DNA of 50,109 nucleotides, from positions 1 to 50,109 of the IMG/VR virus record IMGVR_UViG_3300017782_000029; one strand, 5' to 3'. Made by a program: the position numbers and the translations under genes. The first letter of the stretch is position 1. Each line of letters begins with the position of its first letter. Origin of the DNA: a virus (Duplodnaviria > Caudoviricetes). The notes below the pieces were generated by a model. That model saw only the letters and a list, made by a program, of their open reading frames with translations, ran no database searches and had not been told where the DNA came from. This document shows positions 1-50,109 of this stretch, in pieces.

Positions 1-1
1 A

Positions 2-157
2 ACACAACTTGGAAATATTACAAGAGAGTTGGAGGAAGTTAATCTTAGAGTCAGTAAATTAGAAAGTAAACACGAAGCGGAAATGGATGAAATTCATAAG
101 TGGTATAAACAATCACTTGAACTCAATCCACTTAAATGGGGTAAGAAGAGGAAATAA
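2..157 (+). CDS. 3' end of hypothetical coiled-coil protein (truncated by window start)
   Basis: Own translation: TQLGNITRELEEVNLRVSKLESKH...WGKKRK*; open from base 2. Confidence 0.7.
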   Translation, partial: TQLGNITRELEEVNLRVSKLESKHEAEMDEIHKWYKQSLELNPLKWGKKRK

Positions 158-168
158 AATAGGCACTT

Positions 169-486
169 ATGGACTTTTTAGCGGTATATTCAGAAGCGGG
201 AATGATAGGCGTAGTCGGAGCTATGTTTGTTTATATGGTATATAGTATGAATAGACGAGCAACCGAACAGGCTGAGGCGTTAGAAACTTTGAAAATCGAA
301 AATAGAGGGCAAAGTGAAACTCTTGAGAATATGGAAGGTATGATTATTAAACTTATAGCTAGGTGGAATAAATCAGATGACAAGCTTGATAGAAAGTTTG
401 ATGCCATTACAAAAGAGATAAACGATGCTGACAATCAACTATCAGAAATAAAGGGCTCTTTATCAAGAGTAAATGGACATAAATGA
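169..486 (+). CDS. Membrane-anchored coiled-coil protein (holin/spanin-like, lysis module)
   Basis: N-terminal TM (MIGVVGAMFVYMVY) followed by heptad coiled coil; upstream of endolysin. Confidence 0.55.
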   Translation: MDFLAVYSEAGMIGVVGAMFVYMVYSMNRRATEQAEALETLKIENRGQSETLENMEGMIIKLIARWNKSDDKLDRKFDAITKEINDADNQLSEIKGSLSRVNGHK

Positions 487-635
487 TGGACAGTTTAAGA
501 GTAACCGGGATGACAACAAGCTTAGGGTTTGTTTATTGGACAGATGTATTATCAGGTATACTGATGTGCGTTATGTTTGGAGTACAAATTTATTATTTAT
601 ATTTAAAAACAAAGAGAATAAAGGAGAGTAAGTAA
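483..635 (+). CDS. Small membrane protein, putative holin (50 aa, not in ORF track)
   Basis: MMDSLRVTGMTTSLGFVYWTDVLSGILMCVMFGVQIYYLYLKTKRIKESK; hydrophobic core, basic C-tail; ATGA and TAATG overlaps with neighbours. Confidence 0.6.
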   Translation: MMDSLRVTGMTTSLGFVYWTDVLSGILMCVMFGVQIYYLYLKTKRIKESK

Positions 636-859
636 TGGATATAAAAGGAATGATGTTAGAGTTAGCTGAAAAACAAGCTGACGCTATGAAAGATAAAATG
701 ATGGATGAGTTAGGAAGCGAAGATATGGCTTCTAAAATTGCAACTGCTATTAATAAAAAGATTGATATACCTTTCGTATCAGAAGACAAAGAACAGATTT
801 TTTTTGAGAAATGTGTTGATGTAGTAACTGATATTATTGAGGGAATGTTTAAAAAGTAA
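635..859 (+). CDS. Hypothetical phage protein
   Basis: AAGGAG RBS, TAATG coupling; INKKIDIPFVSE motif typical of small phage lysis-region proteins. Confidence 0.75.
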   Translation: MDIKGMMLELAEKQADAMKDKMMDELGSEDMASKIATAINKKIDIPFVSEDKEQIFFEKCVDVVTDIIEGMFKK

Positions 860-978
860 TGGCTAAAGTAAGCTGGATGTGGGGCGGTAAAAGATATTCT
901 GGTACTATAATAAGAAAAACTAAGAATTATATTTATGCAAGAACACATAATGGAAAAGTTAAAAGGATAAAAAGATAA
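859..978 (+). CDS. Small basic beta-rich protein (39 aa, not in ORF track)
   Basis: MAKVSWMWGGKRYSGTIIRKTKNYIYARTHNGKVKRIKR; fills the gap exactly with TAATG overlaps at both ends. Confidence 0.7.
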   Translation: MAKVSWMWGGKRYSGTIIRKTKNYIYARTHNGKVKRIKR

Positions 979-1238
979 TGGCAGAAGCGTGGACTAGAAA
1001 AGAAGGTAAATCTGAAAGCGGTGGTTTGAACGCTAAAGGAAGAGCTTCTTATAAAAAAGGGAATTTAAAAGCCCCTGTCACTCAAAAAAATCCAAAAGGA
1101 AAAGCTAAGGCAAGAAGAGCTAGTTTTTGTGCTAGAATGTGTGGTATGAAAAAAAGACTAACAAGTGCTAAAACAGCTAGAGACCCTGATAGCAGAATAA
1201 ACAAAGCTCTACGTAAGTGGAATTGCAAATGCAAATAA
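978..1238 (+). CDS. Basic phage protein, DUF6321-like
   Basis: AWTRKEGK..GGLNAKGRASY...RASFCARM.G...DPDSRINKALRKWNC signature. Confidence 0.8.
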   Translation: MAEAWTRKEGKSESGGLNAKGRASYKKGNLKAPVTQKNPKGKAKARRASFCARMCGMKKRLTSAKTARDPDSRINKALRKWNCKCK

Positions 1239-1714
1239 CAAAGTTTGATGATGCCGTAAGAATTATATTAAAGCACGAAGGTGGATATGTAAACGACCCT
1301 GTTGACCCGGGTGGTGAGACTAAGTATGGGATAAGTAAAAAAGCTTATCCTTTTCTTAATATTAAAGACCTTACTGAAAAAGACGCATCTGATATTTACT
1401 TTAAAGACTATTGGTTAAAAGCCAAAGTATCTAAAGTACCTGAAGAATTGCGAATGATTTATTTTGATATGGTAGTTAATATGGGAAAGTCAAGAGCCGT
1501 AAAGATACTACAAGAAGCTATTAGTGCTAAAGGCGTAAAAACAGAGGTAGATGGCGGTATTGGACCAAAGACGATAAGTAATGCCCTTAAGTCAGGTTTA
1601 GAGCCAGAAAGGCTACGTAGCTATAGGGTTAAGTACTACGCAGACTTGGTAAACAGAAAACCTAAATTAGGTAAATATTGGTATGGTTGGTATAGAAGAG
1701 CGACATCTGTCTAA
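1229..1714 (+). CDS. Endolysin, glycoside hydrolase family 108
   Basis: HEGGYVNDPVDPGGETKYGI (EGGY catalytic motif), VNMG, LQ...VDGGIGPKT; ATG at 1229 preferred to GTG at 1217. Confidence 0.93.
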   Translation: MQITKFDDAVRIILKHEGGYVNDPVDPGGETKYGISKKAYPFLNIKDLTEKDASDIYFKDYWLKAKVSKVPEELRMIYFDMVVNMGKSRAVKILQEAISAKGVKTEVDGGIGPKTISNALKSGLEPERLRSYRVKYYADLVNRKPKLGKYWYGWYRRATSV

Positions 1715-1994
1715 TAAAAATACACCTAAAAAGATTTTTGATAAATTAGAGTTCAGAGGAACTAAACGATTTAAACAAGCTCCTGAAGAATGTAATTGCT
1801 GTGGTCATACACATATTGTAGGCATAGAATTAATTGGAGCTAAGAAGGGTGTCTTATATTGGGAGTGTAACCGATGTGAAGAAAGATACCTTAAATACAC
1901 AAAAGTTACAACAATGAAGTACTTAAAAATAGCATCCGAGTTATGGATAGATTTAGGAGGTCTAGAAAACATATGCGAAGAACTACCAAATTAG
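1683..1994 (+). CDS. Zinc-ribbon protein
   Basis: CNCC...WECNRC, two CxxC pairs. Confidence 0.65.
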   Translation: MVGIEERHLSNKNTPKKIFDKLEFRGTKRFKQAPEECNCCGHTHIVGIELIGAKKGVLYWECNRCEERYLKYTKVTTMKYLKIASELWIDLGGLENICEELPN

Positions 1995-2764
1995 ATGAAA
2001 AAGTTGTTAAAAGAGGAATTGTTACACCAGATAAGCACTTCCCTCTTCACGACCAACCAGCAATTAATGTTGTTTGTGAAGCGATTAAAAGAGTTAAACC
2101 AGATTTTTATGTTGACTTGGGAGACACAGGAGAGTGGGGTTCCGTCAGCCATTTCCAGTGGAAGAAAAAGAAACGCCCCCCTTTGGAGTATCAATTACCA
2201 AGGGTCTACGAAGACATTAAGAACGTCAATAAAGGAATGGACCAAATTGACGAAGCACTTGATTATGCTAACTGTAAAGAAAGATATTTTGTTGAAGGGA
2301 ATCACGAACAATGGCTAAACTCCTTCTCAGAAGAGAATCCGTATCTTCAAGGGCTTTCCGTAAAAGAAGCTTTGCTCTTAGAAAAAAGAGGATACGAGTA
2401 TTATCCAAACGGGAAATACTTAAAGATAGGTCATCTACATTTTTATCACGGAAATCATTACGCAGGAGTAGCACACGCAAGAAATCATTTAATAAGGTTG
2501 GGATGTAATGTTATGTATGGACATCATCACGATTTACAAATGGCTAGTGTTACGCACGTTGATGGACCTAAGTCAGCTTGGAGTATTGGATGTTTAAAGG
2601 ATATGTCAGATGAAGCTAACGGATGGCTTGGAAATAGAAAAACTAATTGGCAACACGCTTTTGCAGTGGTTGATTACTATACAGACGATAGATTTACAGT
2701 TCACGTTGTTAATATATTGGATGGTGTCACCTCACTCTGGGGCAAAACTATAGACGGGAATTAA
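1973..2764 (+). CDS. Calcineurin-like metallophosphoesterase
   Basis: PDKH, DLGD, GNHE, HG, GHHH motifs in order; AGGAGG at 1955-1960 supports start at 1973 (track start 1943). Confidence 0.92.
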   Translation: MRRTTKLDEKVVKRGIVTPDKHFPLHDQPAINVVCEAIKRVKPDFYVDLGDTGEWGSVSHFQWKKKKRPPLEYQLPRVYEDIKNVNKGMDQIDEALDYANCKERYFVEGNHEQWLNSFSEENPYLQGLSVKEALLLEKRGYEYYPNGKYLKIGHLHFYHGNHYAGVAHARNHLIRLGCNVMYGHHHDLQMASVTHVDGPKSAWSIGCLKDMSDEANGWLGNRKTNWQHAFAVVDYYTDDRFTVHVVNILDGVTSLWGKTIDGN

Positions 2765-2765
2765 T

Positions 2766-3044
2766 ATGCCTAAAAGAATATTTGAAATTGCAAACTTTGA
2801 TAGAGGGATAATGTCTTCGCCTGAAGATGAATTAGACCTACCTACAAATGCCGCTACTTATAGTCTTAACATAGACCCTTTAACAAGTGGGGAGTTAAGA
2901 GGAGTTCCTAAGAGTAACTATTTAAAAAAGACAGGTTTTACAGCAACAATAGAATTAACTAGTTACAATAGACCTACTACTTATTCTTATCCTTCATCTT
3001 CAGTTGTTACAACAGCTAAACCAGACCAACATCAGCTTAACTAA
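2766..3044 (+). CDS. Tail protein; resembles N-terminal segment of P22 gp10-like nozzle/stabilization proteins
   Basis: FEIANFDRGIMSSPEDELDLPTNAATYSLNIDP...GEL pattern; coupled to next gene. Confidence 0.5.
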   Translation: MPKRIFEIANFDRGIMSSPEDELDLPTNAATYSLNIDPLTSGELRGVPKSNYLKKTGFTATIELTSYNRPTTYSYPSSSVVTTAKPDQHQLN

Positions 3045-6000
3045 TGGCTTTTACTGGAGCAGTTAATCCTAACAATAAAAGTTACTTAGCTATAACTGGT
3101 AACTTTACAGGTACTCAAAATGAATATTTTGAAGTAAAAGTTAGGTCTAGTAATAAATGGTTATGGAGATATAAAGGTGAAACACCTACTGTAATATCAA
3201 ACGTTACAAGCGATATATCAAATAATAAATTTACTACTTCTAGTAATCATAATATTGTAACTGGTCAAACAGTGAGTTTAAGTAATTTTATCTTTACAAG
3301 CCCCTCTAATCCGGGCACACAAGGATTGCAAAACAATTTTACTTACTATTTTATAAAACTTACAGACACTACTTTTTCTGTAGCTTCTACTTTAGCACTT
3401 GCTAACGCAGGTACTGCATTGTCAATATTTGGCACATCTCAAAGCAATTTAAAAGTTGCTACAGAATGGTCAGCTTGGTATGATAAGGATGGCGATGTTA
3501 GTGAGTATGGTGATACTGTAGTAGTAAATACTAACTATACACTACGAAATGGAATTAGTGTAATGTTTACTAGAGATAATGCTAGTACTTATACCACAGG
3601 AGATAAGTGGTGTTTTATTGCTTATGCAGATTACACTTTTGAAAACTTAGGTAGTGACTTAGAATACTTACAAGGTATTGATATAGATGATAGTAGAAAT
3701 CTATTAGCTATTGACGGCACAGGAAATGTAAGTGTTGTTGAAAATATTGATGGAGAAAATCCTACTATATTAAATGCTCAAACTAATATAGGACCTGTAT
3801 CTAATAGTAGATTAGATTTTGAAACTAAGAATAAAGAAATATATGTAGCTAAGGGAAAAGACAGACCTGCTAGATGGCTTGGTTATAATAAAAATGGAGG
3901 GATGTCAGGAGAAACACCTGAGTTGCAATTAAAATCTCAACCAGCTATGGATGTACTTGTTTCTTCTATAGAAACTCCAGATAGAAATGCTTTTTATAAA
4001 TCAATAGCTTTAAGAGGCGGTGGTGGAGAGGCTACTAAAAATGCAAGAATTATTGTTGGGTTAAAAGAAGATACAGATACTAATAAATTTTTTGTATATA
4101 ATCGAAATCTTGATAGACAATTTGAAGTTACTGTTGAATCTCAACCTTACATTGTTAAAAAATATTTAGGAATCTTTGATAGTAATAAATATACAGATGG
4201 CTTTATGATTGTAAGGGAGTCTACTAATACATCTTTATATATAGCTGAAGTAGACATATACGACCTTAATACTTCTGGAAGTGGTACTTTAGTAGGGCAA
4301 TCACCTAATAGAATTTGTACTATCGGAATAACCAATCCAGTTTCTCACGCTGGTGGAAGTGGTGATTCAAATAATTCTGGGTTAACTAAAATACACGATA
4401 TTCTTTTAATACCCGACAAAGCTCCGGGACATAGTAGTTATAGTTCAGCTATATCAGGAGGAACTAATTGGACTCTTGTTATAAGTGGTGCTAGAGATTG
4501 CTACGCTCATTGGAGTGATTCTTATTATCCTTCTTATGAGTGGCTTTGGAAAACATCTATGGATGTAGGCTCTGATTATTTACAAGGTAATGTAGCAACC
4601 GGTAGTTGGGACAACATAACTCCAAACACTGTATCTACTTCAGGTCAAGTTGGAGATTCAGAAAACTGGCAGAATATGCAACCTTATGACGCTCTTGATG
4701 GTCAGCAATATAGTAGACCTCCGGGATGGTACTGGGTTTTTGTTAACGGAGATAATAGTACATTAGATACTGTAGACGCAGTAAGTGTTTATGGTACTTG
4801 GGGTGCTAGTCAACCAAACAATCCTTTAGACGATAAAATTAAAAAATTTCAATTTGTATCTATAGATGCTGGTGCTTTACCAAGAGGCTTATGGGGTATT
4901 GAAAACGTACCTAATTTACATTCTTTAGAGTTTTGTGGATATGATAACCAAGGTCAAAATCCTATAATAGGATATACCTGTGAGTTTACATCACCTATAT
5001 ACGCTAATCAAGGTAGTGGAATTTTAGGCGGTGCCTATACAGCAAGTTATGCAGAACAAGTAATTACGCAATGGGAAGCGGCAAGTCATACAGGTTATCA
5101 TTATGCTGATTTATTTGGTCCAGTATATCTTGATGGAAGAGACGGAGAGGTTTCAGAATCAGATGCAAAAGTAGTCGTAAATGATTACCTAAAAAAACAA
5201 GAAGCCAGACCTTTAAGATGGGTAACAAACTTTATACCTATAAGCACTGTTGAAGGACCTCAAGTGTTTAAGATGTTAAGTCACACTGTAGATTGGGAAG
5301 ATAGTAGAGAGTTATCAGTGCAACTAAAAAGCAATTTACCTAACGTAGCTGACAACGCTAATATAAGTGAGCTTACACCTTATCAAGATAGCACTATAGG
5401 AAGCCTAAATTTAGATGCTTGTCCTAGCAATGAGCCATTGTTTGGTTTAAACGGAAGGTTCAATATTTTAACAGAAGGCACTCTTCGAAGAAGAGCTGTT
5501 ATGACTTACATAAGAAGAGGGAATAGGCAATACGGCTTGTATAGATTTGGAGATGAAGCTTCTAGACCTATGAATTTACAAACTACAACTGGTTCTCATC
5601 CTACTGTAGATATATTTCCAAACGATTGGAACAAGCAAACTACTGACCATCCGTATAATGCTTATACTTCTTGGGAAAAAGGTTTAGCTCAACCTGACTA
5701 TGTAACAGACTATAAGCAAAGTTCTACTTATTTCTATGCGATTAGTACTGGAACTAATGCTAATGCTGATTTAGCACAGAAAACTCAATACCTTCCTATA
5801 ATTGGTTCTACTGGAGACGATAAAAATGGTTACAGATTAACAGAGACTAATTGGTGGGCACCTAGTACAGATTGGAAAGATGGAGCTACTACTGTATGGC
5901 ATCCAAATGATGATGTAGCTGATTATGCTTACGCTGTAAAAAATGATGCTTTTCAAGATATAGCTTTTTTTAAAATGATAGCTAGGAATGGAGGGACTAC

Positions 6001-7510
6001 TACTAATTTATTTAGTTCAGGTGGTGGTAATTATTTTAACATAACTACACCAGTAACAGTGACAGGAACTGATTGGGCTGGACCACTAGGAGTTAACACT
6101 GCTTTTTATAGAGCCTCTTTAGTATTAGATGGATATCAAGAAACTGCATTTATATCTACAACATCGGCAGGTCCTGCTGGTGATGATAATGACCCTGATG
6201 ATGAGACAACTGATGGAGGAGACCCTGCTGTTGAATTAGCAAGTGCTAAGGATGTTGGAACACATTTAAAAGTAACTGTACAAATTAAAGGTGGATTTGA
6301 AATACCATCTAGGGTTACAGGAGTTGCAGTTTATAGAGCTATATCTCTTACAGATGGTTCTACTGACCCACAAAGTCAATATAGATTTATACAAGAAGTT
6401 TCTTTAAAATCTTTTGGATGGAATGCAACTACAGGTTATTTTGAGTTTGATGTAATTGACACAGGAGACGCTGAAGCTACATACGAAGCTATTAATGGAC
6501 TTAGTGAGAATATGTACAATCTACATATAAATTATAGCTGTAATGCTCAGCTTAATGGGTATATGTTTGTTGGTAATTGTAGCCACTCAGAAGTAGAAGA
6601 TGCTAGTAATTATGTATTCAGGTCTCAACCTGCTAAGTATTCTGTATTTGATTGGTCTAAAGATTTTTTACAACTACCTTTTGTACCTATAGCTTTACAG
6701 GGTTTTCAAGGTAAACTTTTTGCTTTTAGTAATAATCAAATGGCTATGGTAAATCCTGAAACTTTATATACTGAAGATACTGTAGAGGGTATTGGTTGTA
6801 TAAACACTCAAACTAAAATGGTTACTGATGCTGGGTTTATATGGGCAGATTACAGAAATATTTATATATCTACACCTCAAGTTAGTCCTATAGGAGGACC
6901 AATATTAAATGTAGATGATTACGGTTGGTTAAATTTAACTAACGAAGAAAAAGACAATGTAAGATTTGGTTATGATGCTAAAAGAAAATCAATACTATTA
7001 TTTTTTACAAGAACAATAAGCGGTACTGCATATAACTTATGCTGGGCATATTCACTTGGTAAAAGGAGATGGGACCTTTGGCAAACTGATGGAAAAGTAA
7101 AAGACACATTATTAACAAAAGATGGACATACTGTATTATTATTAGATAATAACAAGATACAAAAATATTTAAGTAGGACTAGTGAAAGAGCCGATTGGGA
7201 GTGGCACTCAAAGAAACTGGGTATGGGTGAGACTATGGTTGACAAGAAAGTCAGGAACATAAAAGTAGAAGGCTCTGACAGAGCTAATATTAGTTTACAA
7301 TACAAAGTTCCAGAAAACAATTCAGCTTGGCAAAGTGGTCAAGATGTAAGTAGTAGTTTTTCTGGCAGTACTAATACAGCTATTAAATTAGCTAATGTAG
7401 ATAATGGGAAACTGCATTGGGTAAAGTTAAAGATAGCTGGTAGTAATACTAATCGTGATGTCAGAGCTAAAGCAACATCGGTAATTTACAAACCTAAGAG
7501 ACCTAAATAA
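3044..7510 (+). CDS. Large tail nozzle / virion stabilization protein
   Basis: 1488 aa, beta-rich; C-terminal propeller-like region (YMFVGN, EGIGCIN, GYDAKRK, WEWHSKKLGMG..DKKVRNIKV) typical of podovirus gp10/nozzle; precedes ejection proteins. Confidence 0.7.
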   Translation: MAFTGAVNPNNKSYLAITGNFTGTQNEYFEVKVRSSNKWLWRYKGETPTVISNVTSDISNNKFTTSSNHNIVTGQTVSLSNFIFTSPSNPGTQGLQNNFTYYFIKLTDTTFSVASTLALANAGTALSIFGTSQSNLKVATEWSAWYDKDGDVSEYGDTVVVNTNYTLRNGISVMFTRDNASTYTTGDKWCFIAYADYTFENLGSDLEYLQGIDIDDSRNLLAIDGTGNVSVVENIDGENPTILNAQTNIGPVSNSRLDFETKNKEIYVAKGKDRPARWLGYNKNGGMSGETPELQLKSQPAMDVLVSSIETPDRNAFYKSIALRGGGGEATKNARIIVGLKEDTDTNKFFVYNRNLDRQFEVTVESQPYIVKKYLGIFDSNKYTDGFMIVRESTNTSLYIAEVDIYDLNTSGSGTLVGQSPNRICTIGITNPVSHAGGSGDSNNSGLTKIHDILLIPDKAPGHSSYSSAISGGTNWTLVISGARDCYAHWSDSYYPSYEWLWKTSMDVGSDYLQGNVATGSWDNITPNTVSTSGQVGDSENWQNMQPYDALDGQQYSRPPGWYWVFVNGDNSTLDTVDAVSVYGTWGASQPNNPLDDKIKKFQFVSIDAGALPRGLWGIENVPNLHSLEFCGYDNQGQNPIIGYTCEFTSPIYANQGSGILGGAYTASYAEQVITQWEAASHTGYHYADLFGPVYLDGRDGEVSESDAKVVVNDYLKKQEARPLRWVTNFIPISTVEGPQVFKMLSHTVDWEDSRELSVQLKSNLPNVADNANISELTPYQDSTIGSLNLDACPSNEPLFGLNGRFNILTEGTLRRRAVMTYIRRGNRQYGLYRFGDEASRPMNLQTTTGSHPTVDIFPNDWNKQTTDHPYNAYTSWEKGLAQPDYVTDYKQSSTYFYAISTGTNANADLAQKTQYLPIIGSTGDDKNGYRLTETNWWAPSTDWKDGATTVWHPNDDVADYAYAVKNDAFQDIAFFKMIARNGGTTTNLFSSGGGNYFNITTPVTVTGTDWAGPLGVNTAFYRASLVLDGYQETAFISTTSAGPAGDDNDPDDETTDGGDPAVELASAKDVGTHLKVTVQIKGGFEIPSRVTGVAVYRAISLTDGSTDPQSQYRFIQEVSLKSFGWNATTGYFEFDVIDTGDAEATYEAINGLSENMYNLHINYSCNAQLNGYMFVGNCSHSEVEDASNYVFRSQPAKYSVFDWSKDFLQLPFVPIALQGFQGKLFAFSNNQMAMVNPETLYTEDTVEGIGCINTQTKMVTDAGFIWADYRNIYISTPQVSPIGGPILNVDDYGWLNLTNEEKDNVRFGYDAKRKSILLFFTRTISGTAYNLCWAYSLGKRRWDLWQTDGKVKDTLLTKDGHTVLLLDNNKIQKYLSRTSERADWEWHSKKLGMGETMVDKKVRNIKVEGSDRANISLQYKVPENNSAWQSGQDVSSSFSGSTNTAIKLANVDNGKLHWVKLKIAGSNTNRDVRAKATSVIYKPKRPK

Positions 7511-7788
7511 TGAAAATTAAAAAGATTATTAAAAAATCAAAAGCTATTGGTAAACCTTCTGGAATATTTAAAGGTGATACTGATAAGTTTTTTGGGCAAG
7601 AAGTAACAAACAAAATTGATGAGTTAAAAGAGCTAATACAGGGTGAAGATAAAACATCTAGTAGTGGTAAAGTTGGTTCTATAAGAGTAATTATAGATAA
7701 AGATACGCCTTATGTGGAGATAAAAAGCGTTAAGGGTTGGATAAGGTCAAGTAATTCATCTGTGAGTGGTTTTGAATTTAAAAAATAG
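7510..7788 (+). CDS. Hypothetical structural protein
   Basis: TAATG-coupled to nozzle gene. Confidence 0.7.
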   Translation: MKIKKIIKKSKAIGKPSGIFKGDTDKFFGQEVTNKIDELKELIQGEDKTSSSGKVGSIRVIIDKDTPYVEIKSVKGWIRSSNSSVSGFEFKK

Positions 7789-7818
7789 TTATATTAAATA
7801 GATACATAAGGTATAGAT

Positions 7819-8979
7819 ATGAGTTGGTTAAGTGATTGGATAGATAAAAAGTCTGGTAAGCAAGATGCTATAGACATTGAAGCACAGCAAGGTCGTTATA
7901 ATAAAGCAATGGCAGGTACCAATACTGGTTACGAAAAAATGATGGGTATTGCTGAGCAACAAATGGATGTTAACAGTGAGTTAAATCGTTCTAGGTTAGC
8001 AATGATGGAAAGTAGTAGTGCTGACAATGCGGCTGAATCAGCTAGGTTAGCACAAAGAGGAGCGGCTAGTGCGGGTGGTGCTCCAGCGGCGGCAATGGCT
8101 TTCCAACAACAAGATATGGCAAGAAAAGCTCAGTCTGGAGTTATGGACCAATATCAAAAAGGAATGTTTCAACAGCAAGAAAGTGCACTTGGAACAATGG
8201 GCGGTGTCTTAGCTAATCAAGGTCAGATTGCACAATCAGGTTTTAATATGGGCGAATCTGCTAGAGAGTACAATAAAAAAGTTGATGCAAGGGCACAGGC
8301 TAGAAAAGGTGCAATGCTTGGTGGAGCTTTAAAAATTGGCGGTGGATTACTAATGGGTAACCCTGCAATGGCTTTAGGTGGAGCAAGTTCTTTTTTACAA
8401 GAAGGTGGTGCAGTAGGATATAATACAGGTGGTGAAGTAGAAGACCCAGAAAATCCTAAACCAGTAGGTAATGGTCCTACAGATGACAGTAGTTTTTTAC
8501 TTCATATGTTTAGATACAACCAAGGACTGAAAGGTGAAAAGTTTATGGGTGGAGTTAAAGGACAGCTTGGTGCAGGTTTATTAGGTATGGCAACAGGTGT
8601 TAGTCCTGCTTTATTAGGCGTAGCAGGGCATTTATATGGTAGACATAGGTCAGGTAAAATTTTTAAAGAAAGCAACGAAGATTTAATTAATCAAGTAGAT
8701 AGAGATAGATATGACGAAATGAGAAGGGAATTTGGAAGAAAAGCATCAGCAGAAAGGAAAGCACAGGGTATGAATAGATATCAAGAAGGTGGTCAATACA
8801 GCCCACTGCCCGGTGATGTAGTAGATGCTAAACTAGAACCCGGCGAATATGTACTAAATAGAAATGCAGTTAATGCCATAGGTAAAGAAAATCTTGATGA
8901 AATTAATAATGAAAAAGCTCCTAGATTTGATAAAGGAAAAGTTAAAATGAGAATGGGAGGGTATCTTTATGGCGGATAA
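7819..8979 (+). CDS. Internal virion (ejection) protein
   Basis: A/G/Q/M-rich helical; GDVVDAKLEPGEYVLNRNAVNAIG motif found in tape-measure/ejection proteins; position after nozzle. Confidence 0.75.
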   Translation: MSWLSDWIDKKSGKQDAIDIEAQQGRYNKAMAGTNTGYEKMMGIAEQQMDVNSELNRSRLAMMESSSADNAAESARLAQRGAASAGGAPAAAMAFQQQDMARKAQSGVMDQYQKGMFQQQESALGTMGGVLANQGQIAQSGFNMGESAREYNKKVDARAQARKGAMLGGALKIGGGLLMGNPAMALGGASSFLQEGGAVGYNTGGEVEDPENPKPVGNGPTDDSSFLLHMFRYNQGLKGEKFMGGVKGQLGAGLLGMATGVSPALLGVAGHLYGRHRSGKIFKESNEDLINQVDRDRYDEMRREFGRKASAERKAQGMNRYQEGGQYSPLPGDVVDAKLEPGEYVLNRNAVNAIGKENLDEINNEKAPRFDKGKVKMRMGGYLYGG

Positions 8980-11272
8980 AAATTTAGAAAAGTATTTATC
9001 TGGTTTAAAAAGATTAGACGCTATAAACGTAGAGTCTATTTCTCATAGTGATGCTGATAGAAACTATCAATTATTTAATAAGAAAAACGAACGTAAAAAT
9101 TTAACAGACAATTACCTTAAAAATTTACCAGCTCAAGCTAAGTTTACAGGTATGCCCGTTAACAATGCACAGCAAGACAGAAGAGCAAGGATTCAAAATC
9201 AACAAATGGACCAGAAAGTTCTTCAAGAAGCTAACTTAAGAAATCAATTTGACCAAGCTAGAGGTCTAGGTGGAGATATAGGAAGAGAAGCTATACGAGA
9301 TGTAGCTATGAATAATCCGGGTGGAGTTGAAACTTTTAATAAAATGAATAAAGGTAAGATAACTTTTTCTGAATTAACAGGAGGCTTAGGCAACACTGTT
9401 CAGCCACCTCAAATGGACCCTACTCAAATGGCTCAAGCTAATTACTTGGTAGATGAGTTAGGTTATACCCCAGACGATATGAGGTCTAATCCAGCTTTAA
9501 AAAGAATGATGGATAACAACGCTACAATGCAATCAAGAGCTGAAGCTAACGTAGATAATATGATAGCTAGTGAAGATATTCAAAGACGAAACCAACTATA
9601 TACAAACACGATGATACGAAAAGCTGATGCAGAAAGAGCTGAAAGACAAGAGCGAGATAGGCAAGAATTATACGCATCAGCACCTAACTCTTATTATGGT
9701 CCGGGTATGAAGAGAGAAGACATACTTCAACAAGCTAATAACGCTGTTAAGTATGGAGAAAAAGATAATATTATGGCTATGGTCCAAGGAGTTATGGGTG
9801 GTGATGGTATAGAAAAAACTCAAGGTCTTATGGGTATGCTTAATATGAGAGCGGTTATGCAAACTGCTGGAGCTGATGATAAAATGTTAGCAGAATTTGA
9901 CGAGCTTGGTCATAGTGCCCGTATTGATAAGATGGGTAGAGACTATAAAAAGATGTATGGTGACGGACCATTAAATGCTACGCAATTAGCTGATAAAAGA
10001 AATCAAGAAAAAGAAGATATGAGACTAGCAAAACTTAGAGCTCCTGTTCCTGTAAAAGGTGCTCCAAAAAATAGAAAGTCTCCTTTAAAAGAAGCAATGT
10101 TAAAATCTCAACTATTTGCAGGTAGAATGGCTAAAGGTTTTAAAGATGATAGTTATAAACAATACGTACAACGAGGTGGCTATATAACCAAAGATGGTAA
10201 GCAGGGATACTTACTTGGTGGTTTAGCTATGGCTTTAGCCCCTTCGTTGATAGGTGCTGGTAAAACAGCTTTAGCAAGTAAAGCGGCTGGAGCGGCAACA
10301 GGTGAAGGAGGGCTACTATCTGGTGTTAGTAATATGCTTGGAGGAATGAAAGACAGGTATATGGATAATCCAGTAGCCGCAGGTAAACTAGAAAGTATTA
10401 TGTCTTCTACAGATAGTGAAGGCAATCCTATAGGAGAAGCAGAAGCTAGAAAAATAAGAGACGCTGGAGGAGGAAGTGCTGACCTTGCAACTACTATAGG
10501 TAGAGGTGCTAAAGAGTTTGGTAAAGATTCTTTAAGTGGACTTGTTGGCATAGGTCAAGGAATAGCTGGTGCAGGTGTTGGGGCAGGTAAAGCATTACAA
10601 GCTGGATACAAAGGACTTACTGATAATAAAGCATCTTATGAAGATTTAGCAAGTGGTAAAGAAAAAGGTAGTTTATTACAAAGGCTTGGTAAAGGTATGA
10701 GTTTTGCTGGTAATGTAGTAGATATGGCTAACGAAGATATGCCTTTTTCATCAATGGGACAATCTGATGTACAATTTCACACTGGTAAAGATGGTGCAAC
10801 AAAACCAAAACAACAAGGTTATGTAAACGATGCTGATAATATAAAGCTACCTGAAACAGATATGCCTCAAGACCAAGTAAGTAAAGATATTCAAGATGGT
10901 GAAGTAGGGAAGCGTGGGGTAGAAATGGAAGGAGTAGATGGCAAAGTAATACCTGCCGCTATACTTGATAAAGTTAAAGATATGGATAGCTTAAAAAGTT
11001 TAAAACCTGAGCAATTAATGACTGTACAAAAAGCATTAGGTGGAATATCAGTTGATGGAAAGTTTGGTCCAGAAACTATGGGAGCAATGCAAAAGTATTT
11101 TGACAATGCAAATAGAGCACCTGTTGGCTTACCTGCTCCTGAAGCAACTCCACCACCTCCGCCACCAGATGCAGTATATGACGATAGAATGATGAGACCT
11201 GACTTACAGCAATTCCAAGAAGGTGGTTTTATAAGTAAACTTAGAGCATACCAAAACGGAGGATTAGTCTAA
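8969..11272 (+). CDS. Internal virion (ejection) protein with C-terminal peptidoglycan-binding domain
   Basis: Gly/Ala/Met-rich; VQKALGGISVDGKFGPETMGAMQKYF matches PG_binding_1 pattern. Confidence 0.7.
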   Translation: MADKNLEKYLSGLKRLDAINVESISHSDADRNYQLFNKKNERKNLTDNYLKNLPAQAKFTGMPVNNAQQDRRARIQNQQMDQKVLQEANLRNQFDQARGLGGDIGREAIRDVAMNNPGGVETFNKMNKGKITFSELTGGLGNTVQPPQMDPTQMAQANYLVDELGYTPDDMRSNPALKRMMDNNATMQSRAEANVDNMIASEDIQRRNQLYTNTMIRKADAERAERQERDRQELYASAPNSYYGPGMKREDILQQANNAVKYGEKDNIMAMVQGVMGGDGIEKTQGLMGMLNMRAVMQTAGADDKMLAEFDELGHSARIDKMGRDYKKMYGDGPLNATQLADKRNQEKEDMRLAKLRAPVPVKGAPKNRKSPLKEAMLKSQLFAGRMAKGFKDDSYKQYVQRGGYITKDGKQGYLLGGLAMALAPSLIGAGKTALASKAAGAATGEGGLLSGVSNMLGGMKDRYMDNPVAAGKLESIMSSTDSEGNPIGEAEARKIRDAGGGSADLATTIGRGAKEFGKDSLSGLVGIGQGIAGAGVGAGKALQAGYKGLTDNKASYEDLASGKEKGSLLQRLGKGMSFAGNVVDMANEDMPFSSMGQSDVQFHTGKDGATKPKQQGYVNDADNIKLPETDMPQDQVSKDIQDGEVGKRGVEMEGVDGKVIPAAILDKVKDMDSLKSLKPEQLMTVQKALGGISVDGKFGPETMGAMQKYFDNANRAPVGLPAPEATPPPPPPDAVYDDRMMRPDLQQFQEGGFISKLRAYQNGGLV

Positions 11273-13041
11273 TGGCTGAGATTAAACAAGCTAGGATTTC
11301 TGGATACTTAAACCCGGATATGCCTGAAGAAGATTTACAGGCAAAAGCTATACAAAGAAAACAAGCCGCTATGCAAGAGGCTATGGGTAAGTATCAGATA
11401 TCTAACCTTAAAGAACAGCAAAGGGTTATGGGTGTTAACAGAAAATCTGAAGACTGGTTTAATCGTAATGCTGATATGTTGTATAGTCAAAGCTCTGACC
11501 CTCTTGTAAAAGAATCACAAAAATTTAGTGACCCAACAAAAATGGCTGATTTATATAAAAAATATCAAGCTGAAGTAGGTGGTAATTTTGCACAATTCCA
11601 GCAGTTTGTTGAAGTTGGTAAAGCAAATGAAGCTAAAAACAATTCAAGAAAACTTACTATGTTAATAGATGAGTATGGTGAAGATGCACCTGAATTAATT
11701 AACAAACAATTAAGAGGAATGGAAGATGGTGAAAGAAATCAGTTGTTTGGTATGTTGGATGATGATACTTACTCTAGACTTGCTGAATTGTACGATGTAG
11801 ATGAGAGCTATAAAGTTGGAGACTGGTGGGAAGAAAACTATGGAAAAGTAGGAACAGGTGTAGGTGTTTTTGGTGCGGCTATGTATGCGGCTAAAAGAGG
11901 AAAGTTTGGTGCTCTAAAAGAAATATTTGGTGGTAATTTATCTTCTGAAACTATTAAAAAAGTAGCTAATGCTGGTAGTTGGAAGAATCACGTTAAAGAA
12001 TCTAGTAAAGCTTGGAGAGGGTTAAATCCTAATGCAAGTAAAAAAGAATTTGCTGAGTGGCAAAAAGATATATTGTATGGTGGCAAGGGAGAAGCTAAAG
12101 CTAAAGCCGCTTGGAAAAACTATTCTGATTCTGGCGGTAAAGGAGTTGGTTCTGATAATAAAAAATTCAGTGCTGATAGAGAAGCTAAGAGAATAAAGAA
12201 TTTAAAGAATAGAAATATAGCTCCTAAAATGAAAGGCAATGTAGCTGTGCAGGTTGTTCCGGGTCAAGGTGTAAGTTCAGTATTACCTCCGACAGTAGGT
12301 AGTCCTTATAGAATGACTGCTGAACAGATAAGAAAACGAGCAATACAAAACAACAATGAGTTAAGAAGAATTAAGACACCAGAGAAATCTTCTGATGTTA
12401 AATTTAGCGGTGGTAAACAGGGAAGTTTATTTGATGAAGCTGACCACGTTATACCTCAAAGAAAGTTAGCTATGCACAAAGCACAAGTTAAAACTATGGT
12501 AGCTACAGGAGAAATGAGTCAAAAACAGGGTAAAATAGTAGATGATGCTATAAATTCTATGGTGCAAAAAGGTGAAAGAGTTACTAAAAAAGGCTTAGCT
12601 AAAGTTATATCTGAAACACAAGGTGGTTATAGCTTACTTGATAAAATTGCTAATAAAGAAATTAAAGGTTTTAAACTATTTGGATATGGAATAGCAGGGG
12701 CAACAATGGGTGGCTTAACTATGGGAACCATAGGTGGAGCTATTGGTGGTGATACCGGTGAAGAAGTAGGTGAAATAGCAGGTACAGCAATGGGTGCAGA
12801 GATGGCACCAAGAATGCTTAAACAATTACAAACCTTGGTAAAAGAAAAAGGTTCTAAGCATATAATGGATAAGATAGTAAAGAAAAAGGGAAGTGCTTAT
12901 CTTGCTGGATTAATGGCAAAAGGTGCTTTAGGTTCTTTATTTAGTGTAGGTACCTATGGAATAGGTAGTGTAGTTACAGGAGCTTTTTTAGCTAAAGATG
13001 TTTACGACATTTACAATATATTAAAAGAAGATATAAATTAA
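11272..13041 (+). CDS. Internal virion (ejection) protein with glycine-zipper membrane segments
   Basis: GIAGATMGGLTMGTIGGAIGG and other Gly-rich hydrophobic helices; directly upstream of giant virion protein. Confidence 0.65.
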   Translation: MAEIKQARISGYLNPDMPEEDLQAKAIQRKQAAMQEAMGKYQISNLKEQQRVMGVNRKSEDWFNRNADMLYSQSSDPLVKESQKFSDPTKMADLYKKYQAEVGGNFAQFQQFVEVGKANEAKNNSRKLTMLIDEYGEDAPELINKQLRGMEDGERNQLFGMLDDDTYSRLAELYDVDESYKVGDWWEENYGKVGTGVGVFGAAMYAAKRGKFGALKEIFGGNLSSETIKKVANAGSWKNHVKESSKAWRGLNPNASKKEFAEWQKDILYGGKGEAKAKAAWKNYSDSGGKGVGSDNKKFSADREAKRIKNLKNRNIAPKMKGNVAVQVVPGQGVSSVLPPTVGSPYRMTAEQIRKRAIQNNNELRRIKTPEKSSDVKFSGGKQGSLFDEADHVIPQRKLAMHKAQVKTMVATGEMSQKQGKIVDDAINSMVQKGERVTKKGLAKVISETQGGYSLLDKIANKEIKGFKLFGYGIAGATMGGLTMGTIGGAIGGDTGEEVGEIAGTAMGAEMAPRMLKQLQTLVKEKGSKHIMDKIVKKKGSAYLAGLMAKGALGSLFSVGTYGIGSVVTGAFLAKDVYDIYNILKEDIN

Positions 13042-13044
13042 AAT

Positions 13045-16000
13045 ATGGCAATGCAAAAGGCACCTTGGGAGCCTAAAGCCAATAAAGAACAAACTCGAGA
13101 ATCTGTAGTTAAGTATAGGTTACAACCATCTCTTTGGGAAGGTAATGAAAAAGAGATAGAGAACCTGCAAAAACACGCAGAATATCATCGTATTCCTTTT
13201 GCTCGTTCTAAAGAACATCAAGATAATATGATAATGGGTAGCTTAAAACAATTTGCTTCTGGCTGGGGTGAAGGTTTTAGTGCTAATATAATACAAGGAG
13301 ATGACGAACCTGACACTACTCCAGAAAAAATAGCTAGACAACTTGGTAGTTTAGCAGGTTTCTTAGGCTATATACCGGGTTCAAAATTTATAAAGCCTTT
13401 ACAAGCTATAGCTAAATTTACTCGAAACAAATCAATTCCTATGAGAGTAGCAAACAAAGCTACTCAAACAATGTCTAAAGCGTATCCCACATTAAAAAGA
13501 GACGCTCCTAGTATTGCTAAAATCTTTTCATCTGAAAATAAAATAGGTGATGTATTACAAGGAGCTTTTCATCTTGGTATAGCTAGTGGTGTATCTGATT
13601 GGAGAGGGATAGTAGATGAAGGTATGCCTAGAGCTTTAGAAGCTGTAGGTTGGGGTGGTGTTTATGGTGGTGGTTTTAGAGCGTTAGGTAATATGCCGGG
13701 GTTTGGTAAGAAATTACAAGCAACTCAATTAGACGCCTCTACTGGATTGCCTAAGCTTAAAACATTAACTGGTGGTCAGTTATTTGATTATTCTGTTAGA
13801 GCGGCTGTATCAGGTATTGTATCTAAAGAACTAGCGGAATATCAGCACAATGGTCCATTACCTCTTGAACAAGAAATCTATGAATATGTAATGGGTGCCG
13901 CTTTTAGTTTTAATGACACTCCGTTACAAACAAGATTATCAAGAAAAGCTATACACGACACTATTAAGAATAAGTATGGCTACGAAGAATCTTTTGGTAA
14001 AGTACCGGACCCTGAGCTACATCCTGAATATGACACTTGGACACCAGAAATGCAGAAGTTTGTAAAAAGAGACTTTGATGCTTGGTTTGGTGCGGATTCT
14101 GAGGTTAAAGCGGCTACTTTAATGTTACAGAATCAAGCTATGAAGAACGAAGGCTTAACACAAAAAGACATTGAAAAAACAATGGATGAGATGGTTAAGA
14201 AAAATATTGATAGTGCAGAGCTTAACCCAGAAGGAGAGCTAATAGACCCTGTATTAAAATCAGATATAAAAAAAGTAAAAGATATTATAAAAGACAATCC
14301 TAATAGTGAAGAGTATCAAGACCTTGATATGCACATTAATCAAATTGATAACTTACCCGGTAAAATTTCTGGAGGTAAAGGATATGTAGATAAATACATT
14401 ACTCCAAGAACTGGTAAGAGTACTATGGCTGATAGGTTAGTAGAGTCTTTAAAAATAGCTAAAAAGTGGGATGAATTACACACTACTGTACAAGGTATAG
14501 CTAGACCTAAAGATGGTGCTGTTAAAGAAATGATTGACTTTATACAAAAAGAGTATAAACTAAACAACATAGAGCAAAAAGAAATAGACTGGTGGAGAAA
14601 CTGGGCTGAGCAAACAAGGAAGAAAAGATTAGTTTTACAGACATTTTTTGCAGATGGTGAAGTAGGTTTTGTAGATAAGGGAGTTAGTCCTACAGGAGAG
14701 AAGAAAGAACTTTTATTTGAACCACCTAAAATGCAAGAGATTTTTAATAATATAAATACCAAGCTTGGTAAACCTCAAGAGAACTTTTATACGATAGCTG
14801 ACTTCTTTGTTAGAAAAGGTGAGGAATATGGGTTTACTGGTAAAGATGTAAGAAGATTACAAAACGCATTAGATAAAACTATTGGTCCTGATGGTAAACC
14901 AGCTAAAGCAAAAAATGTTATACGTATGGTTAAGAGTAAAATAGCTAAAGACTTAGACCAAGCTGGTTATTATTATACTGGAGGTCGTGGTGATAAAGCG
15001 GCAATGTACTTTGTTAAAAAACATCCTATGGTAGACCCTGCTAATAGACAAAAAGATTTAGATATGATACAAAAAGCTTTTGAAAACAATGGCTTTGATA
15101 AAGGAAAATTTTCTAAACATTTATTAAAAATGGGTATAAAGTATAAACAAAAATTTAGAGGGGTTAACGACAACTATTATAAAGACTCCTTGATAAATAA
15201 TATATACTACGACATACATAATAACTTCGGTTTTAATGTAGCACAAAAAGATATACCAGCAATGCTTAATAAAATGTTATCAAGTAAAGGTTTTATTAAA
15301 GATGCTAAAGCTTACAATAAAAGAGCTCAGATATGGTTTAACTCTGGTCAAACTACAAATACTAGAGTAGCTAACGAATATTTAAAGTCTTTTAAAGCAC
15401 GATTTAAAAAAGAATATAAGTTACCTAGAGACTGGGAGCCATTAGAGTTTGTAGGTAAGAAAAAAGATGAAGCCAGTTTGGTTATTTGGGATGATAGCGT
15501 AGGTATTGACAAAGATAATTTTAAAGCTGATAGAAAAAATATGGAAAGACCTGAAGGTTTTGATGGTGGTATACCTGCATTGCCTGAATTTATATATGCT
15601 TTAAATAAGTCAAATGGTATAACAAACGAAGGTAGGGTCAACAAATCTTTTATCGTGTCTCCTAACGCTAAATATGGAGCTATGTTAGGCAAGTATATGT
15701 TCTTTGAAGCTTCACCAAAGTTGCAAGAAGCTATGAGGAAAAAAGGTATACACGCATTAGCACCAGAATCTGGTATAAAACAGATGGGATTTAGAAAGTT
15801 TGGTAATGTAAATGTTAAAGGATTTAAGGGTGCTGGTGATAAAATTGAAAGAATAGATTTTGAAGCTCAGGTCCGAAAACTATTAAACAATAAAGGTCTT
15901 TTTATAAATGCAGAAAATGCTAAAGTTGGCGGTAAAAAGTTGCCTCAAGAAAGAATAGGTGATATATATTTAATGCCAGAAGCCAGAAATAAAGGTATTG

Positions 16001-19000
16001 GTTCTAAGTTTGCTGATTTAGTAGAAAATTACAAAAGGTCACAAGGATTAAGAGATATACAGATAATGGCTGTAGGTGGTAGAAAAAAGGAAGGAACAGA
16101 AAAACACGACAACATAAATTTTTGGAAAAAACAAGGTTATAAAGTAACTGGTAAAGCGGTCCCAGTTAAACTAGGCAATAAAGTTCTTAACCCTGAACTA
16201 AGAGGCAAAACAGTATATGCCATACCTATGTCAAAAGATATACAAGGTGATATATGGATAGAAGGACCTAAATACAATATACCTTTAAGAGACATAAGGA
16301 CTATCTTAAGCGAAACGACTTCAACAAATGATTTAGTTGGTGCAAAGTTTGCTAAGCAAATGTGGTCTACGATAATGCACTTTAGTAAAGATAAGACAAA
16401 TCCAGATTTAATTAAAAGTATGTCTGATGAAATAATTAAAAGGTCTGTAGAAGGTGATTCTGAATTAAATAAAGCTTGGGATGCTCATATAAAAAACCCT
16501 AATGATGTGTCTGAAAGAAAAATACTTGAAGACATAGACAATGTTAGTTTAGAAAAATTAGCAGAAGCTGTTACAAATACTAAAGATGAAGGGTTTGCTA
16601 GTAGAGTATACGATAAAATTATACAAAAGAATATAGAAACTACCAGAGAAACAGCTAAAGAAGCTGAGATAGTAAAAGATGAATATGCAAAAAGTCTTGT
16701 TGAGGTTAGTGAGTTTGAAGGTATACTAGATAGAGTTGGAGAGCTATACCCTAAAGGTAACCTTGGTTTTTATATGCACAAGTTTGCTAAGAATTATAGA
16801 CAGAATGCTGTTAAAAATTATATTGTAGATAGGATAAGTAGACCTAAGCTAAAGAATGGTATGAAAGCTAGGATGAGACCATTTGACCACGGAATGTGGG
16901 GCAAGATAGATATAGATGACAGACAAGATGTTTTTTATTTAGATGATGGAGCTAGGGCTAAAAAGATATACGACCCGTTTTTTAACGGCGGGTATGAAAC
17001 GCTTGGTAAAATATGGGATGAATACAATAAGAAAGATAACGGCATATACAAAGAGAACAAAGAGCTTATCGAGGATATACTTGAAGGTGTAGCAATGAGA
17101 GTTCCTATGGACTCACAAAGTGGTGCACACGCATTAAAGTTTGGAGGATTTACTGGAGCAAAAGGTCAAGGAGTATTATTACACGGAAGGGTTATGGATG
17201 CACTTGGTGGTGCAGACCTTGATGGAGACAAAGCTTTTATATTTTTTGGTGGTAAGTCTGGTATGTGGAAAGAATGGAAAGAAATATACAAAGGTCAGTT
17301 AAATGAATTTGTAGATAAAGATGGAAATCAAATACCAGCTAAGAACGAAGACGCAAGAAAACAATTTGTTAAAAGTGATAAAGAATTAATAGAGATGAAC
17401 TCTAATCCTATTAGTAAGTATGACCCTAATCTTAGAGCAACTATGAGTGAAGCGGCTTATGAAGGCAGAGAAACATTAGGTGGAGCTGTAACTACAAGAC
17501 AAGCTTTAGCTTCTGCATACGATGTTATAAGACTATCAGAAAGCACTGCTTACGGACCAGTAAAATATGTTAAAGGTCAGTACCTACCTACTATAATACA
17601 AAAAGGTGCGTATTATTTCCCGGTTGAAACAAAACAAGGTAAAGTAGCTTATGTAAAACAAACGCCTAAAAAAGCTATTGAAAGATTTAAACAATTATCT
17701 AGAGCGGCAATAAACTTAGGAGCTGACCCTATGGATGAAATGGGCATTAGGTCTGCCTCTGAAATAAAACAAATACTTAATGATAGTTTATTTAATTATG
17801 AGTTTATGTATCATAAGAAGGTTGGTAAACTAGATAAAGAAAGATATATATTTACTACTGCTAGTGATTTAAATAGAAATACTACACCATTAAAAGAAAT
17901 GCTAAAGAAATTTAGTCAAAAAGGTTTACATAGTAATTACTCTCAAGCTAACAATGTTTTATATGGTCGTGATTTTTTAACTGGAAACAAGTATAGTTTA
18001 GGTGATATACAGGCAGGGGTTGGTTCTATTGATTGGGTTCCTAGAGAGTCACAAAGAAATTTATTAAACTTTATTGCAACGGAATATAAAAAAATACCTT
18101 ATGAAGATAATATATTTAGAAGGCTAGACTCTGAAGCTTTAAATCAACTATATAGCTCAAATAGGAGAGAGTTCACAGATAGACCTGAACTATTAAAACT
18201 ATTCGATAGAACAAGTATGATAAGTAGACAAGGTCCTTTAATGAGACAGATTATATCTAAGAGGTTATACAAGTTAGAGAATAGAGTAAGGTTAGCTAAT
18301 AATAAATCTGAGTTCTGGGATTTATTTCATAGTAAATGGCATCCACAATATGATGCACAAGTAAATGGTCAAAAAAGAGGAGTGATGGGGAATATACCTA
18401 GTCACTTGTATGGTAAGTTTGTATCTAAAAAAGCTAACACAACAGTTAAAGATAGGTTGCAATACTTAGAATATAAATTAAATCAAGCTGAAGATTTCCT
18501 AGTAAACGATTTGAGCGATATGTCTTCTATTAAACATATACTAAGTGTTAGAGATGCGGGAAATGTAAGTGACGAAGATTTTAAGAAAGTTAACTTAATG
18601 GTTAACGCTTTAAAAAATAGTTCTTATTGGGTTAAGAAATCTAGAGATGAGTTGAGACTAGACATACAAAAAGTTGTAGAAGAAACGGGTGATAAAAAAA
18701 CAGGAGAAGGTTTCTTAAAGTATTTAGGGCTTCAGAAAAAAGGTGGAGAGTCCGCTAAGAATCAAACAGAAATTGATAGACAGATACTATTTGACAAAAA
18801 GGCATTAAAGAAAGCTAATTTACAAAATTTGTATGACTCTATGGTACTTGGAACTTTTCAAAGAACAAACAAAAAGTTATTAGAATTTTTAGATAGAAAG
18901 CCTAAACTAAAAAAGAATGAAGTTAAGTTTAAAGAAATGCTAAGAAAGAATGGTCAAAATACATCATTAATGAGAATAGGTTTTGCTAGTAAAAACGTTA

Positions 19001-22000
19001 AAGACGAAAGCATAAGACAACATCTTGATGAATATAATAAATTATATAAAGAAATAAATCCTGTACCAAAAGAAGAAGAAACATTTATAAAAGATGTTTC
19101 TAAAAAAGCTGAAACTACTACTAAAGCAAAATACAAAACTGAAACTGGTGTTGTAGAAAATAAAATTATAGAAGCATCAGACCTTGATGAATCAGGTAGG
19201 TATTTTATGGATTATATTGAGCCTTGGGCTGGAGGTAAAAAAGGTAAAATAAAAGATAAAGATTTATTAAGTACAACGTACAAATTAATGAATCATTTAA
19301 AGCATTACCATAACTTAGACTCAAGAGACTTTAACGGTTTGTTTCGTAGTATGTTCCAAAAAAATATTAATATGGCTACTAAACAAGATTTTGAAAGTCT
19401 TGAAAGGTTCTTTCAGGATATGAGAGATGGTAGTACTTGGACTAGATTTATTAGTTGGGTTAGTGGTAAGAAAGATACTAGACCTGAAATAGAAAGAAGA
19501 TATTGGAATAGATTTCCAGAAGCTAATCAAAGAGAGTGGTTAAAATATCCGGGTATGGTAAAGTGGAAAGCTGATGTTACGCCGTTTAAAGATAGATTTA
19601 ACAATAGTATTATGGGTAGGTCCATAAGACCTACTACCGTTATTGGTGATTTACAAAACTTTGCTTGGAAAGGTGCTGAGTTTTCTTTACAAACAAGTGA
19701 AGAAGAAACTAATAGATTAAGAGATGAGTTGGCTCCTTACACTCAAACAAATGAATTTGGTAATGATTTCCACAAGATTGCAGTTTCTGTAAGAGAAAGA
19801 GGTATGGTTCACGCATTAAAAGAAATTATGGGTGATGACCCCTTACTTATGTCTAAGCAACAAGCTTATATGGATAATTACAACGAAGTTCAGCCTTTGT
19901 ATAAGAAATTAAAAAAGAAAGTATTCCCTATACCATTGAAAGATGGCACTGTTAACTTAACTGGTGAGCAAATAGTAAAGAATATTAACGATATTTACAC
20001 ACGAAAAAACAAAGCTTTAGAGACTATGATTAATGGTGATGCTGATTGGTTTGATAATTTTACTAAGGTTGCTTACGATAGAAATGGTAATCCTACTTGG
20101 AAAGGTTTAGATGCTTTATATAATAAATATTTAAAGTATTCTAAAGAAAAGTTTAGGAGAGGCGAAAGATTTGATATTAATAAGTTTGGTATTAACGGAA
20201 TGCAAGAACTAAACAAGTTAATAAGTTTAAAATTCTCATTACCAATAGCTAAAAGAAATACCAAGCTTTTAAAAGAGTATGCTGGTAAACTTGGTCTTGG
20301 TAAAAAAATTACAGAAGTTTGGGATTCTGAGTATTATTTTCCTCACGTATCTTTTGATAGAAAGAATGTAGATGCACAATTATCTAAATCTCTTGATTCA
20401 ATTTTTGCAAACAGTAAATTATCAAAGAAAGATAAATACCAAGCGGCTAAAAAACTTATCTATCAGTCAAAAACAATGACTGGTGATTGGGCACCAAAAT
20501 CTATTAGTGAAGAAAACTTTGAAGCTATGCAAGACGTTTATCAAAAAGCGGCAGGTGATAAGAAAAGAGAAGGTGCTAAACAAATATTACCTTTAGGTTT
20601 TAAGCAACCATATAGCCAATATCAAAGAGATTCTCATTTAGCTGGATGGTCCCGTGATGCTGAAGCTTATGAAGCTAATATCAAGAACTTGGTAGATTCG
20701 TTTTATAAAGAAAGTATGCTTACTTTGTCTCGGTCTCATATACAAGAGTTTTATAGAAAATTTAGAAAGCAAACCAAAGACAAAGCATTAGCTACTAGAT
20801 GGGCTAATTTTTTAAAGCTTTATACTCAAAGTTCTATGGGTTATCCTACAGATATTCCAGATGCTTTAATAAATGATAAAAAAATGAAATTAAAGTGGAC
20901 TCCTTATATGTCTTTTGCTGATAGTAATATGAGAAATAGGATTGAGTCTATTCGTGATAAGCTTGGTATAACAAGTAAAGCACTAAAGAAATATGATATA
21001 TCTAAAGAAGATGCTAAAGAATTAAACGAGTATAGTCAAAGTAAATTACAATTTTGGAGCGGGTTAGAAGCTAAGTGGCAAATGGCATCACTACTTGCTC
21101 ACCCTAAGTCTGCTATTACTAATTTATTTGGTGGTCAAATACATACTGGAATTAGTGCAGGTGTACAGAACTTAAAAAACGCTAGAGATATTGATTATTT
21201 AAAAACAAATGTCAATCCCGAATGGCGTAGTATGAGAGATGTAGAGAAATGGGTTGAGGGTTTAGGTATTGTTGAAGAGTTTTTATTGTATGAAGCTGGT
21301 ATGAATAAAGAACTTCGTGGTCGTAGAATGGAATCTTTTATTAGAGATTTTTCTAGAAAGTTAAAAGGCAAAGAAGATTTAAAAAATACAGAGCTAACAG
21401 CTTTAATAAAGAAACACAAAATTACAGATAGTATGTGGAATAAAGCATCTTGGTTTATGCGTAGACCTGAAAGAACTCTACGTAGAGACGCTTTTATAGC
21501 ACACTATCTACAAGCTAAAAAGAATTTTGGTGGTGCTATAAGAGATTATGACCACCCTTTTTTAATAGAGATGGGTAGGAGGGGAGTTAAATCTACACAG
21601 TTTTTATACTCTGCTCCTTTTAGACCAATGTGGACTAACAGTGCCTTGGGTAGGGTAATGTCACGTTTCCAGTTGTGGAGTTGGAACTCAGTTCGTTTTA
21701 GAAAAGACTTGTTAAATGAAGCTAGGTTAAGAGGGTTTACACCGGGTACAGCAGAGTATAATCGTGCTAAGCGATTAGTTACTGCTGACCTTATGGTTTA
21801 TGGTTTATCTAGTATGTTTATGTATAGTCTTTTTGATAACGCACTTCCAGCTCCTTGGAATTGGTTTCAAGATACAGCATCAGCTATGTTTGGTGACGAT
21901 GAAGAAAGAGAACGTGCTTTTTTTGGTCACCCTGCTGGACCACTTTCTATAGTCAAGCCTCCTTTGTTTAGATTTGACCAACCTATATACGAAGGATTAG

Positions 22001-22221
22001 TAGAAGGTAATTGGGATAAGATGACCGACTATTATTTATACACACTACTACCGTTTGGTAGAATCATTAAGGATGTTGTAGGACCCGGTGGAGCTATAGA
22101 GAATCCATTCTATGCTGTTGAGAAATTTACAGGTGTACCATATATACAGGGTGGTAATTTTTTACAGGAAGCTAAGAAAGGAGATGCTGATGCTAAAAGT
22201 TTCTTTTCTAATCTACTATAA
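13045..22221 (+). CDS. Giant virion protein / virion-packaged two-barrel (DPBB) RNA polymerase with inserted GNAT domain
   Basis: FDGG (D840), LGKY (K883), ESGIK (K912), MRVP (R1352), GGADLDGD (D1391-D1395); GNAT motifs RNKGIG and NFWKKQGY at aa ~970-1065; last gene of ejection cluster. Confidence 0.8.
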   Translation: MAMQKAPWEPKANKEQTRESVVKYRLQPSLWEGNEKEIENLQKHAEYHRIPFARSKEHQDNMIMGSLKQFASGWGEGFSANIIQGDDEPDTTPEKIARQLGSLAGFLGYIPGSKFIKPLQAIAKFTRNKSIPMRVANKATQTMSKAYPTLKRDAPSIAKIFSSENKIGDVLQGAFHLGIASGVSDWRGIVDEGMPRALEAVGWGGVYGGGFRALGNMPGFGKKLQATQLDASTGLPKLKTLTGGQLFDYSVRAAVSGIVSKELAEYQHNGPLPLEQEIYEYVMGAAFSFNDTPLQTRLSRKAIHDTIKNKYGYEESFGKVPDPELHPEYDTWTPEMQKFVKRDFDAWFGADSEVKAATLMLQNQAMKNEGLTQKDIEKTMDEMVKKNIDSAELNPEGELIDPVLKSDIKKVKDIIKDNPNSEEYQDLDMHINQIDNLPGKISGGKGYVDKYITPRTGKSTMADRLVESLKIAKKWDELHTTVQGIARPKDGAVKEMIDFIQKEYKLNNIEQKEIDWWRNWAEQTRKKRLVLQTFFADGEVGFVDKGVSPTGEKKELLFEPPKMQEIFNNINTKLGKPQENFYTIADFFVRKGEEYGFTGKDVRRLQNALDKTIGPDGKPAKAKNVIRMVKSKIAKDLDQAGYYYTGGRGDKAAMYFVKKHPMVDPANRQKDLDMIQKAFENNGFDKGKFSKHLLKMGIKYKQKFRGVNDNYYKDSLINNIYYDIHNNFGFNVAQKDIPAMLNKMLSSKGFIKDAKAYNKRAQIWFNSGQTTNTRVANEYLKSFKARFKKEYKLPRDWEPLEFVGKKKDEASLVIWDDSVGIDKDNFKADRKNMERPEGFDGGIPALPEFIYALNKSNGITNEGRVNKSFIVSPNAKYGAMLGKYMFFEASPKLQEAMRKKGIHALAPESGIKQMGFRKFGNVNVKGFKGAGDKIERIDFEAQVRKLLNNKGLFINAENAKVGGKKLPQERIGDIYLMPEARNKGIGSKFADLVENYKRSQGLRDIQIMAVGGRKKEGTEKHDNINFWKKQGYKVTGKAVPVKLGNKVLNPELRGKTVYAIPMSKDIQGDIWIEGPKYNIPLRDIRTILSETTSTNDLVGAKFAKQMWSTIMHFSKDKTNPDLIKSMSDEIIKRSVEGDSELNKAWDAHIKNPNDVSERKILEDIDNVSLEKLAEAVTNTKDEGFASRVYDKIIQKNIETTRETAKEAEIVKDEYAKSLVEVSEFEGILDRVGELYPKGNLGFYMHKFAKNYRQNAVKNYIVDRISRPKLKNGMKARMRPFDHGMWGKIDIDDRQDVFYLDDGARAKKIYDPFFNGGYETLGKIWDEYNKKDNGIYKENKELIEDILEGVAMRVPMDSQSGAHALKFGGFTGAKGQGVLLHGRVMDALGGADLDGDKAFIFFGGKSGMWKEWKEIYKGQLNEFVDKDGNQIPAKNEDARKQFVKSDKELIEMNSNPISKYDPNLRATMSEAAYEGRETLGGAVTTRQALASAYDVIRLSESTAYGPVKYVKGQYLPTIIQKGAYYFPVETKQGKVAYVKQTPKKAIERFKQLSRAAINLGADPMDEMGIRSASEIKQILNDSLFNYEFMYHKKVGKLDKERYIFTTASDLNRNTTPLKEMLKKFSQKGLHSNYSQANNVLYGRDFLTGNKYSLGDIQAGVGSIDWVPRESQRNLLNFIATEYKKIPYEDNIFRRLDSEALNQLYSSNRREFTDRPELLKLFDRTSMISRQGPLMRQIISKRLYKLENRVRLANNKSEFWDLFHSKWHPQYDAQVNGQKRGVMGNIPSHLYGKFVSKKANTTVKDRLQYLEYKLNQAEDFLVNDLSDMSSIKHILSVRDAGNVSDEDFKKVNLMVNALKNSSYWVKKSRDELRLDIQKVVEETGDKKTGEGFLKYLGLQKKGGESAKNQTEIDRQILFDKKALKKANLQNLYDSMVLGTFQRTNKKLLEFLDRKPKLKKNEVKFKEMLRKNGQNTSLMRIGFASKNVKDESIRQHLDEYNKLYKEINPVPKEEETFIKDVSKKAETTTKAKYKTETGVVENKIIEASDLDESGRYFMDYIEPWAGGKKGKIKDKDLLSTTYKLMNHLKHYHNLDSRDFNGLFRSMFQKNINMATKQDFESLERFFQDMRDGSTWTRFISWVSGKKDTRPEIERRYWNRFPEANQREWLKYPGMVKWKADVTPFKDRFNNSIMGRSIRPTTVIGDLQNFAWKGAEFSLQTSEEETNRLRDELAPYTQTNEFGNDFHKIAVSVRERGMVHALKEIMGDDPLLMSKQQAYMDNYNEVQPLYKKLKKKVFPIPLKDGTVNLTGEQIVKNINDIYTRKNKALETMINGDADWFDNFTKVAYDRNGNPTWKGLDALYNKYLKYSKEKFRRGERFDINKFGINGMQELNKLISLKFSLPIAKRNTKLLKEYAGKLGLGKKITEVWDSEYYFPHVSFDRKNVDAQLSKSLDSIFANSKLSKKDKYQAAKKLIYQSKTMTGDWAPKSISEENFEAMQDVYQKAAGDKKREGAKQILPLGFKQPYSQYQRDSHLAGWSRDAEAYEANIKNLVDSFYKESMLTLSRSHIQEFYRKFRKQTKDKALATRWANFLKLYTQSSMGYPTDIPDALINDKKMKLKWTPYMSFADSNMRNRIESIRDKLGITSKALKKYDISKEDAKELNEYSQSKLQFWSGLEAKWQMASLLAHPKSAITNLFGGQIHTGISAGVQNLKNARDIDYLKTNVNPEWRSMRDVEKWVEGLGIVEEFLLYEAGMNKELRGRRMESFIRDFSRKLKGKEDLKNTELTALIKKHKITDSMWNKASWFMRRPERTLRRDAFIAHYLQAKKNFGGAIRDYDHPFLIEMGRRGVKSTQFLYSAPFRPMWTNSALGRVMSRFQLWSWNSVRFRKDLLNEARLRGFTPGTAEYNRAKRLVTADLMVYGLSSMFMYSLFDNALPAPWNWFQDTASAMFGDDEERERAFFGHPAGPLSIVKPPLFRFDQPIYEGLVEGNWDKMTDYYLYTLLPFGRIIKDVVGPGGAIENPFYAVEKFTGVPYIQGGNFLQEAKKGDADAKSFFSNLL

Positions 22222-22260
22222 AGTTCGCAAACTGCTAACTGTGATATAAAAAAATATGAT

Positions 22261-22299
22261 AATATGCAGGGGACAAAAGGATTTAAGCCCCCTACATAT
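22261..22299 (-). terminator. Hairpin at convergence of the two transcription arms
   Basis: - strand AATATGTAGGGG...CCCCTGCATATT, 12-bp stem with one G-U. Confidence 0.55.
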
Positions 22300-22322
22300 T
22301 GCGACTAGACTATGGCAAGTAG

Positions 22323-22511
22323 TTATTCGCTCAAACGCCCCATTGCTATGTAAAATAGCTCTGGGGTTAATCTTTTAAGGTTACCATCTTGGCAACGCTT
22401 AGCCATTCTATTTACTACGCATTTTAATTCATACATTACTTGGTCCATTGAACCAGAACCAAGTTGAATATTATGGTCTTTAAATGCTTTCTTAATCTCT
22501 GTTTTTGTCAT
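22323..22511 (-). CDS. Putative short histone-fold protein
   Basis: 62 aa; helix(EIKKAFKDH)-loop(IQLG)-~26-aa helix-loop(KRLTPE)-helix pattern like short-alpha2 bacterial histones; GGAGGAG RBS. Confidence 0.45.
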   Translation of the reverse strand: MTKTEIKKAFKDHNIQLGSGSMDQVMYELKCVVNRMAKRCQDGNLKRLTPELFYIAMGRLSE

Positions 22512-22689
22512 ACTCTCCTCCTACTTTAATTTTGATAGTTGGTTCAGTTAATAATTGTTTGCTACGTTTAAATTTTCTACTAGCGTGATAGTTAGCCCAT
22601 AGTTTTAACGCCGCTCTTTTACGTTCCGACATATCAGTTATTGGTTTTTTATCTGTGCCTTTATAAGGTCTTTGTTTAGGTTTCTTCAT
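22492..22689 (-). CDS. Hypothetical basic protein
   Basis: AAAGGA RBS; Lys/Arg-rich; overlaps downstream gene. Confidence 0.7.
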   Translation of the reverse strand: MKKPKQRPYKGTDKKPITDMSERKRAALKLWANYHASRKFKRSKQLLTEPTIKIKVGGEYDKNRD

Positions 22690-22707
22690 ATTATCCTTTC
22701 AAAAAGA

Positions 22708-22806
22708 AACAAGGTCCCTCCTACTATCCACTACACGTTGAGAGATAAGACACTGCCGTGTAAAGAACTTCGTTGTATAGTTTCATACTTCGGTCAGGAC
22801 CTTGTT
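22708..22806 (-). ncRNA. Candidate structured RNA, unit A
   Basis: Closed by AACAAGGTCC/GGACCTTGTT 10-bp stem; internal TACACG/CGTGTA helix. Confidence 0.4.
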
Positions 22807-22811
22807 AAGTT

Positions 22812-22915
22812 ATAGAGAGAGTTGCCTACCGGCAGGACTTTTATTTTATCCAAGAGTTACAAGGCTTCGAGGTAGTTATGTACTTCCCTAATCTCCGTCG
22901 AGATACTCTCTCTAT
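22812..22915 (-). ncRNA. Candidate structured RNA, unit B
   Basis: Closed by ATAGAGAGAGT/ACTCTCTCTAT 11-bp stem; internal hairpins ATCTC-GACG-GAGAT and TGCC-GGTA-GGCA. Confidence 0.4.
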
Positions 22916-22927
22916 TTTTAATTCTGG

Positions 22928-23071
22928 AAGAGTCCCTGACGCCAACCAGTTTACATTTGTCTTCCTTTATCTTTTTTGGTCTAAGTATCGCTAGGATTAT
23001 TCCATTATTGCTACTCTTATTCCTCACTGAGCAACCTTTCGGTTACAAACTCAGACTAATGTGGGACTCTT
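22928..23071 (-). ncRNA. Candidate structured RNA, unit C
   Basis: Closed by AAGAGTCCC/GGGACTCTT 9-bp stem; internal GTAACC-GAAA-GGTTGC GNRA hairpin on - strand. Confidence 0.4.
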
Positions 23072-23076
23072 TCATT

Positions 23077-23502
23077 TTAATCGCAATTAGAACCGGGTAT
23101 ACACTTAGTAAACTCTCCAGTTCTTTGCAAGTTTTGTTCGTCTTCTTTATTCCAATTACAATTCTCTTTCATACTTTTCATCAAATCGTTGACTTTGTGT
23201 CCGTATTGCATTTGATTTTCTTCAAAAGCTTGAGAACTTAATAAAGACATACCTTTAAATATGATTGCAAGTTCGTCAGGTTGTACTGTTTTTTTATTGC
23301 TCTGCCTGTCTTTCTTTTCTTTATCATACTGTTCAAGTAATACTGCGGCTAAATAAACTACTAAATCAAGCATTTCTTCTGTTGATTCTTTTAAGTTGTC
23401 TCTACCGCCTTCTCCGTTTAATGGTATGTCTTGTCCATATTTCTTTTGTCCTAGTTTTAATCTATCTTTAACAAGATTTAATACTCTATCATTAGTCTTC
23501 AT
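23077..23502 (-). CDS. MazG-like / all-alpha NTP pyrophosphatase-like protein
   Basis: RLKLGQKKYG...NLKESTEEMLDLVVYL (ExxEExxD) pattern. Confidence 0.6.
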   Translation of the reverse strand: MKTNDRVLNLVKDRLKLGQKKYGQDIPLNGEGGRDNLKESTEEMLDLVVYLAAVLLEQYDKEKKDRQSNKKTVQPDELAIIFKGMSLLSSQAFEENQMQYGHKVNDLMKSMKENCNWNKEDEQNLQRTGEFTKCIPGSNCD

Positions 23503-23768
23503 TTTACTTCCCCTTCAATACTTGGTGGAAATACCATTATTTTGCCTTTTTTACTTAGCTTATCTTTAAAGTAAGTCCAAGGCATAAGAACTTTATTAAA
23601 GAATTTATAATGATAGTTCGTAGTTCCTTCTTTTGCATCGTCTAGTGCTTGGTCATAACCGTGACGATAACCACGCCTATAACTCGCTTCTTGTTCTCGA
23701 TGTCGTTTTTTCTCTTCTCTAGTAAAAGGTTTACTAGCTTCTTTTGCTGTTATTATTTTCATTACCAT
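23499..23768 (-). CDS. Hypothetical protein
   Basis: YRRGYRHGYDQA GxxxG repeat; overlaps both neighbours. Confidence 0.7.
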   Translation of the reverse strand: MVMKIITAKEASKPFTREEKKRHREQEASYRRGYRHGYDQALDDAKEGTTNYHYKFFNKVLMPWTYFKDKLSKKGKIMVFPPSIEGEVK

Positions 23769-24196
23769 CTGCCTCCTTTGGCAAGTTTTCTCATTACATA
23801 TTTATTTAGTTCGTCTGGTAATCCACCTACTAATTGCATTAACAATATAAAGTCTTGCTCATCTAACGGTCCTTTTCTTGTATTACAAGTCTTACATATT
23901 AATTGTAAGTTTTCTTTTGTGCTTGGTCCGTTTTTAGCAAGGGGTATGATATGGTCACAGGCTATATTTCTATAGTCTAATCTTTTATCACAGTAACAAC
24001 ATCCTTTTCCATATATATCATAAAACATTTTTCTTATATCTGTTTTATCTATGGTACATTTTACGTCCGCTTCTATACTTCTTCTTTTTAAAGAAGACAT
24101 TAGCGTAGACATTTTTGAAGATAACTTTTTATAAGCTTTGTTCCAGAATGTCTTATGTATAGGATATAGTTTTTCTTTAAATTGTTCTTTTTTCAT
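23762..24196 (-). CDS. HNH endonuclease
   Basis: CCYC...DHIIPLAKNGPSTKENLQLICKTCNTRKG. Confidence 0.92.
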   Translation of the reverse strand: MKKEQFKEKLYPIHKTFWNKAYKKLSSKMSTLMSSLKRRSIEADVKCTIDKTDIRKMFYDIYGKGCCYCDKRLDYRNIACDHIIPLAKNGPSTKENLQLICKTCNTRKGPLDEQDFILLMQLVGGLPDELNKYVMRKLAKGGRW

Positions 24197-24204
24197 AATG
24201 CTGT

Positions 24205-24230
24205 AGGGGGATAGGATTAACTACCCCCCT
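24205..24230 (-). terminator. Intergenic hairpin (terminator or processing stem)
   Basis: - strand AGGGGGGTAG-TTAATC-CTATCCCCCT, 10 bp with G-U; weak U-tract. Confidence 0.45.
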
Positions 24231-24238
24231 TTAGTTTG

Positions 24239-24448
24239 TTACGCTAGAGTATACTCTGCATATTTGTTACCAGTATGTGACTCAATCTTATTGGTCTTTA
24301 CTTTGTGACCATCTTTTCTTAAGTCGCATATTACAGCCGCTAACCTGAAACATCCACACGAATTTAAAGCTAACATTGGATTAACTTTAACTCCGTCTTG
24401 TAGCATCTTTAATATCATTGATTTTTGGGATTGCTTTTGTCTTGGCAT
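24239..24448 (-). CDS. Winged helix-turn-helix DNA-binding protein
   Basis: ILKML..G...PMLAL...GCFRLAAVICDLRKDGHKV...YAEYTL, common phage wHTH family. Confidence 0.8.
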   Translation of the reverse strand: MPRQKQSQKSMILKMLQDGVKVNPMLALNSCGCFRLAAVICDLRKDGHKVKTNKIESHTGNKYAEYTLA

Positions 24449-24645
24449 AAGTTACTTTCTCCTTTCGTAAAGTGTAAGTGAGTTCCGAATTTCCAGAAAC
24501 TAATAGAGAAATCAATATCAAACTGTGACTTTGATTGCATAAACACAAAGCCAAACCTAAATAGATTTAATATACTTAAATACAAACCTTTGTTTAGATT
24601 ATTGTTTATAATGTTTCCTCTTAAAAGACCATTTAATAATCTCAT
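24415..24645 (-). CDS. Hypothetical protein
   Basis: TAATG-coupled to Gp157 gene; aromatic beta-rich. Confidence 0.6.
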   Translation of the reverse strand: MRLLNGLLRGNIINNNLNKGLYLSILNLFRFGFVFMQSKSQFDIDFSISFWKFGTHLHFTKGESNLCQDKSNPKNQ

Positions 24646-25178
24646 TAACTTCTCCTAACTCGTTTTACTTTCTCAGCATAAAAGCCGGGAATAGCCTCAC
24701 CTTGGTTAAGGACCTTTCTAGCCGCTTTCTTATCAATCTTCTCTACGTGTTCCCACGTTTTGTAGACATCAGGTATAGCATCTTTATCTACTATAGCTAC
24801 TGGTCCAAGAGTTTCGTACAACTTATATCTTGCAGTATCGGATTCATATACTCCGTTTTCGTCACCAAGTTCTGATACAACCATAGGCAAGAGTGATTTA
24901 TTAAAGTAGTCTTTTAAACTTTCTACTGCTTTTTTCCTCACTCTTAATCTAGTTTGTTCTTGCTTGATAGCTTCTATTTCTGCGTCAATAAGATGCTCTT
25001 TTCTAGATAGTTCGACCATAAAATAGTCTATACCATCTACTTTCTTTCTTATTTTACCTTGTATGGTTTGCATTTGACCTTCTAATATTAACTGCTCTTC
25101 GTTATCTGTTTCCATTTGCAGGTTAATATCAGTGTCTATATACTCCCCTATTAGGTCTCGTGTTGTTTTCTTTTCCAT
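24645..25178 (-). CDS. Siphovirus Gp157-family protein
   Basis: KVDGI...IDAEIEAIKQEQTRL..RKK...LKDY...IPDVY....KIDKK....L..GEAIPG. Confidence 0.85.
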   Translation of the reverse strand: MEKKTTRDLIGEYIDTDINLQMETDNEEQLILEGQMQTIQGKIRKKVDGIDYFMVELSRKEHLIDAEIEAIKQEQTRLRVRKKAVESLKDYFNKSLLPMVVSELGDENGVYESDTARYKLYETLGPVAIVDKDAIPDVYKTWEHVEKIDKKAARKVLNQGEAIPGFYAEKVKRVRRS

Positions 25179-25330
25179 TACCTTCGTCCTTCTTTCTCAA
25201 TATGAACTGCTTGTTGAATGTACCATTCTATTTGCTTTTTAACAGAGCGTTTTTCTTTTTCTGCTATTGTTTGCAGAACTGCTTTTTCTTCTGCTGTTAT
25301 TTCAGCTTTTACAATGTGTAGTTTCTTCAT
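25178..25330 (-). CDS. Arc-like ribbon-helix-helix regulator (50 aa, not in ORF track)
   Basis: MKKLHIVKAEITAEEKAVLQTIAEKEKRSVKKQIEWYIQQAV...; beta-strand + A..E.RS...QI pattern; TAATG overlaps at both ends. Confidence 0.75.
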   Translation of the reverse strand: MKKLHIVKAEITAEEKAVLQTIAEKEKRSVKKQIEWYIQQAVHIEKEGRR

Positions 25331-27117
25331 TATACTCTCCTTGGTAGTCTAAATGATGGAGTCCAGTCTAAATCAACTGTAAATAGGTCACCATCACTGT
25401 TTTTAAATAGTTCTACAGTCTTTTCCGAACTATCTTGTTTTCCATTAATACCAATTACTTTACGTGATGCGTTTTCTATAGCACCACTACCTTTACCTGC
25501 GTAAATATCTAGTATTTGGTTTCTGCTGTATTCTCTTGACACCTGAGAGACTTGTATAATGATAATGTCCATATTAACAGCTAAGTTTGATAAGTAGTGA
25601 GATATATATTTAATCTGTTCATACTCGCCTCTTATATGCGGCGGAGTCTCTACTAAATCTATATAATCTACTACTACTAACTTAGGTTGTAGGTCCCTAA
25701 CTTGTTTTTGAATTAAGTCAGGTGATGGACTAATAGTTTGCATAACTACGTGTTCTAGTAAATGACCATACATCTTACCGACATTTTTACTGTCTCTAGA
25801 CACATCTTCTTTACTCATACCACTAGCTATTTGCAAGTTTCTTCTGTGCATATACCAGCCACTTAATTCTAATGATAGAAATAGTGTTGGCAACTGCCAT
25901 TCCTTGTTAATAACGTTCTGATGAAAATCGTAACCTAACGCTATGTTCTGAGCTAATGTTGTTTTATTAGCACCAGTAGGACCAAAGATAGTAACTAACT
26001 CACCCGGATAAATTGTGCAATCCTTATCTTCTAAACCAAACATCTTACTAAGGTCTATTGCTCTTCCAGAAAAGTCTGTTTCTAGTCTTTCTTGTAACTC
26101 GCTTTGCAAACTACTACTAGTTTTTACATCAACTAAGTAGTCTTTATTTTTATAATATACACACTTAGGGCTACATACCGTTTTTAACAAAGCGTCGTTA
26201 CATCCATACTTATAGCCATAGTTATATGTAGATTCTACTTTATCTATTACTATTTGTGGATTTAACTGATTGTTATTCCAGTGTAGCATAGCGGCTTTAG
26301 TTGCGTCACTTGGTATTCCGTGTCTTCTAAAATGTGAAGCTACACGCATTATCGAATGATTTCTACTGCCTTTCTCTGCTCCTCTGTTGTATATTGTTTG
26401 TATGCACGGCACAACATTTGTGTTCTCACTTACCTTACCCATTGCTTTAACTTCAGGTATATCTGTACATATGGTACTTTCCATATTTCCATCACCCCAT
26501 AGTTCTGTACCCATATATGCAGTTCTTCTTGTTTGAGCAAGATGTTGTATATCTGGATAAGTACCATTCATCAGTTCATCTCTACTTATAGGGACTTTAA
26601 ATAACTGACTTTTGATATTAAGCGTATGAGCCATTCTAATGATTGCTGTTCTGCTGTACACACTAGGGTCTAACTTAAAATTAGGAAAAGCTTGTAACAT
26701 TGTTTGTTTAACAACGTATGGAAGCTCATTATCTGCCTTAAAATTAAAGTTATCTCCCGCTAACATTATATGATAGCCCGTCCCACTGAAGAAACATTGA
26801 TAGTTGCCGTCTTTCAGATTATATTCACTCTCACAAAATGCGAGAATGTCTTTAGTCATACTATGTGTATACTCATCTGTGTTATCACCTTTATCAACGT
26901 CTATTGGTATTTCATCTATATGTCTGGTACCCAAGAAACTCTTTACAGTTTTATTCTTTTGTACGAAGTCTAAGCCTTCTTCATCGTATATGTATACGCT
27001 TCTGTAGATTGCTTGAGTTTGACCAGCCTCATAAACAATATCCCACATATCATCATAAGGGACTAAGGTCCCCCTCCTTGAAGGGGAACCTATAGCCATT
27101 TCTACATATCGTGCCAC
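25330..27117 (-). CDS. AEP primase(-polymerase) / PriCT / SF4 (DnaB-like) helicase fusion
   Basis: IDVD, FSGTGYH, D.SVY..IIRM...N.KS (AEP); GSRN (PriCT); Walker A GPTGANKT, VVDYID, SQVSR, GSGAIE (SF4). Confidence 0.9.
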   Translation of the reverse strand: MARYVEMAIGSPSRRGTLVPYDDMWDIVYEAGQTQAIYRSVYIYDEEGLDFVQKNKTVKSFLGTRHIDEIPIDVDKGDNTDEYTHSMTKDILAFCESEYNLKDGNYQCFFSGTGYHIMLAGDNFNFKADNELPYVVKQTMLQAFPNFKLDPSVYSRTAIIRMAHTLNIKSQLFKVPISRDELMNGTYPDIQHLAQTRRTAYMGTELWGDGNMESTICTDIPEVKAMGKVSENTNVVPCIQTIYNRGAEKGSRNHSIMRVASHFRRHGIPSDATKAAMLHWNNNQLNPQIVIDKVESTYNYGYKYGCNDALLKTVCSPKCVYYKNKDYLVDVKTSSSLQSELQERLETDFSGRAIDLSKMFGLEDKDCTIYPGELVTIFGPTGANKTTLAQNIALGYDFHQNVINKEWQLPTLFLSLELSGWYMHRRNLQIASGMSKEDVSRDSKNVGKMYGHLLEHVVMQTISPSPDLIQKQVRDLQPKLVVVDYIDLVETPPHIRGEYEQIKYISHYLSNLAVNMDIIIIQVSQVSREYSRNQILDIYAGKGSGAIENASRKVIGINGKQDSSEKTVELFKNSDGDLFTVDLDWTPSFRLPRRV

Positions 27118-27732
27118 TTAGAAAGAAGTACGACTAGTAGTTCCTGTTACTTGACCATTAACTGGTGTCGCAACAACATTACCCTCTTCTCTAATCAGAT
27201 TCTTGGATTTTAAGAATTGGACAAATGATTCCAACTCTGTTCTTCCTTTCTCTGTATTAGTGGTAATGCGAGGATATACTGTAGTATATGAAGTAGTAGG
27301 GTCCTTCTTTGAAGGCTCCTTATACACATAACAATAGTATTCCCTCTTAGGGTCAATAGGATGTGGTTTAATATGTTCTTCTAGTGACTCAAGCAAATCT
27401 ATTGCTTTACCACTTTCATCGACCATATCACCCTTTACATCTGGACCTCCGTTGAACCCTACAGTATCAGCGAACCGATACCATTTCTTTAATAAAGAAC
27501 AGGTTTTGATGTTACCATCTGCTTCTCTATCATAGGAACCCAAGATTTTCATATCAACTGGATATTGTGAACCTTCTATATCTAACTGTACTCTTAAGAA
27601 TAAGTCAGCCCAATCAAATTGCTCTGTTTGGTCTTCTAGTTCTGTAATTGCACAAGCTTGAAAGCCGAGGTAACTACTTCCTCCTTCACTTCCACTATCT
27701 ATGTCACTTGGTCTGAATGGTGCATTGCTCAT
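27118..27732 (-). CDS. Putative single-stranded DNA-binding protein
   Basis: Between Sak4-like ATPase and primase; beta-rich with flexible tail ending in Phe. Confidence 0.55.
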   Translation of the reverse strand: MSNAPFRPSDIDSGSEGGSSYLGFQACAITELEDQTEQFDWADLFLRVQLDIEGSQYPVDMKILGSYDREADGNIKTCSLLKKWYRFADTVGFNGGPDVKGDMVDESGKAIDLLESLEEHIKPHPIDPKREYYCYVYKEPSKKDPTTSYTTVYPRITTNTEKGRTELESFVQFLKSKNLIREEGNVVATPVNGQVTGTTSRTSF

Positions 27733-28595
27733 TCGCTTTTCTCCTTGTATTTTACTATTTCATTAACAATACTCTCATAATCAAATGGTAGCACTTTCTG
27801 GCTGAGTGGCTTTAATCTACTGCCTACTACACGCTCGTCGTATGCTTCAAATGAAACATAATACTTACCATCGTCTTTATTTGCTGTTGAGTATCCTATA
27901 ACATCAGCTTTAGCCGCTAAGCTATAACCTAGTCCTCTAGGTAGTTCTGGACTTAATTGTGCTTTTCCATCCGTGACTGTTGTAGTCTTTGAATGTGACA
28001 CTAGTATCAGATTACCACCTACTTTCTTGATAAGATTTTGGAACCTTTTGATGATGTCAACGTTCTTCCTTCTGGCTTTACCCCAGTCGGCACCCCATTG
28101 ACCTTCACCCATTGCAGTTATTCCAAGTTCCTGCAATACAGTTTCTTCTACCCACTCGTTTACTTGTCCAAGTGTGTCGATTACTACTGTGTCGTAAGGT
28201 AATTTGTCCCATTCTTTCTCTAGCCATTGATATGCTTCGATTAAAGAATAGACTGGCATAGGTTTTCCCTTATCTTGTCCACTTCTGTAGACAAACCCAC
28301 GCTCTGTTGGTGGAACTATCTCTATTTGAGGTGTTCCACTTTTCGTTACTTGTTTGCCGTCTTTTAAAACTGGACGACTAGGAGCGTTAAGACTCGCTAT
28401 AGTTACAACATTTGCATTATCTACAAATTCTGCACCTAAATCAGTGTCAAGTACTAAGACACCATCTGAACCTGTTTCACTCCAACTGGCACAAGCTGTT
28501 GTTTTACCAGTTTTTGGTTGACCTATGAAAAAATAAGTCAAACCTGAGGGCATACCTTTCCCCCAATCAGTACTAACTTTGCGTACTTCTATCAT
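27729..28595 (-). CDS. Sak4-like AAA (AAA_24) ATPase / ssDNA annealing protein
   Basis: GQPKTGKTT, LDTDLG, VVIDTL, LVSH, ADVIGY. Confidence 0.85.
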   Translation of the reverse strand: MIEVRKVSTDWGKGMPSGLTYFFIGQPKTGKTTACASWSETGSDGVLVLDTDLGAEFVDNANVVTIASLNAPSRPVLKDGKQVTKSGTPQIEIVPPTERGFVYRSGQDKGKPMPVYSLIEAYQWLEKEWDKLPYDTVVIDTLGQVNEWVEETVLQELGITAMGEGQWGADWGKARRKNVDIIKRFQNLIKKVGGNLILVSHSKTTTVTDGKAQLSPELPRGLGYSLAAKADVIGYSTANKDDGKYYVSFEAYDERVVGSRLKPLSQKVLPFDYESIVNEIVKYKEKSE

Positions 28596-29283
28596 ACGTA
28601 TATTCCTCCGTATTTATTCTTGGTATTATTTGGTTCCCATATGTTACTAAATGAGGACTCAAGCAGGTATTAATATAGTCATAATAACTTAAATTACCAA
28701 CAATATTATACACTTGAGATACTATTTGTGCCGCTATGAACTGAGCCGCAAATACAGTATGTTTCATTGAACACGGGGGTTTTGGTACACTATCAGTAGG
28801 AATCCACTCGTCCATATAAGTATGTTCAGGTGTTCTACTGGTTTGTGTACATAATTCTACTGTAGTGGCACCCATACGTCCGTCAATAAAGAAATCCTTG
28901 TTATCAAGTGCAGACCACTTATCAAACAGATTCTTTCTTGATTCCATATCGTCTGTGCATACAATAGTTCTTGGATGTGCATTCTCAAATGGTAGCCATT
29001 TACGCTGATAACCTGTTATAGTTTGTTTGTTATCTGAGTAAAGACTATGCAATGTTCCTGCGGCATCTATTTTACTGCGTCCTACCATATTTGCTGGGTA
29101 TGCTGTACTACTTAGATTGTGTTCAGCGACTGTATCATCGTCCCACACTATTATATCATCCCAGCCCATTATAGTAAGAGCTTGTATTACAAAAGACCCG
29201 ATACCACCAGCACCAACAATACATATATCTGTTAGTGTATCTTGATTAATCAGGTCTTTATTTCTTAAGAATCTCTGGCTCAT
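28573..29283 (-). CDS. ThiF/MoeB-family E1-like ubiquitin-like-protein activating enzyme
   Basis: RFLRN arginine finger, IVGAGGIGS, DDDTVAEHNL, GRSK, CTDD..SR, DGRM, candidate catalytic Cys171 (PPC). Confidence 0.92.
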   Translation of the reverse strand: MSQRFLRNKDLINQDTLTDICIVGAGGIGSFVIQALTIMGWDDIIVWDDDTVAEHNLSSTAYPANMVGRSKIDAAGTLHSLYSDNKQTITGYQRKWLPFENAHPRTIVCTDDMESRKNLFDKWSALDNKDFFIDGRMGATTVELCTQTSRTPEHTYMDEWIPTDSVPKPPCSMKHTVFAAQFIAAQIVSQVYNIVGNLSYYDYINTCLSPHLVTYGNQIIPRINTEEYTYDRSTQS

Positions 29284-29420
29284 TTGTATTCTCCTTTCAA
29301 CCAGTTTGTTAGGAAGTTTGCCATTAAGAGAAAGATAAAAAATCCTACTCCTATTAGCACACAGCTAACTGAGATTAAAAATAAATTAATACTCCATTCC
29401 CATAAGTCTATAAGTATCAT
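29280..29420 (-). CDS. Small single-pass membrane protein (46 aa, not in ORF track)
   Basis: MILIDLWEWSINLFLISVSCVLIGVGFFIFLLMANFLTNWLKGEYK; ATGA overlaps with both neighbours. Confidence 0.75.
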   Translation of the reverse strand: MILIDLWEWSINLFLISVSCVLIGVGFFIFLLMANFLTNWLKGEYK

Positions 29421-29854
29421 ACCTCTAACTCCATAAACTTATCTAACATAGCGTAAGCTTCCTGTTCAGTACCAAACATAGCTTGGTCCTTAATCTTGGT
29501 AGCTTCTTTGTAAATAGCATTGCGTCTTTCTATTATTATACTATTTACTTTTGCACTACTTAGCTTATGTTCTTTTAAATAGTCTTCCCAACCTATTAAT
29601 AAGTCAGATAGATTTATAGAACCTATGTTAGTATTGTCCCAGCCGCCATATCCTGTTTCACCCATTAGCGTCATTTCTACTATTTTCTCTATGTCTTTTC
29701 TGGTTCTAAGCTCTACTTTACCTGCTTTTATTCCTTCCTGACATACTTCTCTGTTTTTTACAGCTTCTGGGTTTTTTAACTCTTCAGCTTTTTGATTAGC
29801 TACTTCATCTATCCTTGTTACAAGGTACTTTTTCTGTGGTATTGTTAGTGACAT
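29417..29854 (-). CDS. Hypothetical helical protein within Ubl operon
   Basis: AGGAG RBS; lies between JAB and E1. Confidence 0.8.
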   Translation of the reverse strand: MSLTIPQKKYLVTRIDEVANQKAEELKNPEAVKNREVCQEGIKAGKVELRTRKDIEKIVEMTLMGETGYGGWDNTNIGSINLSDLLIGWEDYLKEHKLSSAKVNSIIIERRNAIYKEATKIKDQAMFGTEQEAYAMLDKFMELEV

Positions 29855-29871
29855 ATTAGTCTCCTAGTTAT

Positions 29872-29948
29872 GGGGGCTGGTCCGGCTTTCACCTACGCAT
29901 CGTAGGACGCACATAGTCGGTTTTATTACTATTGGCTTCACAGCCCCC
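29872..29948. other. Stem-closed intergenic structured element, unit D
   Basis: GGGGGCTG/CAGCCCCC outer stem; inner CCGGCT/AGTCGG and CCTACG-CAT-CGTAGG helices. Confidence 0.45.
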
Positions 29949-29954
29949 GTGTTT

Positions 29955-30851
29955 TTATTTAATCCAGCCTTGGTCTATATACCAATGTGGCTCTACTGTT
30001 GGGTCGATGTCCCTTACGCTTTTAACAAATTCATCTTCTGTTATTTCATTAGATTCTAATTTGTTATACTGTTCAGCTATTTGTTCATCTACCTTATCCT
30101 GCTCCTTAGACACTTCTACACCAGCTCCTATAATTTTAACTGTGTCCTCTTCTACTGCCGCTATCTTAGTTTCAGGTTCTTTTGGTTCGTGTCCTCCAAA
30201 CATAGTTGCTTGGTTATACCTGTCGTAGTAACTGTTTAGGTTGTAACCCATTCCGTGACCACCCCAAGTTGTTTTCTTTTCTTCTTTCCTTTTCTTCTCT
30301 ATCTTATCTGCTTCGTAACGCCATTCAGGTTCTGATTTCTCTTTAAGTAGATTGCTTACTTCGCCTTCTCTCATTTGAGGAAACCCGTATTGGTCTTTAT
30401 AGCCTACTGCTGTTACGACTTTATCTTTTTCACTGGCTACTACTGTTGAGAAATACAAGCCTTCTTTACTTGATTCCTGATAGATAGCTTCTTTATCTGT
30501 ACCACTAAAGAAAGCACCCATTGTATGGTGACTATGTATTAAGCCCATAAAACATTTGCCTAATTCAGGTTTCTTTTTGTACACTTTTGGAAGTACCTTA
30601 CCCAGCTCTTCACCATCTAACTCTGTAGAAGTGCCATCACCTAGATGAATAGGTATGAAGTGCTCAAGTCTTACTTTAGTTGGAAATCCATCTCCATCTT
30701 TCTTGAGTACCCTATACCACGCAGGTCCTGACCATTCTACATTTTTAAAACGACGCAATAGATAATTGACTTTCTTCATTACTGCTGGTGGCATTAAAAG
30801 TCTGTATTCCATTTCCGTCACCACATCTGTGGACGTTGTTTGATTTTTCAT
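29955..30851 (-). CDS. JAB/JAMM (MPN+) metallo-isopeptidase
   Basis: E39 (EWSG) and H106-S-H108-x7-S116-x2-D119 (HSHHTMGAFFSGTD), exact JAMM motif. Confidence 0.93.
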   Translation of the reverse strand: MKNQTTSTDVVTEMEYRLLMPPAVMKKVNYLLRRFKNVEWSGPAWYRVLKKDGDGFPTKVRLEHFIPIHLGDGTSTELDGEELGKVLPKVYKKKPELGKCFMGLIHSHHTMGAFFSGTDKEAIYQESSKEGLYFSTVVASEKDKVVTAVGYKDQYGFPQMREGEVSNLLKEKSEPEWRYEADKIEKKRKEEKKTTWGGHGMGYNLNSYYDRYNQATMFGGHEPKEPETKIAAVEEDTVKIIGAGVEVSKEQDKVDEQIAEQYNKLESNEITEDEFVKSVRDIDPTVEPHWYIDQGWIK

Positions 30852-32496
30852 TGTCTAACCCTCTTGTTTCTAATCTTAACTGTGTTGAAATGTATCCCTT
30901 AGCTCTTGCATTTAAGAAATGAATCCATTTTATTCTTATGCTATCTTCAGATATATAAGGATATAACGACTCTATCATAAAGTACAACTTATGACCTAAT
31001 TGATATTTAGTACTAAGATACGAATCTCTCGACCCGTCTTCATCGTTCATTGTTTGATACATTGTATCCAGACCATTTGTTATGTTTATGGTATCTTTCA
31101 CACCATACGTTTCATCAAATGTGTATTGTACCAATGGCTCTATCAATGTTTTGTTAGTTGCATTTAAGAAATTTGCAAAACTCCTTATTGCATATAACCA
31201 GCACGATGAATGATTTAGTACATTTATTGACTGTGCACCTCCAAGCGACTCAACGATTCTTTCAAATACATATGTATCATCTAAACCCTCTGTAATTGCT
31301 TGAAAGCCTTCACTACGTTGTATCATATTCTTAACACGACGTATGTTTCTAGCTGTTGGTGTTTCTCTTCCTCTACTAGGATTTCTTAGTACATCTCTCA
31401 TCCTTCTTCGGAAGTTTGATACTGAAGCACCTATTCTAGCATTACCTTCGTAGGTATCCAGTCTCAGTTTATCATCAGTCAATGAGCTTGTAGCATCTTC
31501 ATCATTATTAACAATCGACCAGTCCATAATGGGTCCTGTATTTAATACACGCATCATAGGCATACTAGATGTTACTCTCTCCAGTTTATCTTTAGGAAAG
31601 TGTGCTAGTGTGTCTATCATTGTTTTTAGTTTCCCATCAATCGTGTCTCTTGTTGATTGTTTTAGAAGCTCGTGAACTCTACCGTATACATATAATGACA
31701 GAGATGTAAATCCTTTAGCTTTAAGCTGCTGGAAAACATCAGTTATTAATGTATCATCACGCCATCTTCTGTAGTCAGATGTGTTATTTATCTTTCCTAT
31801 CTCATCCATAATGTGTCTAGTCATTAGAAAGTCTCTAAAACTATCTTGAGTTACATAATTATGCCATTGATTCCAGCTATGATTAATATCCCAGTATGCG
31901 TCATTCCTAGTCCAATTACAACAAAAAGTAAATGCTATACTACATAGTGCACTTAGATTGTTAGTTGATATTGTCTCTGCAAACGCTTGACTGAAATATC
32001 CCATACAAGGTTTATTATCTCCGCTTACGTGTGGGTGTACTGATATGTCACCATTTATAACCTTATGTTTGTTCCAAGGTTCTGACTGTCTATTATAAAA
32101 GAGAGTCATTTTCTCAGCAATAGTTATAAACTTAGCATATTTCTCAGGTCCCATTTCCTCTCTAACGTTTGTTACTATGTATGGTTCTGTATCATTATTA
32201 TGAAACAACAACGACATACTTGGTAAAACATACGCTCTACTACCTTTAAGCTTTGGTCTTCCTAGATTGATTTTAAAAGTAAAGGCACAAGTATCTAGTA
32301 AACCAGTGTTGTGGGTAATAAGAGGTGAATGAAAGTTTAGTACCTTAGCTTGTTCTTGGTACAATGTTACACACTCTCCCATTTCTAATGTGAAGCCCTG
32401 ATTCTTACTATTATTAAAAAACCACAACGGTACTATTTTATCTAGTAGCCGCTGTTCTGCTTTTGTTACTCCAATGAGCTGTTTTTTAGCAATCAT
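30745..32496 (-). CDS. Prokaryotic E2 (UBC-fold) conjugating enzyme with long C-terminal helical extension
   Basis: HPHVSGDNKPCMG (H154...C164) followed by two helices and N..DAY, as in prokaryotic E2 families; between Ubl and JAB. Confidence 0.75.
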   Translation of the reverse strand: MIAKKQLIGVTKAEQRLLDKIVPLWFFNNSKNQGFTLEMGECVTLYQEQAKVLNFHSPLITHNTGLLDTCAFTFKINLGRPKLKGSRAYVLPSMSLLFHNNDTEPYIVTNVREEMGPEKYAKFITIAEKMTLFYNRQSEPWNKHKVINGDISVHPHVSGDNKPCMGYFSQAFAETISTNNLSALCSIAFTFCCNWTRNDAYWDINHSWNQWHNYVTQDSFRDFLMTRHIMDEIGKINNTSDYRRWRDDTLITDVFQQLKAKGFTSLSLYVYGRVHELLKQSTRDTIDGKLKTMIDTLAHFPKDKLERVTSSMPMMRVLNTGPIMDWSIVNNDEDATSSLTDDKLRLDTYEGNARIGASVSNFRRRMRDVLRNPSRGRETPTARNIRRVKNMIQRSEGFQAITEGLDDTYVFERIVESLGGAQSINVLNHSSCWLYAIRSFANFLNATNKTLIEPLVQYTFDETYGVKDTINITNGLDTMYQTMNDEDGSRDSYLSTKYQLGHKLYFMIESLYPYISEDSIRIKWIHFLNARAKGYISTQLRLETRGLDNEKSNNVHRCGDGNGIQTFNATSSNEESQLSIASF

Positions 32497-32514
32497 CTTC
32501 CTATCTCCTATTTT

Positions 32515-32537
32515 AAAGGGGGGCTTTTACACCCCCC
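32515..32537 (-). terminator. Intrinsic terminator-like hairpin after Ubl gene
   Basis: - strand GGGGGG-TGTAAAAG-CCCCCC-TTT. Confidence 0.6.
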
Positions 32538-32556
32538 TGATTAAACAGACTACTGA

Positions 32557-32766
32557 CTACGCACCAGATGTAACCTTACTTGTTGAGAATGCAACGAAAT
32601 CGTTGTCTCTAAGGTTGTAGTTTGGTGATACTGTGTCAGACCCAACAACAATCTTGACATTCTCTAGTGAGAAGTCCTCTGTTTCAGCTATTTCTGCTGG
32701 TGTGTTTGCTGTTACGTTTGTCTTTAGTGGTTTGCTTGGCATTTGTATTGTTATGTTATTAGCCAT
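32557..32766 (-). CDS. Ubiquitin-like (ThiS/MoaD beta-grasp) protein
   Basis: 69 aa from ATG 32766 (AGGAG 9 nt upstream); VKIVVGSDTVSPNYNLRDNDFVAFSTSKVTSG-A matches v.vng...L.dgD.v.....v.GG. Confidence 0.8.
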   Translation of the reverse strand: MANNITIQMPSKPLKTNVTANTPAEIAETEDFSLENVKIVVGSDTVSPNYNLRDNDFVAFSTSKVTSGA

Positions 32767-33004
32767 TATTCGCATCTCCTGCCTGTTTGTTCATCCCCGG
32801 TAAGTCAGGCTTACTATCCGGTTCTTCAAAGCGTTGATTAAATGAGTCGGGTGGTTCTATGTGTTCGCAGTCATCGCATATAATGCCTAGTTCAGAGTTA
32901 TCTGATTCAGATGAACCGTACTCTTCGAACGTAGTGTTACTGGAACGACACTTGGTACACTCATACCCAGCGTAATCTCCGCCTATTATTCCTAATCCTG
33001 CCAT
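32759..33004 (-). CDS. Zinc-ribbon protein
   Basis: CTKC...CDDC; overlaps Ubl start. Confidence 0.75.
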   Translation of the reverse strand: MAGLGIIGGDYAGYECTKCRSSNTTFEEYGSSESDNSELGIICDDCEHIEPPDSFNQRFEEPDSKPDLPGMNKQAGDANNG

Positions 33005-33186
33005 AACCCGTGTTTCATCCTAGAGTTTATCTCTTGGTAGTTGTCGGTTATAGCTTGTTCTCTCCAATACTCTAATTGTTCTTCAGTAGTCATAAGCTTT
33101 TCATTTATGTTATGAAGTACAAAACAGAGCATTATCATAGAGAATACTAATGTTAAAACAGATATGATAAGTAATACATCTAACAT
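32992..33186 (-). CDS. Membrane-anchored small protein
   Basis: N-terminal TM LLIISVLTLVFSMIMLCFVL then short coiled coil. Confidence 0.7.
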   Translation of the reverse strand: MLDVLLIISVLTLVFSMIMLCFVLHNINEKLMTTEEQLEYWREQAITDNYQEINSRMKHGLWQD

Positions 33187-33188
33187 AT

Positions 33189-33371
33189 CTATCTCCCAAA
33201 CTCTGGTTCACCTATACTTGCTAGTTGTGGGTGTACCTTTATGAGTTCTTTATACTCTTTCTCTTTTAACTCGATAGCTTTCTTTAACATAGCTTCCGTG
33301 TTACCTAAGAATGAGTCAACATCTATATTGTGACGCTTAAAGAGTGCGTCAATCTCTGCAAATTTACCCAT
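33189..33371 (-). CDS. Hypothetical protein
   Basis: AAGGAG RBS; in tightly packed operon. Confidence 0.7.
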   Translation of the reverse strand: MGKFAEIDALFKRHNIDVDSFLGNTEAMLKKAIELKEKEYKELIKVHPQLASIGEPEFGR

Positions 33372-33474
33372 TTGCTTTCTCCTTTAGTGTTTGCCATTCT
33401 GCATAGCATATTAAAGCTATTGCTGTTACTATACCTAGTAATCCAGATAGCACAAATTCAGTTATACTTATCAT
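33364..33474 (-). CDS. Small membrane protein (36 aa, not in ORF track)
   Basis: MISITEFVLSGLLGIVTAIALICYAEWQTLKEKANG; overlaps both neighbours. Confidence 0.65.
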   Translation of the reverse strand: MISITEFVLSGLLGIVTAIALICYAEWQTLKEKANG

Positions 33475-33716
33475 TTGTTCCCCCTAACATCACACATAGG
33501 ACATTGTTTCTTCTTACGTTTGTAAGTAGGGAAGTCCTGATATACTATAGTCTTTGGTGCACTACTATACCAGCTAGTCTCCCAACAACTATTACATTTA
33601 GTACAATGATAGATGTCTCTGTCTGCACATCTAGCATCATACTTACTATACTTATGAACCTCTGAGGTTACTCGATTACTATTCTTATTAAAGTACTGTT
33701 CGTGATACCATTTCAT
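33471..33716 (-). CDS. Zinc-finger protein
   Basis: CTKC...CPMC; AAGGAG RBS. Confidence 0.75.
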   Translation of the reverse strand: MKWYHEQYFNKNSNRVTSEVHKYSKYDARCADRDIYHCTKCNSCWETSWYSSAPKTIVYQDFPTYKRKKKQCPMCDVRGNK

Positions 33717-33739
33717 ATTAAACTCCTTATTAAACGGTA

Positions 33740-33824
33740 AAGAACGGATACAGCATAGCTGTTGATTCAGTGTCTTATTGTAGACTGCGGAGTCCTGTAA
33801 TTAAGAGCAACTGTACCCATTCTT
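33740..33824 (-). ncRNA. Candidate structured RNA, unit E
   Basis: - strand AAGAATGGGTACAG...CTGTATCCGTTCTT, 14-bp stem complete only with two G-U pairs on - strand. Confidence 0.45.
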
Positions 33825-33943
33825 GTTATGGGATGCGGAGTCCCTTGGACAATTATCATAGGCTAAATTATGAAGGTTTGTGAGCCTTAGATTAAATGAA
33901 TTAGGGAATGTACGCTTCGCCGATTCCTGCTTGTAGGTGTGAT

Positions 33944-33976
33944 AAAATATAAGGGCGGAATACACCACCCTTATAT
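33944..33976 (-). terminator. Intrinsic terminator after first early gene
   Basis: - strand ATATAAGGGTGG-TGTATT-CCGCCCTTATAT-TTT with G-U pair. Confidence 0.65.
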
Positions 33977-33983
33977 ATTAAGA

Positions 33984-34382
33984 CTACATCTCTACTGCTT
34001 TAGGTCGTAAGAACTTATAGTAGTATTTGATGCAAGGATTACCTGACTGTGTCACTATGGCTTCGCCTTGTGATATATCTTCTGAAGAATTCAGAGGATA
34101 GTCAGTGTCTTCTAAGAACTCTAGGTCACCGAAGAGCTTACTTAGATTTTGAATTGCCTTAGCAGTTAACAGTTCGGGCAAAGCCCCGTCTGTTTCAAAG
34201 TTGTCTTCAGGCTGAAGTACAACTATACTATGTGGTACACGAGCAGTCTCTGACCTACGGTCATAGTACCTGCTTTTGTTATCCACGATGGGTCTCCCAT
34301 CTTCGATGACGACCTTGCCGTCTTCATCACGCTCCCATTCCTGAGCATTATATGCCGAATGAATTGAGTATGTTTTAGCCAT
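33984..34382 (-). CDS. Hypothetical early protein
   Basis: AAAGGA RBS; first ORF of the - strand arm. Confidence 0.8.
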   Translation of the reverse strand: MAKTYSIHSAYNAQEWERDEDGKVVIEDGRPIVDNKSRYYDRRSETARVPHSIVVLQPEDNFETDGALPELLTAKAIQNLSKLFGDLEFLEDTDYPLNSSEDISQGEAIVTQSGNPCIKYYYKFLRPKAVEM

Positions 34383-34657
34383 ATGATTTATCCTTTATGG
34401 TTTAAACCAATAACAGAATTGTTATTGATTATCTAGCAGAGCTAGAGACTAACAGGGGATGTTGACAGGACACCAGCGACCGAGTGAGTAGCGAGGTGGT
34501 TGAGCAACGTGGACAGGGACGGCATTGTTGTGAGGAGGGACGAGTCTCAACAGTGCTGGACCCCCCACGGGGTGAAAACCAAGCGGGTGGGTCAACTAGT
34601 AAAGTGCGTACTCCCATTCTACAGCAATTTTTCAAATAGTTTTTTATTGTTTTTGTA

Positions 34658-34663
34658 TATAAT
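34658..34663 (+). promoter_or_regulatory. Possible sigma70 -10 box (TATAAT) driving a leaderless transcript
   Basis: TATAAT 7 nt upstream of ATG 34671, which lacks an SD; no clear -35. Confidence 0.35.
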
Positions 34664-34670
34664 TTTTCGT

Positions 34671-34904
34671 ATGAATTTTATAATAATTTTAATCATTTCA
34701 GGTATTTCAGTAAGCTTTATAGCAGATGAACCTACAATCTCTGAAGGGGACTATTCATTATATGATACTATATATGACCAAGACAGTACAAACCATCAAT
34801 ACATAGACATACGTAACGGTGATAACTGGTGTTGGAGACACAATATATGGGAGAATGTTAGGATAGTAAACCCTAGTAGAGTACGTAGAAAAGACGAAGA
34901 ATAG
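34671..34904 (+). CDS. Small secreted/membrane protein
   Basis: MNFIIILIISGISVSFIA signal-like N-terminus; track ORF 34500 is probably over-extended. Confidence 0.55.
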   Translation: MNFIIILIISGISVSFIADEPTISEGDYSLYDTIYDQDSTNHQYIDIRNGDNWCWRHNIWENVRIVNPSRVRRKDEE

Positions 34905-35053
34905 TAAATTCTCCTATCTTGTTCATATCGTTTAGTTTAAACGAAACCACTTAAAGTAAATCATAGCTATTGTTATTAGATGTAAACGGTTTTACATTTT
35001 AATAATATTTGTTATTAGTTCTTAACGATTTAAACAAGGGGTGGTTGTCGTAA

Positions 35054-35704
35054 GTGGTAGATATACATCAGTATATAAAGAGTGATGATAAGCTCGACTA
35101 TGATTTATTATGGAAAAACTGTGCTAACATCACGGGATTCCAAGCTGAACGTAAGAGAGGAGTGTTATACTATGAGGTCACAGAAGCATACAAGAGTTAC
35201 AAAGCGTCTTCTAAACATACTAAGGATGGTATTCCATCTACAGATGTTAAAGATGAGGTACTACATAACCCTATTACTCAAGTACCTAGGTCTTCTAAAG
35301 TAACAGAAGACTTTGTTATTTCGTATATAAACAAAGAAGCCCAGTCTAATTTTGTAAAGACCGATGAATACTGTACATATGATGCCGATGAAGAGCGTTA
35401 TATAGCAGAAATCAAAGTTCGTAATAAGCATTATGATACTTGTCTAATAGAATGGGATAAGTATATGGCTAATAAAGGACACGCAGACATAGATGATAAA
35501 GAGTTTCTTTACATAGTTGCTACAAATTCACATATATATGTATTTAACATCAATACAATCCAGAAAAGTAGGTCTAAAATACGTTGGAAAGACCAAGAAT
35601 TACCAAGAAATAGCCATTTTGGTGGATATAATGATAAAAAGACTAAGAAAGTGGGTTATATTCCAATAGGAAGAGCAAGTGTTTGTTATAACTATAAATC
35701 ATAA
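35054..35704 (+). CDS. PD-(D/E)xK nuclease-domain protein
   Basis: YDAD....IAEIKVR...LIEWDKY. Confidence 0.7.
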   Translation: MVDIHQYIKSDDKLDYDLLWKNCANITGFQAERKRGVLYYEVTEAYKSYKASSKHTKDGIPSTDVKDEVLHNPITQVPRSSKVTEDFVISYINKEAQSNFVKTDEYCTYDADEERYIAEIKVRNKHYDTCLIEWDKYMANKGHADIDDKEFLYIVATNSHIYVFNINTIQKSRSKIRWKDQELPRNSHFGGYNDKKTKKVGYIPIGRASVCYNYKS

Positions 35705-36461
35705 AGACATCGGACCTACAGAATACCCTGTATATACTAAAGATGAAGCTGATTCAAAGGATATTACTTATTTACATTGGCAACAGGCTAATGCAAAGCA
35801 ATGGGCACTCACCGATGACAATTATGTTGCAAAGATTATTAGTAAGAAATCTTATCAGGACAAGGAAAAAAGAATGTCCTATTATTATAGGATGCCTTTT
35901 GGTTATATTATGTGGAATCCTAAGTATCCTGATAAGAAGTTTTGTTGTGGGGGCAGGGTAGCTAATAATACATTTACTGGTGAAAAGTGGCTTGACGTAA
36001 AAACTAAGTCTGAGGATTATAAGTCTTTAGCAATGTGGGCGGCTTTAACTGAAAATAGGGATGTTGCTATTGACCAAGTGTTTGGTCCTGTAAATGCAAG
36101 TAAAAGACGTAAGTTAAAGCGTCATATGAGAACGGAGGTTTTTAAAAAAATGAAGAGAGATGAAGCTCAAAAACTATTAACTGACAATATGTTGGATGCA
36201 GACTACTTTATTGACTTAATGAAGAAGGGAGTAGACATTGCACTAAAGAAAGAAGATGTCAGTGGTATTCGTGGATTTGTAAATGATGGTATGGAAATAC
36301 ACGGAATGAAGGATAAAGAAACAGTAACAGTTACTGATAAGCTAGAAGCAACACAAACTAGGAAACTGATTGATAATATCAATGCAGAGGAAGATAAGTT
36401 AATTGCATCTAGAACAACTAAAATACCTATTGAGGAGGTAAAGAATGGAGATGATGAGTAA
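35679..36461 (+). CDS. Putative terminase small subunit
   Basis: Upstream of TerL; C-terminal helical region ending EIHGM.....VT typical of TerS. Confidence 0.55.
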   Translation: MFVITINHKDIGPTEYPVYTKDEADSKDITYLHWQQANAKQWALTDDNYVAKIISKKSYQDKEKRMSYYYRMPFGYIMWNPKYPDKKFCCGGRVANNTFTGEKWLDVKTKSEDYKSLAMWAALTENRDVAIDQVFGPVNASKRRKLKRHMRTEVFKKMKRDEAQKLLTDNMLDADYFIDLMKKGVDIALKKEDVSGIRGFVNDGMEIHGMKDKETVTVTDKLEATQTRKLIDNINAEEDKLIASRTTKIPIEEVKNGDDE

Positions 36462-36591
36462 TTATTATCACACGTTAGTAGAGTTAGAGCACTTTCCGGG
36501 TTGGGAATTATATATATTTCTTAACTTGTTATTATGGATTAGTGCTATATTTAGATTAAACAGAATAGAGAGGAAGGTCACAAATGATTGA
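36451..36591 (+). CDS. Small membrane protein (46 aa, not in ORF track)
   Basis: MMSNYYHTLVELEHFPGWELYIFLNLLLWISAIFRLNRIERKVTND. Confidence 0.6.
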   Translation: MMSNYYHTLVELEHFPGWELYIFLNLLLWISAIFRLNRIERKVTND

Positions 36592-36709
36592 ATTATTATT
36601 ATTTATCGCAGGAGTATTAGTATTAGTAAATAGTAGATTATGGTCGAATGGTTATTGGAAAAAATATGGTAAGTACGGACAATGGATATCAGGGAAACTG
36701 TCCAAGTAG
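36584..36709 (+). CDS. Small membrane protein (41 aa, not in ORF track)
   Basis: MIELLLFIAGVLVLVNSRLWSNGYWKKYGKYGQWISGKLSK; GGAAGG upstream. Confidence 0.55.
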   Translation: MIELLLFIAGVLVLVNSRLWSNGYWKKYGKYGQWISGKLSK

Positions 36710-38199
36710 ACGACTACGAAGCAAAGTATGCAGAACAACAGGCTCTAAAGAAGTTAAAGAATAACGTTGGTCTTTTTGGTAGGACAATGTTTCCTACCGC
36801 TATTGCAAAAGCAGTTCCTCCATTTCACCACGAGATATACAGAAATCTGGCAGATGAGGCGAAGAAGCGTGTACTAATTGCCGCTCCTCGGGGAACGGCG
36901 AAAAGTACAGTGACCTCCTTAATTCTACCCCTTCATAGAATCGCTTTTAAGCCCTCTGCCAGTGACCTTTTTATTGTAATCGTATCTGAATCACAATCGC
37001 AGAGTATAAATTTTTTATCAAGAATTAAGTATCACTTAATTAATTCACAAAACTTTAAGGAGATGTTTGGAGACTATGGACCAGAAACTGCAAAGCGTTG
37101 GACGAATAATGACATATTGCTTTCCAATGGTGCACGGATTATTGCTGTGGGAACTGGACAGCGTGTACGGGGGTTTATCGAGGGTGACACTCGTCCTAAT
37201 CTCATCATTGTTGATGACTACGAGTCAGAGCTTAACGCCGCTACTGCTGAGGCTAGGGCAAAAAACAGAAAATGGATAACTGAAGCTGTTATACCTTCAT
37301 TATCTGATGATGGTAGAATAGTTATGATTGGCACTGTTATATCTGAAGATTGTTTTTTATATTGGGCTAAAGAATCTCCTGTATGGAAAGTTCTTTGGTA
37401 TTCTATATATGGCGATGATGGAAAGAGTATATGGGAAGAAAGATTCCCCGAAAAAAGAATACAATCAATAAAACAAGAATTTGAATCAGTTGGTAACCTA
37501 AACGGGTTTTACCAAGAATATATGAATGAGGCACAGAGTCCTGACAATGCACCCTTCAAACCGCAATACATTAAATTACATCATTTCCAGTTTTCCTATA
37601 ATGACGGAGAAAGCATCCTTATTGGCAAGTCGGGTGGAAAGAGCATTAAGAAACCGGTTAACGTCTATTGTGGCATCGACCCTGCTTCTAGTTTATCTAG
37701 GAGGGCTGACTTTTTTGTTATTGCTACTATTGCACTTGACGCTAGTGGTAATATTTATATATTGGATATACTCCGAGATAAAATCGACCCTGCATACCAA
37801 CCTGAAGCAATTATTAAAGTATTTAAAAAATATCATCCAAAAAGAATGACTATTGAGACTGTGGGCTACCAAGAGGCACTGAGGAGTAACGTAAGAAAGA
37901 TGATGCTTGAAGAGAACCTGTATATACCGGGACTTGAAAAAGGCATAAAACCAAGACAAAGAAAATCCGAACGATTGTTGTCCTTGGTTGCCCCACTCGC
38001 TAAAGGTAATTTTTATTTTAGACCAGAAGATTTACACGCACAACAAGAATTTTTATCTTACCCTAGAGGTAAAAACGATGATATTCTCGATGCTATATAC
38101 TATGCACTTGATAAAGCAAAGCCCTCAAGACAAAAAGAATACATTAATCCAGAAGATAGAAAGCAAAGAAACAAAGTACTTGACTGGATGACTTTATAG
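36682..38199 (+). CDS. terL: Terminase large subunit
   Basis: APRGTAKST Walker A, IIVDD Walker B, IGT, FYQEY, GIDPA, IETVGYQ, FLSYPRGKNDDILDA nuclease motif. Confidence 0.97.
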   Translation: MDIRETVQVDDYEAKYAEQQALKKLKNNVGLFGRTMFPTAIAKAVPPFHHEIYRNLADEAKKRVLIAAPRGTAKSTVTSLILPLHRIAFKPSASDLFIVIVSESQSQSINFLSRIKYHLINSQNFKEMFGDYGPETAKRWTNNDILLSNGARIIAVGTGQRVRGFIEGDTRPNLIIVDDYESELNAATAEARAKNRKWITEAVIPSLSDDGRIVMIGTVISEDCFLYWAKESPVWKVLWYSIYGDDGKSIWEERFPEKRIQSIKQEFESVGNLNGFYQEYMNEAQSPDNAPFKPQYIKLHHFQFSYNDGESILIGKSGGKSIKKPVNVYCGIDPASSLSRRADFFVIATIALDASGNIYILDILRDKIDPAYQPEAIIKVFKKYHPKRMTIETVGYQEALRSNVRKMMLEENLYIPGLEKGIKPRQRKSERLLSLVAPLAKGNFYFRPEDLHAQQEFLSYPRGKNDDILDAIYYALDKAKPSRQKEYINPEDRKQRNKVLDWMTL

Positions 38200-38217
38200 T
38201 TTGTAAGTTTTTACGGG

Positions 38218-40407
38218 ATGGCTTACAAAGAAAAAGATTCAGAGAAATCTAATGATGACCTTGTAAACGAAACCCACGACCTTTTTAAAACTTATTCAAG
38301 TAAAAGAGAAGTCTGGGCTAATCACGCACAAGAAGACGCAGAATTTAGATTAGGAAGACAATGGTCTTCAGAACAACAACGTGTTTTACTCGAAAGGGGT
38401 CAGGCACCTCTAGTAGTTAATCGTATCCACCCAGCAGTCGAAGCCGCAAAGGCACTACTCACTTCAGGTAGACCGCAATTCAGAGTATCACCAAGAGAAG
38501 ATTCCGATAATAAAGTAGCACAAGTCTTCAATGGTTTATTAGAATATATGTGGTACCTATCTGACGGGACTCAAGCACTCCGCAATGTGATAGACGACTA
38601 CTATACAATGGGTATGGGTGCTATGTGCGTCTATATTGACCCCTTGAAAGATTATGGAAGAGGAGAAGTCTGTGTACACGATGTTGACCCTCTAGATGTT
38701 TACATTGACCCTAACTCTAGACACAGAATGGGTGATGATGCAGAAAATATTATAATAAGCAGATTGTTTACAAAAGAACAGGCACAGGGTATGTACCCTA
38801 TGTATGAAGAAGCAATTAAAAATGCTGAATCAGATTTATATACAGATAGACCTACTACAGATAGAGTAGATGATAAAGGTATATCATTTCCAGAAGATAG
38901 TAATACCCAGACTCACGTTGGCTTTGGACACAACAATGAGTATATAAGAGGGTATGAAAGATATGAAAAGGTATGGGTAAAGCGTTATCACTTAAAGAAT
39001 AACATTAACAAAACTGAAGAAGTATTTGATGAAGAGGCATATGCAGAGTTTCAACAAAGAATAGCTGTACGTATAAATGGTCAAGTTATACTTGATGAAA
39101 ATAAAGCAAAAATGATTCTTGAACAAATTACTCAAGAATTTGAACAACAGCGTCAAAAAGCTGAGATGGAAGGCGTTGATGGACCAGAAATGCCTGAAGT
39201 TGAAGAAGTAGCTTATTCTCAACTAATTCAAGAAGGTTTAATGGAGAGCGTGTCAGTACCAGTACAACGTATTAAAATGTGCGTTATAATGGGAAATAAA
39301 TATCTGTACTCTAGAGTTCTTCCTATCGAACATTATCCCATCGTTCTATTTATGAATATTCACAATAGGACACCCTACCCAGTAAGCGATGTTCGTATGG
39401 TAAAGGATTTACAAGAATACATAAATAAGACACGCTCTCTTATTATTGCTCACGCTACTACAAGTACTAATACAAAAATTTTAATACCAAGTGGTTCTGT
39501 AGATATGCAAGACTTTGAGCAACGCTGGGCACAGCCGGGAGTTGCAATAGAAGTAGATATGGACCAAGGAGCTCCTCAACCTATACAACCTACTCCACTA
39601 CCAAATACTTTATATCAAAATGAACAAGTAGCAAAAACAGACATAGACCATCAGCTTGGACTATATGAACTTATGCAAGGAAATGCGGAAGCGGCTCCAC
39701 ACACATATAAAGCTACAGTTTCACTTGATGAGTTTGGACAAAGAAAGATTAAGTCTAAACTACAGGATATTGAAATGTCACTTGCAAGGGTAGCAAAGGT
39801 AGCTATACCTATAATGCAACAATTATATAGAGCTGAAAAAATGATTAGATTAGTACAGCCTAATAACTCTATGAGTGAGATTGCAATTAATAAAAAGATT
39901 TATGATGACAAGTCTGGAGAAGTAAGCGTTATGAACGACATCTCTAGAGGTCAATTTGATGTTGTAGTGGTAACAGGTTCTACGTTACCAACAAATAGAT
40001 ATGCACAACTTGAAATGTATATGGATGCTTATAAGAATGGCATCATTGACAAGACAGAAGTTTTAAAGAAAACAGAAGTCTTTGATAAGGAGGGAGTATT
40101 GGAAAGAACTGATACTGTAGGTAAACTACAACAATCTGTACAGCAGATGGAAGAAAAAATAAAAGAATTAAAAGGTGACTTGCAAACAAGAGAGCGTGAA
40201 AACTATCACTTGAAGCAAAAAGCTGAATTAGAAAAATTCAAAGGCAAACTCGATACAATCTCAACCCAAGGCAAAGCCTCAGGCAGAATATTCGAAAGTC
40301 GCTTGGATGACGTTCTTGGACAGGCTAAAACCGGTGTTCGTGAAATGAACAAGGAAGCCAAACAACAATCCACACCCGATGCCAAGAAATCGGCTGGAGC
40401 AAAGTAA
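38218..40407 (+). CDS. Portal protein (P22-like)
   Basis: F..GRQW...RGQAPLVVNRI.P, DPLDVYIDP, DLQEYINK; follows TerL. Confidence 0.93.
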   Translation: MAYKEKDSEKSNDDLVNETHDLFKTYSSKREVWANHAQEDAEFRLGRQWSSEQQRVLLERGQAPLVVNRIHPAVEAAKALLTSGRPQFRVSPREDSDNKVAQVFNGLLEYMWYLSDGTQALRNVIDDYYTMGMGAMCVYIDPLKDYGRGEVCVHDVDPLDVYIDPNSRHRMGDDAENIIISRLFTKEQAQGMYPMYEEAIKNAESDLYTDRPTTDRVDDKGISFPEDSNTQTHVGFGHNNEYIRGYERYEKVWVKRYHLKNNINKTEEVFDEEAYAEFQQRIAVRINGQVILDENKAKMILEQITQEFEQQRQKAEMEGVDGPEMPEVEEVAYSQLIQEGLMESVSVPVQRIKMCVIMGNKYLYSRVLPIEHYPIVLFMNIHNRTPYPVSDVRMVKDLQEYINKTRSLIIAHATTSTNTKILIPSGSVDMQDFEQRWAQPGVAIEVDMDQGAPQPIQPTPLPNTLYQNEQVAKTDIDHQLGLYELMQGNAEAAPHTYKATVSLDEFGQRKIKSKLQDIEMSLARVAKVAIPIMQQLYRAEKMIRLVQPNNSMSEIAINKKIYDDKSGEVSVMNDISRGQFDVVVVTGSTLPTNRYAQLEMYMDAYKNGIIDKTEVLKKTEVFDKEGVLERTDTVGKLQQSVQQMEEKIKELKGDLQTRERENYHLKQKAELEKFKGKLDTISTQGKASGRIFESRLDDVLGQAKTGVREMNKEAKQQSTPDAKKSAGAK

Positions 40408-40418
40408 AGGAACTGAGT

Positions 40419-41366
40419 ATGATAGAACAAGAAGTTACCCCTGAAGTAAAGGGCACTCCTGAGTCAGAACCAGTATTAGATGGTGCGAATCCATTAGAGG
40501 GATTTTTTAGAGCTAACGGAGTTGTCGAGGAGCAACCATCAGAGGACCCATTCAATACGAATGAGATTAATCCAGATGCACCTGCACCAGAGCAACAAAT
40601 AGAAGCTCAACAAGAAGCCCAAGATAACGATGAGAAACGTTATCAATATTGGCAAAGTGAGGCTGATAAAGCTCGTAATGAAAATGCACAGATGGCACAA
40701 CGCCTACAAGCGTTAGAACAACAAGCTCAATCACCTCAGCCTAAAGTAGAAGAACAAAGCGTAGAAGACGATAGGTCTTTTCCACCTCCACCGCCAAAGC
40801 CTAGTAAACCTAGAAGTTTTAATAGAGCTGAAGCACTTGAGGACCCTAATTCTGAATCAGGTAGATATCAAGAAGATGTTGAAGAATGGCGAGACGAAAT
40901 GGATGATTATAATAGATTGCACTCAGAATACAATCTAGCATTAGTCGAAGAAGAGAAAGCCAAGATTCAGGAAGAGAGGGATAATATACTAAGAGGACAA
41001 GCTGAGCAACAACAAAGACAGCAACAGATGGGAGAGATTCATTCTCATTTAAAGAACCAATATCAAGCTAGTGACCAAGAAATAGCACAGTTCGTAGAGA
41101 TTATGGACAAGCCAGAATCGGTTACTATTGATAACTTGTTTAAATTGTATAGATTGCAGAGTGGAAGTCAAACTGCACCTGTACAACAAGCACCTTTAAC
41201 TGAGACTGCACCAAGTGAATCATTCGACCAGATGAAGAGAGCACAGCAGGTCCCAACTAGTATGGGTGTAGTTCCATCTCAAGGGAATAATCAAGGGAGT
41301 CAAGAAGACAATATGATGGATTCTATGATTAGTTCATATAATAAACAGAACCCTTGGGGTTCATAA
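40419..41366 (+). CDS. Capsid scaffolding protein
   Basis: Acidic, Q/E-rich coiled coil, YWQSEADK motif, between portal and capsid. Confidence 0.8.
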   Translation: MIEQEVTPEVKGTPESEPVLDGANPLEGFFRANGVVEEQPSEDPFNTNEINPDAPAPEQQIEAQQEAQDNDEKRYQYWQSEADKARNENAQMAQRLQALEQQAQSPQPKVEEQSVEDDRSFPPPPPKPSKPRSFNRAEALEDPNSESGRYQEDVEEWRDEMDDYNRLHSEYNLALVEEEKAKIQEERDNILRGQAEQQQRQQQMGEIHSHLKNQYQASDQEIAQFVEIMDKPESVTIDNLFKLYRLQSGSQTAPVQQAPLTETAPSESFDQMKRAQQVPTSMGVVPSQGNNQGSQEDNMMDSMISSYNKQNPWGS

Positions 41367-41381
41367 AAACAGGAGTAGACT

Positions 41382-42695
41382 ATGGCAAACGTATGGTCTA
41401 GAAGTACAGGTGTAGCTCCGGGTGGCGTATCTATTGATGATAACCGCCGGATTTATAACTTTGGCGAAAGAGTCGCTGAGTTAGCACCTCAACAGTCTCC
41501 GTTTTTTGTTTATCTTAGCAAAGTCGCTAAAGAATCTACTGATGACCCAGTATTCAAGTTCCTTGAACAGCGTCATCAGTGGCAACGTAGAGATTTTGTA
41601 CTAAAAACAGCTATTGGTTCTAACATTGCCGCAGGTAGTGACAGTGCTGAACTAAAGTTAGTTTGTGGATATGACAAATTCGGATTAGCAACAGCGGCAA
41701 CTGCCGCACCACAATTCCTTGTAAAAGACCAAGTCGTAAGAGTTGGTGGCAAGGCTTTCAAAGTTAAATCTATTGAGAATGTAGGTACTGGATTAAACGC
41801 AACTTATGCGGCTAATACAGTTGGTACTTATACATCAGTAAAGTTAACTGCATTAGAAGCATCAGGTGCAATAGCCGCTGACGCAAAAGGTCAGATTATC
41901 GGTAGTGCATATGGTGAAGCAACAATCGACCCAGATGGATGGAAAGATGAGTTGTATACTAGAGAAGGATACTGTCAGATTTTTAAGACAGGTATTCAGT
42001 TGTTCTCTGGTACAGCTCTAGCCACTCGTTATAGAGGTCGTCCGGATGAATATCGTAGAGTCTGGTCAGGTAAGTTAATGGAGCACAAAATGGATATCGA
42101 ACACGCTATGTTGTTTGGTGTTGGTGCCGCTGACGAATCTGGCTCAGGTCCTGTAAGATACTCACACGGGATTGTTCCTTACACTTTGGCAAATGGTAAG
42201 AATTATGCGTTCTCTTACGGTAGTTCAACCTATGATACCTTCATTGATGCAATGGAGAATTTCTTTGCCCCTGAAACAGGAAACAGTGGTGACAAGTTAG
42301 TACTTTGCTCACGCAAGATACTTGCTTGGTTGCAAAAACTAAGTGGAGATGGATTCTTGAAGAACACTGTAACTTCTAACTCTTATAAGTTAGATGTACA
42401 GAACATTCAAGGAGCTTTCGGACATCAGGTAACAAAAGTAAATACCATCTTTGGTAATTTACACTTTGTTGCTGAGCCGTTATTCAGAAACCACGACGAG
42501 AACATTGCGATTGCTATTGATATGGCAAACGTAAAGTATCGTCCATTAGCTGGTAATGGTATCTCAAGAGATACTCATATTGTCACTAATGTTCAGGATA
42601 ACAATATGGACGGAAGAAAAGATATTGTAATGACCGAAGCTGGTCTTGAAATATCTCTTCCTGAGACACACGCTCTAATGACCTTTGGAAGTTAA
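41382..42695 (+). CDS. Major capsid protein
   Basis: SPFF, QIFKT, EHKMDIEHAMLFG, TIFG, EAGLE pattern of HK97-fold (SU10/DUF5309-like) MCPs; strong RBS and downstream terminator. Confidence 0.92.
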   Translation: MANVWSRSTGVAPGGVSIDDNRRIYNFGERVAELAPQQSPFFVYLSKVAKESTDDPVFKFLEQRHQWQRRDFVLKTAIGSNIAAGSDSAELKLVCGYDKFGLATAATAAPQFLVKDQVVRVGGKAFKVKSIENVGTGLNATYAANTVGTYTSVKLTALEASGAIAADAKGQIIGSAYGEATIDPDGWKDELYTREGYCQIFKTGIQLFSGTALATRYRGRPDEYRRVWSGKLMEHKMDIEHAMLFGVGAADESGSGPVRYSHGIVPYTLANGKNYAFSYGSSTYDTFIDAMENFFAPETGNSGDKLVLCSRKILAWLQKLSGDGFLKNTVTSNSYKLDVQNIQGAFGHQVTKVNTIFGNLHFVAEPLFRNHDENIAIAIDMANVKYRPLAGNGISRDTHIVTNVQDNNMDGRKDIVMTEAGLEISLPETHALMTFGS

Positions 42696-42710
42696 GCGTA
42701 GGTAAGTTAA

Positions 42711-42736
42711 AATGGGGGGTCTTCGGACCCCCTATT
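42711..42736 (+). terminator. Hairpin terminator after capsid gene
   Basis: GGGGGTC-TTCG-GACCCCC with cUUCGg tetraloop. Confidence 0.75.
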
Positions 42737-42747
42737 AAAAGGATAAT

Positions 42748-43803
42748 ATGTCATTTACAAGTAAAGTACAAAATTATACAAATAGCACATCTTCAGAAAA
42801 TATATTAGATGCGTTAAATAGAGCTGTTAATTATACAGTATCTATTGTAGCTCAAGCAAATCCGGGATTATTACCTGCCTTTGCTAATGTAAACATTATT
42901 ACTAATAATACAACTTCTATTGGCTTTGACTATTATTCAGGTCTAAAAGCAATACATTTATTAAAGGTTGAAAGAGCAGATGGCGAAGAGACTTATAGAC
43001 AATGTCAACCGGTCCCATCTTCACAATCAAGAGATGCTTTTGATATAAATAGTATTTATTACGCATTGCCTGACAATCCTGTTTATTGGATAAGCGATGA
43101 AAATAGTTTATTTATGGCACCATTAGCTACTGCTCAAGCCAAAAAAGGTTTTAAAGTAACAACAGTCCCTGATTTTAGCGGAAGAACTATTAATGATGCA
43201 CAAGAAACAATTACTCAGTTTCCAATAAACTTTAATGAGCTGGTTGTACTTCATTCAGCAGAATTAATACTAATAGAAAGACTTGGAGATTTTAGAGCAA
43301 AGTTACCAACAGATTTAGATGCAGATACTACTTTGTTTGACCAAATAGCAGATGTTTCTGCAAGTATTAGCTACACTTTTCCATCTTCTGATTTTCAGGA
43401 TGCACTAGACAAAGCTAAGAATTTAGTAGATGGCACTACAATGGGTGGTGATACAGAGCCAGAAAGTGCACAGTATTGGTTAGCTGATGAAGATGAAGAT
43501 ATGACAGCCTCTACACTGCAAGTTGCTTCTCAAGAATTACAAAGAGCTAATGCTATTTTAGGAGAGTTTAATGCAGAGCTAGGTGCTCAGTCTACTCAAA
43601 AACAACAAGCGTTATCTGAATTTCAAGCCAACTTACAAAAGAAAATGGCTTTATATGATAAAATTATTCAAAAAATTACAGTAGATTATCAATGGACACA
43701 GGGTCAATTACAACTTATTAGTGCGAAAAAACAAGAGTTTGTACAAATTAACATTGGAACTGCTGGTATAAAAGACAACCCTGAAGAGAGTAAAGCTATA
43801 TGA
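42748..43803 (+). CDS. Head-tail adaptor-like protein with coiled-coil extension
   Basis: P.YW......L...P and FP..F.ELVVL adaptor-like motifs; first gene after MCP. Confidence 0.6.
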   Translation: MSFTSKVQNYTNSTSSENILDALNRAVNYTVSIVAQANPGLLPAFANVNIITNNTTSIGFDYYSGLKAIHLLKVERADGEETYRQCQPVPSSQSRDAFDINSIYYALPDNPVYWISDENSLFMAPLATAQAKKGFKVTTVPDFSGRTINDAQETITQFPINFNELVVLHSAELILIERLGDFRAKLPTDLDADTTLFDQIADVSASISYTFPSSDFQDALDKAKNLVDGTTMGGDTEPESAQYWLADEDEDMTASTLQVASQELQRANAILGEFNAELGAQSTQKQQALSEFQANLQKKMALYDKIIQKITVDYQWTQGQLQLISAKKQEFVQINIGTAGIKDNPEESKAI

Positions 43804-44066
43804 AACTAAAAGAAATGATAGAAAGAGTACAGCAACATCATCCAAGTATGGGGCAAGTTGAAATAATAAGATATATAAACGATGCTGTAAACGATATGGG
43901 GTTTAGAGCTGAAGTAATAGAGTCAATAGATAGATTTAATACGGTAGCGGGGCAAAGAGTATATCCTTTAAAAAAACATATTATTAAAGTAAAGGGTGTA
44001 GATTACGATGATAAATCAATTAAGAAGTTAATAGGTAGACCTAAAGTAAGAGACTTGGATTTATAA
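43800..44066 (+). CDS. Adaptor/tail-tubular-like protein, N-terminal-type module
   Basis: MKLKEMIERVQ...EIIRYINDA...TVAGQRVYPL. Confidence 0.6.
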   Translation: MKLKEMIERVQQHHPSMGQVEIIRYINDAVNDMGFRAEVIESIDRFNTVAGQRVYPLKKHIIKVKGVDYDDKSIKKLIGRPKVRDLDL

Positions 44067-44557
44067 TGGAAAGACAAAATGTTAATATAAGTCAATATCT
44101 TTGGTGGACAGAAAGAGATTCTGTTCTAATTGCGTATTATGACGCTAGTACAGATAAATTTTCATCTACTCAAGAAGTTAAAGCTATAAACTTACTTTAT
44201 ATACAGAGACCAGATAAGTTTTTAGTTCCGGGTGAAAGTCCTGAAAGAGATGGTTTTAAAACATTTGCAACATCTAATGTAGATGGAGAATATCTTGGTG
44301 CAGAGTTAGCCGGTACAGATTTAGCACCAACTATGCAAGAATCTCAATACCTAAAACAAGAAACAGAAATACCAGAACAATTTCACGAAGCCTTGGTAAA
44401 TCGTGTAATAGCAAATGGATATGAAAGAAAGGTTGAAACTATACCTTTATCACAACATTATATGGGAAAGTATGAAACGGGTGTTAGAAAGGCAAAGGCA
44501 TATGCTTTTAGAGGAAGAGATGGTTCTAGATTATCAATGAAACCAATGGATTTTTAA
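44066..44557 (+). CDS. Adaptor/tail-tubular-like protein, C-terminal-type module
   Basis: EIPEQFHEALVNRVIA.GYE motif. Confidence 0.6.
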   Translation: MERQNVNISQYLWWTERDSVLIAYYDASTDKFSSTQEVKAINLLYIQRPDKFLVPGESPERDGFKTFATSNVDGEYLGAELAGTDLAPTMQESQYLKQETEIPEQFHEALVNRVIANGYERKVETIPLSQHYMGKYETGVRKAKAYAFRGRDGSRLSMKPMDF

Positions 44558-44770
44558 ATGAGTACAGTAAAATTTAATGATATAAATATAGCTTTTGATA
44601 CTATAGCTTATCCATTTAGCAATGTATTACTTGGTTTATTTGTAAAAGGAACAGCAACAATTAGAGTTATTAAACCTGTATTTGTTGCATCTACTAAAGT
44701 TAAAACACCAGTAGCACCTGTAATTACTAGAGTAACTACACCAGCTACACCAACATACACGAGGGTATAA
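44558..44770 (+). CDS. Small structural protein
   Basis: V/T/P-rich repeats (TRVTTPATP); adjacent to neighbours. Confidence 0.65.
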   Translation: MSTVKFNDINIAFDTIAYPFSNVLLGLFVKGTATIRVIKPVFVASTKVKTPVAPVITRVTTPATPTYTRV

Positions 44771-45111
44771 TGGCAGGAAGTTTATCAAGTCCCAATCTAG
44801 TCAAAGATGTATATACTAAGCTAGTATGGTATAATACAAGTGATGGTAAAATGTACAGAGACAATGGTTCTACTGATGTAGAAGTGTTGCCTAATTTAGT
44901 AGCTGGAGATATTTTAGTACATCAAACAAGTGGTTCTGTATCATCAGGAGACTTGTTTAAAATTTTAAATAATAGCACAGGAGTGTTCTCTGTAGATTAT
45001 CAGGGAGCAGTGCATTTGAAACCAAGAACATCGGCACCAGCAGACAACTCTGAAGGAACTATCTACTATGACAGTTCTATAGGGTCCTTATTGGTATCAG
45101 TCGAAGTATAG
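44770..45111 (+). CDS. Tail-associated protein
   Basis: SAPADNSEGTIYYDS motif typical of tail fibre modules. Confidence 0.65.
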   Translation: MAGSLSSPNLVKDVYTKLVWYNTSDGKMYRDNGSTDVEVLPNLVAGDILVHQTSGSVSSGDLFKILNNSTGVFSVDYQGAVHLKPRTSAPADNSEGTIYYDSSIGSLLVSVEV

Positions 45112-45123
45112 GAGAAACACACT

Positions 45124-46539
45124 ATGGCTAAAGCGTGGAAAAAAATCCAGCGGTCTGATGAGGACTTTACTGGTAAAGTTACAGGTACAATAGATGGTAC
45201 ATCTGTAGCGGATATTAAATCAGGAGCGTCAGCAGGAACTGCATCGAAAGTAGTAACAGATGCGGCGTTCGATGGAAGTAATGTTTTAAAGGTAGCTAAT
45301 GCCGCCGCTGGGTTAAAAAACTCAGGGGTTAGTATTAATGCAGATGGTACATTAAGTGGAGCTGGTTCCGGTCAGGTTACACCAGCAGGAGTTGGAGCAG
45401 TAGATACTGATTTAAGTAACGCTCCAGACGCTATTAAAAATAGTGAAACCACTAAAAGTGATGTAGGTCTTGCAAATGTAGCAAACGAAAATCCAACTAC
45501 ATTAAAATCAACAATGTCGTTGAACTTAGTTGAGAACAAGAATCAAGCAACAATATTAGGTGGAAACTTAACTGGTACCATTGGTGGAACAGCTAATGCT
45601 ACTGTTGTAAGTGGTGCCGCAGATGGTGCATTGGTAAAACCAGCTTTTGATACATCTGGTTCAGACCCGATAATTAAAGTAGCTAATGCCCCAGCAACCT
45701 TAAAGAACTCTTCTGTTAGTATAAACTCTGATGGTTCATTAAATAATGCTGGTTCAGGTTCAGTAAGTGCTACTGGATTAGGAGCTATTAAAACTGACTT
45801 GGCAAACGCACCTACAACTATTTTAAATTCTAATACAACGGCTAATGATGTAGGACTTGGAAATGTTCCTAATAAAACTGAAGCTCAGTTATTAGCTGGT
45901 GATGTAACAGGTAGTATTGGTGGTACTGCTGTAGCAACAATTAAAACTGGTGCCGCCGCAGGTGCAACCGCTAACCAAGACTCTACAAGCACAATTTTAG
46001 GTGGAACTTTAACAGGTAATGTTTCAGGAACAGTAGGTGGAACTGCCGTAGCTACTATTAAAAGTGGAGCGGCATTAGGAGCATCTTCAAATCAGGATGC
46101 TACCTCGGTTATTAGGGCTGGTACAACAGCGTCTAACGTAGGGTTAGGCTCTGTAGTTAATCAAGCAATAACAGTAGCGTCTGGTAAAATTAAATTTGAT
46201 GGAAATGCTCAAACCCTAGATGCTGATAAAATTGGTGGTAAAACAGTGGCAGAAGCTGAAGCCGCCGCCGCCGCTACAGCAGAAAGCAATATTCTTGATG
46301 GTGCACCAGCAGGGTTACAAACATTAAATGACTTAGCCGCCGCTTTAGGTGATGATGCAAGTTTTGCTACAACTACTACTAATGCAATAGCAACTAAAGG
46401 TCCAGCACCTCTTACGCTAACAGCAGAAGATGTAGATGGAGACGCAACTTTTTCAAGTTCAGCAAATACTCCATCAAATCTAGTAGTAGGTCAAGTAGGA
46501 ATATTTGGCGGTAATCAATATGTAATTGTAGACGTTTAG
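45124..46539 (+). CDS. Tail fibre protein with internal repeats
   Basis: KSDVGLxNV repeats; DGAPAGLQTLNDLAAALGDD tail-fibre motif. Confidence 0.85.
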   Translation: MAKAWKKIQRSDEDFTGKVTGTIDGTSVADIKSGASAGTASKVVTDAAFDGSNVLKVANAAAGLKNSGVSINADGTLSGAGSGQVTPAGVGAVDTDLSNAPDAIKNSETTKSDVGLANVANENPTTLKSTMSLNLVENKNQATILGGNLTGTIGGTANATVVSGAADGALVKPAFDTSGSDPIIKVANAPATLKNSSVSINSDGSLNNAGSGSVSATGLGAIKTDLANAPTTILNSNTTANDVGLGNVPNKTEAQLLAGDVTGSIGGTAVATIKTGAAAGATANQDSTSTILGGTLTGNVSGTVGGTAVATIKSGAALGASSNQDATSVIRAGTTASNVGLGSVVNQAITVASGKIKFDGNAQTLDADKIGGKTVAEAEAAAAATAESNILDGAPAGLQTLNDLAAALGDDASFATTTTNAIATKGPAPLTLTAEDVDGDATFSSSANTPSNLVVGQVGIFGGNQYVIVDV

Positions 46540-46548
46540 GAGTAAAAA

Positions 46549-47097
46549 ATGGCAAAGAAAGCGATAAAAGCTTTTGCATTAAAAGACCTAAAATGTTCTT
46601 TACCCGACAGTGGTCAGTTTCCTGAAAAGGAGACTGGCACTTCAGGTAAGGAGTATATAGGCTTACCACTTTATGAATACGAACCCCTAAAAAAATCTTT
46701 ACAAGATAAAGGTTATAAACCTGAAGAATATGATTATATTGTAGCTACATCAGATGGTAAAGTTTTATGGGGTGGTAGAAGAGTATGGTTAATGCAAAAA
46801 GATATGGGACTAGACCAAGACCAAATGATTGATTGTGAGGTATGGGAAAAACAAGAATGGTTAGATGAATTAAAAAAATCAATGTTAGCTAATGTTAACC
46901 CTAATCTATTTGTAACAAAAGATAAAGATGGTAAAAAAGTTATGCCAACTGCTAAATTAACTATGGCACCAGAACATAAAGGATATCAAAACTTAAGAAA
47001 ACTTCATAAGAATATGAAGATGCCTTACAACCTTGATAATTTCGTATTGTCAAATGGTTTAACATTAAAAGAACAAAGAGAGTTAAACGATAAATGA
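46549..47097 (+). CDS. ParB/Sulfiredoxin-like domain protein
   Basis: LKKSLQDKGY.....IVATSDGKVLWGGRR......MG...IDCEV pattern. Confidence 0.5.
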   Translation: MAKKAIKAFALKDLKCSLPDSGQFPEKETGTSGKEYIGLPLYEYEPLKKSLQDKGYKPEEYDYIVATSDGKVLWGGRRVWLMQKDMGLDQDQMIDCEVWEKQEWLDELKKSMLANVNPNLFVTKDKDGKKVMPTAKLTMAPEHKGYQNLRKLHKNMKMPYNLDNFVLSNGLTLKEQRELNDK

Positions 47098-47345
47098 GTT
47101 TCTGGGATGATGCAAAATCAAAATTAAAACCGGCGAAAGCCAACGAAGAAGTAGTAGACTTACAACAAAAACTATCAAAGTTAGAACTTTCTGACATAGA
47201 TTATATTTATGATATGATGTTGAATGGAAACTATAGGGGTAGAGAAATAGAACAAGCAACAACAACTTTTCTAAAAGTTAAGTTTATTAAAGCTATGCTA
47301 GAACAAGGAGATAGTAATGGAAAAGAAGAAGTTAAAAACAGTTAA
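47094..47345 (+). CDS. Hypothetical helical protein (possible fibre chaperone)
   Basis: ATGA-coupled in tail cluster. Confidence 0.65.
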   Translation: MSFWDDAKSKLKPAKANEEVVDLQQKLSKLELSDIDYIYDMMLNGNYRGREIEQATTTFLKVKFIKAMLEQGDSNGKEEVKNS

Positions 47346-47514
47346 GTGCACCACACAAGAACTTGAAGGTATCTGCACACTAATATCAGGTATTGAAGTT
47401 AAAGTAGGCGAAGGAGCTTGGGTGTATGAAATGCACAAAAAATTTATGAAAGCATTTGAAGAGGCGGCTAAAACTGACCCTGATTATGAATTACAAGAAG
47501 TAGACAATGGCTAA
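47317..47514 (+). CDS. Hypothetical protein
   Basis: AAGGAG RBS; overlaps neighbours. Confidence 0.65.
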   Translation: MEKKKLKTVKCTTQELEGICTLISGIEVKVGEGAWVYEMHKKFMKAFEEAAKTDPDYELQEVDNG

Positions 47515-49249
47515 ACAATGGAAACAAGTACAAAGAGCTGACTCTGATTTTGCTGGTAATGTAACCGGCACTTTTGGTAGTAAAGGATTATCTGACTTTT
47601 ATAGAACAGATAATAAACCTACTAAGTCAGATGTTGGTCTTGGCAATTTAGACAATACTAAGTTTTCTGCTGGTAAATTTATTGGTGTATTAGCTAAAGC
47701 AGACGGAACAGCAGTCTTTGACCCTAGTACAGGAGACTTTACTGGTAAGATAGATGGTGAAACTGCCGCTAATATTAAGACTAAAGCTACAGCAGGTAAC
47801 GAAGCTAAAGACGCTGTAGACGGTAATAAAACTATTACAATGGTAGGTGGCTCACTAAGTATTGGTACTCAATCAGGTGGTGTATATCCTTTTAGTGTAG
47901 ATACTTCTGGTAATTTAAAAATTAAGGATGATGAGTTTCAAGCATTAGCAGATGGTACTGTTAACTGTAAGGGTAACTTTACTATTAATCAAGATACTAA
48001 TGGTGATTCTAAAATTGTATTAGCAGGTGATGGTACTGGTACTGCTGAAGTAGAAGTAAATGGTGCTAATCCTACATTTGACCTTGGTGGAGCTAGTCCA
48101 CTTGGTACTTCTACTTTATTTTTAAAAAGAAAATTAACAAGCAATCAAGCTAGAATACAATTTCAAACAGGAACTGGTGCCGGTGCTATGACTAACCAAT
48201 TAAACATTGGGGTGTCTAACAATACAATAAATGGTAGAAAAGACCAGTTTGCAATAAACTATGGACCTATATGGAGTAGTGGAACTGCACCTGAAAGAGG
48301 TTTAACATTTGACTATGATGGCAAAATGGGTGTGTATGCTAACACTAAAACTGTTTCAGGTTTTACATTTGGTAGTGATGGTACTAATAAACACGTATAT
48401 ATTAAAGATGGTGGAATGGGCATTGGTACTACTTCTATATCTGATGATAATCTAAATGTAGCTGGTACAGTAACAGCTAACGCATTTAGTGGTAATGGTG
48501 CAAGTTTAACAAACACACCAAATACTACATACTCTCTTGACATTACTGAGAATAATCCAGATGTTATTTTAGGTTTAAACCCAAGTAGTGGTTCTACTCA
48601 ATATTGGACTCTTGAAGGTAGCGATGGAATTGATATAAATACTAATGAAAGTACTAGAACTAGTTCAATTAGTATTCAGCCGGGTACAATTACTGGAAGT
48701 ATGATTGACAATAATACTATAACAGGAACTCAATTAAATACTTATGCAGTTAATAGTTCTTCTATATTAGGTACGGCTGTAGTAACCGGCGATAAACTTG
48801 CAGATAATTCAGTAACAAAACATAAAGCAAACCTTGGTTGGCATACACAAACAAAAATATTTATACCACCAAGTGAATTTGTGGTTAATGACGATAATGC
48901 TTATGGTAACTTAGCCCTTATTGATAATGGTGGACAAGCTAGGGTAATGTATTCAGCTCACGAAGCTTATGCAAATGTTCCAATACCTGCTGGGTATAAA
49001 GTAACTCATTGGAGAGTAAACGGAACTGCTAGTGTTACAGTATCTCTATCATATTCTACAATAGCGACTAGTACAACTACAAGCTGTCAAGCACCTGCAC
49101 AGCAATATACAAATACTACGAATGTTACTAATCCATCTACAGGCGTTAATGCAGATGAAACAAATGGTAGATATTTAGTTATAGGATGGTTTCCTGCTAA
49201 TACAGCTACTTATCTTTATGGAGCAGTACTAACAATAGCGAAAATATAA
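47507..49249 (+). CDS. Tail fibre / receptor-binding protein
   Basis: [18 protein letters not shown]...[25 protein letters not shown] repeats. Confidence 0.85.
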
Positions 49250-50109
49250 TGGCAAAAGAAAAATTAACAAATTCAAATTTAATTAACTTAACAAGTAAGC
49301 CTACTACCTACAAGACTAAGTCTAAATTGGCTCATATGTATAAGTCAGACGATACTCAAATGAGTGTTGATGAAGACCCTATTTCAAATAACATAATTGA
49401 TGTTATAGAAGAATTAAGAGGGGACTTAAACAAGCTACACGATGATGTACATCATATGTATAAAATGGTATACAATGCTTTTGGTACAGAAGAATCAGAA
49501 AAATGGGCTTCAGCAGGACCTACAGGTCCTAAGGGAAGTACAGGTTCTCAAGGTGCGACAGGACCAGCAGGTTCCGCAGGTTCTAAAGGAGACACGGGTG
49601 CTCAGGGACCAACCGGACCTAAAGGCTCAACTGGTAGTGCCGGAAGTAATGGAACTGACGGAAGTGATGGTGCTAAAGGGGACACAGGAAGCACTGGACC
49701 TCAAGGACCGAAAGGCGACACTGGTTCAGCTGGGGCTAAAGGTGACCCCGGTAATGATGGTAGTGATGGAGCTACTGGAGCAAGAGGTGCTACAGGTGCT
49801 AAAGGTAATGCTGGAACAAATGGCTCAGATGGTGCAAAAGGCGATACTGGCTCTACAGGTCCACAAGGACCAAAAGGAGACACTGGCTCGGCAGGAAGTA
49901 ATGGAACCAACGGTTCAGCTGGAGCTAAGGGCGATAAGGGAGACACTGGCAATACTGGACCCACAGGACCCGCAGGAAGTGCAGGGGCAAAAGGAGACAA
50001 GGGTGACACTGGGGATACTGGTGCCGCTGGAAGTAATGGGACTAATGGAACTAATGGTTCGGCAGGTGCTAAGGGAGATACAGGAAATACCGGACCAACT
50101 GGTCCAACT
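49249..50109 (+). CDS. Collagen-like tail fibre protein (truncated by window end, not in ORF track)
   Basis: MAKEKLTNS... then uninterrupted Gly-X-Y from 49516; TAATG coupling to previous gene. Confidence 0.92.
49516..50109 (+). repeat. Collagen Gly-X-Y coding repeat (66 triplets visible)
   Basis: GGN every 9 nt; recurring block [24 protein letters not shown]. Confidence 0.95.

Follow-up and report, generated by a model that had tools for sequence, protein, structure and literature searches.

The window, a 50,109-nt stretch of DNA, is a ~95%-complete 50-kb record of an uncultured marine phage. Its minus strand carries a tightly packed cluster of genes for a small protein resembling ubiquitin (Ubl), an E2-like protein, a JAB peptidase and an E1, in this order (Table 1). 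Two accessory genes, X and TM, lie between those for JAB and E1, and a gene for an 81-aa protein precedes that for Ubl. Stops and starts overlap at five junctions, 81-aa protein/Ubl (ATGGCTAA), E2/JAB, X/TM, TM/E1 and E1/Sak4, the last two genes sharing 23 nt. These overlaps suggest translational coupling and are counted in favor of the four proteins acting in one conjugation cascade.

The phage hallmark genes for terminase, portal and major head protein were found in the genome, whereas a genome scan for DNA polymerase, clamp and integrase found none of the three. The structural genes occupy 36.7-50 kb. The Ubl module is instead part of the replication block, where its neighbors are Sak4, a primase-helicase and a Gam-like gene. 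The order of the replication genes (25330..28595) is repeated in related loci. In all related loci examined, the module keeps its position between the early genes and Sak4/primase-helicase. An earlier note on this DNA had described a co-directional cluster at 28573..32766 in the early or replication region of a lytic phage, with the E1 stop overlapping the Sak4-like gene. Every feature it named was found at its place, and both the phage context and the replication setting agree with the genes listed above.

Table 1. Features of the Ubl module and its neighbors in the window
Feature	Position	Strand	Basis
Primase-DnaB helicase fusion	25330-27117	(-)	Pfam and PHROG matches
204-aa protein	27118-27732	(-)	Same gene string as Sak4-like gene
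Sak4-like annealing ATPase	27729-28595	(-)	Pfam and PHROG matches
Minimal E1, ThiF-type adenylation domain, 236 aa	28573..29283	(-)	Pfam, PDB profile
TM, 46-aa hydrophobic accessory protein	29280..29420	(-)	ORF list
X, 145-aa accessory protein	29417..29854	(-)	ORF between JAB and E1
JAB/JAMM metallopeptidase, 298 aa	29955..30851	(-)	Motif, Prok-JAB, BLASTP
Conserved E2 tail, ...EESQLSIASF-COOH	30748..30777	(-)	Motif counts, dual coding
Hypervariable C-terminal region of E2-like protein, residues 236-573	30778..31791	(-)	BLASTP across relatives
E2-like (UBC-fold) domain, residues 1-235	31792..32496	(-)	AF2, VIA-align, motif
G6/C6 hairpin, 8-nt loop	32518..32537	(-)	Read from sequence, between Ubl stop and E2 start
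Ubl, 69-aa β-grasp, C-terminus KVTSG-A	32557..32766	(-)	AF2 model, Foldseek, conserved tail
81-aa zinc-ribbon-like protein, four Cys (CxxC...CxxC)	32759..33004	(-)	ORF list

Structures and motifs of the encoded proteins

The Ubl ORF in full spans 32557-32775 (72 aa), but the shorter 69-aa version is the likely gene because the homologs begin at the second Met. Its AF2 model (pLDDT 89.1) folds as a β-grasp with the elements β-β-α-β-β-β. The best match in a Foldseek search of the PDB is TtuB (5gha_F, E 1.6e-4, TM 0.71, rmsd 2.0), and SUMO and ubiquitin rank after it. The segment K64-V-T-S-G68 is identical in 11/11 Ubl sequences; variable tails of 0-5 residues come after it (A, LSQ, C, S, or no tail). 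Gly68 would be the C-terminus that is activated. The sole Pfam matches of the family are weak ones to ThiS, in 4/11 members (best E 0.018). Two properties of Ubl speak against a conjugation cascade: its closest solved match is a sulfur carrier, and its Pfam matches are weak and ThiS-type.

The 81-aa protein has a relative upstream of Ubl in 13/13 loci that cover this DNA. A Pfam search gave no match for it; the C-terminal zinc ribbon of RPB9 is matched weakly (E 0.0095). The protein is a candidate adaptor, E3-like factor or substrate.

The E2-like protein (583 aa, 30745-32496) contains the motif HPHVSGDNKPC, in which Cys164 is the last residue (HPH...C164 is coded at 32005-32037). H154, P155, H156, C164 and G166 are identical in 65/65 aligned sequences of the family, and H154-P-H is separated from C164 by the same distance (10 residues) as HPN from Cys in the E2 motif HPN...Cys. 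The AF2 model of residues 1-235 has a pLDDT of 93.3 and a pTM of 0.90. When it was compared with 48,161 chains by VIA-align, rows 1-22 were all E2s by title (Z 5.6-4.1, 109-136 residues aligned), as were rows 1-24 in a second look (Z 5.7-4.1, 125-136 residues aligned); scores of 4.1-5.7 are modest, and the tool warns that a Z below 8 can mirror a common arrangement. UEV and RWD domains are also among the matches (Z 3.5-4.0), and BubCD-BubB appears among the weak ones (row 49, Z 3.4). Foldseek returned nothing for the model at E <=0.001, its best E2 row being CDC34 with a probability of 0.38. The HPHVYSNGHICL region of UBE2W matches at the level of the motif (E 2.7, not significant). Searches of Pfam, NCBIfam, PHROG and PADLOC gave no match. 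Taken with their modest scores, these comparisons support an E2/UBC-like assignment of residues 1-235. That this assignment is built on a predicted model with modest scores counts against the cascade, as do the missing Foldseek and E2 family matches.

The rest of the E2-like protein evolves rapidly. The N-terminal domain is detected by BLASTP in 8/9 relatives with 27-49% identity, and in the ninth (L018) over 31 residues only. The C-terminal region has no match at E <0.3 in 5/9 relatives (L012-L016), despite Sak4 being 74-77% identical in the same loci. In another relative (L009) the E2-like protein is 27% identical, whereas Sak4 reaches 89% and the primase-helicase 80%. Divergence so much faster than that of its neighbors fits a target-facing component, and residues 236-573 are a candidate for the target-recognition part. 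An Atlas search with this region gave no usable result. The extreme C-terminus is conserved again and resembles a sliding-clamp-binding motif. A pattern for this tail, written post hoc, occurs in the last 12 aa of 33/62 family representatives, compared to 3/2395 internal windows. The tail is dual coding: the E2 and JAB ORFs overlap by 107 nt, and its bases also code for the N-terminal helix of JAB. JAB-synonymous sites are frozen in 4/6 columns of the overlap versus 6/53 outside it (one-sided Fisher p 0.0058).

The JAB motif E...HxH-x7-S-x2-D (E39, H106, H108, S116 and D119) is identical in 10/10 sequences; E39 is coded at 30735-30737 and HSH-x7-S-x2-D at 30495-30536. Prok-JAB of Pfam scores 22.3 bits on the phage's own protein, under the cut-off of 25, and is matched by 10/10 JAB homologs at E-values up to 0.01 (best 3.7e-6). 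X has a relative in 10/15 loci covering the JAB-E1 interval; searches of Pfam, NCBIfam, PHROG and PADLOC gave no family for it, and an Atlas search was likewise empty. TM has a relative in 8/15 of these loci. Its start and stop overlap the neighboring genes, a hydrophobic stretch of ~23 residues is visible by eye, and it is probably a membrane protein.

E1 matches Pfam ThiF at 7.6e-12 (45.3 bits, cut-off 28.1). A profile search of the PDB gave UBA3, the NEDD8 E1, as the best match (3e-8), followed by ThiF (1.3e-6), MoeB (1.2e-5) and Cap2 (6.8e-5). The equivalog models of ThiF and MoeB score far under their cut-offs (e.g. 35.6 vs 159 bits), and a PADLOC scan matched CBASS E1-E2 models only (best 1.2e-8). 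The nucleotide-binding and Mg residues are retained, plus a Cys: R4, R7, G24, G26, G27, G29, D48, K71, D111, R116 and C171 are invariant. The loop G24AGGIG29 is coded at 29197-29214, and Cys171 (28771-28773) sits inside an invariant PCSxKH. The Arg finger proposed in the earlier note holds in part. The N-terminal RFLRNK (R4, R7) is invariant, whereas the Arg of the canonical NLxRQ is replaced by Ser/Thr, HNLSST of the phage E1 being aligned with SNLNRQ of UBA3. Like ThiF or MoeB, E1 consists of the adenylation domain alone, and it lacks this Arg; both points speak against a cascade.

The earlier note's other identifications stood up well. It had read the small ORF with its KVTSG-A end as Ubl, the 583-aa protein as E2-like with Cys164, the peptidase as a perfect JAMM protein and the last gene as a ThiF/E1 with GAGGIG and Cys171. 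The structure predictions it had called for gave a β-grasp for Ubl and, for the 583-aa protein, a UBC-type model whose best matches are almost only E2/UBC structures, at the modest Z given above.

Distribution and relation to known systems

The search of viral DNA for the same gene neighborhood, also proposed in that note, covered the best 80 of 226 viral stretches encoding a relative of the phage E1. Within this set an ORF with the JAMM motif lies upstream of E1 in 61/61 loci whose upstream DNA reaches at least 1.5 kb. An HPH..C ORF is likewise present upstream in all 42 where this DNA reaches at least 3.3 kb, and a small ORF ending in ...SG plus 0-5 residues in 40/40 where it reaches at least 3.7 kb; a strict pattern picked out 36 of these and inspection the other 4. 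The four-gene association exceeds chance.

According to a published account (PMC11601596), the bacterial Bil system (BilA-D) shares with the phage module its four components, Ubl, E2, JAB/JAMM peptidase and E1, as well as their order, and also resembles it in having no separate E3, its E2 being thought to choose the target. BilD is described there as pairing an inactive with an active adenylation domain in tandem and carrying a mobile Cys domain, whereas the phage E1 is a single 236-aa ThiF domain. The phage Ubl is a single ThiS-like β-grasp of 69 aa, the phage E2 has a variable extension of ~350 residues, and the module is phage-encoded beside replication genes rather than being a bacterial defense. 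We read the module as Bil-like by gene set and order, yet with another E1 and an E2 family that has not been filed. In Bub (6E/DUF6527), according to the same account (PMC11601596), JAB matures Ubl, and E2 is charged directly by an E1 that is small, homodimeric and devoid of a catalytic-Cys domain, both recalling the phage module. Bub, however, has fused proteins (Ubl-E2 and JAB-E1) where the phage has separate genes, includes the serine protease DUF6527, which was not seen here, and forms oxyesters, whereas the phage E2 has an invariant Cys at the position of the nucleophile.

In Cap2/Cap3 of type II CBASS, the chemistry of E1 and E2 likewise goes together with a JAB. The nucleotide-binding part of the phage E1 matches PADLOC E1-E2 models (best 1.2e-8) and Cap2 chains (6.8e-5), but these matches cover only E1 residues ~18-86. 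In Cap2, E2 and E1 are fused, and the protein conjugates the C-terminus of the cyclase itself, whereas the phage module has a free Ubl and no CD-NTase. The pairs ThiS-ThiF, MoaD-MoeB and TtuB-TtuC share with it a small β-grasp with a C-terminal Gly and a minimal adenylating E1; the phage adds an E2-like protein, in which a Cys is conserved, and lacks sulfurtransferase genes.

Among phages, the crAss001-like (Steigviridae) group and Flavobacterium phage FpV4 have the same four-gene order in a DNA-metabolism block, adjoining primase or toprim and uracil-DNA glycosylase. In BLASTP the phage JAB matches crAss-like cr111_1 at 1.4e-15 and FpV4 at 1.1e-15, and E1 matches its homologs at 1e-23 or 1e-16. 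GenBank labels these genes thiamine biosynthesis or hypothetical. The opening segment of their first gene ends in ...KKIRSG-A or ...KQVKSGG and, unlike the phage Ubl, is followed by an extension of 120-200 residues past SG. Their second gene has an H-S-H...C stretch, but its ~420-aa product has no detectable relation to the phage E2 family (hhalign probability <=1.1, no BLASTP match), and an E2 and a Ubl can therefore be inferred in these phages from position and motif only. In phages lambda and T1, the tail-assembly proteins I and K are a β-grasp that has a C-terminal Gly and, beside it, a JAB (PMC1779556). These lie in the tail module without E1 or E2 and have a role in assembly.

Proposed pathway and alternatives

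Ubiquitin-type machinery has hitherto been known from cells and from bacterial anti-phage defenses, not as a core phage module. Gene order, folds, motifs, strict co-occurrence and the absence of sulfur partners from the phage genome make it probable that the cluster encodes a ubiquitin-like protein-conjugation cascade, for which we infer the chemistry of each step, the way Ubl is passed on, whether E1 is dimeric and what is tagged as follows. JAB would trim the 1-5 residues past the invariant Gly of Ubl, here a single Ala. E1, probably a homodimer, would adenylate this Gly with ATP and may carry Ubl on Cys171. Ubl would then move on to the 583-aa protein, where Cys164 of the UBC-fold domain would receive it. 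This protein would be E2 and E3 combined: its fast-evolving C-terminal region would pick the target and its conserved tail would dock onto a partner. JAB may also be able to strip the tag. The module belongs to a replication/early gene string, and its targets are therefore most likely host or phage proteins of genome replication or early takeover; host takeover, counter-defense and replisome control are conceivable roles.

The same conjugation chemistry could instead serve a Bil-like anti-phage system by which the phage excludes competitors, a reading we consider unlikely. Gene set and order are those of BilA-D, which tags a phage tail protein (PMC11601596), and an arms race would suit the fast-evolving region of E2; moreover, Iyer et al. 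2006 proposed that such cassettes on mobile elements are protection or addiction systems. However, the module is fixed in place in the related loci examined rather than being a sporadic accessory island, and JAB-E1 homologs stay in the DNA-metabolism block of two other phage lineages. The E2 family was not found by a pattern-limited scan of 185,579 prokaryote species (one genome each), and E1 does not have the tandem-domain architecture described for Bil.

It is quite unlikely that Ubl is a ThiS/MoaD/TtuB-type carrier, adenylated by E1 to become a thiocarboxylate sulfur donor for, e.g., a thiolated nucleotide of phage DNA or tRNA. JAB would then mature the carrier or free an adduct, as in CysO/Mec-type pathways. 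The top structural match of Ubl (TtuB), its weak ThiS matches (4/11 members), the minimal ThiF/MoeB-like E1, the setting among nucleic-acid metabolism genes and the GenBank name 'thiamine biosynthesis protein' of the crAss and FpV4 homologs all agree with this. Yet a UBC-like protein with an invariant HPH...Cys, which has no role in such chemistry, strictly co-occurs; the ThiF and MoeB equivalog scores fall far short; and Ubl ends in SG, where ThiS and MoaD usually have GG. The argument from missing partners, already made in the earlier note, holds for the phage genome: PP-loop ATPase, rhodanese and cysteine desulfurase were not found in the 95%-complete sequence, nor did a Pfam scan of 31 ORFs bring up any such family. 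Sulfur-transfer partners could come from the host, which is a point against the cascade.

Very unlikely, finally, is a pair without conjugation, in which the UBC-like domain is an inert UEV/RWD-type adaptor, E1 adenylates another substrate and the β-grasp, processed by JAB, is only a cleavable factor or one that acts like a chaperone, as proposed for lambda I and K. The UEV and RWD matches (Z 3.5-4.0) and the long tail fused to the Ubl-like domain of crAss-like phages and FpV4, which would need cleavage, are in line with this arrangement. Inert UEV domains, however, are not known to have a conserved Cys and HPH triad such as those identical in 65/65 sequences here; E1 co-occurs in all loci with its catalytic residues kept, and the module is found with the replication genes, away from the structural ones.

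The G6/C6 hairpin between Ubl and E2, not among the results of a terminator scan, is followed by TTTAAAA, and AGGAG lies 10 nt ahead of the E2 ATG. It is possibly a partial terminator that would set the Ubl-to-enzyme ratio.

Gene order and conservation of the module

The genes of the module are co-directional and tightly packed, and the open reading frames lie where the earlier note had placed them. Fifteen distinct loci, all on contigs that carry a member of the E2 family, keep the same order: the zinc-ribbon gene, Ubl, E2, JAB, (X and TM), E1, Sak4, the gene for a 204-residue protein and the primase-helicase. Two of these genes, X (145 residues, in 10 of the 15 loci) and TM (46 residues, in 8), are accessory.

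With the E1 alignment as query, a wider scan returned 226 viral stretches. Among the best 80 of these, counting the loci with enough upstream DNA, an ORF with the JAMM motif is present in 61 out of 61, an ORF with HPH..C in 42 out of 42, and a small ORF ending in ...SG plus 0-5 residues in 40 out of 40. The strict form of the last pattern occurs in 36 loci, and the remaining four carry variants such as KVTSGSIALA and KTTSGR. The neighborhood that the earlier note had proposed to look for in viral metagenomes thus recurs in every sufficiently long locus among the best 80 of the 226. The genes have diverged to different degrees. In the related viral contig L009, the identity to the window is 89% for Sak4, 80% for the primase-helicase, 58% for E1, 48% for JAB, 47% for Ubl and 27% for E2.

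Features of the window and of the four-gene strings in two other phages
Feature	Coordinates	Strand	Remarks
ORF, 1488 aa	3044-7510		giant; no Pfam or PHROG match
ORF, 3058 aa	13045-22221		giant; no Pfam or PHROG match
Early/replication block	~34.4 to 22.2 kb	-	marked by a GC-skew switch
E1	28573-29283	-	236 aa
TM	29280-29420	-	46 aa, hydrophobic
X	29417-29854	-	145 aa
JAB	29955-30851	-	298 aa
E2/JAB overlap	30745-30851		107 nt, out of frame
E2-like protein	30745-32496	-	583 aa
G6/C6 hairpin	32518-32537	-	immediately follows the Ubl stop; precedes the ribosome-binding site of E2
Ubl	32557-32766	-	69 aa
CxxC...CxxC protein	32759-33004		81 aa
GC-rich intergenic element	34430-34625		~190 nt, between the divergent early and structural blocks
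Structural genes	from ~36.7 kb	+	annotation matches to large terminase, portal, major head protein and tail proteins
Uncultured phage cr111_1 (MT774387.1)	L001 2770-6645		four-gene string; last two genes, JAB and ThiF/E1, homologous to those of the window
Flavobacterium phage FpV4 (KT876724.1)	L019 1667-5678		four-gene string; last two genes, JAB and ThiF/E1, homologous to those of the window

Properties of the module proteins

By its sequence, E1 is a ThiF-type Rossmann adenylation domain with a GxGGxG loop and a Mg-binding Asp. The Pfam ThiF model matches it with 45.3 bits against a cut-off of 28.1, in a single ThiF stretch comprising residues 19-148 of the 236, and residues G24, G26, G27, G29, D48, K71, D111, R116 and C171 are invariant in all ten sequences. 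The GAGGIG loop and Cys171 of the earlier note are present. In one detail, which concerns the Arg finger that it also described, E1 departs from the textbook form: the Arg of the NLxRQ motif is replaced (HNLSST compared to SNLNRQ in UBA3). The N-terminal RFLRNK, with its two invariant arginines, is kept. A profile of ten E1 homologues compared with the PDB sequences finds UBA3, the NEDD8 E1 subunit (3e-8), ThiF (1.3e-6), MoeB (1.2e-5) and Cap2 (6.8e-5). The E1-E2 models of PADLOC match residues 3-86 of E1 only (the best-scoring ones residues 18-86), and nothing in PADLOC matches the other five proteins. With PRTRC_ThiF (TIGR03736), whose cut-off is 144.75 bits, E1 scores 28.9. The other module proteins have no match in NCBIfam, and the module does not conform to a PRTRC system with its proteins A-F.

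The JAMM motif of JAB is complete, as had been read from the sequence, and its residues E39, H106, H108, S116 and D119 (E...HxH-x7-S-x2-D) are invariant in 10 of 10 sequences. The window protein scores 22.3 bits with Pfam Prok-JAB, for which the cut-off is 25; all ten homologues match at E <=0.01, the best at 3.7e-6. The JAB-family profile found no JAMM chain among the PDB sequences.

The small ORF ending in KVTSG-A is 72 residues long from its first ATG; its homologues start at the second Met, which gives the 69 residues originally proposed. All 11 sequences share the K-V-T-S-G end with G68, after which come A, LSQ, C, S or no further residue. The AlphaFold2 (AF2) model, calculated from these 11 sequences, has a pLDDT of 89.1 and contains the elements of a β-grasp. 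In a Foldseek search of the PDB its best match is TtuB (E 1.6e-4, TM 0.71, rmsd 2.0), followed by SUMO and ubiquitin, and all ten matches at E <=0.001 are Ubl, SUMO or ubiquitin entries. Whether the small ORF folds as a β-grasp, which was the check asked for, is answered in the affirmative by the predicted model. The protein is therefore predicted to combine the two characteristics of ubiquitin-like modifiers and carriers, namely the β-grasp fold and a conserved C-terminal Gly with a short tail that could be removed. Sequence families give no significant match, with ThiS appearing weakly in 4 of the 11 members. The Ubl profile run against the PDB sequences returned only non-significant SAMP2 and PF1061 rows together with an unrelated 'CAP repeat' match. 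A search for longer, fused forms of Ubl found none, which is weak evidence. The hairpin that follows the Ubl gene may attenuate transcription, resulting in more tag than enzyme.

The Ubl gene is coupled translationally to the gene upstream, as the Ubl ATG and the stop codon of that gene overlap in ATGGCTAA. The upstream gene is present in 13 of the 13 loci that cover this DNA, and its CxxC...CxxC product bears a weak likeness to the C-terminal zinc ribbon of RPB9 (E 0.0095). A 'predicted metal binding protein' is mentioned by Iyer et al. for one class of E2+E1/JAB operons (excerpt of PMC1779556).

In the 583-residue protein, residues H154, P155, H156, C164 and G166 are invariant in all 65 sequences, so the HPH...Cys164 motif noted earlier holds throughout this alignment. 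No match was found in Pfam (E <=0.01), NCBIfam, PHROG or PADLOC, and the E2 sequence models UQ_con and Prok-E2 recognize none of the 34 family representatives at E <=0.1. The family has few members, as only 63 proteins emerged when 1.84 billion representatives were searched with its profile, and a pattern-limited scan of one genome each of 185,579 prokaryote species found no relative.

The AF2 model of residues 1-235, calculated from 65 sequences, has a pLDDT of 93.3 and a pTM of 0.90. Its elements follow one another as helices, a β-meander, a helical insert, the HPH...C loop and four helices. Foldseek finds nothing at E <=0.001 in the PDB, where the highest probabilities belong to E2 and UEV rows; in BFVD it finds one unnamed viral protein (7.3e-4) and one protein of a crAss-like virus (E 0.17). 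In an exhaustive VIA-align comparison, E2 enzymes occupy rows 1-22 of 48,161 chains, with 109-136 residues aligned and Z values of 5.6-4.1, which are modest, since the tool cautions that Z <8 may reflect a common arrangement. The rows that follow are RWD, UEV and FANCL, all relatives of the UBC fold. In a second look E2s fill rows 1-24 of 998 chains (Z 5.7-4.1).

The HPN motif and the Cys of E2 enzymes are spaced by about 10 residues. The H-P-H and the Cys of the 583-residue protein are likewise 10 residues apart, and the E2 profile places the HPH...C stretch on HPHVYSNGHICL from a human E2 (2a7l), Cys on Cys, at a non-significant E of 2.7. Residues 1-235 are assigned, at modest Z, a predicted UBC fold, because a single fold class fills the highest rows, the alignment takes in almost all of the 150-residue E2 core, and the H-P-H/Cys spacing agrees. 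This agrees with the proposal of a UBC fold around Cys164, as the top structural matches of the model are all E2 enzymes. The protein would then represent a new E2 sequence family, recognized by no curated model.

The UBC-like domain is recognizable by BLASTP in 8 of 9 relatives, at 27-49% identity. The C-terminal 350 residues are undetectable by BLASTP in 5 of the 9, as expected if this part faces a changing target. In the ESM Atlas the C-terminal region and the 145-residue protein reach scores of 0.75-0.76, below lead level.

Possible function and relation to known systems

A phage Ubl conjugation cascade is the best reading of the module, and the corresponding claim of the earlier note is supported as far as sequence and predicted structure allow. 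JAB would trim Ubl, E1 would adenylate it, and Ubl would then be transferred to Cys164 of E2, whose own C-terminal part would choose the target. A predicted complex of two E1 chains, Ubl and the E2 domain scored 0.18 for E2 as partner, compared to a mark of 0.32, which speaks neither for nor against binding.

A sulfur-carrier pathway is kept alive by the likeness of Ubl to TtuB and ThiS and by the E1 being a bare adenylation domain. It leaves unexplained, however, why a UBC-like protein is strictly linked to these genes. Furthermore, no sulfur-transfer gene is found: searches of the genome for PF01171, PF00581 and PF00266 gave no match, and the argument already made against sulfur transfer holds for the phage genome. 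E1 falls far under the cut-offs of the NCBIfam equivalogs (35.6 versus 159 bits for ThiF, 27.1 versus 266 bits for MoeB). It is also possible that the same chemistry serves a defense cassette, but the fixed place of the module in the replication block of the window's own lineage, and its position amid genes of DNA metabolism in two other lineages, fit this poorly. Finally, the notion that the UBC-like domain is an inert adaptor is contradicted by the invariance of its Cys.

A conjugation cascade of this composition has bacterial parallels. As in Bil, the Ubl, E2, JAB and E1 are encoded together, in the same order and with no E3; unlike in Bil, the E1 has 236 residues and one ThiF stretch, and so falls outside the definition of a Bil E1 (both as given in an excerpt of PMC11601596, where Bil and Bub are defined). 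The same paper describes that in Bub a small homodimeric E1 lacking a Cys domain can serve an E2. Operons of E1, E2, JAB and Ubl on mobile elements are predicted in PMC1779556, which also describes a Ubl and JAB pair in the tail assembly of phages lambda and T1 (excerpt). An Asgard archaeal virus encodes three E1-like genes and is thought to use the ubiquitin systems of its host (bioRxiv 10.1101/2021.07.29.454249, excerpt). An excerpt of bioRxiv 10.1101/2024.10.26.620412 mentions the bacterial ISG15-like system only. Full-text searches in an incomplete library turned up no description of a bacteriophage Ubl-E2-JAB-E1 module and no re-reading of the crAss 'ThiF'. In type II CBASS, the Cap2/Cap3 system, E2 and E1 are fused and lie beside a CD-NTase, unlike the separate E1 and E2 genes of the window.

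Among cultured phages, a megablast search with the module and a tblastn search with the 583-residue protein found no match in 50,697 phage records, and tblastn with E1 matched 74 phage records at 25-32% identity. The latter comprise crAss-like phages of Bacteroides (crAss001, DAC15, PhiCrAssBcn and others) and the FpV4 group of Flavobacterium psychrophilum phages. The strings of cr111_1 and FpV4 encode, in this order, a 211- or 289-residue protein, a protein of ~420 residues, another of ~420 residues with a full JAMM motif, and E1. They are embedded in stretches that encode primase or toprim, UDG and nuclease, and are labeled in GenBank as thiamine biosynthesis protein (E1), metalloprotease and hypothetical. 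BLASTP relates their JAB to that of the window at 1e-15 and their E1 at 1e-23 or 1e-16, and all four crAss proteins are homologous to those of FpV4 (3e-9 to 2e-39). At its N terminus the first protein has a Ubl-like segment that ends in ...KKIRSG-A or ...KQVKSGG and precedes a long acidic or Ala/Lys-rich extension; the second contains an H-S-H...C stretch. Since the Ubl and E2 of the window have no detectable relation to these counterparts (hhalign probability <=1.1; BLASTP), we infer from position and motif that the two proteins could be a fused Ubl and an E2.

Bacterial Ubl conjugation has recently been established as an anti-phage weapon in Bil, type II CBASS and probably Bub. A complete cascade in a conserved phage replication module would reverse the roles, because here the virus would do the tagging. 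Sequence and predicted structures support a known kind of system in a new form, whose owner, the phage, is unexpected. Its E2 family is putatively new, and its link to replication can be tested. The system would be small and tractable, with a 69-residue tag, a 236-residue E1 and an E2 that apparently has its own target-recognition part. The 'thiamine biosynthesis protein' and 'metalloprotease' genes of crAss001-like (Bacteroides) and Flavobacterium phages would have to be re-read, and the homologous JAB/E1 arrangement in cultured phages makes the idea testable in existing phage-host pairs.

The E2 tail and the replication block

The C terminus of E2 is conserved against a variable C-terminal background. 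In the window's clade it reads ...QLS(I/L)x(S/T/A)F-COOH, and other clades have Q-x-(D/S/E/Q/N)-(L/I/M)-F near the end. Either motif lies within 12 residues of the end in 33 of 62 representatives, compared to 3 of 2395 windows in the interior of these proteins, a contrast that is inflated because the pattern was written after the tails had been seen. The E2 and JAB frames overlap, and maximal ORFs in the related viral contigs L004-L018 do so by 77-170 nt. As a result, the bases of the E2 tail also encode, one base out of frame, the conserved N-terminal helix K(V/I)(N/S)YLL(R/K)RF of JAB, and at least the last 10 codons of E2 share bases with conserved JAB residues 25-35. The conservation of the tail could therefore be a by-product of JAB. 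This is argued against by the JAB-synonymous positions, which are frozen in the overlap: identical codons are found in 4 of 6 identical-residue columns there, compared to 6 of 53 outside (one-sided Fisher p 0.0058, a rough value, as the six sequences are related). In the E2 frame, exactly these frozen bases specify the Gln, the last Phe and the stop codon.

The tail resembles C-terminal clamp-binding motifs, of which an excerpt of PMC4549789 gives QLxLF for the bacterial β-clamp and QxxIxxFF for PCNA. The likeness is a lead and not a finding. Six-frame searches of the 95%-complete record, with controls detected in named control genomes, returned neither a DNA polymerase of family A or B nor a β-clamp or tyrosine integrase. 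Replication is probably carried out by the host polymerase, recruited through the phage's own primase-helicase. The lack of a recognizable phage polymerase or clamp suggests that E2 may dock on the clamp of the host. There is a slim chance, judging from the tail motif, that E2 is tethered in this way to the host sliding clamp and tags the clamp, or replisome proteins bound to it, with the phage Ubl. Such tethering, if real, would be the bacterial-virus counterpart of PCNA ubiquitination and SUMOylation. It would also offer a means to take over the host replisome, needed because the phage has no recognizable polymerase or clamp, and a module of this kind would then be at work in crAss001-like gut phages as well. 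Binding of the tail to a sliding clamp would be the first link of Ubl tagging to the bacterial replisome.

The window, an entire IMG/VR virus record of 50,109 bases, is estimated to represent 95% of the viral genome. The minus-strand block contains, besides the Ubl module, genes for a Gam-like protein, an HNH nuclease, a primase-DnaB helicase fusion, the 204-residue protein and the Sak4-like ATPase. A lysozyme-type hydrolase is also encoded. Between the two giant ORFs, those of 386, 767 and 589 residues have no Pfam or PHROG match either. No tRNA genes were found in the window, an Rfam search of its whole length gave no family, and promoter and terminator scans gave counts not above those of shuffled sequence. 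The terminase and primase-helicase have only distant relatives in cultured phages. A Bacteroidota host, suggested by the nearest JAB and E1 relatives in phages of Bacteroidota, was rejected as unsupported.

Near-identical DNA is present in 17 marine or viral metagenome runs, each of which contains 83% or more of the sampled words, and five of them are marked as a possible source of the record. Contigs of four seawater metatranscriptome runs from three studies match parts of 25300-34500 at 90-100% identity; they partly cover Sak4, E1, the junction of E2 and JAB, and the genes that lie upstream of Ubl (in one run, for example, 27714-28569, 28860-29058, 30310-30898 and 32745-33485). These matches are not counted as expression, because they are contigs with possible DNA carry-over and no control stretch, and the uncovered parts carry no meaning.

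The intergenic element stands out by its GC content in a genome of 36% GC. It has no Rfam match and is kept in relatives, at 92% in L007, 75% in L008 and 72-74% in L011, L006 and L013. Its plus strand folds with -69.1 kcal/mol (z -2.09), compared to a z of -0.12 for the minus strand, and the element is a candidate for a non-coding RNA or an origin-like element.
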